Part shown: positions 1 to 64,000 of the stretch, piece after piece
Numbering within the stretch: the stretch's first letter is position 1
Layout of the letters: each line of letters begins with the position of its first letter
Origin: Felis catus
Lineage: Eukaryota
Length of the DNA: 64,000 nt
Reading direction: 5' to 3'
Assembly: GCF_018350175.1 (NCBI RefSeq)
Contig: NC_058368.1
Span: forward strand, 106,828,001 to 106,892,000
The notes under the pieces: generated by a model
The model's database searches: none
Seen by the model: the letters and a program-made list of their open reading frames with translations, nothing else
What the model was told of the DNA's origin: nothing
Translations under genes and position numbers: made by a program

Positions 1-904
1 TCTTAGCTTTGCTGGTTAATTCTAGACATCACTTAGATCTCAGTTCAGATGTCACTCCTTCGGTGAGCAATGAAAACCTCTACCCCCATCACTAACAACT
101 ATTTTAGTGACACTATATTTGTATCCATATGGTGAGGTTCTAATCACATTTGTAAGTTTACATTTATTAATTTTTCTTTCCCTGCTAGTCTTTAAGATTA
201 ATGAGGAAAAATCTCATGATTATTTTTAACTCTATATTCCCAATGACCAGCACAGTGTATGATCCATTAATATTTATCAATGTAATTCATAATGAAACAT
301 TATATTTTAGGAAGTTTTAAAAACAAAAATCTGTATGAGCCCTTAATTATATCGTGGGCTTCATCTCCTTGTGATTTAGGGAATGTTTTGTACATTTCTC
401 TTCAGACAATTTTATCCTTATGTTTATGGACTTCCTAGAATTTCTTGAAGGAATTGTAGCCTTATTTGGTCCAGTTGGCCATGGACACTGTATATATATA
501 CTGTATGAGTAACACATGTGCAGACACATGTGGGTGTTTTCAGTCCCTGTGCTCTATTTAGAGTTTGTTAAATCATTTTTCTTGGAGCTAGAAAATAAAC
601 TTGAGGAGGTTTTTTTTTTCTTTTTCTTAGTGCATTTATCATGTCTCATTGTAACTTGCCTAGATGTGGGATAATTTTTAAAGGAATTTTTAAAGATAAA
701 TTGTATATTTGGCTGATAATAGAACTAGATAGTTATCAGTATACACTAAGAAGAAAATGGGCATAAAATGTGTTATTCTTAGCATAAGAGATGATGATAC
801 TGATCCTGTATAAGGAACACATCCTCTCAGACTTTTTGTTTGTATGTTTGGCACAGCAGTGGAGAGTCATAGTGTTATGGATTCTCTTGCATGAAATAAT
901 AGCA

Positions 905-1150
905 GCGGGTCATAGCTCAAAGTCCATAGTGGAATCAGACAGATCTTAGGTCACAGCTTCAGTCACCTAATTATTGTGAAAGCAGTCTTGAAAATGGTAA
1001 TTTTTCCCTTTCCCTTTATTTTCTCATCTATCAAATGAGAAATGTAGTATCTACTTTGGATGTTACCCTTATGACTAAATGAATAATTATGTAAATTGCC
1101 TACAATAGTGACTAGCACATAGCTAGTCACAGTCTGACGTTTATCATTAT
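905..1150 (+). mobile_element. MIR SINE remnant
   Basis: ggaatcagacagatct...ttctcatctatcaaatgagaaatgtagtatctact...tgtaaattgcctacaatagtgactagcacatag resembles the MIR core and tail. Confidence 0.65.
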
Positions 1151-1362
1151 TACTACCATGAAGATAGTGATTGCTGTTGGCATTTTAATAGGTCTGTTTA
1201 AGAATGGAATCTCTGGTTATTAAATAGGATGTTCCTGTGAACAAAGCCAACTCTCCAACATGAGGATCAAATTTACAATTTTGACATCACAGACTTTATT
1301 CCAACTACTAAACTTGGCAGTAGCCACTCTCATATTCACTGCTTTAAAAAAATGCACATTCT

Positions 1363-1606
1363 GGGGCACCTGGGTGGCTCAGTTGGTCAAGCAACCAACT
1401 CCTGATTTCGGCTTAGATCACGAGCTCGTGGTTCATGGGATTGAGACCCGCGTCAGGCTCTGCCCTCATAGCAAAGAGCCTGCTTGGGATTCTCTCTCTC
1501 CCTCTCTCCCTATGCCCTTCCCCTGCTGGTGCTCTTTCTTTCTCTCCCTAAATAAATAAATAAACCTTTAAGAAGTAAAATAATAAAATAAAAAATAAAT
1601 TTAAAA
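1363..1606 (+). mobile_element. Can-SINE (SINEC)
   Basis: ggggcacctgggtggctcag head, CT tract, A-rich tail; TSD tgcacattct at 1353 and 1608. Confidence 0.95.
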
Positions 1607-1939
1607 CTGCACATTCTCAATCATGCTAAATGACTTACCTACTGAAAAATATCTAGGTCCCCATTCATTGGCCATCTCTCTTCAAATCATTTTGCTCTGT
1701 ATTTCTCTTTCTCCCTTTTTTCTTGAAATTCCGTCTAACTCATCTGTCCTTTAAGCGATTCCAGTTGAGTAATGACACTTGCTCTAGATAGAACTATAAA
1801 CGTAGACATAACCTACTGTCCTAATGTACAACAAACCTCTGAGTTTACTGCTAAACTCAAATAGGAATTTACAGTAACTCCCTCTACTTCTCTCTCTCTC
1901 TCTCTCCTCTTCTTTCTTAACATCCTGAAATTTAATATC

Positions 1940-2960
1940 TTCTCCAAATACTTGATTAAGTTACTTTGCTCAGAGATGAATAGTCACCTCTTGATTGTGA
2001 CATTCAGTGGGGCTCTCCTTAGTCATCTTTCTCTTTGATGTTTCTACAGCTTCTGACACAGTTGACCAATAGCTTCTCTTAAGACAATCCAATCTATAGG
2101 ATCCCACTGCACCAGAACAGCCAGATCTCCTGCTTCTCATGATTATTCCTTCTCTGGATTCTTTTTTATTTTCAGTCTCTCTCTTTAAAGCTATGACTGT
2201 CCTAGGTTGAGTCCTTCACTTCTCTTCTCCCTCAGTTTTCTCCAGTTACTTCCATGGCTGATATTACCACCTCACAAAAGTACTCCAATAGCCTAGTCTT
2301 TCTTTGGAGTTCCAGATGTTCCAGGGTTCTTCGTAGCTATTTTCACTAGTGTGTTATGTTGTTTTATTAAGTATAATTTGCGAAGTTGAACTTATCAGAA
2401 CTATCAAAGATTGACTTCCATTTTCTTATAAACTATGGCTGCATTCTCACATAAGTAATAAGAAAGCTTTGTGTTCAGTGTTTATTTCCCCACTTTCTAT
2501 TGGTTGTCAGTTCAGAATTTTTTTTTTCTTCACAGGGCCTACTGGGTTTTCTTCCTTAGCCTCTCGTGCTCGTGGAGTTTTACGTTAGCCTCCCAATACA
2601 GTTAATCCACAACTCGCCTATCACTAGGCATCCTGCATACTGCTCTCAGATAAAGCTTCTCCAAACCAGTAGCTGATTACCAAGTTCCTTGCTATGTTCA
2701 CTAACTTCAGATGGATCAATTCAGTATCTTGGGCATGCATTAAAACTCTCTTTAACAGAGATATATTCTAACATCTTGTCTTTCTGACAGAATTATTTTA
2801 CTTATGTGCTACCAAAAATATTACTTGCTCTCTTACTTTCCCTTGCATACAGCTAACTCATACTTTTTTTTTTATACATATCCAATTCCTGTCCATTCTT
2901 CAATGACAGTTCATCTGTTTACTTCTTTGTGAAGCTTTACTTGACTCTGTGAAATGTTCT
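1940..2960 (+). mobile_element. Highly decayed L2 LINE
   Basis: Pyrimidine-rich L2-like tracts (tctgacacagttgacca; ttccatggctgatattaccacct). Confidence 0.45.
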
Positions 2961-4451
2961 CTTCTCTGAATCTGAGTGATTCGAGTTGATGCCAGTGTTT
3001 CTCAAACATGAGTAATGTGTATAACAATTTAAAAGGAAAACAAAAAATCCCACTTCCGTGAGTTAAAAATAGCAGTGAACCTTTTGAGTGGTGATGTAAC
3101 CAGAGGAGGAGGACTATTGAAAGTGTGGTTTATATTTTTAAGCAGGGAGTTAACCATACCATCCTGCATATGATCTTTTTTACATAATTTTTGAATTTTT
3201 ATTTAACTCATATTTGTATAAGGTATTTTTGCTTTGTCTTTCCAATTTCATTATGAGCTCATTGAGTGCACAGATCTTCTTACTGTACTTCTGTGTATAA
3301 ATCGGTAATAAACATTTGCTTCTACTTTCATCACCGCCTACTTTGTTCATGTTTCAAAATGATAGTGCTTGTATGATTTGGTTTGCTAACAATGGTTAAA
3401 TTGGATAAGCAGCATTCACTAATGGAAATTATGATTCAGAAAACACATGCCTCAGATTCCAGCCACTGCCACCGGGTGGGGTGTGTGCTACCTTTGGGTT
3501 TACACCAATAATTATAAACAGTTTCGGGACTTTGAAAAATTAATCAACAGATGACAACTCTGGGATCAGTTATTGTGCCTTTTTACTAGCTTTGAAGTTA
3601 GACTTTGATCAGATACATGGAGCTACACAAATGTTAAGAATATTAAATATTACCTATATCGTATATATTATAATATTAAAATTTAAAGCACAACTACTCA
3701 GCCAAAAGTAGGTGTCTGCTGTATAACTATTCTGCACTAAGTGAAGTCTTAATTGTGACTTTTTCTGCAAACTCTCTTTTATCTCACTTTATCTTTTTAT
3801 CTTATTTCACTTCAAGTGTTACATTCCTCACCTCTGCTAAAAAGGGTTTTCTAACAAACACTTAATTGGGTCTTGCTTCTAGCTGTTTGACATCTTTCAG
3901 GGTGATGCTAGATTGCAAGGTGCAACCTTACACTTTCTTGTCTCCATCCCCAGTTTCAAAACCCTTTGTTAATCTCCTCAGGGAGTGCTTGGGTCTCTCT
4001 TGTCCTATTCTCAGCTACTCCAGGGACCTGATCCTGCCAGCTGCATTCTCTCCAGCTGCCTTTCCTTCTTCCCCGCACATTCTAACTTAAAGGAGTTTCA
4101 TGAGCAAAATCTGAAGTTACTTATTTTGTTCCATGATCTACTGTGTTTCTAACTGAGCTCTACCATTGTGGTTTTTCCCCCTCCTACTTCATAAGAGATC
4201 AATGAGCCTTTATGTTTTTTAACATAAAATACAGTTACCTTTTTGCCCTTAATACTGCTATAGACTCGACATCTTTCCAAGAAATTTCTCCCCTTGCAAT
4301 GATGACAGCTTTTGTATGCATTTTTTTCTTTCCATAAGTATTGAAATACCATAGCAAAAACCAAAACCAAAAGAAAAAAAGAGCAAGTCAATTAAGAAAA
4401 GAGATCTTAAGAGAATTCAAGATTTATTTCGTGTTTTATTGACTCTTACAG

Positions 4452-4532
4452 GTTATGTAGAAGTGCTGGTGATACCTGCTGGAGCAAGAAGAATCAAAGT
4501 TGTGGAGGAAAAGCCGGCACATAGCTATTTAG
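4452..4532 (+). CDS. ADAMTS19: ADAMTS19 internal exon (start of spacer domain), 81 nt, phase 1-1
   Basis: ttacag|GTTATGTAG...TATTTAG|gtaacc; translates (G)YVEVLVIPAGARRIKVVEEKPAHSYL(A), with the ADAMTS spacer motif IPAGA; in phase with the next exon. Confidence 0.95.
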
Positions 4533-5334
4533 GTAACCTGACACAGAGCCGATCCAAGTACGAGCCCCACTCCCTGCCCTGACAGTTCTGTAATGACGAA
4601 GACATCAATCTGTTTCTAGTTACATGTTTGAATTTCCCAGGAAGCACCTCTTGTCATATCGAGTAGGAATTTCTTTCCTTCTCTCCCAGGGACTTATCAG
4701 AGCAAAAGCAATCTGGTTGTCTATGTTTTTGGGAGAGTATAAATTGCTTCCACATGTTATGCTGTGTTATAAAAAAAAAACTCATTGGAGGATTTAGGTA
4801 TGTTTTATTTCACACATGTGCAGACATATTTCATAAACATGTTTATTTCATATATGCATATACACATTCACATTTATTGCATGTACAAATGCATATATGT
4901 GTGTGTCTGTGCATATGATTCCTTTAGAAATAGAAAATCTTGTGGGATTCTCAAAAAAATTCTGACATACTGAAAGGATTTAATGTTTTGATGGGAAATG
5001 GTGCTGTTTCCTTTCCTCACTTTACGTATATTCACCTATGAAGAGAGTATTTTAAATGTTTAAGTATTGCATATGGAAAGAATTGTATCAGCTATTTTAA
5101 TTAGGCCAATTAATGATTTAAATATATGAAAGAAAATGCTCAGTTGCCAAAATACATATTGCTCACATATCAAAATTACAAACCAATTCAGTCATATGAA
5201 ATGGTTGTCTGTAGTTATGGCATCCATGGATTAAAGGGATCTAATGTGATTAGGTCTGGTAAAAGAGTAAATGTTCTAAGTATAAGATCATATCATCTGC
5301 AATCAGAAATAATTGTACTTCTTCCTTTCTGATT

Positions 5335-7130
5335 TGAATGCCTTTTATGCTTCTGAATTCGGTTTGCTAGTGTATTGTTGAGAATTTTTAAATCAATGTT
5401 CATAAGGGAAGCTCCTGTGTAGTTTTCTTTTTTTTGTAGTGTCTTTGTCTAGCTTTGGTATCAAAAATGAGCTAGGCCTCCTAAGTGTGAATTAGGAAGT
5501 CTTCCCTCCAATTCAGTTCTTTGGAAAATGTGAGGCTTGATGTTGGTTTTTCTTTAGATGTTGCATAGAATTTACCAGTGAAGCCATTTTAACATCCAGT
5601 AATTTTCTTTTGGGGGATATTTTTGATTACTGATTCAGTATCCTTGCTAGTTATAAGTATTTGTGATTCGGTCTTGGTAAGATTTGTGTTTCCAGGAATC
5701 TGTACACTTCCTTTAGGCTATCCACTTTGTTAGCATATAAATTTTTAAAATTTTTATTCAAGTATAGCTGCCATAAAATATTCTATTAGTTTTAGGTGCA
5801 CAATATAGTGATTGGACAGCTTTATACATTGCACAGTGCTCACCGTGACAAATGCAGTAGCCTTCTGTTACCATATGGTCTTATTATAATTAACTGTATT
5901 CCCCAAGCTGTAATTTTAATCCCCATGACTTATTTATTTTATAACTGGAAGTTTGTACCTCTTAATCCCCTTTACCTATTTTGCCCATCCCTCCACCTCC
6001 CTATCTGTCTAGCAGCTACCAGTTTGTTGTCTGTATTTATAAGTCTGTTTCTGTTCGTTCATTTGAGATTACATACAAATGAAATCAAGTCGTCTTTCTC
6101 TGTGTGACTTATTTCACTTCGCATAATACTCTAGGTCCACCTATGTTGTCAGAAATGACAAGAGCTCACTCTTTTTTTTTTTTGACTGAGTGATATTTCA
6201 TTGTGTATATGCACCACACCTTCTTTATCTCTTGGTGGACACTGAGATTACTTCCGTATCTTGGCCATTGTAAATAATGCTGCAATAAACATGGGGGTGC
6301 ATATATCTTTTTGAGTTAGTGTTTCCATTTTCCTTGGGTAAATAGAAGGTGGAATTACTGGATTGTATGGCATTTCTATTTTTAATTTTTTGAGAAATTT
6401 CTGTACTGTTTTCCACAGTGGCTACACCAGTTTGCATTCCCACCAACAGTACATGAGGGTTTCTTTTTCTCCACAACCTAGTTAAAGCTTCTTACTTCTT
6501 GTCTGTTTGATATGAGCCATTCTGACTGGCATGAGAATTATTACAGTACATTTCTTACCATCGTTTTTATTTCTGCAGCATCGGTTGTAACGTCCGCACT
6601 TTCATTTCTGACTTTTCGGTTGTCTTTTTTATTTTTCTTTCTTAGTCAAGTGCAGCTAAAGTTTTGTTGATTTTGTTCATCTGTTCAATGAGCCAATTTC
6701 TGGTTTTGTTAGTTTTCTCTATTATTTTTCTATTCTCTATTTCATTTATCTCTGTTCTAATCTTTATTATTTTCTTCTTTAGGTAGCTTTGGGTTTAGCG
6801 TGTTCTTTTTCTAGTTCCTTAGCTTATAAAGTCAGGTTGTTAACATTATAAGATCTTCTTTTTTTAATGTAAACATTTGTTGCTCTAAGTTTCCACCCAC
6901 AGCACTGCTTTTGCTGTGTCCTCTACATTTTGCTATGTTGTGTTTTCATTTCCATTTGTCTCAAGATATTTTCTAATTTCCCTCATAATTTCTTCTTTGA
7001 TCCATTGGCTTTTTGAGTGTTGTTTCATTTCCACATTAATGAATTTTCCAGTTTTCCCTGTTACTGATTTCTAAATCATTTCCCATTGTGGTCAGAGAAG
7101 ATACTTTGTATGATATCTATCTTTTAGGAC
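5335..7130 (-). mobile_element. Old L1 ORF2 remnant interrupted by a younger L1 3' end
   Basis: Antisense L1 ORF2 phrases (tttgctagtgtattgttgagaattttt; gaatttaccagtgaagccat; tcagagaagatactttgtatgat) on both sides of 5742-6535. Confidence 0.8.
5742..6535 (-). mobile_element. 5'-truncated L1 (ORF2 C-terminus + 3'UTR) nested in the older L1
   Basis: ORF-track 6225..6476 (ATVENSTEISQKIK) is degenerate ORF2p C-terminus; typical antisense L1 3'-end motifs (gacttatttcactt, gctgcaataaacatgggggtgc). Confidence 0.88.
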
Positions 7131-7199
7131 ACGGGTATCTTTTGGGGGGCCATTATTTATGACCCCACAGTCACTAATTTCTATCCAGGAGTTTATACC

Positions 7200-7745
7200 A
7201 CAACTAGTTCTTCTTGATAGTTGCCTTTACCACTCTAATACATCAGCAAGTCCTGTCAGTTACTCAGATATATCACTTCTCTCCATAACTACCGTGACCC
7301 ACAATCAAGCTACTCTCTGCTGCATTGTCCTGCTTTATTTTCTTCAGAGCACCTACCACCATCACCATCTGAGTTTTCTTCTCTGTTTGCATACGTGCTT
7401 TTATGTTGTGTATCTTCCAGTGTTAATTTTGAAGGCAGGGATCATTTTTCTCAGAGCTTTATCCACAGTAACTAAAGCAGACTCTGGCACACAGAAAGTA
7501 ATAAAGACTTTTTTTGAGTGAATTTTAATTAAAAAAAGATGGTTCATACTTGTATAGTAATTAGTATGGGTGAGTTCTTTAAATATATCTGCTAAATAGA
7601 TCTTCACATGTCTGTGAAGTAGGCACCACTAATTTTTTTTAAATCAAAAACTAGAGGACCAGAGAATTTAAGTTTCTTTCCCAAGATCATACATCTAAAA
7701 AACCATGATCTTAGATTTAAGCCCAAGCAGTGTGGCCATTGTATC
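7200..7745. mobile_element. L2 3' fragment followed by MIR fragment
   Basis: catcagcaagtcctgtcagt...ctctggcacacagaaagtaataaag (L2 end); ccaagatcatacatct...agatttaagcccaagcagt (MIR). Confidence 0.55.
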
Positions 7746-8087
7746 TTGTTCCTACTGTCTCTTTTTACTTTTTGTTTTTCTTTTTTAATTCATTGTCTCT
7801 CACATTATGCTTGTGATTTTAAAGTACATGTCCTATATGAACAAATTTGCCTTGAACTTCCCCCCCAATCTCCCTCTTTCCCCCCATTTCTTAACTAATG
7901 AGATCAATTGTATAGCATTAACTCAGGGGAATATAAATCACGAAGTGGTGGTTTTCTTCTCCCGTCACTACCTCCAGGTATGCCAGATCCCATCTTCTTT
8001 CCCTTATGTATATCTCTAAACATAAATCTCCAACCACTTTTTGTTATGAGAAGAGCATTTAATTTAAAAACGGAATCCCATGTCTTT

Positions 8088-8117
8088 TTTTTTAAATTTG
8101 TTTAATGTTTATGTACT

Positions 8118-8167
<50 letters not shown>

Positions 8168-8333
8168 CATGAGCTGGGGAGGGGCAAAGAGAAAGGAAGA
8201 CACAGAATCTGAAGCAGACTGCAGCCTCCGAGTGTCAGCACAGAGCCCAACATGGACCTAGAACCCACAAACCGTGAGGTCATGACCTGAGCCAAAGTCA
8301 GACGCTTAACTGACTGAGCCACCCAGGCGCCCC
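8088..8333 (-). mobile_element. Can-SINE with long (GA)n
   Basis: Reverse-complement SINE; TSD gaatccca(t/c)gtcttt at 8073 and 8335. Confidence 0.95.
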
Positions 8334-9899
8334 AGAATCCCACGTCTTTGTTATGTCTCCGGCCTCATGATTGTCACTTTTTTTTGTGCTTAGAATTAGG
8401 CATAAGTTACTAGGGTCTCTTACTTTTTAAGGAAATAGCATGAGTGCTCCTGAACCGTCTGAATACTACTTGGGAGATTCATGTTGAAAATAGAAGTTTC
8501 CTTACTTCTTAACTGAATCAATCACAGCTATCCTAATGAATTAGGAGAAGGGTGCAAGGATGAAGAGAAAGTGGCCAGAGGTATGATCCAGTCACAGGCT
8601 GGGAATGGGAAGAACTCAGTGGCTTCTAGAGACATTGAAGTAGTTGAGCTCATGAAACTTGGTGAGAATGGATGTGTGGATAGAAAGTAAAGTTCAAGGA
8701 TCACTTCTAGGCTTATGGATTAAACAACTGGGCAAATAATAATGGCATTTGCTGAGATAGCACACATGGATAAGAGGAAATTTTGGGGAAAAATGGCACA
8801 GTATTAAAATCCTCGATTTTAAGCCTAAAATCTTAGATTTCAAGCCTATCGTAGAGAATACATGTCATAAACCACATTTCCTAAAGGCTTCTTTGGACAT
8901 TGGAAGGAAGTTATTGAAAATCTTTATCTGAAATAGCATCAGGAAAATGTATTATTTCCTGGAAAGCTGATCTTTAACAAATTAACTTGTCTTTATAAAA
9001 CTATAATTTCATTGGAGACAGTTAATTCCCTCCCAATACAATTATTCTTTTACATTACTTGCTGAATTGTATTCCCATATGTAATTATTATCTGCATTTC
9101 TGAATATCATGGCTCAGTTTTATTAATAATTAATCAGGAAGTCCAAAATGGAGAGTAGTTCAGATCGACCATATGTTATATCTTTACAAAAATCACTGTA
9201 GCTTATGATTTTTAAAAGTCTAATAAAAAAGGTCATATGGGTCCATTTACCTTGCCTGCAGTTTTGCCTGCAAACCACTATGGAAAAACTTTTCACTAAA
9301 AACACTTTAAACTGTTGAGCAAATTACAAAAGGAGGAAAAAAAGAACACTTTTTTAAACTTACCTCTAAAATGGAAAGAAATTAAGGAGCCTTCACGTGC
9401 CAAAAACAAAGTAAGAACAGGAAGCCAAGTATTAGGCTGACCGAAATCCCACTTAAGCTTAATCCTGGTGACCAGTTTAGATTTTGAGCACCAGGATACA
9501 CGGTGGACAGAAAACAAAGCCTGAGGCTCTATAGAGTAGAGGCTCTAACAGGAGACACCTAAATAAAGCAGGACCCCAAAGGACTATAAGCTCAGCGTGA
9601 AGGAGACAGAGAAATGGATTTGCTCCATCAAAGATCAGGAAATGTGTCGGTATTAATTTTGATACTAGGTGGAAGTAGAAAATCAACCTCCCTGAGGGTT
9701 CGTAACCCAAAGAAAATGCTCCTCTGGATTCATAGCACCATTTTACCCAACTATGAAGTACAAAACTCCAAGACATTTATTTTAAGGAAGTTACCAAGGT
9801 GGCTGGCATATGCAAAGGCAAATCCTTTTTGAAGTAATGCACCTTCAAACCAGGCCTCAAAGGAATTTTATAAGGTTCAACAAATATAATTTTGTAGTA

Positions 9900-11220
9900 A
9901 AGAAATGTTCAGAAAACACAAGAGGAAATAAACATTATGAGCAGTGAACATAAATAAACAGTAAAAATAAGGGAGAGCAGAATAAGATATACATTTGCAT
10001 CATATACAGAAAATATAAAACTCTTATATTTAATTGTTTTAAAATATTAAAAATATTTTTAAAATATTAAAATAAAAATATTTTAAAATATTAAAAATAT
10101 TTTTAAAACAAAAATATATAAATATTAAAATTTTAAATAATAAAGTTGTTTAAAATATTAAAAATTTATAATATTAAAATATTTAAAAAATATTTCATTA
10201 AAAAATTAAAAATATTAAAAATAAGCAAAAGTGGACTAAACACATATTCAAATAGCCAAGTACAATTTTCAAAATTAAATTTTAAAAATTCAATCAATAG
10301 AATACCAGATAGAAGAAAAATAATAGAAATATACAGAAAAAATGAAAAAAGAAAGCACAAAATAAGATAGTGTAAATAAAACAAAACATACTAGCAGTCT
10401 TAGTATGCATTTAAAAACTAAAATCTCTAGTTAAAAGACAAAAATTGTCAGACTGGATTTTGAAAATAATTCAGGTATATGGTATTCATCTAAGATTCAC
10501 AAAAATTGACAAAGAATGGAAAACTGTACTAGGAAAAATAAAAACCAAAAAAATACTAGTAGAGCCATAGTAATATAAGTCAGAACTCACTTTAAAGGAA
10601 AATGCATTGTCTGAGGTGAAAGAAGTCACAGAATAATTATCTAAGCATTTAAGTCATCATTAAATAATATAATTTTATAATTATATGAACCCAGGAATAT
10701 AGCTTGAAAGCTTTTAAGCAAAAATTGACAAAGAAAACTGGGAAAATTTATCTTCATACTGAAATTAAGCACAAATGTGGGCATGAACTGACTTCTAAAC
10801 ATAGTGCTGAGGCAGCACAGAAGAGAAAGATATTCTTTAAATAAATAATGCTGGAATAACTGGGTATTTATATGAGGACCAAAAAAAATGAACTTTAGCC
10901 CCTACCTCTTATCATACATAAAAATTAAGTCAAAATAGATTGGAGATCTAAACAAAAAAGCTGAAATTCTAAAGCTTCTAGCAAAAAACATAAGAGAAAA
11001 CCTTTAAGACATTGTGCTTCACAAGGATTTCTTTACAATAGATGTACAAAAATACCAACCCTTTCACCCAAAAATGAATGTGTTTGATTTTGCCAAGAGT
11101 AAAACTGTTGCTCTTTGAAAGACACCATTAAGAAAATTAAAAGGCAAGCCATAGTGTCAGATAAAAATTTGCAAAAACTTACTTTTTCTAAAAACACTTG
11201 GCTCTAAAATATATAAAAAT
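9900..11220 (+). mobile_element. Old L1 remnant (ORF2 endonuclease and C-terminal fragments)
   Basis: ctagttaaaagacaaaaattgtcagactggatt (EN-domain KRQ.LSDWI-like) at ~10426; aatgctggaataactgggta...cccctacctcttatcatacataaaaattaa at ~10850. Confidence 0.75.
10020..10225. repeat. AT-rich low-complexity/minisatellite (aaaatattaaaaatattttt-like units)
   Basis: Near-pure A/T run of repeated aaaatatt units. Confidence 0.9.
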
Positions 11221-11254
11221 GTAATTTTCCTGACTAAGAGTTACAAATAAATCC

Positions 11255-11443
11255 TTTCTTTAAATGTTTGTTTTTGAGAGAGACAGAGCACGAGTGAGGG
11301 AAGGGCAGAGAAAGAGGGAGACAGAATCCAAAGCAGCTTCCAGGCTCTGAGCCATTAGCACAGAACCCAAGGTGAACTCATGAACCTAGAGATCATGACC
11401 TGAGTCAGTGGGATTTTAACTGTCTGAGCCACCCAGGTGACCC
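11255..11443 (-). mobile_element. Can-SINE
   Basis: Reverse SINE; TSD-like tacaaataaat on both sides. Confidence 0.9.
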
Positions 11444-11519
11444 TAAATACAAATAAATATTCTTAATCAGTGTGTTACTTATGAAGGTAACAATGAAATA
11501 CAGGTATTTACACGTTATC

Positions 11520-11742
11520 TTTTTTTTTTTTTTTTCTTTATTCATTTTGAGAGAGAGAGAGAGAGAGAGACAGAGCTAGAGTGGGGGAGGGACAGAGAGT
11601 GAGACAGAATCTGAAGCAGGCTCCAGGCTCAGAGCCCCAAGCTCTCAGCACAGAGCCAGATGCGGGGCTTGAATTCAAAACAGCAAGATCATGACCCAAG
11701 CCAAAATCAGACACTTCACCTACTGAGCCACCCAGGTGCCCC
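11520..11742 (-). mobile_element. Can-SINE
   Basis: Poly-T, (GA)n, ends gagccacccaggtgcccc. Confidence 0.93.
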
Positions 11743-12671
11743 TATATTTGTTATCTATCTCAGGAAAAATTATTTTTAGGAAGGAGCCCCTCCTCTTCTA
11801 TTTTCTATTTTGTTTAAAATTGGTAGTATTTTTTCTTAAATGTTTGAATGTTGGTATTTTCTTTGTGGAAAGGTTTTTAAAGCCCAACTTAATTTCTTCA
11901 GTGTATGTGTGTGTACCATATATATATATATCCAGGTGGTTTTTTTCTTGAGTCAGATTTGGTAATTGGTGTCTACAAAGAATTAACCCATTTCTTTACC
12001 TTCTCAAATTTATTGTCCTAAAGCTTTTTTTTGGTCATATTTTCCTATTGTAATGCAGTGTCTTTGTTTGATCTTTTAAAATAACCAAGTTTTGGTGTCA
12101 TTGATTGCCTTTGTTGTTGCTCTTTCTTATATATTTTAAGGTGGAAACTCAGATAATTGATTTCACTCTTTTCTTCTTTGCTGTTATGACAGTTTATCTA
12201 TCTAAACACTGCTTTGGCTTCATATCACAATTTATAGATACTGTAATTTTAGTTAAAAATACTTTCAAATTACCATTGTAATTTTCTGATTTGACTGACC
12301 CATGGGTTATTTGTAAATGTACGGTTTAATTTCCAAATATTTGTAAGTTTTTTAATAGATATTTTGTTACTGGTTTCTAGTTTAAATCTGTGTGGTAAGA
12401 AAATACACTGAGTTTGATTTCAGTTGAGACTTGTTTCAATGACCCATGGCCTATGTTGGTTAATGTTCCATTTATACTTTAAAACATATTCTGCAGTTGC
12501 TGACTCTTCTCTAAGCATCACTTAGCTCCATTTGGTTTATATTTTCTATATTCTTGTTTATTTTCTTTTTGCTTTATAAATTAGGAAAAGAGAACTATTG
12601 AAATCTCTGACTGAAATTGTGGATTTGTCTGTATCTCCATTCAATTAGGTCAGTTTTGCTTCATGCATTTT

Positions 12672-12786
12672 TTTTTAAGATTTTTTTTTTATTTTTAAGT
12701 AATCCCTATACACAACATGGGGCTCGAACTTACAACCCCAAGATCAAGAGTCTCACGCTCTAGTGACTGATATAATCTGGTGCCCC
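12672..12786 (-). mobile_element. Short Can-SINE lacking the CT tract
   Basis: ggggctcgaacttacaaccccaagatcaagagtc...ggtgcccc; TSD gcttcatgcatttt. Confidence 0.88.
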
Positions 12787-12802
12787 TTGCTTCATGCATT
12801 TT

Positions 12803-13021
12803 TAAAAAAATTTTTTTAAATGTTTTTATTTATTTTTTAGACAGAGAGAGACAGAGAATGAGCAGGGGAGGGACAGAGAGAGAGGGAGACACAGAACCTG
12901 AAGCAGGCTCCAGGCTCTGAGCGCCAGCACAGAGCCTGACATGGGGCTCGAACTCATGGATTGTGAGATCATGACCTGTGCTGAAGTCAGACGCTTAACT
13001 GACTGAGCCACCCAGGCTCCC
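12803..13021 (-). mobile_element. Can-SINE
   Basis: Full reverse SINE; TSD gcttcatgcatttt at 12789 and 13023. Confidence 0.95.
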
Positions 13022-13140
13022 AGCTTCATGCATTTTGATGCTCTTTCTGTTGTACACTTAGGATTGTATTGTTTCCTTAATATATTTTTAATGGCATTTA
13101 GAATTTTGCATTTGAAGTAAGTTAAATTTAAATGACATTT

Positions 13141-13359
13141 AAAAAAATTTTTTTAACGTTTATTTATTTTTGAGACAGAGAGAGACAGAGCATGAACGGG
13201 GGAGGGGCAGAGAGAGAGAGGGAGACACAGAATCTGAAGCAGGCTCCAGGCTCTGAGCCATCAGCCCAGAGCCAGACGCGGTGCTCAAACTCACGGATGA
13301 CGAGATCGTGACCTGAGCTGAAGTCGGACGCTTAACCGACTGAGCCACCCAGGTGCCCC
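13141..13359 (-). mobile_element. Can-SINE
   Basis: Full reverse SINE; TSD ttaaatgacattt. Confidence 0.95.
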
Positions 13360-14130
13360 TTAAATGACATTTTAAAAAATCCCTTTTTTATCTCTGGAAA
13401 TCCCTGAAGTCCATGCTGTCTGGTATTAATATAGTCAGTATATCTTTTTTTATGATTAGTGTCTCATGCTTAAGTTTCCCTATCCATTTAGTTTTAATCT
13501 ACCTATTTTTCTGAACTGAATAGAGTGGGGTCTTCTTTTCCCCTTCTGGCCTGACAGTCTCTCTCTTTTCACCAATATCCTTAATGCATTTAAATATAAT
13601 ATAATTATGGGCATAGTGAATTATTTTCTGTGTTTTCCATGCCTTCTTATTCCTTTTTCCCTATTTCTCTGTCTTCTATTTTTTAGCCTTACACTTACTC
13701 TCTTTTATTTGCTTATTAGCTACATATAACTCTTGTTTTATATCTTTAGTGGTCACTTTAGGATTTACAAAGTGCATTTTTTAACTTCTTACACTCTCTT
13801 TTCAAATTATATTGTACCATTTTACATATAATATAAGTTCCTTAAAATAGTGTGCTTCCCTTTACCTGCTTCTCCTCCTTTTTGCTGTTATGCATTTTAT
13901 TTCTACATTCCATCTAATCACTTTATTTCTACATATGCTTTAATCACTAAAACAGATGTAATCATTTTTGCCTTAAAGCCAATCATCCTATAAAGAACTG
14001 ATTAACGAAAAAGCTTACTTAAGTATTTTTATGCATTTACTGGTGCCAACATTCTTCAGGCCTTCACATAGACACCCATTTCCACCTGGAACCATGTCCT
14101 TTCCACTTGAAGAACATCTGTCCTTTTACA

Positions 14131-14306
14131 TTTTTTTTTTCTTAATGTTTATTTATTTACTTTGAGAGAGAGGCAGACAGAGAATCCCAAGCAGGCTCTG
14201 CACTGACAGAGCAGAGCCCGATGCAGGGCTTCATCTCATTAACCGTAAGATCATGACCTGAAATCAAGAGTCAGATGCTAGCCCGACTGAGCCACCCGGG
14301 CACCCC
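14131..14306 (-). mobile_element. Can-SINE
   Basis: Reverse SINE ending gagccacccgggcacccc. Confidence 0.9.
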
Positions 14307-16899
14307 TGTGCTTTTTCATTTCTTGCAGAGCAACTCTGCTGGCAGAAAAATTATCAAATTTTGTTTTTCTGAGAGTGTATTTTTTTTCCTTTCTGAAGGA
14401 TATTTTCACTGGATATAGAATTCTATATTTTGTTTGGTTTTCCTTTTTTTTTTTTTTTTTTTTATTTTCTTCTTTCACTTTCAAGGTAATGTTTCATTGT
14501 CTTCTGGCTTGTATTAGTTCTGAGAGTATATCCAGAAAGTTTGTAATCCTTTTTCCTTATATATAATGTGCCTTTTTCCTCTCTGGCCATTTTTAAGATT
14601 ATTCTTCACATCATTGGATTCCAGCAGTTTGATTATGATATGCCTTGGTATGGCTTTCTTTGTGCTTATCATGCTTGGGTTCCCTTGTACTGAATAGTAC
14701 AGTAAGTTTATGGTGTTCATCAAATATGGAAAAAATTGGTGCATTATGTCTTCAAATAATTTTTGTGCCTACAGCCTATTCTCTGGGATGCCAATTATAC
14801 CAATGTGAGTTTATCACATTTCCTGTGAGTCTCTTCATTTTTTCAGCCTTTATTTTTCTCTTTGAATTCCAATTAGTTTCTAATCTATCAGCTGCTCTTC
14901 AAGTGTACTGGATTATTTTTCAATGTCTAATCTGCTCTTAAGCCCATTTAGTGAATTTATTGTTTCAGAGATTTTGTGTTTCTATTGTGAGAAATTAGAT
15001 TTGCTTATGTTCTTAAAGTTTCCATTTTTCTCTTTAATATTACAGATTTTTCTTTAAATTCTTGTGCATACTGAACATATATAATAGTTGGGTTTTTTTT
15101 TTTTAAGTCTTGGTCTGCTGGTTTCATCATCTCTCTGATTTCTGGGTCTCATTTTATTAACAGATTTTTTCCCCCTGATTCTGGGTCACATTTTCTGACT
15201 CCTTCACATATCTAGTAATTTTTTGGTTGGATGCTGGACACTGTTAATGTGACAGTTCCGAATGGCTGTTGTTTTTTATTGAGTGTTGAGTTTTATTTTG
15301 CTGCCCACTCAATTTAATTTCACATCAGCTTAACTTCTTGTAGCTTTTGTAAAGCCTTTGTTAGGGTGGGTCCAGAGTGGCCTTTATTCTGGGACTAGTC
15401 CAGCCTTATTTCTAAAGTGCACATTTTCTAAGTGCTCCACTGAAGTCTCTGTGTGTTCAGTAAGATCTACCCACTCTGAATGACTAGAACTCGTATGTCT
15501 TCCAACCCTACATGAGATCCAGGAGCTGTATAGTTTCCAGGCCCTATGTAGTTGCTTTTTCCCAGCCTTGAGGAATCTCACCACACTTATTTACACCTTG
15601 GTATTTAGCCACAGGCTCAAAGGAACACCTCAGCAGATTTTTGGAGCTTGATTCTGTGTAGCTCCTTCTTCTCCAGTACTCCGTAAAACAGATTCCAGAT
15701 GCCTTAGCCAATTTGAACTCCATTCTCTGTGTCGTCATCTCACTGAAGCCGTTTTTATCTGTGCTTTTCTTGAGTTCCCCTTCCCTGTGGTTTGGTCTAG
15801 TAAAAATCTTCAGGCAGAAAGTCAAACAATTTTAGAGATCTCATTTGTTCTCCTTCTCTTAGGGACCTCAGTTCTCTCCTGACATTGTCCAGTGTCTGAA
15901 AACAGTTGTTTCATCTATTTTTAGTTTTCTCATTGTTTAAAGTGGGAGAGTTAGTACACTTCCATTTGTTAAGGTACGGCCAGAAACAGGTTTTCTAAAA
16001 ACCCATTTTAAAGCTAATGAATTAAAAACAAAAACATAAAATGAGAAACATCACATACACAGAGTGTTAATTCTTCATATGAGGTTGCTATTAAGCTTAT
16101 AAATTATGTGGATTTTCAGGTACCTGTGTGTGCCATTTTGAGGGGAATGCAGAATTCCAGAAATGTCAGTTGAGTCTAAACATTATACTATAGCCACCCC
16201 TGGAAGGTTTTTAAAGGCATTTTTATTAGAGATTTTCAGGAAATGTTTCTTTATAATTATGTCCTGAGTATATGTTGAAATACAGGAACAATATGGAATT
16301 ATACGGACCACAGTTACCAATCTAGGCCAAAAAGATTTCTTAAAATATTTAATAGATCTTAGAGAAATATAAGGAAATATTTTATCTTTTAGGCAAAATC
16401 ATTTTTTAAATCAGTTTAGCATTATCTGAAGTATATCCATTTGTAGATGGTAATAGCTATTTGCAAAGTGGTAAGAGTTTTCTGTCACCATTATTTCCCT
16501 CTCAAATTTAAAATTCAAGGTAAAAGTGAATACTTACATATTTTTCATAAAATATTAAGCATATATATTTTCAGATTTATCTAAAATGTACTTTATGGAT
16601 AGTACATAATAATCTTATTATTTGGTAGAAATTAATATTGATAAGGTAAAATTTCGAAAATTTTGTTGATACATCACTTATAAAGTGGAAATACTAGCAC
16701 CAGAAAAATCCCTCAGTGGACCAGAAAAGCCTTAATAGAGAATTAATAATTTATTTTGTTAATTAAAATTTTTAAATGCAAATGCAAATGACTCATAAGC
16801 AAATGAAAAATACCTTTAACCCCAATAGCAACTAAAGAAGAGATTTTTTTTAAATCTACATTGTTCATAATTTAACTCCTGGTATTTCTCCTCACACAT

Positions 16900-17480
16900 G
16901 TTCTTTTGCTTGTCTTTCCCATCTCATTATTTGTTGTCATAACCCACCTGTTTTCTCATCCTAAAAGTGTTGCATCATACCTCATACTTCCTATCACCCA
17001 CGACAGCCAAGTCATCATCACATATTATCAGTTTCACTCCTAAATGCCTCTTGGTATTTTTCTCCAATACATGAATCCAAGCTACCATTACTTTCAGTTG
17101 GGCTACTGTGTTAATGTTATATACTGTCTTCCCCATCCAAATTTGCTCCATATCGGTCCATTTCTATACAACATTGTTCACAAACTTTTATAGCTTTGTA
17201 TTTTTTCTTAGGAAAAAAACCCTTAAAACATGAACAAGGCCTGTAAGGTCCGGCGATTCCTTACCTCTCCAGCCTCCTCCTATGATCCCCTTCAGTGCAT
17301 CTGGTGTCCTGCATACTTGCTCCCTGATTCTCACCAAGCTGTGACTTTTAAGGCCTTCCCATGTGTAGCTCTCTTGGTCTGGAATGTTCTTTCTCTGCTT
17401 CTCTTTTCCCCTGGTTAACATCCTCAGGAAATGATATCTTTCAGACAGGTTTTCTTCATTCTTCCCACATGAGTTTCAGC
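16900..17480 (+). mobile_element. L2 remnant
   Basis: tccaagctaccattactttcagttgggctactgt; tgtagctctcttggtctggaatgttctt are L2 3' motifs. Confidence 0.6.
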
Positions 17481-17665
17481 GTATTCCAGTTAGATTAGAA
17501 GTTCAATAAAGCCAGATAACATATTTATAATTGTTAATTTGGGGAGGTCCCAGAAGTTTTGAGCATTTCCTACTTTATAGCTGATAGCTGATAACTGTTC
17601 AGTCATGATGAAATATTATACAAGAAAAGGGTGCTTCCATGAGGTATTTGAAGCTGGGTACTCTT

Positions 17666-17890
17666 TTTTTTTTTTAATTTTTTTTTTCAACGTTTATTTA
17701 TTTTTGGGACAGAGAGAGACAGAGTATGAACGGGGGAGGGGCAGAGAGAGAGGGAGACACAGAATCGGAAACAGGCTCCAGGCTCTGAGCCATCAGCCCA
17801 GAGCCTGACCCGGGGCTCGAACTCACAGACCGCGAGATCGTGACCTGGCTGAAGTCGGAGGCTCAACCGACTGCGCCACCCAGGCGCCCC
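17666..17890 (-). mobile_element. Young feline Can-SINE
   Basis: CpG-rich; perfect 17-bp TSD tgaagctgggtactctt (17649, 17891). Confidence 0.97.
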
Positions 17891-18344
17891 TGAAGCTGGG
17901 TACTCTTGATCACTGTTACAGAAGCCTAAATTGATGCAACATTTGTGAAAATCAATTTAAAAATATTTCTCACAGTCTTGAAATGTTTAACGTATTTGGG
18001 TCTGTAATTCCAAATCTGGGATTCTGTCTGAGGCAAATATTCAGATATACACATTATACGGTACATTTATCTGAGTATTATTTATAATATAAAAAACTTG
18101 GAGATGGTCAAATATTCAATCCATGAAGATTAGCTTAAACAATATTTAGGAAGATTTATTGGCTTACCTTATCAAAACATTTTCATAGAACTATGACATA
18201 AAAGCCTTCAATTAACCTTCATATAAATGTCTCTTAGAGAATTCAATTATGTGGAAGAGTCTGGAAGTTTCAATTAAAAAAAAATCATTTGAAACAAAAC
18301 AAGGACATGTTCAACTGTCATAATATTTTTGAACCTCTTTATAG

Positions 18345-18502
18345 CTCTACGTGACACTGGAAAGCAGTCTATTAATAGTGACTGGAAGATTGAACACTCG
18401 GGAGCATTCAACTTAGCGGGCACTACTGTTCATTATGTAAGACGAGGCCTCTGGGAGAAGATCTCCGCCAAAGGTCCTACCACATCACCTCTACACCTCC
18501 TG
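18345..18502 (+). CDS. ADAMTS19: ADAMTS19 internal exon (spacer domain), 158 nt, phase 1-0
   Basis: ctttatag|CTCTACGT...CTCCTG|gtatga; (A)[52 protein letters not shown], with spacer motifs AGT and GPT. Confidence 0.95.
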
Positions 18503-18662
18503 GTATGAGGGGACGAACTGAGGACATTGCATAATCCGATTCCTATGGCAAAGGGCTTTCCCAATGTACCTTGTCTAATCTTTTTTCCAAGGTTGAATTG
18601 TCAGGTAGACATTCAAAATTATCCGAGAGGTGGGTTTTTAGGTTTTCATTTTAATGTATTCT

Positions 18663-18884
18663 TTTTTTTTTAATTTTTTTTAACGTTTGTTTATTTTTGA
18701 GACAGAGAGAGACAGAGCATGAACAGGGGAGGGTCAGAGAGAGAGGGAGACACAGAATCCGAAACAGGCTCCAGGCTCCGAGCGGTCAGCACAGAGCCTG
18801 ACGCGGGGCGCGAACCCACGGACCGCGAGATCATGACCTGAGCCGAAGTCGGACGCCCAACCGACCGAGCCACCCAGGCGCCCC
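18663..18884 (-). mobile_element. Young Can-SINE
   Basis: CpG-rich; TSD tcattttaatgtattct. Confidence 0.96.
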
Positions 18885-19679
18885 TCATTTTAATGTATTC
18901 TAAATCACGATGTCAAAGCCAGAAATTACTGGGGGAAGAACAAGATGTTTTAGGGAATTCACGGACTCAAAGTAGAAGCAAATCATCAGGCAAGAAGGAG
19001 CCTATTTTTTCTAAGAGGAATTTTACTAACAGCATCTTAGTGAATCGCTAACCAGAGTGGATGTCTGTAAAGACAGGGTTATAGTGTGGCCAATCATAGC
19101 ATTTCAAGCATCGATGGAATGGGCATTTTCTGAATCTATATAAAATGCCTTTGATAAAATGATATCCTCCCTGGGAAAAGATTTGGTAAACACGTCTAAC
19201 AGTGCTTCCAATCACCCTCTTCTGTTCTCTTATAGGTGAATTGATTCCTGTAAAGAATTAGGAAAATTTGAGTGTTTCTTATTACCATGTAGTAAAAGAC
19301 TCAGTATGAGGCAGGACCGAGTATGAAGTGAAGGGAGCAGAATGCTGGGGCTCTGTGTCTCAGCTGGTGGCCGGTTCACATGCCCCTTTTGACCTTGATC
19401 TTTGCAGTCACTGGTAATGGCTCGGTAGCCAAACACTCACTGCACAGCTGGCACGTTCTCCATCTTAGTGGCAAAGTCTGAAATTCAGACACTTCAACAC
19501 CTCCTTAAGTCCACACATAAAAACAACTCTAAAACACGATCAACTGACTGTTTATTTGGAGTGTAGTGTGCCACATTACTTAATATCGGCACACAATTCA
19601 AGTTTTGAATTTGTCTTCAATTGGAGACATCTGTGTTGCTGGTCTAGGAGCCAGAGGTTCAAATCACATATCAGCCCGT

Positions 19680-19842
19680 TTGCTTTTTCTGCTTTAATGT
19701 TCCTGCAGATCACCTGGGGTTCTTGTTCAAATGCCCATTCTGATTCGTTTCATCTGGGGTGGGACATGAGCTCTTCGTTTCTGACCAGCTCCCAGATGAT
19801 GTCACTGCTGCTGGTCCAGTGACCACATTTCAGATAACAGTG
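19680..19842. mobile_element. MER5-like hAT-Charlie MITE
   Basis: cagatcacctggggttcttgttcaaatg...ctgaccagctcccagatgatgtcactgctgctggtccagtgaccacattt resembles MER5A/B. Confidence 0.8.
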
Positions 19843-19929
19843 TTTCATGGAACTGAAATCATAGACCTTACCAACAGGAAGGAAGGGAGCCAAGTGAGAT
19901 GCATGGGGACCTTCTGCTCCAGATCTTAA

Positions 19930-20170
19930 TAGTAATGATCATACATACCACTCACTGAGCCCTGAGTCAGACACTGTTCCAAAGGGCTTTGCATTCATTA
20001 AAGCATTTAATCCTTACAGTAACCCTGAGTGATATGTATTATTACTGTTCCATTTCACAGATTAAAAAATAAACTTAGTATGAAATAGGTTAAGTAACGG
20101 GGACAGCGTCTCACCGTAAGTCATTCAGCTGTGAATAAACCAGGTGTTAGTCTCTCCTGATATAAAGCTT
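19930..20170 (-). mobile_element. MIR remnant
   Basis: catttaatccttacagtaaccctgag...attactgttccatttcacagat. Confidence 0.75.
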
Positions 20171-21662
20171 AGATGTAAGTTCTTCACACCAGACAGCATG
20201 GTATGCATATACTTTCAATCATTATGTTCTTCATCTCCTCACAGTTTCTTTGGATCCTGTTATTTAATTTGAATTGGAAACTCCACTCTGTGCCCTATGC
20301 CATCTGGAGAAAGAAAAAAAAAGTGACTTAACCAAACACTGTATGACCAATATCTGGCTCTTTCCATGATTGGGTCACTTATAATAACAACATTATCAAC
20401 AACAAACCAATATTTAATGCCTGGGTTGCAGAAAATGCCACCGGGTAACCTGCCTTATATGAATGTAACCTACATTTTTTATGGAACAAGACCGGTGCTC
20501 TTTATTAAGTCTCTAATTCAAAATCTTAAAACGGTCTGTGAGATCTCAGTGTTGGGCAGAGGAGTTTCCTTGCTGCAGAATCCTTAATCTGCCTGGTAAT
20601 TACCAAGGTTTTTCCTGGAAGCATGAAGCATAATTAAAGTCAGTGAACTATGTCTAAAAGAAGGCATCTATGTGACCTGGATTTATTCAGTAATCCAAGG
20701 GAAACTGCACTTCTAAGATATTTTTCTTTAATGACTATTACAGATTGAAAGCCGGTACTGAATTTTGAAAGGCAATACCTTCTGCTGCCATGCTTCAAAA
20801 TGTGCCCCTCAACTGTAACGCGGTCACACTTTCCTTCTCGCAGAGATACACTGCCAAACTCAGATGGTTTAAGAGCGAGCTAATGATTTTGTAGCCAATG
20901 TCTTTATTTTAAATGGCATTAGATATTCAAGGACAATCTAAAGTTCTATCAATGAAAAGGTAGTTTTTTAAGGAAAAAGAGACATGTTTTCATTAAATTA
21001 AAGAAGTTGGCAAATAGCTGTAATTTATGTTCCTTTTATCCCTTTAAAAACTATGTAATAGTCTGGTTATGTCCATAAACAAGATAAGTCAATCTCTATC
21101 TCTCTCTCTCTTAACTCATTTAGCCCCAAGTCACTTATAACTGGCAACATCAAATGCGATATTTAATGCCAAAATCAACACTGTGATGTACTTAGAATGA
21201 GTATCCCAGTATGTTATGTGTACGTGAATTTAAAAACTATTATTTTTATTATTGATACAACTGATTTATAATTCCAGTATGTTAGTTCCCAGATCCACAT
21301 ATTAAAATATATCTTAGCATTTCTGTTGATATATTGAGCAGAATATTGAGGGAAAAAAAGCAAAGAAAATTAACCCTAGGCTCATGTAATTTTTTTTCCC
21401 ATTGAGTGTTAACTGTAAATTACCTGTCATTACAACTCCCTTGATAGAGGTTTAATATCCAACAAAGTTCTTTAATAACTTAACAAAATATAAATTTTAG
21501 ATAATGTTTTATGCATGATATTGCATTGTATAGATTCTCAGATTCAAAGAAGTAATATGTTCCATGGGGTTGACATATTTTGTGTAAATGTACTTCTAAA
21601 GGAACATATATTCTCATTCATTCTTTCATTTAAAATGAATATACTTCAGGCATTTTTCTGTC

Positions 21663-21905
21663 ATTTATTTTATTTTATTTTTTATTTTTTTTAAGTTTTT
21701 ATTTTTTTAAGTTTATTTATTTACTTACTTAGAGAGATGGAGGGAGAGGCAGAGAGAGAGAGAGGGAGAGACAGAGAATCCCAAGCAGGATCCACACAGT
21801 CAGCATAGAGCCCGATGTGGGGCTCAATCTCACAAACCATGAGATCATGACCCAAGCTGAGATCAAGAGTCAGATGCTTAACCTACTCAACCACCCAGGC
21901 ACCCC
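21663..21905 (-). mobile_element. Can-SINE
   Basis: Reverse SINE with long T-rich tail. Confidence 0.93.
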
Positions 21906-22746
21906 TCTTTCATTTAAAATAGACATGATTGCCCAAGATGATGTCCTTCTAATCTTGGCACTGGGCACCAGGGAGGAGCAAAACAGACATGGTCTCTGCT
22001 TATGTGCTAGTCCAGTGTGGCCCAGTGTGCAGTTACCCTCATGCATTTTTCTTGGTTTGTTGCACTGTTTACATATGTGTACCTAACTGTACCATTATTA
22101 AGTTAATATTTATTAAAGAGTTCATTTTAACATAAATTTCTTTTCAAATGAAATGATCTTTGCTGCAAATGGAAAATCAGTAATCTTGCCAAAATTGGAA
22201 GTTAACTTTAAGCAACATGGAAAAATATTGTTGTTCTCTGGTTAATTTAGACGTTCTCTATCCCTTCTGGGGTGAAGTGATTCCCAAAGTCTTCTATCCT
22301 CTTCCTCTACCAGTGACACAGGGACTTTCTGTCCATCTTTCTGTTTTATATGAGTGGAAGGTCTACGTTTGACATTAGATTATGGCTTATCTCTTGAAGT
22401 TAGGTAGGACAGATAGCCCCGTCCCCTCCACTAACTTCATCTTCTACATGTATCATAATTTGGGAAATTGCCTAGTCCATTCATAGATTAAAAAAAAAAT
22501 GATCTGGTATCTCTGACCTCATTAAGTGGGCCATTTTTCATGTTGTCTTTAGCTCAGAGGTAAATGTGTAGCACCAGTCTTTTCAGAAGTATGACACTTC
22601 GATGATTTCAGTAATAATGTCACAATTCTGCATGTAAAAAGAGCATGTAATAAGTGTTTTAAGATATCAGTATCCTTGGTATTAGACTTCACATTGTCTT
22701 TGCTCTCCTTTAACCCATCTGCCTTGATCACTCTTATATATTATAG

Positions 22747-22900
22747 GTGCTGCTATTTCAAGACCAAAATTATGGTCTTCACTATGAATATACTATCCCG
22801 TCGGACCCTCTTCCAGAGAATCAGAGCTCAAAAGCACCCGAACCCCTTTTTATGTGGACGCACACAGGCTGGGAAGATTGTGATGCCACGTGTGGAGGAG
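22747..22900 (+). CDS. ADAMTS19: ADAMTS19 internal exon (end of spacer, start of TSP1 repeat), 154 nt, phase 0-1
   Basis: ttatag|GTGCTG...GGAGGAG|gtgaag; VLLFQDQNYGLHYEYTIPSDPLPENQSSKAPEPLFMWTHTGWEDCDATCGG(G); matches ORF-track 22747..22950 up to the donor. Confidence 0.95.
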
Positions 22901-25164
22901 GTGAAGGATTTTCCAATATTTATCTTACCAAAACTGTAGTTGTTTTCTGATTACTCACTGAGAATTAAGACAGCTCTGCAAACCCTTCTCTGAAATTCCA
23001 AGCTCCATAAAGGAGTGGAACCTGAAAGTTTTTTGTGACCCATTTGGCCCCTAAAAGCCGAACTCTTCTGTGGCAAAATTGGACGTGATTTGAAAAAAGG
23101 CCATTTACAGTGATTCATTGCATTGCTTTGCGTAAATATTAATGCATTTGCTTGCAGGGTTGCCCTAGACCCCACACAAGCTCTTCCATCATGCCTCATG
23201 CTTTTATAGTTACTTTCTGTATTTACTTTTTAATTTTCTAGAATCTTAACAGCTTCAAATTCTGGAGTACCTCTACCCACAAGAACTGTAGACCTGCAAT
23301 AAATATAAGGGTGCTGTGAAGCAGCAGCCTCAAGCTTGCTTCTTTGCTGTCTGAATACTTAGGGTGACTAGACGGAGCACATGGAGGACATCATTTCATT
23401 CCCCCACTGCTTTCTTCCGATTTTTCAAAAGTATATGTCACTATTTTCTATAAAATATGGATGTATCTCGAAACTTCACTCACAGGTTTTAAATTATTTT
23501 TTCATAGTAGAACTTAAGGAGGCAAAAGCCCAAAATTACCTCGGCCTAAAATGTGAGCCTAGCAAATCACTTAATCCTGCTAATGAGATCCTTGATTCCC
23601 AGAGATTCAACAGATTGTCACTCTCAGAGCCCGTTAGGCCAAGGCAAGATCTCCGGTCATGAGCAGCATAGTATTTCCGTTGTGCTTTGTACCTCATAAC
23701 ACATTTTCTATAGTTCTTTAGCAAGAGCTTCTTTTGAAGGCTAAAAGGAAACATTATATTCAATTATACCAAAATATAGAGAAGTGGAATATCAGTTTTG
23801 TTTTCCAGGCAAAGAAACTGTTGATATACATACCCTAAGTGTGCTGCGGCAGGAGCAGGCAAAGGTACAAACCAGACTAGCCTGTGGGGGAGAAGGTTTG
23901 GGGGAAAAGGGAAAGGAAAATATACAATACGAAGAAGTAATATATTTTCAAAATGTGAAGAATACTCTCGATGAAAATTAAGCAAGAGAGAAAAATAAAT
24001 ACGGGTTGGGAGTTGGGAGGGGGTAGGTGCAGAAAATAGTCTGAGAAGGCCCCAGTGAGGAGACCACACTGATTTAAAAATCTGTAGTGACTATGGATGG
24101 GCACAAGAGGATGTCTGGTGGGGTGTCCGGTGGGAATGGGTTCCAGGCAAAGGTTCTGAGGTGGGAGTAGAGCTGGCATGCTCCAGGAATAGCAAGAATG
24201 CTAGCATGGTTCTCCTTTACTGAGTGATGTTATGTGCCATTAGAGGATTTGAATAGAGAAGTGGCTTATTCTGGTTTATGTTTTAAAAAGGTTTTTCTAT
24301 GTCTGAGTTGAGACTAGATGGAATAAAAGAAAAGAGGAGAAGTAGATCAACCAGAAAGTTATTGCAATAATCTAAGAAAGAGATGATAATAGTTTGGCCA
24401 CAGTGGTAGCAGTAGACATAGGAGGATGTGGTCAGGTTCTGTATATTTTTTAAAGTAGAATCAATAGAATCTGTTGAAAGGCTACATGTGGAGTGTGAGA
24501 GAAAGAAAGGTGTCAAGGATGACTGTGATGGCTTTGACCAAGCAACTGGCAGGACAAAGTCACCATCAACTTACCTAGGAAAGCCTGTGCAATAGCATGA
24601 TTAAGAAAGAGTTTGATTTCTAACAGAAGTGTGAGATCCCTATGGGACATCTAAGTGTGACATCAAGTAAGATATGTAAGTTGGGTGACCGGGAGAGAAG
24701 ATCAGACTAGAGATAGAAAATATATGGTAGGTATTCTAAAATGCTGAGGCTCAAGTCAACTAAGGAGTGAGTGAAGAGAGAGAGACGCTGCTAAAGGATT
24801 GAGTCTTGGGGCACTCTACTCTTTAGACTAAGCAGCAAAGCAAGTTAAAATGAGTAACCACCATCATAGGAGAAGAAGCAGGCAGAAGAGAGTGCTTTCA
24901 GCTAAAGTTGCTTTCAGCTCTTCCTGGGGACGAAAGAAGTATTGTAACATGGCGATCTGTCCCATTAAGCAGAATATAGGTCTTCAGTTTCTTTTGGGGG
25001 TTGGCACCCTCCTTACTCAAAGCTGTTTCCCAAAGGAACATTAGAAGTCAAACGTGGAGCAGGTCAGTGGCTTCTCTCTGGTGCCCCCAAAGGAGAGGGT
25101 GCCGGGCTCAGCATGAGACATGAGGGTATACAGGAAGAACCTCTAGGGGAAGTAAGTGAGAAAG

Positions 25165-25256
25165 TGATTACTCACTGAGAATTAAGACAGCTCTGCAAAC
25201 CCTTCTCTGAAATTCCAAGCTCCATAAAGGAGTGGAACCTGAAAGTTTTTTGTGAC
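25165..25256 (+). repeat. Exact 92-bp dispersed duplication of 22948-23039
   Basis: Identical sequence tgattactcactgagaattaag...gaaagttttttgtgac at both sites; the copy is flanked by gtaagtgagaa(a/g)gtg direct repeats. Confidence 0.97.
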
Positions 25257-25355
25257 ACAAAAAAAAATGTAAGTGAGAAGGTGTTATAAGAGGGATAGAA
25301 TGATCAACTCTATCAAAAACTAACAGGTCAAAAATACTGTAGACTGAAAGTTGAC

Positions 25356-25468
25356 TATTATATTCAAATATATTTATTATATTTTCAGATGTATTTATTT
25401 TAAATATATTTATTATTATATTTTCAAATATATTTATTTGATTTAAATATATTTATTATATTTGAAAT
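25356..25468. repeat. AT-rich minisatellite (aaatatatttatt units)
   Basis: Four copies of aaatatatttatt plus a degenerate copy. Confidence 0.85.
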
Positions 25469-28400
25469 GTAGAGTCCAATGATGATCCTGACAAAAATAA
25501 TTTTAATGAAGTAGTTGAGTCAAAAGATTAAATAGAGTGGATTCAAAAGAAAATAATCATGGTGTGAACTGGAGAAAAGACTCAAAGTAACTCAGGAAAT
25601 CTTGCTGAAAGAAGAAAACAAAAATGTGGCAATAGCTGGAGGGGAATATGAGTCAAAGAGTTTGTTGTTGTTTTTAATAAGGGAGCCTATATATGATTGT
25701 TTGCCAATGTGCATTTTCTAGAATAGGACAAAAAACTAGTGATGCAAAGGAGAGAGCAAAAAAAAAATTGCTGTTGTGATATCCTTGAGTAGGCAAGATT
25801 GGATAGAGGGAGTAGTTGACTACCTAGAAATATGGACAGCACATCCCTCATAACAGGAGAAAGGACAGTATCTGAGCAGCAACAGGTTTCACGAACTTAT
25901 CCTTAAAGAGCATCTTGCTGAGCATGAAGGTGGAACAGAAGACATTAGAATTTTGAAGAGTGATGTGAATGGTCACTTAAGACAATGAGAGAATGAATGA
26001 ATTGGGTCCGTGTATTTTGATTTTTCAATAGCTTTCATGGTTCACTTGAAGTTAATGGTCATGAATTTAGTTTGACTCCAGTCATCATAATAATATGTTG
26101 CCCTCCAGCTGTGTACAGCATTTGGATACACTTGTGAGTGAGTTTGGAAATTGCCAGGTGAGTATAATAAAATGAGAGAACATGGTCCCAAGGTTGAATG
26201 CAAGGAGTTGAAAATGGTTGACCGTGGAATTTAGTTGTATAAGGAACAAGGTCAAGGTATGAGGGGATTGAAAGACAGTAGAAAGGTGGTAGGACTGACA
26301 GACGCCATAGCTCAGTGGGGATAAAGAACTTTTAGACTTGGGGTACTCAAGGAGAAGGAATGGAAGTACAGGAGATGGTGACAGAAAATAGAGGTTAGGT
26401 TACGGAGGGGTTATAGTTTTGGTAATAACAAAATGAGGAAAATTGGTGGCTTGAGTAAAGTGAAAGGCAAGATCTCTGGGTAGGGATCCATTCAAATGAA
26501 TACTGTAAACACAAAAATAGTGCCAGGGGCAGTGTTAGCAAATATCACAATCACCTAGAAGATAAAATCTTAGAGAGAGGGAGTGACCTAGGAGTTGATG
26601 CAGCAGCAAGGAAAATGTGTCACAGAGTCTGATCCAAAGGTGTAGGTTTAAAAAGAAGAAAAGGAAGATGGTCTGGTCATAGCAGTGAAGAGCTTGGACA
26701 GCCATGCCACCTCTCCATCCAAAGGTGTGGGACCTAAGTAAGAAAATGGTCACCCCGCTGGAAGTACAACAAACAGTACCCTCAGGAGAGAGGGGGAAAA
26801 GGTGGCAAGAACATGTAGAGGTACAGAGGATAGGGAAGAGGATTCCTGCCAGAAAGCTCAGAGCCTTTGGGTTCCCAGCCAACTGCTAGTACACCTGGCC
26901 CTCTCAGGTAGCCAGAGCAAAGGCAACATGGGGGACAAGAGAAGGAGAAGACACAGGACATACTTTGCTCCTGAGGATATAGAGTAATTACAGGGAAAGG
27001 ATGTCAAATTTCTCTAGCAATTATAAAAAATGCTACCAGTCATCCTTGCCACAGTGAAGTTTTTATTGACCATGTTTCTCCAGGGACCCCATTATCGCCA
27101 AGTGACTTGGGATCCTCTGCCCCCCGTCTTCTCTTGCTAGTGGTCCCATAAACACGCAAAGTCCTGTTCCTCTGTTCCACCCATTCTTTAGTGATGCCAG
27201 GGCCCATTACAATTAGGGGGTTCTGCTTTATATCGTCTATCCAAATAAAAACCAGAAGCAAAATTAGAAACAAATACATTTGAAATGAAAATCTGTACAA
27301 TTCGAATTTTCTCTTTAATACAACTCACATAAAAGGAAGACCCGCCCCCATCCAATGGTGAGCTGCAGGGCAGTAGAGTGATGACAGGGTTGATAGTTCT
27401 TGTTAGACCCCTGAAAGGCATTCATTAAAATCTGTTTGTATTTGAAACTCTAAACAGAAAAATGTTTGCCCAGTAAATTTCATTTTCCTCATTTTTTTTC
27501 TTTCTTCTGCAATTGCAGTCAAAAAGGAGCTACATTAGAAGTAAACATACAGAATTTGTCAATCCTCATTTTGAATAAACAAATTTATGGGGGAGGGGTG
27601 GTTAAATTTTTTTTCCCCAAAATCACATTCATTACAATCTAGATTGTGTTTTGCCAATTGCCAAACCTTAAGGAATAGAGATTTGCTACGTCTAGATATT
27701 CTTAAACATAACTTCTTAATTATCAATATGAGAAAATTTAAATGTGTAGAGATTAAGGGACTTCCCAAGGCCACATGCCCTGTGGGAGTAGAGTTCAAGT
27801 TAGAATCCAGGACTCCTAAACTCAAATCTTCTCTCTTCCTCACATCATATTTTCTTCAAGAGCAGCTCAAAAGGCTTAATGTCATTTCTTTTCACAAAAT
27901 AGGTCAGGTCCCTTAGAGATCATATAAGTTTTGTTTTGATTCAAAGAGATGTTTTACTGAATCTGTTCAATGAGAAATTAGATATGTTTTTGTTTTTATT
28001 TTGTAAAATAAGTCCTAATTATACCCAGTCTTTATATGATTTGCGCTCGCACAGACCTTCTCTCTCAAATCTGTTCCACTGTGTTCATTCAACAGTTTTC
28101 AATTATCTCTATGTTAATAGGGTACATATTACTTTCAATGCCAAGATATTTCTGGGCTTTTGGTATTATTTTCCTTTGCAGTTCATAAATAAAGTGGATG
28201 GACAGGATTTCAGGAATCGTATCTTTTCGAACTTCGTATTGTCCATTTTATAGCCAGAAAGAGCTCTGTAATCTTTCAGCGTATTCATGAATTAAAGGAG
28301 AGTCAGTTCAAAGCACAGAACATTGGAAACAGATTCATGCAAAATTTATCTTCAACAGCAAAGGCGAATAATAGCACTATTTTACTTCACAGGACTATAT

Positions 28401-28776
28401 TAAGCAAGAGCAAATAAAATATCACAGAGCTGTATAAAATTTCAATGTTTGACATGTTATTTTTTGGATTCTGTTGTAAGGCGTTAGATTGCCAGCAATA
28501 AGGGGGAAAAAGGAATTTTTAAAAGGTGCCTACTATCAGGTAGCTAAATTTTTATTGTAATGATCTTTTATGTCAGCGTCTCAAAACTGTTTTAGACTGA
28601 AAACCCAAATTAAAGTTAATTCACCGTGCAATATAGTTTTATTAATACTAGTTATTACAAGATATAAAAAGCCTTTAGAAGGAATATTTTTAAATATCAA
28701 ATGGATGTTGATGATCTCAAGAAAAATTTTCCAACACAGTAACATGTATGCTTTTTGACATCATCTTTTCAAATTC

Positions 28777-28845
28777 TTTTTTATTTTTTTTAATGTTTAT
28801 TCATTTTTTGAGAGAGAGATGGAGACCTAGTGTGAGTGGGGGAGG

Positions 28846-28885
<40 letters not shown>

Positions 28886-29010
28886 CACAGGATCTGAAGC
28901 AGGCTCTGAGCCGTCAGCACAGAGCCTGACATGGGGCTCACACCCACTAACTGAGATCATGACCTGGGCCAAAGTCGTACGCCCAACCGACTGAGCCACC
29001 CAGGCGCCCC
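28777..29010 (-). mobile_element. Can-SINE with (GA)n
   Basis: Reverse SINE; degenerate TSD tc(a/g)tcttttc. Confidence 0.94.
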
Positions 29011-30865
29011 TCGTCTTTTCCCATTCTAATGATAGTTCTAGAAAAATTTGAAAGGGTGTATCATTTTATATTTTTGCATTGGCCACTAAAATGGGGTCCT
29101 TTTATTTTCAAACAGCTTAAAATGTATTTGGGAAATAAATGTTTACTTTGCGTTGGTGTTCTAAAACATCTAAAAACTCTTTGAAGGACTGTTTTAAATT
29201 TATTTTGGCACCTCAGATGTAAGGTTTACTGGATCAAGTTCTTTTTGACATAAAAGACCTGTTTTAAGTGCTCTTGGAGTTCAGAGGCATTAGAGGTGTA
29301 TCATTTCTTAATATCTGAGGGGGTATGTGGAATTAGCATTCCAAATACTGGATACAATAACTGCATTACTCTAGAGTTTATTTTGAGCTAGTGGATGAAT
29401 TAATGATATAAAACCTAGAATAAGGACTCCAGAATTCCATAATCCCTTTTGAAATAAATAAATAGTTAAACATGCTTTTAGGAAGTCTAAAGAGATACAA
29501 TTTGAAGGGAACAAAGTAGGTCAAATACCACATTCTTCACATAGTCCAAGCCCTACCAGCTGACAACTCTCATTGTTGGCCTTGTATCATGAGATCCTTC
29601 AGACACAGCTTTCCTTGTGCGTGAACAGATTCTGAGGAGGATCCAAGCCTCCGGGTCCAAGTTGAGGAGACGTCTCCGAATAGAATACCCATACCTTTGC
29701 CCTGGTACAATTTGTTTCCATTTTTCCATCTTAAAGGCACATTGCATGCACCACAGTAAATGTTATTAGTTGAAGAAAATGCACCAAAATATATTTTTTG
29801 TTCTCTGCATTATTTTACTTGAATATTATTTAACACAGTTTTGTATTCCAGTTTCTTTAATAAGAACATTTTATATTAATGTAAACTCTTTATCAACTTG
29901 AATTTTGATACCTACGTTATAATTCATTGACTGAAATTGCCATGGGTAACTGTGCCCCATAGTTAGTCATGTGGTTTGCCAATGACTTTTCACCATTTTC
30001 GGAAGTAGTCTTGAGATGAACCTCTTAGCACAGAAAGTACTTTGGTCTTGACTTACATGCTTACATAGCACTCATTGATTCCTTTACCAATACTGAATGT
30101 GGAGTCAGTATTGCTAAGTGGTCCATTGATGAGTGCTTTCTTCTTTTAGAGAATTCACTGTTCTTTTAGTAGGGGCCAGATAATAGTAAAATCACTACAC
30201 AAAGTGATATGGGAAGATGTAAAAAGCTTTCCAGGGCTATGCCTAGGTGCAAAGGCACTCAGGTTTGTGAGAATGTTTATTTCTGGGGTGTAAAATACGA
30301 GGATCAAGGAGTGGGAAGTAATTTGACCATTTTCTACTTTTTATAGAAAGAAGCTAGTGCATGAGTCCTTGAGTGTTATGCTAGGACTCAAGTTAAATTT
30401 ATCTTGGAAGTTATGGGATCCCATTAAACTACTTATGTGCATGGAAATGATAAGTTCAGTTTGGATTATATATTGGGTGTTGAAAACAATACAAAATAAA
30501 AATATTTTCATTAAAAAAAAGATGAAATAGTCATTTTAATATTAAGCCCAAGCCCTGAGGGAAACTTTTTACAGAAATGTCAAAAAATGACTAAGAATCA
30601 AATGGAATGCACAATTTTGGAAGTTGACCAAGTTAGCAATTGTATGCCTAAAGAAACCCCTGCATTTTACATATTTCTAAGGAGTGCTCAGAGAAGAGCA
30701 CTTCATCCTTATGAAAATATACTTACTTTTGGGTTACTTGCTTGCTGGCCATTGTGAGTTCAATAGAAAATAAGTAGATAATTTGAGAGAAAATGATAAA
30801 GACCAATGACTATATATAATCTCTGTCTTGTAGAGGTCCACAGTTTTATTTAAAAGTTTGGAACA

Positions 30866-31077
30866 GGGGCGCCTGGGTGGCTTGGTCGGCTAAGTGTCCG
30901 ACTTCGGTTTAGGTCGTGATCTCACTGCTCATGAGTTCGAGGCCCGCGTCGGGCTCTGTGCTGACAGCTCAGAGCCTGGAGCCTGTTTCGGATTCTGTGT
31001 CTCCCTCTCTCTCTGATCCTCCCGCGTTCATTCTCTGTCTCTCTCTGTCTCAAAAGTAAATAAATGTTAAAAAAAAA
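30866..31077 (+). mobile_element. Can-SINE
   Basis: TSD aaaagtttggaaca. Confidence 0.96.
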
Positions 31078-33057
31078 AAAAGTTTGGAACATCTAATAAG
31101 ATAGAATTTCATCTACATATACTGAAGCACTGAACACATTCCCAAGAACGTGTTTCCACATTTATGGTGCCAGTTCTAGAAATGTGATCTATGTGGATAG
31201 AATATAGTTTTATTAAAAATATCCATTTCATGGGGTTAAATATAGAGCATAGAAAGAAGATCAGCTTGTATCTGAGACTGGAAAAGAAGGCACATGCATC
31301 TAGTCTTTGTTAAGTGTCTTCAGAGAACAGAGTCAGTAAATAAAAATTACCCTTCATTTTCAGATTTTGCCCGAATTTGGCAATGAGACCAATTGCTTAA
31401 TGGTCATATTCTTGTATTCATAATTGCATTCAAAGCATCACAACTGATTTCCCCAAAACCGATTCAACGGGAATGACCTAGAGGTGAAGTTAATTGCCGT
31501 AAAGCAAGTAATACACTGTCAACAGCTTGCAGCTACTCATGGCTCAGGCGGAAAGCCAGTTACTTCATCACTTTGGGTCCGTCCCTAGGTTCCACAGTAC
31601 GGGATGCATTGTAAATACTGCTATTAGATGCTAGAATGGAAATTTCCTGTGTTGGCTGGAACATAAAAATATATAAAAGAAAAAAGTCAAACAATAACAT
31701 TTCCATATGGCTTGAAGATCTAGTTGTATTTTCATAGGCATAGTGTGCCTGTAGCTGAGCAATAGATTTCTTCCCCCTGATTCTATTGTTTTTGTTCAAT
31801 GAAATTTTTTAAAAGTAGGGCCAAGTCTATCCTCTCTGCCAAAAAACGTATGATGTGAGCTTCCTTGCTCCAGTGTAGATGGAAATGTCCCAATTCATCA
31901 TCACATGCCTTTCCACTTTCCTTGAACACCAAGGTGCTCCCTGAAATGAGATAGAAACCTATGTCTCTTTTGACATATCAACACTTGTCCTCAAAACATT
32001 TTGTTTCAATAGCTTCATATGTGAGCTCTGGGGTAGTATAACTAAAGTTATGCATTTCCTGAGGAAAGGAAAGAAATGCAGTGTAATTAGCCCTGAGTTA
32101 TTTACTGCATGACTACATACATGTTCACAAAGCTTTCTGGATACTGTCTGTTAGTCATTTGTGTGTGTGTGTTGTAGTTGGCAGAAAGCCACTCTTTAAA
32201 TTAGTTTAGGCAACCACATCTATTCTGCAAAAGAGCGTCTTAGGAATTTGAAGGCCTTAAATTCGATTTTAAAACTAACATTTATATTTGATGAAAGGAA
32301 CGTGTATTTTAATCCTGCTTTTAAGTGGGCATCATCATAATGTAGAAATTGTTACTTACATATGTTCGCATTATACAGAACTTGCATAATATCTATTTAA
32401 TTGTGCATCAGGTCATAAAGGTGCACCTGGAACATGGGAAACTAGGAAGAAGTTACCCAAAACTCTGTGTCCCGATTATTTACATTTAGGTAACTCCTAC
32501 CTCCTGAGGCCAGTTTTTTTTTTTTTCTGCAAAAAAAAACGAACATGAGCCATTTCTGCTTTTCTAGCAATTTATTTGAAAATTGAAGTTGGTGGTACTG
32601 AACACTTCTGTGATTACATGTGATGCCACACTCCACCCTTCTTGGCCTACCTGGGAATAGCCTGGACAGCCCCTAAGCATTTACCTCCAGCGTAAAATGT
32701 TGTCTTTTTTTCTACCAGTTGGCATCAGCTTGCCTGAACATGTGAGGTACACAGGTCAGGGCCAGGACTTCTGAGGCAGAGATGTTCATTCAAGTAGGCA
32801 GCTGACCATAAAGTCCTTAGCCTGGACACTGCAGTTGAGCTCACATTCTATTTGCCAAGCTGGGAAAGGGCCTTTTACATGCCTGGCACTATGTTGTCTA
32901 TATGGAGCTCCCATAGAATAAGCTGTATTGCACCGGAATTCTCCAGACCGGGAATAGTTTGGCCAACATTGTGCTACTTGTACTAGAAAATAAAACTGAA
33001 GACCTAAATGATTTCAATAACATGATATGCAATAATCACAGATATAATTGTTAGTTA

Positions 33058-33058
<1 letters not shown>

Positions 33059-33100
<42 letters not shown>
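33059..33100. repeat. (CA)n microsatellite, about 20 units
   Basis: Seen directly. Confidence 0.98.
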
Positions 33101-33103
<3 letters not shown>

Positions 33104-34391
33104 GGGGGTGGAGAGAGAATCCTTTTTGTATACTACAAATTGTCATGGGACTATGCTCAGTGTTGTTGAGAGGCAGGTGAAGGGAAGATCCTCAAACCCA
33201 ACAACTGTTCTTTGCCTTCTACTGGGCCACCTTGTTGCTTCTCCCCATCCCCCATTCAGGTCAAAGCAAAAGCTACTAAAAATTACTCAAAGTAGCTCTC
33301 TGTCTACATTCCTTCTTTTCTTCTTTCTTGATGCCAGCCTTCCCTGTCTGTCAGTTAAATGACAGAGTGACCTCTCTGCCACCAGCCCAGCCTGTCGTAT
33401 TTGGCATGACTGTCATGAATGCTCTGAGTTTCCTAATTACCCATTGCATGACAGTCATGGGACCCTAACTAATGGCCTTTCAGTAGAGACCCAGAAGACT
33501 TGAGATTATTTTCTTAATCCTTTATGACCCATCTGGCCTTAAAATTGTTGGTAGATGTAATTACTTTATAATGTCAAACAATAAGTTAAATTAGATTATT
33601 AAATCTTACATAGATATTTAGACTTTTATAGAGAAACAGAATTAGCATATATTTACTAGGCTCTTTAGGTACCAGAGGAAATAACGAAAATGTTGTCAAG
33701 TAAGTGTTCTTATCGGTCTCAAAGAACAAGAAATACCATACTAGTGGTCATTTTAACCTACTCTAATCAGACTTTATCATAACAGAGAAAGTAGAGAAGC
33801 CATTTTTCTGAAATCTGGTGAAAAATAGCAGGAGTCCCACAGCTTTTCTTAGAGAACATCACAATGAATAGGGAATGAATATTTCTAGAATTCCTCATTG
33901 CGCTAAAACACTTTTATCAGAGACAATAGGAATAAAGGTGTGAGTTATACTAAAAATATACAGAAAAGCCTGCTTTCCATAACTTACTACAGAGCACAGG
34001 TGGTACAGAGCCAAATGATAAAATACACACGCGTGTTTATGTGCTTCCATGAAAGTATACAGGTTTTTTGCAAATTACAGCTTTCCACCACTTAATGCTA
34101 AAAGATAGCATAGTCCTTACCAACAAATCCTTAATTAATGTTTTAGCAACCTATGCTGCCACAATCCCTTGGGAATGTAAAACTTGCCATTTAATTTCTA
34201 GTGAGGAAAACCTTACCATTTATCTTCCTTAAGGCTAGAGATGTATTTGCACGTAAATTTTAAATTATATCTTCATTGATATAACTTGAAATTCCTTTAC
34301 AAATCTGAAAATTACAACCAGCCTATGCACACCTCCTAAGCCCATTTACATAAAGGCCTCTCATTTCTTTATGTTTGTTTGCTCTTTTCAG

Positions 34392-34527
34392 GAGAAAGGA
34401 AGACAACAGTGTCTTGCACAAAAATCATGAACAAAAACATCAGCATTGTGGACAACAAGAAATGCAAGTACCTAACCAAGCCGGAGCCACAGATTCGCAA
34501 GTGTAATGAGCAACCATGCCAAACAAG
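34392..34527 (+). CDS. ADAMTS19: ADAMTS19 internal exon (TSP1 repeat), 136 nt, phase 1-2
   Basis: ttttcag|GAGAAAGG...ACAAG|gtaacc; (G)ERKTTVSCTKIMNKNISIVDNKKCKYLTKPEPQIRKCNEQPCQT(R). Confidence 0.95.
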
Positions 34528-34599
34528 GTAACCCTCTCCCACCACTTGCTAATGCTCCATTTGGCCACTAAATCACTGATCTTTAACACTCAAAACACT

Positions 34600-34817
34600 G
34601 GGGCGCCTGGGTGGCTCAGTCGGTTGAGCACCAACTTTGGCTCAGGTCATAATCTCACGGTTGGTGAGTTTGAGCCCCTCGTCGGGTTCTGTGCTGACAG
34701 ATCAGAGCCTGGAGGGTGCTTTGGATCCTGTGTCTCCCTCTCTCCCTGCCCCTCCCCCTGCTCGTGCTCTGTCTGTCTCTCTCTCTCAAAAATAAAATAA
34801 ACATAAAAGTATTTTTT
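34600..34817 (+). mobile_element. Can-SINE about 70 bp downstream of an exon donor
   Basis: ggggcgcctgggtggctcag head, CT tract, A tail. Confidence 0.95.
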
Positions 34818-34961
34818 AAACACTCCAAGTACTAACAAATCCACATTTTCCTAACAACAGTGCAAAGGAATATATACCAAGATGTAATGTTTTAAACAAG
34901 AAAGATCTAGGAAAGAAAGATAATTGCCTGGATGAAAAGAGTATTAAAGCAGAAAGGATGG

Positions 34962-35203
34962 GGGGCACATGGGTGGCTCAGTTGGTTAAGTGTCTGACAT
35001 TTGATTTTGGTTCAAGTCATGATTTCACAGTTGGGATCAAGCTCCCGGTCAGGCTCTGTGCTGACAATGTGGGGCCTGCTTGGGATTCTCTCTCTTTCTC
35101 TCTCTGCCCTTCCCCTGCTCATGTATATGTCTGTTCTCTCTGTCTCTCTGTATATCTGTCTGTCTGTCTCTCTCTCTCAAAATAATAAATAAGATTAAAA
35201 ATA
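34962..35203 (+). mobile_element. Can-SINE
   Basis: Head, CT tract and tail; degenerate TSD aaagcag(a/c)aagg(a/c)tgg. Confidence 0.93.
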
Positions 35204-35894
35204 AAAGCAGCAAGGCTGGCTAGGACTTACCTCAACTTTAACTGTATTCTCCACAGGATGAAAACAACCACTAAGTGAGACAAAGGAGGTATAATTAAAA
35301 TTGCTTGGTAGTCTGTTGGTCACTTCTTCAAAAACCTGACTATGGGTTGAAGTTAGCTATTTGTTCTTGAATTCTCTGAAATGGTATTGTAGAACTTGCC
35401 AAGGGAGATATAAAACAAAGCAGGACTGGCCGGGACCCAGTCCCTCATGCGACACCAGGGATGGTGTGGTCCTCCTGGTTTCCCAGGCTACGTCTTCACT
35501 TCCTCTCCCAGAGCTCCCAGGGTGACTGCCCGATCCCTGACCTTCCATCACCCAATTCCTGAGCTGGGTCCTAGTTATTGGGCAGTCCATTTGTCTCGGT
35601 CTCCTGTGACTTCCCCAGTGAGTATGAGGCAACAAAGTAGGCGAGAAACTCTGAAGTAGGAAGTAAGACAGTGATGCTGAGCAGCTGAAAGTGGTGTAGA
35701 AACCTTAGTAACAGGCAGAGATGAAGTGGAACTGGAGTATCATTTTGGAGTGAGCTAGCAGCAAGGTGGTTTGGAGTGGTTCCCATCATAGAGCTGAACG
35801 TCCACGTGTTTTCATATAAAAATTAAGGTTGGGCTTGAGTGGGACTGACCCCCAGTGTCAAAGGTCCTAAAAGCTTTCAAAGATAGAAAGATTA

Positions 35895-36111
35895 GGGGCG
35901 CCTGGGTGGCGCAGTCGGTTAAGCGTCCGACTTCAGCCAGGTCACGATCTCGCGGCCCGTGAGTTCGAGCCCCGCGTCGGGCTCTGGGCTGATGGCTCAG
36001 AGCCTGGAGCCTGTTTCCGATTCTGTGTCTCCCTCTCTCTCTGCCCCTCCCCCGTTCATGCTCTGTCTCTCTCTGTCCCAAAAATAAAAATAAACGTTGA
36101 AAAAAAAAATT
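35895..36111 (+). mobile_element. Young feline Can-SINE
   Basis: CpG-rich; perfect TSD aaagatagaaagatta (35879, 36112). Confidence 0.97.
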
Positions 36112-37149
36112 AAAGATAGAAAGATTAAATGAGTTTGAGGCTGCGTTGAATCCTCTGGAATACAGAGACAGGCACATCTGTTCTATCCCAACACTCAGAG
36201 ATCTGTTGAGGCTCAGGACATAGTTGTGAGTTCCTGGCGAGCCGAACAGAGATTGATCTCCCCTCTCATTGGCTCCTGTACAAGGGACACAGTGAATTTA
36301 CATGTCCTGGAACTCAGGTGTGCAAATAATTTGTAGCTTTATAGCGGTCTATAACTAATATAATGTTCTTCATGACCCTCCACTGAAATGAATAAGTATG
36401 CGGGAGCAGTTTAAAGAGGGAGGAGGAACAAAGTTGCCAATTAACTGTATTTAAACCTTTTTGTCTTAATCTCTTTGGGAATTAGTGTCATTGAGGCTAA
36501 TGCTCAGTTCTTCTGGTTTCCCTGTTCCCCCTGCCTTCCCACCTCTGATGTAGCCCTGATCCTGAGTTCCCTGTATTTCAGGCTTATGGCAAAATTCAGT
36601 TATTAAGCCCTTCAGATCCAGCTCATGCTATATTAATGAGAGCTTAAAAGAATTTAGAAAATCCTTTCTTTCTTTACAATGCTGAAATGTCAAGGCTTGC
36701 TTTTCTGTAGATTCGGTGACAAAAGCTGAGTATCAGCTTTTTCTTGCCTGTCCATTTCTGCTCGAATATTCTTATTCTTCCCCAAACCCCAGGGCAAACT
36801 ATGCTTCTAAGGAAAAGGACAAAAGAATGATATGTAGAAGACCATGCAAAAGATAAAAGCACATTAATATACTTCCAATAGTGTTATGCCCATTCCCTCT
36901 ACTTGACTGTATGGTTTTCAGGATGACTTCATGAGTAGATGAACTAATTAAGATTTTTTTAGGTGGCAGTGGAGTAATCAACAGGAAAAGTGACCTAGGG
37001 AATTACTGTTACCTGCCATCAAGTCCTTGACTCCCCTCTGTTCAGTGCGGGACAAATGGAACAGCAGAGTTTTTGGCCTTTGCCAAAAGAATCTGGACCA
37101 TTTTTGTTATTGCCATTCCTAAGGTTTATCTTTTTCTGTGTCTCTTTTA

Positions 37150-37346
37150 TCTTATTTTTTAAAATATTTGTTTATTTTTATGAGAGCACAAGTGGCTGAG
37201 GGGCAGAGGAGGGGGATGGATCCGAAGCGGGCTCTGCTGATGGGCTGACAAGCAGTGAGCCCGATGTGGGGCTCGAACTCAACAGTGGTGAGATCGTGAC
37301 CTGAGCCAAAGCCAGGCACTCAACCAACTGAGCCACCCAGGCACCC
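37150..37346 (-). mobile_element. Can-SINE
   Basis: Reverse SINE ending gagccacccaggcaccc. Confidence 0.9.
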
Positions 37347-38032
37347 ATCTATCTCTTTTAATAGATATTAAAATGCCACCTTATCTTGTGTTAAATTATT
37401 GCTAAAATATTTCAAAACTTCATTTGTTTCATATACCATATAACTTTTCCATTTGGAGGGAAGAGCATTGGCTTTTCCTGGTGTATCAGGAATCTTCAAG
37501 TTGGATATGAGGACTAGAACATGTTTGTCACTTCCTGACTTTGTCTGCAAGGGATCAGAGTGTACAATATACACACCATTCATTGTTCGTTCGCTGACCT
37601 CGGCTATCTTGAGGGAAAATGCCTTGTTAATGACTTGGTAAAATGAATAGTTTCAAAGGGTGACTACTTTTCTGAGTGAGAGTTTTTTGCACCTGGAGAC
37701 TGGATATCTTTTTTGTTAGAGATTGTTATCTTCCTTCCCTTGGAAAAGGAGTCAATATATCGCAAATCACCAAGAAGCAATGTCAGTGAGGTTAGCCAAA
37801 ACATTGAATAGTAAGAAATGGACACAAGCAATTGTTAAGGTTCATCATAGGAAAACTTTCTGTGACTTACTGGTTTTAATTTTCCTGCCTCTTCTTTCTC
37901 CCCACCCTAGTAAGAAACTTTCTAATTTCCATTTACATTTATTGAATAGAATCAAATAGTCTGACAGAACCCTATATGCCAAATATAAAATATATCAATG
38001 CACTAGTAAATAGCTTTGCAAGAGGGAATCTT

Positions 38033-38566
38033 TTTTTTTCTTCAATATATGAAATTTATTGTCAAATTGGTTTTCATACCAAATTGGTACCCATTGCTCA
38101 TCCCAAAAGGTGCCCTCCTCAATACCCATCACCCACCGTCCCCTCCCTCCCACCCCCCATCAACCCTCAGTTTGTTCTCAGTTTTTAAGAGTCTCTTATG
38201 CTTTGGCTCTCTCCCACTCTAACCTCCTTTTTTTTTTCCCTCCCCCTCCCTCATGGGTTTCTGTTAAGTTTCTCAGGATCCACCTAAGAGTGAAAACATA
38301 TGGTATCTGTCTTTCTCTGTATGGCTTATTTCACTTAGCATCACACTCTCCAGTTCCATCCACGTTGCTACAAAGGGCCATAGTTCATTCTTTCTCATTG
38401 CCACGTAGTACTACATTGTGTATATAAACCACAATTTCTTTATCCATTCATCAGTTGATGGACATTTAGGCTCTTTCCATAATTTGGCTATTGTTGAGAG
38501 TGCTGCTATAAACATTGGGGTACAAGTGCCCCTATGCATCAGTACTCCTGTATCCCTTGGGTAAAT
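38033..38566 (-). mobile_element. Young 5'-truncated feline-type L1 (3' end)
   Basis: Poly-T, C-rich tract, ggcttatttcacttagcat, tgctgctataaacattgggg; perfect 14-bp TSD caagagggaatctt (38019, 38572). Confidence 0.93.
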
Positions 38567-38776
38567 AAATACAAGAGGGAATCTTAAAGATAAGGAAATG
38601 GGATAACTCCAAATTAGGTTAATTCCAAAATATAAAGCGTTTTTTCCCTTATTAGAATATGTTTTACGCTTTAATTCTTATTTTTAAGCAGTTTTCACAA
38701 GGAATGGAAAAAGTAACTTTTACCATTATACTAAGGATATCTCAAATGTATTTTATTTAAAAAACATGAGATTCCA

Positions 38777-38972
38777 GGGGTGCCTAGGTGGCTCAGTCAT
38801 TTGAACGTCTGACTTCAGCTCAGGTCATGATCTCATGGTTTGGTTTGTGAGTTCAAGCCCTGCATCAGGCTTGCTGCTCTCAGCGCAGAATCTGCTTTGG
38901 ATCCTCTGTCCCCCTCTCTCTGCCCCTCCCTTGCTCACACTCTCTCAAAAGTAAATTTAAAGAAACATTAAA
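38777..38972 (+). mobile_element. Can-SINE
   Basis: Head, CT tract and tail; TSD-like aacatga. Confidence 0.93.
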
Positions 38973-39536
38973 AGAACATGATCTCCCATGAAATTGCAGA
39001 TACTTCTCTTTTCGGTAGTGTCTTCTAGGTTCCATAGTTGAAGGGAAAGGTGCATACGTGGGTTTAAATTTAATTATAACCCAGGTATCCTCATGTAAAA
39101 AGGTGAAGCAGGAAACTAAATAAATTTGGAAGATAAGTACATTAGGAACAATCCACTAGGGGACTCCGAAGCAAAATGGTAGATCTGCATCATATCTGAT
39201 AGATTTGCAGACAAGAACATTGTTAGAGGCAATATTGCAATGTAACTGTTATCGTGATTTTTTTTTTTTTTAGAAATAGAAGCATAGAATCATTTAGAAC
39301 TAAATCCATTGTACAGATGAGAAAACTAGATTACATGAGGATGGGACTTCCCAAACTTTGAATCATTGCCAGGGGCATTTAGGCTTAAGTAAATTAGGAA
39401 GAATTGATGCCATTTCTGTAAAACACAGACACAAATTCCAAATCGAGAAATGTTTAATGACAGGCTGTTGTGTGCAAAGTATTATGGATGCAAAGGAGAA
39501 TAAGACGTTGATCTCTGCCTTTAAAGAGTTATATCC

Positions 39537-39763
39537 TTTTTTTAATTCTTTAAACTTTTTTTAAAAAAAATTTTAATGTTTATTTATTTTTGAGAGAGAG
39601 AGAGAGAGACAGTGCGAGCGGGGGCAAGGTAGAGAAAGAGGGAGACAGAATCTGAAGCAGGCTGTCAGCACAGAGCCCACTGTGGGACTCAAACTCATGA
39701 GCCTCAAGATCATGACCTGAGCCTAAGTCTGATGCTTAACTGACCGAGCCACCCAGGCAGCCC
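39537..39763 (-). mobile_element. Can-SINE
   Basis: TSD taaagag(c)ttatatcct. Confidence 0.94.
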
Positions 39764-40919
39764 TAAAGAGCTTATATCCTAATCAGGAAAAGAAGGTCAA
39801 CTTTTGTAGGGGGGCTGTGAGCCCCTCCACCTTGCTAGGGAATATTTAACAAGTGCTGAGTGCCACAAGCCAAATGCCAGAGGGCAGAGGAGAGCACAAT
39901 CATTGTGGGTTAGGTGGAGAAGCTCTTTTGGGAGGAAGGGACTTGGACCTGGCTGTCAAGGATCCAGGCAGTGGATGCTCCATACACAGACCATGTGGAG
40001 AAAATAGAAAGTGCTTGGGGAGCAAACTAAGCATATGCTTTATTTTCCAAACAAATGAGAGAAGAAGCTAGAGAAATGAGTAAGTATAAATCACTTACAA
40101 ATATATGGTAATATATATAGTATATACTATATCCTGAGTCCCTATTGTATGTCAGACAGTATAATAATAAACCCTTTTACAAAATGACAGAATGGAAACT
40201 TAACAGCTGTTAAGTATTGTTTCAAGAATGTGCACAGCTAGTACGAACCCCGAATTAAGCTCAGGGCTTCTGACTGCCCTTCACTGCGACGAAATAGGAT
40301 CGTGCAGATAGTTTGGGGGGGGGGGAATTTAGATCCCCCTGGGAGGTTGTCCTAATGATGGGAAATACAGAGAGGGTTTTATTGATGAGAATCATATATT
40401 GACCAGAATTATACAAATTTTATGAATCACTTTTCAGGCATAGGCCTTGCTTCTTCCTGAAATAAATTTGGGGATGTGTTTAAATTAGTGGTCCTAGGTT
40501 AGATCCGAATTCATTAGAAAAGGAAGTGCCATAGATATGTATCACTGCCCTTGTGATTGGGTAAAGGATGTCCATCTAGGTATTAAACTACATGTGTGTG
40601 GGCTGAATCACTGAATCAGTGAAATCCAAGAATAATAGTTGGAGTTCTTGAGGACCTTTCACAATAAGGTCACTTGACGCGTAGCACTCTGAGCCGGTCA
40701 CTCCTATGTCTGTGATTACATTGCAAGTACATAGAGGCTAGCCTGAGGAAGCACACATAGCTTTATCTGGAAGGTATGTCCCAGGCACAGAAATCTTGTT
40801 GCAGATACTAGGCATAATGTACTAATGATTGCTTCCCCCAGGTAAGAGGGCATTCTCACTGACAGGGTTCTGTTACCTTGCTAATACCTGCATATGTCTC
40901 CTTGTGAGGTCCTTGTACA

Positions 40920-41125
40920 GCCTCACTTCCAATTTCTGACTTTGCAACCTCGTGACCCTTGGTAAGTTGCTAAATCTTTCCTTGCCGTGGTTTCCCTCTC
41001 CACGATAGTTGTCGTACTTAACACGTGGAGTTGTTGTGAAGATTCAAAACATGAAGAACAGGAATAACCCATGTATCTTAGCAATTGTGCACTTAGAAGG
41101 TATCTCAGTGTGCCAATATGATAAG
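40920..41125 (+). mobile_element. MIR remnant
   Basis: gtgacccttggtaagttgctaaatctt...gttgttgtgaagattcaa. Confidence 0.65.
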
Positions 41126-41203
41126 CAGCCACAGGCAAAGCACGTACTATGGTGTGGACAGAATCTCATTCTTTGAGATTCTAAGACACACAAGGCCCTG
41201 AGG

Positions 41204-41392
41204 GGGGCGCTCGGGTGGCTCGGTCTGTTAAGCATCTGACTTGATTTCGGCTCAGGTCACCATTTCACAGTTGGTGAGTTTGAGCCCACATTGGGCTCTG
41301 TGCTGACAGTGCAGGGCCTACTTGGGATTCTCTCTCTCCCTCCTTCTCTGCCCCTTGCCTGCTCTCTAAACAAACAAACAAACAAACAAGAA
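41204..41392 (+). mobile_element. Can-SINE with (CAAA)n tail
   Basis: TSD acaaggccctgag. Confidence 0.94.
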
Positions 41393-41575
41393 CAAGGCCC
41401 TGAGATAGGAAATAAGGAGAATTCAAAATGATAGAAAGCACAGGTGTTTTAGACAAAGCTATATTAGTTAAAAACAAAAAAGTCACTGTGCCACGATTCT
41501 AATTCCAGACATGTCAAAATACACCATGGGTCGATATCTTTTAACTTGTTTCAGTGGTTCTTGCTTTACTTTTAG

Positions 41576-41780
41576 ATGGATGATGACGGAATGGACCCCC
41601 TGTTCACGAACTTGTGGAAAAGGGATGCAGAGCAGACAGGTGGCCTGTACCCAACAGTTGAGCAATGGGACTCTGATCAGAGCCCGGGAGAGGGACTGCT
41701 CCGGGCCTAAGCCTGCCTCCGCCCAGCGCTGTGAGGGTCAGGACTGCATGACCGTATGGGAGGCAGGAGTGTGGTCTGAG
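41576..41780 (+). CDS. ADAMTS19: ADAMTS19 internal exon (TSP1 repeat), 205 nt, phase 2-0
   Basis: ttttag|ATGGATG...TCTGAG|gtacag; (R)WMMTEWTPCSRTCGKGMQSRQVACTQQLSNGTLIRARERDCSGPKPASAQRCEGQDCMTVWEAGVWSE; lies within ORF-track 41511..41843. Confidence 0.96.
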
Positions 41781-42067
41781 GTACAGTGCACGCCCCCAGC
41801 CCTCCCCACTTCATTTCTCTCCTCTGATGCCCACCCTGTCTGATGTCATGTGCTATCATGTTCAGAATCTCTGTTTACAGCAGTTTATTAACTTTTCTGA
41901 CAAGAAAGAGTATATGCTGCTTATATATAATTTTGCAAACAGAAGAAGACAAAGTTATTTACTCTATTCAATAAATATTGTAACATAATCAAAAATGTAT
42001 TCTATATACACTTTAGGTTGCTGCTTTTTTTATTTGTATACCATGAGTATACTCTTCAGTGGGCAGA

Positions 42068-42281
42068 TTTTTTTAAATTTCTTAATGTTTATTTATTTTT
42101 GAGAGCGGGACAAACAGAGCACGAGTGGCAGAAGGGGCAGAGAGAGAGGGACACAGAATCCAAAGCAGGCTCCAGGCTCCAAGCTGTCAGCACAGAGCCC
42201 AACGCAGGGCTCAAACCCATAACCGTGAGATTGTGACCCAAGCCGAAGTCAGATGCCCAACCGACTGAACCACCCAGGCAC
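42068..42281 (-). mobile_element. Can-SINE
   Basis: Reverse SINE. Confidence 0.93.
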
Positions 42282-42675
42282 TGAAGAAATTTTAATACAC
42301 ATTTGACTCATTGTCTTTCCCTGCCTGAACACTTAAAAGAGAAAGAACAAGAAAGGGCGTTATCCTTTAACAATCATCTCCTAGAAGCAAAGACTCTGTT
42401 TTTATTTCATATTTAGTATATGGTTTGCATTTAATCATCAATCTAAGAAAGTTAATAGTTTCACCATTTTATAATTGATCTCAGAGACATTAAATAGTTT
42501 ACCCAATCCTATCTAAGTAGAAGGGCTTGGATTTGAACCCAGTGCAGTCAGATTCACTGCACCACACACCCATTGGCACGTCGTCTGTAGCACACCGGTG
42601 TGGTCCACGCCAAACTGTATGGTTTATTTTCTTTTAACCTGATACATATGTTTGTATAATAATACACAGCAGTCT

Positions 42676-43100
42676 GGGCACCGGGGTGGCTCAGTTGGCT
42701 GGGCGTCCAATTTCAGCTCAAGTCATGATCTCACGGTTTGTGGTTTGAGCCCCACGTCGGGCTCTGTGCTGACAGCTCCGAGCCTGGAGCCTGCTTCAGA
42801 TCCTGTGTCTCCCTCTGTCTCTGCCCCTCCCGCGTCACTCTGACTCTCTCAAAAATAAATAGATTTTAAAAATTTATATAGGGGCTCCTGGGTGGCTCAG
42901 TCGGTTGAGCATCCAACTTCGGCTCAGGTCATGAGCTCACGGTTTGTGAGTTCAAGCCCCGCATCGGGCTCTGGGCTGACGGCTCAGGGCCTGGAGCCTG
43001 CTTCAGATTCTGTGTCTCCCTCTCTCTCTGCCCCTCCCCCACTCACATTCTATCTCTCTCTTCTTCAAAAATAAACATTAAAAAATGTATATAAAAATAA
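42676..43100 (+). mobile_element. Two tandem Can-SINEs (42676-42880, 42881-43100)
   Basis: Two consecutive heads, CT tracts and tails. Confidence 0.93.
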
Positions 43101-43986
43101 TAAATGGCAATCATTACTTATAGTCTCTAGCTGCTCTGAAGCATTTTATGTGAGTATGTGGCTATATGCCACACACACACAAACACACTCACACTTACAT
43201 ACCCACACACATGAGCACACACACACACGCACATGCACACCCAGAGCCAAATCATTCAGATGCTTACTTTCAGAATATTAGATAGGATCTAAAACTGACA
43301 AATAAAATGCTAGGGTATGATGAGCAGCTAATCCTTTGAAAATGAGGATAAAGGAGCTTAGATAGTAAGGTGTGGGAATATTCTTCAATTAACGCAACCC
43401 CACACCTACTAAAGTACATTGACCAGTAGCATGATTTGCCGGTGTCTTCCTTTTCTGAGCTACACCTTACACCTGGCTGCTTAACAGATTCTCCTTCATT
43501 TTTGATGTGTGCTTTGCCGACGAATGTAGTATCTAATATTACATCCAAATGAATCAGTTCAATCTGGAGAGAAGATTCACGTGAGCGAAGGAAAATATCC
43601 CACCTCCAGCCTAACCATAATGTTTTTGCAAACTCTTTAGGAGGAAATAGGTCAGAGAGATTCTGTACAGATTTTTGGCACCAGCTGGGAGAAATATTAT
43701 GTCTCAATGCAGTCTACCAATTTAAAAAAATGTTTCTCTTGTTTTTATTTAATTTAAACATTGATTTTATGGTTGAGGGTTAGTTCCAACTGCAAAACAT
43801 TAAAATATAAATTTTAAGATGCTAAGTCACACGTGTAGCCCACTTTAAAGCTCAACATATTCAAACATAAGCCATAAATTATGAGACAGTTACTCATTTG
43901 TGTAAAATGTACGATATTTATAATAACATTAGTTTCATGCTCAGGTTTTCAACAACACACCTGTTGTAGTCCACATGCTTATTCTT

Positions 43987-44210
43987 TTTTTTTTTTAATT
44001 TTTTTTTCAACGTTTATTTATTTTTGGGACAGAGAGAGACAGAGCATGAACAGGGGAGGAGCAGAGAGAGAGGGAGACACAGAATCAGAAACAGGCTCCA
44101 GGCTCTGAGCCATCAGCCCAGAGCCTGACGCGGGGCTCGAACTCACAGAGCGCGAGATCGTGACCTGGATGAAGTCGGACGCTTAACCGACTGCGCCACC
44201 CAGGCGCCCC
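43987..44210 (-). mobile_element. Young feline Can-SINE
   Basis: Perfect TSD cacatgcttattctt (43972, 44211). Confidence 0.97.
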
Positions 44211-45106
44211 CACATGCTTATTCTTAATACTACGTCATTGTTAAATGTATTCCTGCAACTCTTGTTTTGGACATTTTTTAATCACAAATATTCATTGAAT
44301 TTTCGAGGTTTGCCGTATCTTTCATCCATTCCCTTCTCTCCTTCCTTTCCCTTCTCTTGCCCAATGCCATTTTGGTCCAGGTCCCAATGCCCTGTGTCCA
44401 GATAGTCAGTGATGTATATCTTTGTAAAACTTAGAAGCTTTACACATATTCCGTAATAAGAGACATAAATAAAAATGAGATGCCAAGTTGCACCTAGAAA
44501 AACTTGTATATTTGTATACAAATACACACATGTTTGTATGTTACGTCACCATCTTAAATCAGGCATCAGTTATTTATGAAATAAACAAACTGTTTTTCAA
44601 CTGAATTATATTTTCAATGCTTGCAGTCATTTAGAATGATAATTTCTAGGGGTGTATAATTATGCAATTAAATATTTATTTTATTTTTGCTAAGATTTTT
44701 CTCCGTTTTAGCTTTAAGAAAAGTTTGTGAGAAAGGGCACCCTCTAAAAAATGTTTCTATCTTTTGCAAACATTTCTTAGGGCTACAACAAACTAAATCT
44801 TAGCAAAAATAAAATGAATTTTCTTAGATAATTATACATAAAAATTTTTATGGCAATCAAGTTCAGTATTTTATATTTTGATCACTGTATATTATTTGTC
44901 TTTAATAAACAATCCTTATGTTATATTGATCTCTGTAATAATGGTCCTGTGTTCCTGAAACTCATTTACCTCCAGCACTCTGTCTTGAGCTTCATCTGGC
45001 TCCTGGTACTGGCATATAGCCAGGTGTTTAACTTCTCTTTGTTCTTTAACCTGGTCTATATGTGGTCATAGGCTTATGACAGATGATTAGAAATATTATT
45101 TAACAG

Positions 45107-45521
45107 TGGGCACCTGGATGGTTCACTTGGCTAAGCATCCGACTCTTAATGTCAGCTCAGGTCTTGATCTCAGTCATGAGTTTAAGCTCCACATCGGGCT
45201 CCACGGTGAGAGTGAAGCCTACTTTAAAAAAAAGAAAAAAGAAAGAAAAGAAAAGAAAAGAAAAGAAAAGAAAAGAAAAGAAAAGAAAAGAAAAGAAAAG
45301 AAAAGAAAGGTGCGCCTTGGTGGCTCAGTCTGTTAAGCATCCAACTCTTGATTTTGACTCGGGTCATGGTCTCATGGTCCATGAGTTCGAGCTCCGCACC
45401 GGGCACTGATACTTCGAAGCTGCTTGGGATTCTCTCCTTCCCTCTCTCTCTGCCCCTCCCCTGCTTGTGCTCTCTCTCCCTCTCTCTCTCAAAATAAATG
45501 AAAAAAAAATTTTAAAGAGAA
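45107..45521 (+). mobile_element. Short SINE + (GAAAA)n + second SINE inside one TSD pair
   Basis: TSD agaaatatta(t/c)ttaaca at 45089 and 45522; (aaaag)n at ~45245-45305. Confidence 0.92.
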
Positions 45522-45606
45522 AGAAATATTACTTAACATAATTTAACCGTTCATCTGTATCTTCTAATCACGGACTTCATCCAGACTCTCTGATGTTTTC
45601 TACTAG

Positions 45607-45759
45607 TGTTCGGTCAAGTGTGGCAAAGGCGTACGTCACCGGACCGTGAGGTGTACGAACCCTAGGAAGAAATGTGTCCTCTCCACCAGACCCAGGGAGG
45701 CTGAAGATTGTGAGGATTACTCAAAATGCTATGTGTGGCGAATGGGTGACTGGTCTAAG
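45607..45759 (+). CDS. ADAMTS19: ADAMTS19 internal exon (TSP1 repeat), 153 nt, phase 0-0
   Basis: ctactag|TGTTCGG...TCTAAG|gtaaga; [52 protein letters not shown] did not find the next exon in the remaining 18 kb. Confidence 0.95.
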
Positions 45760-46432
45760 GTAAGAGTCTTTTGGCGTGTCTGTTAGGTTTCCATCATGTC
45801 TGCATCGCCCTGGGTGCTGTGACCACACAGCATGCAGTTTAGGACAAGTAGAGGACAGAGGTATAGGTCATGGGAGATGGAGTGTTATATTCCCAGGTTC
45901 AAATCCGTGGTCATGATCTCTATAAAACTGTTTTAAAGATTAAATAAGATAAAAGGTAAAAAAACGCTGAAGACCGTCTTTCACTTTTTGACACAAAGGA
46001 AGCTTTCAAAAACGGCTATTGTTATTTTGTTGTGAGTTTTTATTCATAATCGTTCTTTGTCAGAATATTTTTGCATGAAAGTTACGTAATATTAGAATAC
46101 TATCAGATAAGACCATTTTGAAAATATAACTAAGTGAGGTAGTGACAGAATCAAACAGAGGCAATTCCCATCCTAATGTACAAAGGCATTCTTTTTCCCA
46201 TCAATTTTTGGGGATGTGTATAGAAGACAAGGAAAGGAACAGCATACTTGAAGCCCTTTGGTCGAATCAAGTAGACACAACTCATGTGGCAGGTGAACAG
46301 AAAGTTTGATGTTGTGGTAATAGTATTATTTAAATTTACAAATAAAGTGATGTCCCATATATAAGTGAGCAGTCTATCTCTTCAGTCTACATAAAGTATT
46401 AATCAATCCCATGTTTTAAGATAAAATTCTGA

Positions 46433-46836
46433 GGGGTGCCTGGGTGCCTCAGTTAAGCACCCAACTCTTGTTTTTGGCTCAGATCATGATCTCATGGTTG
46501 AGAGATTGAGCCCTGTGTTTGGCTCTGCCCTGGGCATCAAGCCTGCTTGAGATTCCCTCTCTCTCCCCCTCTCCACCTCCTCCCTCCTCTCTCTCTCTCT
46601 CTCTCTCTCTCAAAAAAAGAAAAGGTATTTGTTTTTAAATTGATATATTTTGAGAGAGAGATCACGAGGAGTGGAGGGGCAGAGGAGAGCAAGAATCTCG
46701 AGCAGGATTTGCACTGTCAGCACAGAGTCTGATGCAGGGCTCAAACTCACAAACCATGAGGTCATGATCTGAGCGGAAACCAAGAGTCAGATGCTTAACT
46801 GACTGAGACACCCAGGCTCCCCCCACCAAAAAAATA
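46433..46836. mobile_element. Tail-to-tail inverted Can-SINE pair
   Basis: + SINE 46433-46625 and - SINE ~46626-46823; outer TSD ttaagataaaattctga. Confidence 0.93.
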
Positions 46837-49800
46837 TTTAAGATAAAATTCTGATGATATTTAGGGGGAAAATGGCTCTCAAATACTAGTCTTCAGAAAT
46901 TTAAGTGTTAATCAAATAATCCCCTGTGCCTTTCCACATCCAGTTGTGATATTATATACCTATTATCATGAAGTCATAAAATTCTAAGGCTTCAAGGAGA
47001 CATAATAAATCTTCTCTTCTTTCCCATTATTTTATTTGTGAAAAAAAAATGGTGGCTGCTGAGGCATGGTAAGGAGTGTGGTACTTTTCATAAAGATGCT
47101 AAAGGACATTCTGGAAGAAATCTTCTCATTGTATAATGCACTAGGGGTAGCCGTTTTGCCTAATGTTTCCCCCAAAGAAATTTCCTGACATTTAAAATCT
47201 ATTTACTTGTAATTACTAATGGCTTTCCTCTCTAAAAATGTTTGCGTATTAGCATCACATCTGAGTTCTCATGAACTATACTCTTCTTTCTAAGACCTAC
47301 AACATTTAAAGTTTGCATTGGGACTCTTTAAAGGATGCATTTGTAAACAATTTAAATTCATCCCTCACTACAGAATTAGGAAATATTCAGCCCAATCCAG
47401 GCAGCTTTGAACTGGTGAACCCTGTAAGGAAACGTCACACTTTAGAGCAAACAACTTTTAGGGGAAAGAGAATTCCAAATTAACCACAGATAGTTTATTT
47501 TATTTTCAGGGTTTATGTTTTCCTAATTCTAAGAGAAGGAAATAGAGTAGGAAGATAGGAAAGACCATGGCCTGGAAGTCAAGAGATGAGGGGGGTAGTC
47601 TCAACTCCTTCATTATGTAGATGGACCAATTGGTCAAGCTACTGAATACCTCGGTGTCTTTGTTTTCCTATGAGTGAAATAAGGAAGATAGACAACACCA
47701 TTGCTTTCAAGCTTTTTGTATATTAATTCTTTCTTCAGCACTGATGATATAAAATAGGATGAGGAAATGGAAGTCCTAGTTGGAGGGATATGGGGAAGGT
47801 CACCTATTGTTTCCTTTTAATTCTGTGGGAACTCCACATTTGTTTATTTTGGCTAATAAGATTTGAGGTGTTTTCCTTAAGTGAAAGAAGTCTTCTGTAA
47901 GAAAAATTTTAAAACCCACAATAATAGATGAGCTATATTTTTCCAGCTTTATTCATTAATAGGAATATTTTAAGTGGTAAATGTTAATCTGCAGTTCAAC
48001 ACACAAATTGTGATTACAACAAACAGAAGATCCAGGTTTTGTTGTGACTTGCAACACACAACTGTAAATTCCTAAATTGCTGTGTATGGAAATACGGCTA
48101 GCAAATCCTATTTTCATGACAAATACCATTGGTGTTGATTAATAAATGTGCCTATCATGTGGCCTCTGGTTAAATCTTAAGCAAAATCAAAATTTGTTAA
48201 CTGGGGAGATCATAAAAAACAGGACTTTTGGGTTTTTGTGCTAAGCCTGAAAAAATATTTTTTCCAATTTTACTATAATTACATGTGTGTAAATTTTTAG
48301 GTATACTTAGACTGAATTACTTTAAGTTGGTTTTGTTGTGTTCTTACATTACTACGCAGCCAGAACATTGCCTTTGTGAGTAAGGAAAGAAGGTGATAAC
48401 TCTAATAACTATTCTTCTTTATTCTGTGACTTTTTACCTTTGTCTGTGCGTCTGTTTGTTTTTGTTTCCTTATTTAGAAGATTCAGTATGTTGCACTTTT
48501 TTTCTTTATATGAATATAGTCTGCTCTTTACCTTAAACCAGTTTCATTGTTCTTTTTTATGACTTAGATCTCAGCCTAACAGATTTAAACAGCCTGCACA
48601 AATTAAAGTCAGTCGCGCCATGTGAACTTTATTGATTTCACCCCTTCTTTTTCACTCCTAAGAGATCACTTTCATGCAAAAATACAGACCATCCCAAAAT
48701 AATTACAGAGAAAAGGAATAATTCTGAGATTATTAAGTTTCAGTGAGTAAAGTATTCACGGACGGAGGAAACCATAGATTTCTTATTCTTATCAGCTGTG
48801 TCCCTGGAACAGGAATAGCAGCAAGATGTGTGCAATTGTAGGTGATTTCTGTGCTCCTTGGAGGTCAATTAATCTGTCAGTTTCACTTAAATTCTACGAA
48901 TATTTTTTAAACTATTGATAAACCTAAGTGGACTTAAGATTAGGCCTTGGGTTGACTTGAATCAAGGATATTCAATGAGCTACCCATAAAATCTTGCTGT
49001 GCAACGCTGTTCCTCCCACAATATGGGTGGAGCACTAGAGAATAAGTTAAAAGCATAATATGTTCTCAGCTTCTCACACTATCTAAAAGTCAGTGGCCAC
49101 AAATGGACTAAGGGTATATCAGTTGAATGGAGGCTTCCTAGGAAAATGGCTTATTCCCCAAACTGTTCACTGCATTTGTATCAGCCTGTGTGATGTCTAT
49201 CATTTATGTTTTGGTGATTTTGTGTAAACAGTGGAAAATCTGCTCTCAGCTTGAAAAAGAAAAATATAAATACAGGAATATTCAAAACAGAAAAATCTGT
49301 CATAAAAATGTTACCTCTGATTCCTAAGTAGATGTAATACAGCCTTTGTTGAACAATGTTTGCATTTATTCCTTTGAAACTAGAAAATTGGCAAAAATAG
49401 GGCACAAACAATGTAGTTCCTTTATTCTGGCTTGCATTAACCAGTGACACAATTATATGCCACATTCTGACTATATCTCTGATATAGATATGGCCTTTGG
49501 GTCTTTCTTGGGATAACAGAACACAACCCATATGTTTCTGAGCAGTTAAAATCTGCATTCACTCATTTAAGCTGACCTTAGAACACTGACTTAAAAAATA
49601 ACATAGTCCCTTATGTTTAATGAAATGCCTTATTTTCAGCCAGAATTTGACCTTTCTGCCTCCATTTGAATGTCTACAGCTTCTTGTTTTCATTATTGGA
49701 GCCTATAGAGAAGCAAATAAAAGAGCATTGTTTTATCTACCTGTTACACAAAATTTGGTTCCTTCCTGAAGCTTTTATAGCATTAACGTTTCTGTGCAGC

Positions 49801-51766
49801 ATTAGCAAGAGAACTCGTCAAGTGAGTGTTAATGAGAAACAAAACACCTTGGAATTGTACATAATTATTCTTGGTTTATTCTTAGATTCAATTCATAGTC
49901 CACAATTTGAGCTTAATTTAGTACTTCAAGATTCTGGGAAATGAATAGTTTTGGCCACATATCAAATCTTGACATGATTAATAGATTTTTGGACAAGAGA
50001 TTATGAGTCTTTTTGTGATTATGATATAATTCAAAATAATGCTGGAAGCATAATAAATCATTTTGGATGATTTAATTATATAAATAGTATGTATGGCCTT
50101 GTTTAGAAGTGGTAAATATAAAGCTTGCAGTATAATGAGTCATTTTTAACTTATCCTGTAAAAGGAAACTACAGTTACATCCAGTATATTCAGTTGAAGA
50201 AGAATTTAAAACTATGAAAATGTGAATAATCACAGAGGACATTTCTTTCCACTGGAGGAAACCTCAGTGAATCATTGAAGGAAACGTAAAGAAATCCTCA
50301 TCAGTGCTATCAAGAATATCTATCCTAAACTAAATGACTAGATAACACCGTGTTTTTAATCATGCATCTCTGTAGCCTAGTAGTTTTGTTTTCAGTCAAG
50401 GGAGACAAAAAGAACCAGACTCAAAATCCCCAAGGGAAGGATTTCTTCTTGGCCCATAGTCAGGCTGGGGCTTTAGGACTGTGGATTTCCACATACTACT
50501 GACCTAATGCTGGCATACACCCCACCCAATTCAAATCCCCTTGCAGGAGGTCCCAGAATCCAAATGTGTGTCTTGTTGGTTTTAATACAACTAAACTAAG
50601 TGGGTTGTTAACCGGGTAGTAGAGGGAAGCTTAAGCACTTGTTAGAGGATTTCCCATTCAGCTTTAAAGAAATAGTTGCAAATAGCCAAATTAAATACCC
50701 TAATAGAATGTAAAAATAGAAAATGTTAACTACCAGCTGAAACCAGAGAATCAAAGAAATGAATGAAATGGCAACTGCGATAGTGGAGAAAATACTTTGT
50801 CAAGTTAGATACATCAGTAAGACTGGTATTTACTGAAGATCAAACGTCATCCTTTTTAGAAGACTAAATTCATATTAATTAAGGAATGCTTGAGGCTTGC
50901 ATTTCCCACATTATATTCTATGGCAAACCCATTTCTTGGGATATAGTCTCCAGGTCTGAGAAATAATGTAGTTAAACAAAGATAAGCAAATACTGCAAAT
51001 TGCTGTAGGACTTAAAGATCCTTTAACATTTTCCTATACTTGGTAAATCTCAAAGAGGGACTAGTATTTCTCTTTTCTTTATTTTTAACCAAAGCTCACT
51101 TTTGCAGAGCATATGGCTAGTTTGCTATTTAGTGTAATACACTATGGGAAGGTTTACATTAGATTATTCAATTTTGAAAGATTAGTTTTGTAAGTAATTT
51201 TTGGAACTGGAGAAAATTTGTAGATTGAAATCAAACTGAAATTATCTGTATCTAAAAACTATTCTTGGTGGATTAACATTTATATATAGAATTATTTTCT
51301 AATAATGTCTACAAGTCATTGGAAAAGATAATTGCCCATCATCTTTTTATAATTATAGTCTAAAAAGACATGAAAATTCAAGCAGCTACTCCATAAACCA
51401 ATAAGAATCTAATACATCAAAATCTATCATTGTTGGATCAGTCAATGAATTAAAGAAATCAGAGATTGTGGGTTTGGTTTTAAACATTTGGACATCAAAG
51501 AAACCTATCACAAGGTGTCCTACAGAAGAGATATTTTGCATTATGGGAACATTTACTTTGAAAATACACTTTCTCTGAGTAAATTGTTCATACTACAGAA
51601 ATTACTCAGTGATAAGTAGAATACTTTCTGTTATGTTGTTTAGATACATCTACTGAATATTTACAAAATTTGCTACTTACCATTCTTTCTGGAGAAGATA
51701 GCTATCTTCTAAACCATGCACAAAATCCCCAAATTATTGGCTATCAAATTGTTTAGCCTCTGATTC

Positions 51767-51968
51767 TTTTTTTTAATTTTTTTAAAAAAATTTAACATTT
51801 ATTTATTTTTGAGAAACAGAGATAGAGCATGAGTGGGGGAGGAGCAGAGAGGTAGACACAAAATCTGAAGCAGGCACCAGGCCATCATGGGGCTTGAACC
51901 CACAGACAATGAGATCATAACCTGAGCCAATGTCGGACACTTAACTGACTGAGCCACCAACATGCCCC
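51767..51968 (-). mobile_element. Can-SINE with internal deletion
   Basis: Reverse SINE; TSD ctga(t/c)tcttt. Confidence 0.92.
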
Positions 51969-52412
51969 TGACTCTTTCTACTGCAAGAGAATGGACATTT
52001 TTTGCATTGCTATCATTTTTAGTTTTCAGGTCTTCTGACAATCTTATCTGTTGCCCAGATGTATTAAAAAAAAGCAAAAAACAAATTTCAAAGTGTTTGA
52101 ATTACTCAAAGCAGTCAAAGCATTTGGCTGGTATGATTGAACATAGCAGATGTATATTAGCTTTGAAGAAATGATGCACATATACTATCTGTGTATGTAT
52201 TCTACCTAGAGAAAATTTAAAATTTAGAGAGACTGGGGTAGTGTCTCTGTGTCTCTCCATGTATACATGTATAAGTATATATAATGTATGTATTATATAT
52301 GTGTATACATGTATAATTATAAATGCAGATATAGAGACATGTTTAAGATCCTTTGTATTGGAAAATGCAAGACAACTTGTTTTTAATCCATAGGGCTTAA
52401 TTATACTGTCTC

Positions 52413-52629
52413 CTTTTATTTTTAGTGTTTATGCATTTATTTTGAGAGACAGAGAGAGAGAGAGCACACATGTGGGGATGGGCAGAGAGAGGAGGAAAAA
52501 GAATCCCAAGCAGGCTCCGGGCTTTCTGTGCAGAGCCTGACATGGGGCTCTATCTTAAGACCGTGAGATCATGACCTGAGCCAAGATCAAGAGTCAGATG
52601 CTTAACCAACTGAGGCACCCAGGCACCCC
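52413..52629 (-). mobile_element. Can-SINE
   Basis: TSD tatactgtct. Confidence 0.94.
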
Positions 52630-53117
52630 TATACTGTCTTCTTAGTAGATCATTGAAAAATCACCAGGCTTGTAAAATTATGCTACCAATTCTCTTTTGC
52701 TGCATACCAGGATATCTATAATTTCACTTTCTAAATCATACCTGAAAATATTTTAGTAAATAAATATGACTGAGGTAAAAAATTACTTTTGATGTTCTTT
52801 ATAGGGGATGGAGCATTGAACATGCCAAAGTTCATTTTGGGTACATTGAGTGTTGGTGGGCAGCCGGGGAGAAGGGAAGCAGACTTTTTCACATAAAAAA
52901 TATAAAGAAATTTGACAAGAATATTATAAAATTAAAATCAGTAGTATTAGCCATTGAGTGTTTTTTTGATTAGATATAGTGAAGTGTATGTTTACCAAAT
53001 GCCAGAGGATATCCAGAGATAGATATAACCATATCACCAGGACTAGCAGAGAATGACATCATTAAAATGCATGAAAAACATGCAAATGATTAGCCAGTTA
53101 GAAAGACATCATATGGC

Positions 53118-53273
53118 GGGGTGCCTGGGTGGCGCAGTCAATTGAGTGTCCAACTGTTGATTTCAGCTCAGGTCATGATCTCATGGTTCATGAGTTCGAG
53201 CCCCGTGTTGGGCTCTGTGCTGACTGCCCAGAGCCTGCTTGGGATTCTCTCCCTCTCTCTCTGTCCATCCCCT

Positions 53274-53340
<67 letters not shown>

Positions 53341-53393
53341 AAATAAATAAACATTTAAGAAAGAAAGAAAAAAGGAAGGAAGAAAGAAAAGAA
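53118..53393 (+). mobile_element. Can-SINE with compound (CT)n(CA)n microsatellite
   Basis: TSD agaaagacatcatat. Confidence 0.95.
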
Positions 53394-54241
53394 AGAAAGA
53401 CATCATATAGGGTCTTGGGATGCAAAATGTACAAAAAAAATTTTTTTTAACAGGTCCCTAATTCTGCTTCAGGTTGAGCGGAACATCCAGAGAGCCAGTG
53501 TGCACAACCAGCATTGATTTTGTATGGCGAAAATCAGTTCCCCCTAGCCTCGTTCCTACATCTGTAAAATGTGCCAAAGCAACTATATGTCTTTCCGAAT
53601 TTTGTAGTGCTCTAACTGTGCAAGTAAAAGTAATCACCCAGCGTCAGTGGTCCAAATGGTACATAATCCAAAGAAAAGTATTTTGAGTGACTTAAAATGA
53701 AAGATCTACTTTAGGATTAGAAAAATACATTGGATTAGAAAAATATGTCTGTAGCTTTTTGTACTGTACACAGAGTATGTACAAGTCCATATAGTATAAT
53801 AAATAAAACTAGGAAACATGTTTAGATATAAACACACACATGACTTTAGGGCACAGAAAAGCAATGAGAGGAGTGTGTTGAGGGATACCATGGGGCAACC
53901 AAAAAGCTCCATCTCTAAAGGGAGTAGATTCTACTCACTTCTGTCCAGGCGCTTTCACATATCTGTGTCACCATACTACCAAGACTGGATGTTAGCACAT
54001 TTTTTTAAACTAATTTGATAGCTGTGAAAAATAATACCTCATTTTGAAATATACACATTCTTAATTTTCCTTACAGACATTGTCACATAATTTGCTAACC
54101 GTATTTATAAAGATGCTCATTGCAGCCTTCTTTGGCACAACAAATATTTGGAAACAACCCATATATCCAATAACTAGTTCTATAAATCATAATCCCACAT
54201 TCCAACAGTGGGATATTGTTGTTTTTAAAAATATATGTATA

Positions 54242-54460
54242 GGGGCGCCTGGGTGGCGCAGTCGGTTGGGCGTCCGACTTCAGCCAGGTCACGATCTCGC
54301 GGTCCGGGAGTTCGAGCCCCGCGTCGGGCTCTGAGCTGATGGCTCAGAGCCTGGAGCCTGTTTCCGATTCTGTGTCTCCCTCTCTCTCTGCCCCTCCCCC
54401 GTTCATGCTCTGTCTCTCTCTGTCCAAAAAATAAATAAACGTTGAAAAAAAAATTTTTTA
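54242..54460 (+). mobile_element. Young feline Can-SINE inserted in an old L1 3' fragment (~54100-54720)
   Basis: CpG-rich; TSD aaatatatgtata; upstream aagatgctcattgcagcc...tggaaacaaccc is an L1 3' motif. Confidence 0.95.
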
Positions 54461-54869
54461 AATATATGTATAGATAAATACGTAATGATGGGAAAATTTC
54501 TCTAAGACCTACTATTAAGTGAGTAATTATGCAAAAGAGTTATATAGTATGAACTAAGGTTGTTTACATATATTATTCTTGTACATGTTAAAATTTTTCT
54601 GCATAGACATACAAAGAATAGTTTATTTGAGTTACATTGGAGGAAAGGGCCTTCTGTGCTTATCGTTCTACCACATCCATATGTTCTTACTTTTAGTGTT
54701 GTGAATGGGTTAATATTTTCTGTCTGAAACTAAAAGAAAACCTACTTGGCTAGTACTTAAATTTTTTAAGGCTACAATATAAAAAATGACTGATGTCATA
54801 GATATAGAAAGATACTCAGAGAATATTACAGAATTTCCAGGGAAGGGAAAGGATTGGGGAGTATAAGAG

Positions 54870-56285
54870 GTAAGATAGCTCAGTGCCTGGAGTTAAACAG
54901 CCTTGGGTTTGAAGTCTGGATCTTCTGTTCAGCGAAGTTAGTGAATCCAAATGAAATAATTCCTGGAAAGTTCTTAGCATAATGTCAGTTACATAGTAAC
55001 CAAATTAATGGTAGCTGTTCATACAGTAGTATAAGTAGAGATAGAGAGGATTGGTTGGCTTTCAGAAATTGTTTTGAGGTTAAAATGAACAGACCTGGGG
55101 TTGATTATTTGTGAGAAAAAAGATGAAGAGTCAGGTGTTAAGGTAGTAAGGGCTCATGGCTTGGCTTTCAGGTCTGAACAATTTGTATGGATGATGCTTC
55201 TCTGATAGGAGGTAGGAAACCCTAAGGAGTTAAGTTGGAGGGGAAAGATTTTCACTTTTATTTTGGGCGATCTTTCATTTGCCTGTAAGAGAGTTAAGTA
55301 CTGGCATTCAGTAGGTAGATCAGAGGAGAGGAATGAGATGGAAATATAAATTTTGGAATTATCAACCCGTAGATGGCGCGAAAATGTTTAAAGTCTAAGT
55401 GTGCCTGGAGAGGGAGCATAGCTAGAGGGAGTGGAGGAAGGGGCGGACTGAATCTTTATTCTCAACCCAAACTTCAGTTGCCCTGGGACCCTGCCATTGG
55501 CGTTCCAGTAGGTCCTCAAATTTTGTATGTTCAAGACAAAATTCCTCAATTTATTTCCTCAAATGATACTCCACTCCCAATTTCCTTTTTCTTGAAAAAT
55601 GTCAATATCATCTTCCCAGCTACCCAGGCTAGAACCTACCCTTGGCACTTCTTCTTTACGCAAGTAGGGCTTTGCCTCAGTTGTTTTTACTCCAAATATA
55701 ATAATACAGTCCTTATTTTTTTTTCTTACCAGAACTGGAGTAACAATTTCTAATACACTTCCTTACCGCCATATTTCAGATACATCCACTCACAGGGATG
55801 ACTTCTCCACTCAATCCTATAGCCTGAGTATTTGCAGAGAATTCCCTTTGGCTACCCTTTCAATTAGCAGATACTCACACAGGCATTCAAATCTTTCCAT
55901 ATTCTGGTGCTTACCTACCGATTGAGAATTGCCTCCTTATTCCCATGATGGGTATCTCCACTAAGCTTAGGCCTGAGCGGTTTGTACTTGTACATTCTCT
56001 GGGTCTTTGTTGATACAGTCCTCTTTGCCTACAATGTGTTTCCTCTAACTATCTGAGTCCCTCAAGGACCATCGAAAATGCCTTATGATTTTCAAAGGGC
56101 TTCCCCAGTAAATGAGAGAATTTGTTTGCACTTACTCTGTTACTTTTTCTCTATTAATTATATGTTGCCATATATGGTTGCTGTTCCGTTGAGAATGTCT
56201 TAACCCCTATTACCCTTCCCATAAATCTCTCTGAGCAACCAGAAGACACCACTACATTTAGTGATGTTTATTGCATGAATGATCG
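54870..56285. mobile_element. MIR fragment followed by L2 fragments in both orientations
   Basis: ggagttaaacagccttgggtttgaag (MIR); purine-rich L2 55040-55430 then pyrimidine-rich L2 55500-56285. Confidence 0.55.
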
Positions 56286-59200
56286 CTGAACTGTTTTATC
56301 AAGAAAGCAGAAACTGTAGCATACTTCTACACATTGCATTTCTCCTGATCCATTTAATTTTCTGATTCTAATTCTGCAAGAGCTATAGTGTTGCATACAT
56401 TGTACTACCAAAGAACTAGTAACTAGCTCATTTTTTTTTCCAGGATAATTAATCAGTATAATTTTATGTAAATACAGGACCCCCTTGATCTTTTCCTGTG
56501 TGGTAAGTCAAACTACTTAAAAATGTGTTCTTTTTTTAAGTAAATCCACCCTTATTTGAATAGCATAGTACTTGAAGCCAAAAAAGTGCTTAACATTGAG
56601 CTTCCAGGAAGCTGGCAGACTTCTTTTGCGTTCTCTTGAATCCAGTTGGCTGAGATACCTGCTGTCAGGTTAATGGCTGTTATCTAACCTAGAAGGAAAG
56701 CGGGAGATGGAAGCAAAGCACACTTAAGAAATTTCTCTGTCACCTGGCAAATACTTGGTTTATTTCGGGTTGGAATAACCTAAAGGTAATTACATAGTGC
56801 TCTCTGTGCTATTTTAAACCAAGACTTTATTAAAACAAACAAAACAAAATACACACACTTCTCCAACATGGCCCCCGAAGGATCTGATCCATTTTGGACA
56901 CAGAATTGTTGGACTAGACCTGGAAAGTATTGTATTTGCAAAGGAAATTCAATCACTGTCATTCCAAACAGTTCTCTCTGGTGGGAAGATGTTCCCCTGG
57001 AATGATAGAGATAAAATAGAAATGTCTCGATAGTCTTTTTTCACCTCTCCAACACCCTGTGATTCATGGGCTGAGCACTGGCAGAACTGCAAATGTGTTC
57101 AAGAGTCTGTCCTTATTAATTGCTTCTTAATGCAAAACATCTTTTTTTTCCCTCCATCATTGTGGTGATCAATGTGTACTTTGATACAAAAAAAAGATTC
57201 AGGGGGTTAATGTGACAGTCTTTTCAAAACATATTCACTTCTCTGCTAATCATTCATAAGCATTCTGCTTGATTTTGCCACACACGTTTCCTTAATTTGC
57301 TATAACTATATGCAGACATTTTCATTAAAGAGAAAAGAATAGTTTGAACTGTGGAACCAAATGATGAATTAATTAAACACATATGCAAAAAAATCCTCAA
57401 ACGTCTGACCTCTAGGAATAGATTCAATTCCAAATAACCATGTGTTAAAAAAGGCAGATGAACTACTTTAAAAAGACACAGAAACACTGACCAAAATAAA
57501 TAGCAAATCTTAAAAAACAAACCAAACTTTTGTTCCTTAGTATGCTTGTTTCACACTCACTTTATTAAAAAGTTGAAAGATGGAACCGCCAAACATATAC
57601 ATAAATGAATAGGAATGCTGCGCTAATAATTTCCAGTAGAAGTCATCATTTACTTTCCTTATGAGGTCCACTCTCCGCTGTGAATGCTACTTCAGTCTTG
57701 TTAAACCACTCTGGAATAATCCACTTATTCCCAAAGACAAATTATCCAAGTCAATGCTGTTAACCTTGTTATAGATTGGCACTCGTCATTATAGATTGTA
57801 TCAGGTTCTGTAAGATTGTCTATTATATTGGTTTCAGAAATTTTTTTGAACTCTGTTTGCCAGTGACAATTTTCTCTTAATTTAGGAATTCCTATTTCTT
57901 ACAGAGGCCAGCTGGAAATGAGTAAAGCATTACAGAGCCTTCCTTAGCTGTTGGCCTAGAGAATACACATTCTCTCCAAAATATATATCTTTGGCACACT
58001 CCAGAAGGAAGGAATCTCGGGTAATCTCTGTGCTGGCCAAGTGTGAGAATTATTATTTTTAACCCCTGAATACACAGCAATTTGTTTTTGTTTTTTTTTT
58101 TAAGGAATTAACAAAGTAAACCAGTATTAGTTTAGCTATATTTGTTCGCCAACAAAACTGCAAATAAATATCTTATAGTGGTATTTTTAGTATTGGGTTT
58201 TCCCCTCTTTGGTGTGATGTTTAAAAGGACATTTTACAGCATTTACAGCTTGAAGAGTTTTACAGTTTAACATGAACAGATTAATGGTTCTATAAACTCA
58301 CTGGCAAACTAGTTGATTATTTAACTGAAGTCTACAAATTTATTTATACCTCAGTGTCCCCGTTTGTTGCCAAAGCTAAGTTATCGAAATATCCAGGGTA
58401 ACAAATAACTAGCACCAAAAACAGTGTCTTTTTGACTCTTCTGAAGTTCTGAAAGGAGAGGTAAGAAACTATCGTTTAACCAATAACTTTAAAGTTTGGC
58501 ACTTTACTACAGAATCCCAATACCCAAGAATAGATGTGGAAGTCGTTTTTAGCTCCATGTTCAGAATTGTGTACACAGAATAGATCTACTTGATCTCAGA
58601 ACCTCTGGAGCACAGAAGCACTATGGAGTCAGAGATCAATGCCAAGAATGAGGGTCTCCTCTTTACATAGGAGAGTGGTTAAGAGCTGTTGGTGGACTTT
58701 CCATTTATAAAGAGTTCTTAAGTGAAAATAAGTTTTCTAGAACTACATAGGTTACTTCTTGGACCGGAAGAAAACAATGTTCTTTTTAACAGAGACATGA
58801 CTCTTGGTAGATTTTACCATGAGACATTAGGGATGGAAATTCTTACATGATTCATGAATATTCAGCTGACAGAAAGATAATCCTATACTTTGCAAAAGTA
58901 GATTCAAGTAGTATGATGGACAAGCACCTATGAACCTTGAGGACCTCTTAAAATCATTCTCCTCTCTCATTTTGACACTTTATAAATTTTTATATGGCTA
59001 TTTATTGGTGCTACTGCGCAGCTCTTTTTCTTTGAATTAAATATGTTTTACTCATGTCAGTGTATTACAGAGCACATTTGCTATCTATCATTCACTACTA
59101 TTTATTAAATTTATGTCATTCCACATAATGGTATTCATAGAAACTCCGGGGAACAGTACATGTCGGTGATTTTTAAAAGATGCAGATTCTTGACAAACAT

Positions 59201-61049
59201 ATTCAAATACATCATGAAAGGATATTTCTATATAAAATAATGAAAACTTAGGAACAGAGTACACTCATACCTCCTATGTAGTATTTGGTGCATGAAAAAC
59301 TTGTTTATACCATTGTGCTCATTAAAAGCTAATTCTCTTCAATCCATCAGATTAGACTTGAAAACAAATAATCCCATCAGGCACTGATAAAATGTCTCAA
59401 GGTAAACAGCCTTTCCTTGAACACCTTCTCTAAGGTGTTTACATATTTTTCAAAATATTAAACCAAGACCTGAGCAACGCTGTCTATTAATGCCACAAAT
59501 AATATCATTTCAGGAGTGAAATTTCCATGGTCACTTTCTTCCTGCAGTTCACATTTTGGGCAGTGCCTCACCACTCATCCATCTTTTTGTGATGGAAGGA
59601 AGGATTCCACACTGTGGCTTACCCATGAGATGAATTTCTCAGCCATTCAGAGTTAATTTCATCCCTCTCTATGATAATGCCACATAGTTAAGAGTTTATT
59701 AAGGATTTTTTAGTGTGTTTGTTTTTCCTACATTTTTTTCTATTTCCCTTCGTTTGTTTACATTTGGGCCAATCCGTAACTTGGCAAAATCATTGTGGTA
59801 TCTTAACCTGCCTTTACCAGTACTGGCAAATCCTGTCCATGACAGGGCTATCATCTAACTTATCATCTTAGTTGTATTTACTAAGTTAGTAGATACAACT
59901 TTCCAAGACGTATCTGTATCTATCATCAGATCATCCTTGGCCATTGTCAGAAAAATGTATGAACTAAGTAAACATCTACTATACACTTTCCCCAACTTGG
60001 ATGTCACTTACTTCTCCAGATATTTCTCTTTCAGTTAGTTTAAATGAAATTTTCTTAGATAGAATAAAGTCTCTTATCTCTTATTGCCTGGCATAAGAAT
60101 GGCAGAAAGAAAACTTTAGGTAATAGAAATGGTTATAAGATTCTATCAATGTGGATCTCATTTTAAAACAGGATAAAGCCTTCTTAATGATTTGCCAACA
60201 ATTGTGTCTATGGTTCTCATTTACTAAATGATTTCTGTACATATTTTAATAGCCCAAACTGTGAATTATCGACAAAGTTTCCCTAATCAAGCTTAGTGTT
60301 TGACATACAGTGTAGACATAATTTAATAATCTTAAAAGTTGTCACTAATGTTCCAGGGCCAGAAAGGATTTATTCGATTATAAGAGAAATCTATGGTGAT
60401 ATTATCTAAATCATATCTAAAGATATGACTCGTGTGTTCCCAAGTGCAGGGAAGGTCATTATTTTCTCAGGTAGATTGAAATGATGACTATCAGGAAGTC
60501 AGTTAAATAAATTTCACTTTCAGAGACTTTGGGGCTCAGAATTAAAAGCTTCTGGTTCATGGAATTGATTCACGAGGTGCTTTGTTCCAAAGGTCCATCA
60601 GGGCAAGACTGTTTGAATTCTTGTCAGACAATACAAGTCTTTCTATTTAAAATACTCCAGGGAATTTTCCCTGTAAAAGAAATATCAATGGCAAGTTATC
60701 AGGTACACCTTGTGTTTCTTTACCAGTTGCTAATGTTGCTAACCAGTTGTTAATGTTGACAGTTCAGCATTTTTGCCTGTAGGGGGAAGTCTATAGTGCT
60801 GCCTTGTTTCAAGTACATTTTAAATTTACTTGGTGTTTGTATGAACAGCAAGACTCAAAATGTAGTAGCTAAAAAGACAGAAGGAGGGAAGGTAGGAAGG
60901 AGGGAAAGAAAGGAAAAAGGGAGGAAGGAGAGAAAGAGAAAGCCATTGAAAGTAATTAATTCAAGATCTGTAGAAACACAGTGGAAAGAACATCATATTT
61001 GGAATCAAAAGACTTGCATTTGCTGTTCTTGGCACCCTCTCCGTGAGTC

Positions 61050-61325
61050 CTTATCTGATCCTCCTATTTGAATTACAAAGCCCCCCACCCCAAACTTTCC
61101 CATCCTTCCTTCCCAGCTTTAGTTTTTTTCCATAGCACCTGTCACTATCTAATATGCAATGTAATTTAAATCTTTATTTTCTTGCTCCCTCCTATTAAAA
61201 TGTAAATTCCCTGAAGGCATGTGTTTTTGTCTCTTTTGTGTACTGTCACATCCCAGTATCCAAAACAGTGGCACATTGTGACTTCCCATAAATATTAATT
61301 GAACGAATGAATGAATGAATGAAAT
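61050..61325 (+). mobile_element. L2 3' end with (TGAA)n tail
   Basis: aatgtaaattccctgaaggca...ataaatattaattgaacgaatgaatgaatgaatgaa. Confidence 0.85.
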
Positions 61326-61505
61326 AATCTCAATGAGCCTCACTCTTTTCGTTTGTGAAGTTATGGGGGTTATGACAAAGTGTAACCAAAGTTTAATATG
61401 CTGTGTAAAAGCATATTAGATAATGCATGAAATATAATAGCTGCTTCATGTGTCCATTCATTTGTGTTTACCGTCTAACACACAGATCAGTAAGATGTCT
61501 GTACA

Positions 61506-61633
61506 TAGGGTGACTGTATGTCCCAGATTACGCGGGGCTGTCCCAGGGTATGCCTGTACTGTAGGAATAATTATCATCAGCAACTTCTTTCACAAGTGCC
61601 CTGATTTGGGTGATAAGTTATATGGTCACTGTA
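61506..61633. mobile_element. MER94-like hAT-Blackjack MITE
   Basis: Terminal inverted repeats tagggtgactgtat ... atatggtcactgta; about 128 bp. Confidence 0.75.
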
Positions 61634-61869
61634 TCTCAAGACAAATCATGCTTGTGAATTGTTCTTGAAAAACAAGTTTATCTTCTATCTTATAATCTGC
61701 GTTATAGCAAAACAAACCAAAAAGCCCTTCTTATCCATTAATGTTTAATTAAGTTCATAGTAAGATACGAGGATGAGAGGTTCATTTGGCAGGATAGAGG
61801 AAAAGAAAAGATTTCTGACTATTCATAGAAAGAGAAGCGCTAGCAATGTTCCAGGATCCAGTAATTGGT

Positions 61870-62095
61870 TAAGCATCTAGTCTCTGAATTTAGCATATGT
61901 GAGTTCAGACTCCATTTCCACTCCAGTTCTGAACTGTAAAGACTTGAGCAATTAGTTTCACTTATTTGAGCCTCTATTTCTCATCAGAGTAACAGGGACA
62001 AATATAGGACTTCATGTGAAATACTGAATAATCATGACCTAACACAATATCTGACATATAAGAAACAGTAAGTAAGTGCTAACTATCATTAGTGT
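61870..62095 (+). mobile_element. MIR remnant
   Basis: gacttgagcaattagtttcacttatttgagcctctatttctcatc. Confidence 0.7.
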
Positions 62096-62607
62096 TGTAT
62101 GAAGTAAAAGCTTCCGGAATTAGTAGTATCAGTTTCCTTTGATCCTAAAGCAGCAAACTTTGGTTCTGTAGGGTGGCTGATCATTTAAAATACAAAGCAA
62201 TTGAAAAAAAAATGAAATAAATACATAAATAAAATATTAAACAATTGGCTAAAAGTGGATGAAATTGCCCAATTTCCACAGTTTTGTAATCTGTTTCTAA
62301 CTCCATTTATTTGATATGTTTTAGTGTTTTGTTAATAAGGTTTATTGATAAAAGTATCAGCTCCATCATATTAACAATTTTTGCTGTTTTTATTTTCTGC
62401 AGGAGATCGTGTACAAAATGGGTGGTCAACAAATATTTGAAAAATCAATAAATGCTTGACTATTCTGAAACATTTAAGCAAACTCTAATCTTGGCAGAAC
62501 TTCTGTCATACCATTGTTGGCTGGCACACTGAATAATTAATTAGATGATGAAATTATAGACCCTGTGCTGTGATGAAGCTTCACCACTTAAAAATTGCCA
62601 GACTACA

Positions 62608-62780
62608 GGGGCACTTGGGTGTCTCAGTCGGTTAAGTGTCCGACTTGGCTCAGGTCATGATCTTGTGGTTTGTGAGTCTGAGCCCCGTGTCAGGCTCTGT
62701 GCTGACAGCTCAGAGCCTGGAGCCTGCTTCAGACTCTCTCTCTCTTTCTCTCTCTCTCTCTTCCCCTACCCCACTTGTGT

Positions 62781-62835
<55 letters not shown>

Positions 62836-62851
62836 GTAAATAAAGTGTAAA
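62608..62851 (+). mobile_element. Can-SINE with long (CT)n
   Basis: TSD aaaattgccagacta. Confidence 0.95.
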
Positions 62852-62890
62852 AAAATTGCCAGACTATAGTAACTTAATAATAAGTCATTT

Positions 62891-63345
62891 GGGGTGCCTG
62901 AGTGGCTCAGTTGCTTAAGCATCCAACTCCTTTTTTTTAATACTTATTTATTTACTTATTTATTTATTTATGAGAGTGAGAGAGAGCATGCGCACACACG
63001 TGCATGAGGAAGGGGCAGGGAGTGGGGGCAGAGAATCTGAAGCAGGCTCTGCGCAAAGAGCAGAGAGACCAGTGTGGGGACTCGAACCCAGGAACTGTGA
63101 GATCATGATCTGAACTGAAAGCAGACTCAACTGACAGCTACCCAGGTGCCCCTGAGCATCCAACTCTTGATTTCTGCTCAGGTCATGATCTCCAGGTTCC
63201 TGGGTTTGAGCCCTGCATTGAGCTCTACGCTGACAGAGCAGAGCCTGCTTAGGATTCTCTCTCTCCTCTCTTCCTCTCTCTCTGCCCCTCCCCTGCTTGC
63301 ACGCATGCACTTTCTGTCTCTGTCTCTCAAAACAAATAAGTAAAC
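62891..63345 (+). mobile_element. Can-SINE split by an antisense Can-SINE (62930-63152)
   Basis: Host head 62891-62929 resumes at 63167; inner TSD agcatccaactc at 62918 and 63155. Confidence 0.93.
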
Positions 63346-64000
63346 AGTAACAATGTTATTTGGAATTTTTGCTTTCATAGTAATTTAGACCCAAAAGTGT
63401 AGTTATGATCTATGGCAATGCCTTGCTTAACAAAAAGGAAAAATAAGTTCCAGGTAAATTAGTTGTAAGAGACAGTATTGGAGCCCATTTTCCTCATATC
63501 AAGGCCAGAATATTTGGCTTTTTCTTTTAATGTCTGTCTGTCTTTAATCGCAGTGACATGATTTGGGGAAATATCCAGTTGTTTAGTAGTATCTTCTATA
63601 ATAAAGTAAGAACTAATTTAGAAGACCTTGGGATTTCACTTGTTTCAAGTATCTGTTCATATTTCACATATATGCAATGAAATTTTTACCCAAATGTATT
63701 TTATAAAGAAAATAATTAATAGTAATAGTCTGATATTTTTCATTGCCTGAGTGTGCTAATTAAAATTAGATCCTGAGGCTATTAGACTATTTAATTTCGT
63801 GAGAAAGCTTATTCTGTTAGTTTCAAAGGCAGAAATGATGGTGTTTTAGTTAAACGAATTATAGAACTTCCATTATTTCCTGGATACAATTTTCATTTTC
63901 AGGTTATTCCCAGACAGTTACAAAACTTAACTTGCATAAGGAATGCAACTAACATGTTTTCCTCTTGTTTTCAAAATTTTATGAGAGGCACTGTTCAGCC

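Follow-up and report, generated by a model that had tools for sequence, protein, structure and literature searches.

A multi-template insertion in an ADAMTS-family intron of Felis catus with probable look-alikes of a target-site duplication and an A-tail

Complex germline insertions drawn from multiple templates (MMB-TI) numbered 33 in one person and 26 in another, with up to five templates and some inverted steps (PMC8421209). Insertions of the TSIP type have been divided into class 1, with a target-site duplication (TSD), 10-40 A's, AATAAA and a TTTT/A site, and class 2, which comprises repair patches without these features (PMC5110952). Snap-back and loop-out synthesis are described as generating new microhomology (PMC5728401, PMC7165422), and the templated tracts of polymerase theta typically measure 3-30 bp (PMC7165422). 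Complex insertions that include templated genomic DNA also arise from L1 activity (PMC11702581), and the hallmarks of target-primed reverse transcription are given in PMC13174262, the available part of which holds nothing on local copies. A literature search, with most subscription journals outside its reach, returned no report of an ADAMTS19 insertion in Felis.

The locus described here lies in a window of 64,000 nucleotides (the whole stretch of DNA analysed), within an intron of an ADAMTS-family gene that we take to be ADAMTS19. A coding exon at 22747-22900 (+ strand), with AG before and GT after it, sets the direction of transcription. It holds a single open frame of 51 codons and ends at a splice donor at 22900 (AGG before and GTGAAG after the boundary). 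The atlas neighbours of this exon were chordate ADAMTS_spacer1 / TSP1_ADAMTS fragments (best score 0.90, with PF05986 on 10% of members), and it reads as an ADAMTS spacer/TSP1 border; a Pfam search of the exon gave 0 matches and a PDB search nothing below E 1.6. As claimed in the preliminary description, a source tract (donor 2, 22948-23039, + strand) begins 48 nt into the following intron, and positions 25165-25256 are identical to it on the same strand, over 92 nt and at a spacing of 2217 nt. The match lengthens to 95 nt with one mismatch, at 25257. Donor 2 is intact and runs on into its own right flank in the contigs of three sequencing runs (X1, X5 and X15).

In a direct-repeat search, this pair was the longest among 250 maximal exact direct repeats of at least 20 nt in the window; among the 40 repeats listed, the other 39 were microsatellites or SINE-like copies, the latter presumably SINEs. 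The second-longest exact repeat (91 nt, 35988-36078 and 54335-54425) lies between two SINE-like copies, presumably young and ordinary SINEs. Searched against the window with blastn, the 92-mer returned the two copies and one 18-nt chance match. The alternative of a repeat family was rejected, given a contig depth of about twice that of the flank and no other fitting contig among 32 of 58 pieces.

Sequencing data were considered at two levels. Fourteen DNA-like runs from one organism and 9 studies contained 0.98 of the words of 22500-26000, and an equal share of the sampled words (2%) was missing from each of these 14 best DNA runs. Since 23010-25256 was matched in X1 and X5, the missing words lie outside that stretch, perhaps at the right junction or in an AT-rich array next to the insert. 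The uniform share could also have meant that every run is without the insert, as the junction words make up 2.2-2.4% of the query, which the contigs of X1 and X5 refuted for these two runs. Four of 24 runs, chosen as the best holders, were aligned over 23060-25355 (X1, X5, X15 and X18; X1 may be the source).

The left junction of the copy was present in contigs of three of the four runs, which answers the earlier concern about an assembly artefact: the copy is not one. All three contigs (X1 record 7, X5 record 30 and X15 record 15) stop at 25194, 30 letters on the insert side under a bridging rule of 31 letters; a graph of 31-letter words would be expected to leave just this overlap on entering a two-copy repeat. 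In X1 a contig spans precisely 25165-25256 at a depth of 57 (flank 27.7), as does one in X5 at 54.6 (flank 29.8), and these depths, a hint rather than a copy number, fit two copies on both chromosomes. Since this contig stops at 25256 in both runs, the second copy parts from the source at 25257. In X15, which shows the left junction only, the 92 nt pass into the source flank without a break. X18 covers no junction; its use as an outgroup was discarded, with neither junction covered and with 4 other letters in 408 nt of flank that, at a depth of 2-3.6, are possibly errors. No other letter was found over 23060-25256 in the intron contigs of X1 and X5. One X15 contig carries T>C at 23348 at half depth, probably a heterozygous intron variant.

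No empty allele was listed in the four runs, though 25257-25355, which includes the right junction, was covered in none of them, so that filtering could have removed an empty allele, and the length of the A-run, the lone T and the A/G mismatch are read from the assembly only. The listing filter removes contig records, and a coverage hole proves nothing; in 7 of 8 cells checked, the listed records accounted for the whole bin depth. On these observations, the insertion is real and probably common or fixed. The earlier view of a recent and possibly polymorphic insertion found no support: 0 differences in 92 nt bound the divergence only at 3.2% (95%), the junction was present in all three runs with cover, and by depth X1 and X5 seem to carry two copies on each of the two chromosomes.

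A second and longer copied piece, absent from the preliminary description, lies to the left. Positions 24900-25152 (+ strand, 253 nt) have a GC content of 49%, compared with 40% and 35% in the outer flanks, and match another locus (donor 1). Depth rose over this stretch in all four runs, and other contigs share it, joining at 24900 with a different upstream flank and leaving after 25152. Of the foreign flank, two X5 contigs carry 23 nt as a loose end before 24900, and X15 record 14 carries 63 letters that do not align. At the other end, X5 record 30 opens at 25123 and shares 30 letters up to 25152, the base beyond which X18 record 23 ceases to fit. Relatives with the other flank were present in all four runs, with 1-4 other letters relative to the window. 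A nearer form differs at 24976, and in X5 also at 24933 and one unlisted place, while a farther form differs at 24953, 24980, 24999 and one unlisted place. The window and the nearer form are separated by 1 listed difference in X1 and 3 in X5. Because the relatives share their flank and differ more from one another than the window does from the nearer one, the copy in the window appears to be the derived one.

The two forms show at least 5 differences in their first 130 nt and seem alike over 25000-25152. Both occur in X1, X5 and X18, and just one in X15. In X18 they reach a depth of 6-12, compared with 2-3.6 on the intron, which could reflect expression or more copies. At 24976 the window has the A of the farther form, which hints that copying took place before a change in the nearer form. 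As to whether the relatives are alleles or paralogues, X1 record 7 has a depth of 45.6, with 48.3 expected for two copies in all, whereas other contig records suggest three. No second copy of 24900-25152 was found within the window, and a 21-nt pattern from donor 1 had no match in viral contigs or JGI metagenomes. An Rfam search returned 2 chance rows (E 0.3 and 0.91), neither within donor 1, Pfam gave no match for one frame of 47 aa or for three read-through frames, and six-frame translation of donor 1 yielded no long frame.

Both ends of the donor-1 copy carry junction marks. At the outer left junction, an 11-nt direct repeat, TGCTTTCAGCT, stands at 24893-24903 and 24909-24919 (+ strand), with 7 letters coming from the flank (a 7+4-nt repeat), and this repeat reads as the mark of priming, slipping back and re-priming. 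At 63691 random positions, such a recurrence of a flank end (at least 7 nt, in the first 40 nt of donor 1) was seen 185 times. At the other end, the last base of the copy (25152) is the first base of the left 15-mer of the apparent TSD. A chance meeting within 1 nt of 25152 is expected at about 1 in 700, even if only the 2.1 kb separating donor 2 from the insert are considered. As 24900-25152 is itself copied and ends on the first base of this 15-mer, the event probably comprised about 365 nt and not the indel of about 117 bp that had been predicted. The outer junctions of this ~365-nt block show no duplication.

The two 15-mers themselves (25152-25166 and 25269-25283) were confirmed and differ at one position, with A or G at 25163/25280. 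The left one (+ strand), present in the left-junction contigs of X1, X5 and X15, repeats 14 nt of the right flank with one mismatch; the G at its start is common to donor 1 and the TG at its end to donor 2. Thus 1 nt is shared at the junction from donor 1 to the flank copy and TG (25165-66), the 2-nt overlap noted before, at that from the flank copy to donor 2; microhomologies of 1-2 nt at such switches are within chance expectation. A pair of 15-mers with at most one mismatch surrounded a random 102-nt segment at 13 of 9072 positions. The pair at this locus flanks the 92-nt piece, the left 15-mer abutting the donor-1 copy.

The filler between the 92-nt copy and the right 15-mer reads ac, nine A's and t, as had been described, and it contains an inverted copy that the preliminary description did not mention. 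The first eight letters, ACAAAAAA (25257-25264, + strand, read from the assembly only), are the complement of source positions 23036-23029 and are templated by the opposite strand of the T6-GTG end of donor 2 (23029-23037, - strand). Together with the end of the copied tract they form a 9-bp palindrome around 25255, TTTTTTGTG-A-CACAAAAAA. Since the start of the tail is the exact reverse complement of the end of the tract, it points to a strand switch on DNA and not to polyadenylation. The strand-switch register at donor 2 pairs 4 of 6 bases. A switch to the other strand of donor 2 fits the geometry, unlike an intramolecular snap-back directly from the ...GTGAC end, which was ruled out by its 1-nt loop. 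A plain A-tail would produce a perfect stem of at least 9 bp at 317 of 63800 positions, and two random letters followed by A9 a mixed stem at 202 of 255200; like the other chance figures for the junctions, these are post hoc, as the tests were picked after the pattern had been seen. Folding of the hairpin was modest, with a z of -1.75 and 8 of 200 shuffles as good. The remaining A's of the A9 and the lone T (AAAT, 25265-25268, + strand) are probably original target sequence, and a native AAAT would explain both the A-run length of nine and the lone T.

Two readings had been offered for the copy, a DNA-templated repair patch and a retro-inserted RNA of the gene itself, marked by TSD and A-tail, and of these the former fits best and the latter poorly. 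Of the 12 filler letters, eight repeat the end of the copied tract in reverse complement, the A-run is just 9 long, and the left copy of the supposed TSD starts exactly at the end of another copied piece. AATAAA and ATTAAA are absent from 22948-23060, where, among 12 hexamers that we take to be poly(A) signals, only the variant CATAAA was found, at 23006. Target-primed reverse transcription copies the tail first, so that the tail must already be on the RNA. By our reasoning, one sense RNA cannot give both the forward 92 nt and the inverted end. An opened DNA duplex can supply both.

The target is an old, purine-rich multi-copy repeat, presumably L2. Its left part (24300-24899, - strand) is 64% purine on the + strand with a GC content of 40%, and its right part (25269-25355, - strand), which opens with the right 15-mer, is 66% purine on the + strand. 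Short matches from many unrelated contigs fell on 24351-24386 and 24487-24524. By eye, the - strand of both flanks shows words like those of a reverse transcriptase and, as a lead only, the flanks may be consecutive parts of a non-LTR reverse transcriptase once 24900-~25264 is left out, following the motif order that we assume for such enzymes. In tests of this lead, none of 7 Pfam queries was matched, nhmmer gave self-matches of the repeat and no other copy, and phmmer against 1.84 billion proteins gave one repetitive, unrelated and hence spurious match. The empty site would lie between ...GCTTTC and GTAAGTGAG. With the block 24900-~25264 removed and the A's native, it could read TTTC/AAAA, close to the L1 cut motif, while the TT/AAAA endonuclease motif is absent at 25152 (GGAA/GTAA).

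Within the same old repeat, a degenerate AT-rich tandem array with periods of 19 and 39 and internal palindromes occupies 25356-25468, 90 nt to the right of the insert, and is a possible fragile spot. Both 15-mers open with GTAAGT in the sense of the gene (after GAA at 25149-25157 and after AAT at 25266-25274), a word that occurs 15 times in the window. As the left 15-mer opens with it, the event added a possible cryptic splice donor; no spliced joints were listed in two RNA-library runs, which look like genomic DNA.

From the observed pieces, donors and four junction signatures we infer a single event, its order and its enzyme, as well as the sequence of the empty site and the native AAAT. 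We consider it moderately probable that this was one germline multi-template switching event of the MMBIR/FoSTeS/alt-EJ type, in which an aborted copy of the right flank mimics a TSD. A single repair event would have placed approximately 365 nt (24900 to ~25264) into the old intronic repeat, with the polymerase switching repeatedly between DNA templates and polymerase-theta-like end joining possibly completing the repair. Five short-homology switches would lead from the left flank to the distant donor, the right flank, the local intron, its opposite strand and the right flank again. The broken left end may have primed on the distant sequence at the 7-nt match, slipped back and copied 253 nt. 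The strand would then have joined the right flank, copied 14 nt with one error (or with one later change) and released, leaving the apparent TSD. A switch at TG to the same intron, 2.2 kb upstream, would have added the 92 nt, and a jump to the opposite strand of donor 2 the 8 nt of ACAAAAAA, whose A's would finally have met the AAAT of the right flank, closing the break. The reverse order is equally possible, running from right to left with an A-run at the break picking donor 2 via its T6. The ages of both copies are compatible, with 1-3 differences in 253 nt for donor 1 and 0 in 92 nt for donor 2. Against this account, no empty allele was seen, the palindrome-bearing right junction was covered in none of the four runs, and a 15-20-nt duplication beside an A-run is the usual L1 pattern.

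This last pattern would be accounted for by a complex event started by L1 ORF2p, which we regard as unlikely. It would follow the same template path, on DNA or on DNA and RNA, with a true staggered TSD. A nick at the TTTC/AAAA-like site would free a T-rich end that primes on the A6 of the other strand of donor 2; after the strand switch and the copying of 92 nt, closure would occur at TG on a 15-20-nt target overhang, and synthesis would run on into the distant template instead of sealing. The length of the duplication, the A-run on its inner side and the 2-nt overlap at the 5' junction agree with such a course, and PMC11702581 reports insertions induced by L1 that involve templated genomic DNA and local rearrangements. 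However, the block is by eye without L1 or SINE sequence and without a true poly(A), its extra piece lies outside the left duplicate and not between the duplicates, and a cut motif requires four or more of the A's to be native. In a specific form that we hold to be quite unlikely, ORF2p cut within the actively transcribed gene and copied first the host intron in cis and afterwards a distant template, the product containing no L1 RNA; the templates would be nascent RNA, both opened DNA strands or all of these, the TSD real and the tail self-templated.

Two independent insertions, which appear very unlikely, would separate the donor-1 copy, placed earlier or later, from a 117-nt piece with a genuine 15-bp duplication at its edge. 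Each part can indeed be described alone, and donor 1 shows 1-3 differences to its nearest relative where donor 2 shows none; yet the second insertion must land within about one base of the first junction (the ~1 in 700 given above, even locally), the divergences are compatible with one date, and both parts are joined in X1, X5 and X15. It seems highly improbable that an intron RNA was cut and A-tailed at 23042 (CA) and reverse-transcribed by the L1 machinery 2.2 kb away, a later C-to-A change at 25257 having created the palindrome. Sense orientation, the 95-nt match with one mismatch ending in CA, the A-run followed by a duplication, and CATAAA 31 nt before 23042 agree with this history. Such an RNA end plus A's gives 8 pairs with one mismatch at the T6, a coincidence of a kind (at least 8 pairs, one mismatch) found at 1635 of 63800 positions, and one perfecting change would be needed besides, together with a landing in cis; the donor-1 boundary is left unexplained, AATAAA and ATTAAA are lacking in 22948-23060, and class 1 insertions have 10-40 A's (PMC5110952). 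Hardly credible is a real copy whose right-junction letters are partly assembly errors, which would make the tail, the palindrome and the mismatch uninterpretable. The stretch without contigs in the four runs and the 2% of words missed by the 14 top DNA runs would suit it, but 25256 is the last base of the 92-nt contig in both X1 and X5, the intron contigs of the two runs agree with the window from 23060 up to that base, and the hole itself is no proof.

The favoured reading, one template-switching event, places the scar close to MMB-TI, with which it shares several templates, steps in both forward and inverted orientation, switches at short microhomology or microhomeology, and the nature of a germline variant without gross rearrangement (PMC8421209). 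Unlike the human MMB-TI of that source, the felid case has a distant 253-nt template and a TSD-like re-copy of the right flank. At least two templates are still in place, donor 2 being intact in the window and the contigs and donor-1 relatives being found in four of four runs. With class 2 TSIP (Onozawa and Aplan, PMC5110952) it has in common a patch from an intact distant donor, junction microhomology, a size within the experimental range of 73-414 bp and the lack of a true poly(A) signal. The authors of class 2, however, favour RNA templates and, in the available part of their paper, describe no TSD-like repeat; beyond that class, the felid scar has a local donor, a step in inverted orientation and a re-copied piece of flank, and polymorphism is not part of the likeness.

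Aborted flank copies, direct and inverted junction repeats and microhomology in the last round recall SD-MMEJ and polymerase theta (PMC5728401, PMC7165422). Their tracts, of 3-30 bp and beside the break, compare with steps of 4, 8 and 14 nt at this locus, unlike the 92 and 253 nt taken from 2.2 kb away and from another locus. These longer tracts argue against polymerase theta alone and need a more processive step. Class 1 TSIP and L1 retrocopies resemble the scar in the duplication of about 15 nt, the 3' A-run and the 2-nt 5' overlap (PMC5110952, PMC11702581, PMC13174262). They are unlike it in that the felid A-run is short and largely templated, no cut motif stands at the left duplicate, the donor is in cis and a second piece lies outside the duplication; an untemplated poly(A) of 10-40 nt and an AATAAA 10-30 nt upstream of the tail were both absent.

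The scar is a real, well-preserved multi-template insertion of an already known class, and its TSD and A-tail are probably look-alikes; the preliminary description had the right place and too small a unit. With no sign of function, it is a non-coding scar in an old repeat and of little biological weight, its class being counted at dozens per human genome. Its value is that of a worked example of how template switching can imitate a TSD plus A-tract, through an aborted flank copy and an inverted copy of a T-run, which matters wherever retro-insertions are called from those marks. Should the ORF2p reading be true, the locus would be a natural example of the L1 enzyme copying in cis without an element, and in its in-cis form a germline record of local copying driven by a retrotransposon enzyme with no element left. 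If fixed in a lineage, the insertion would serve as a homoplasy-free phylogenetic marker.
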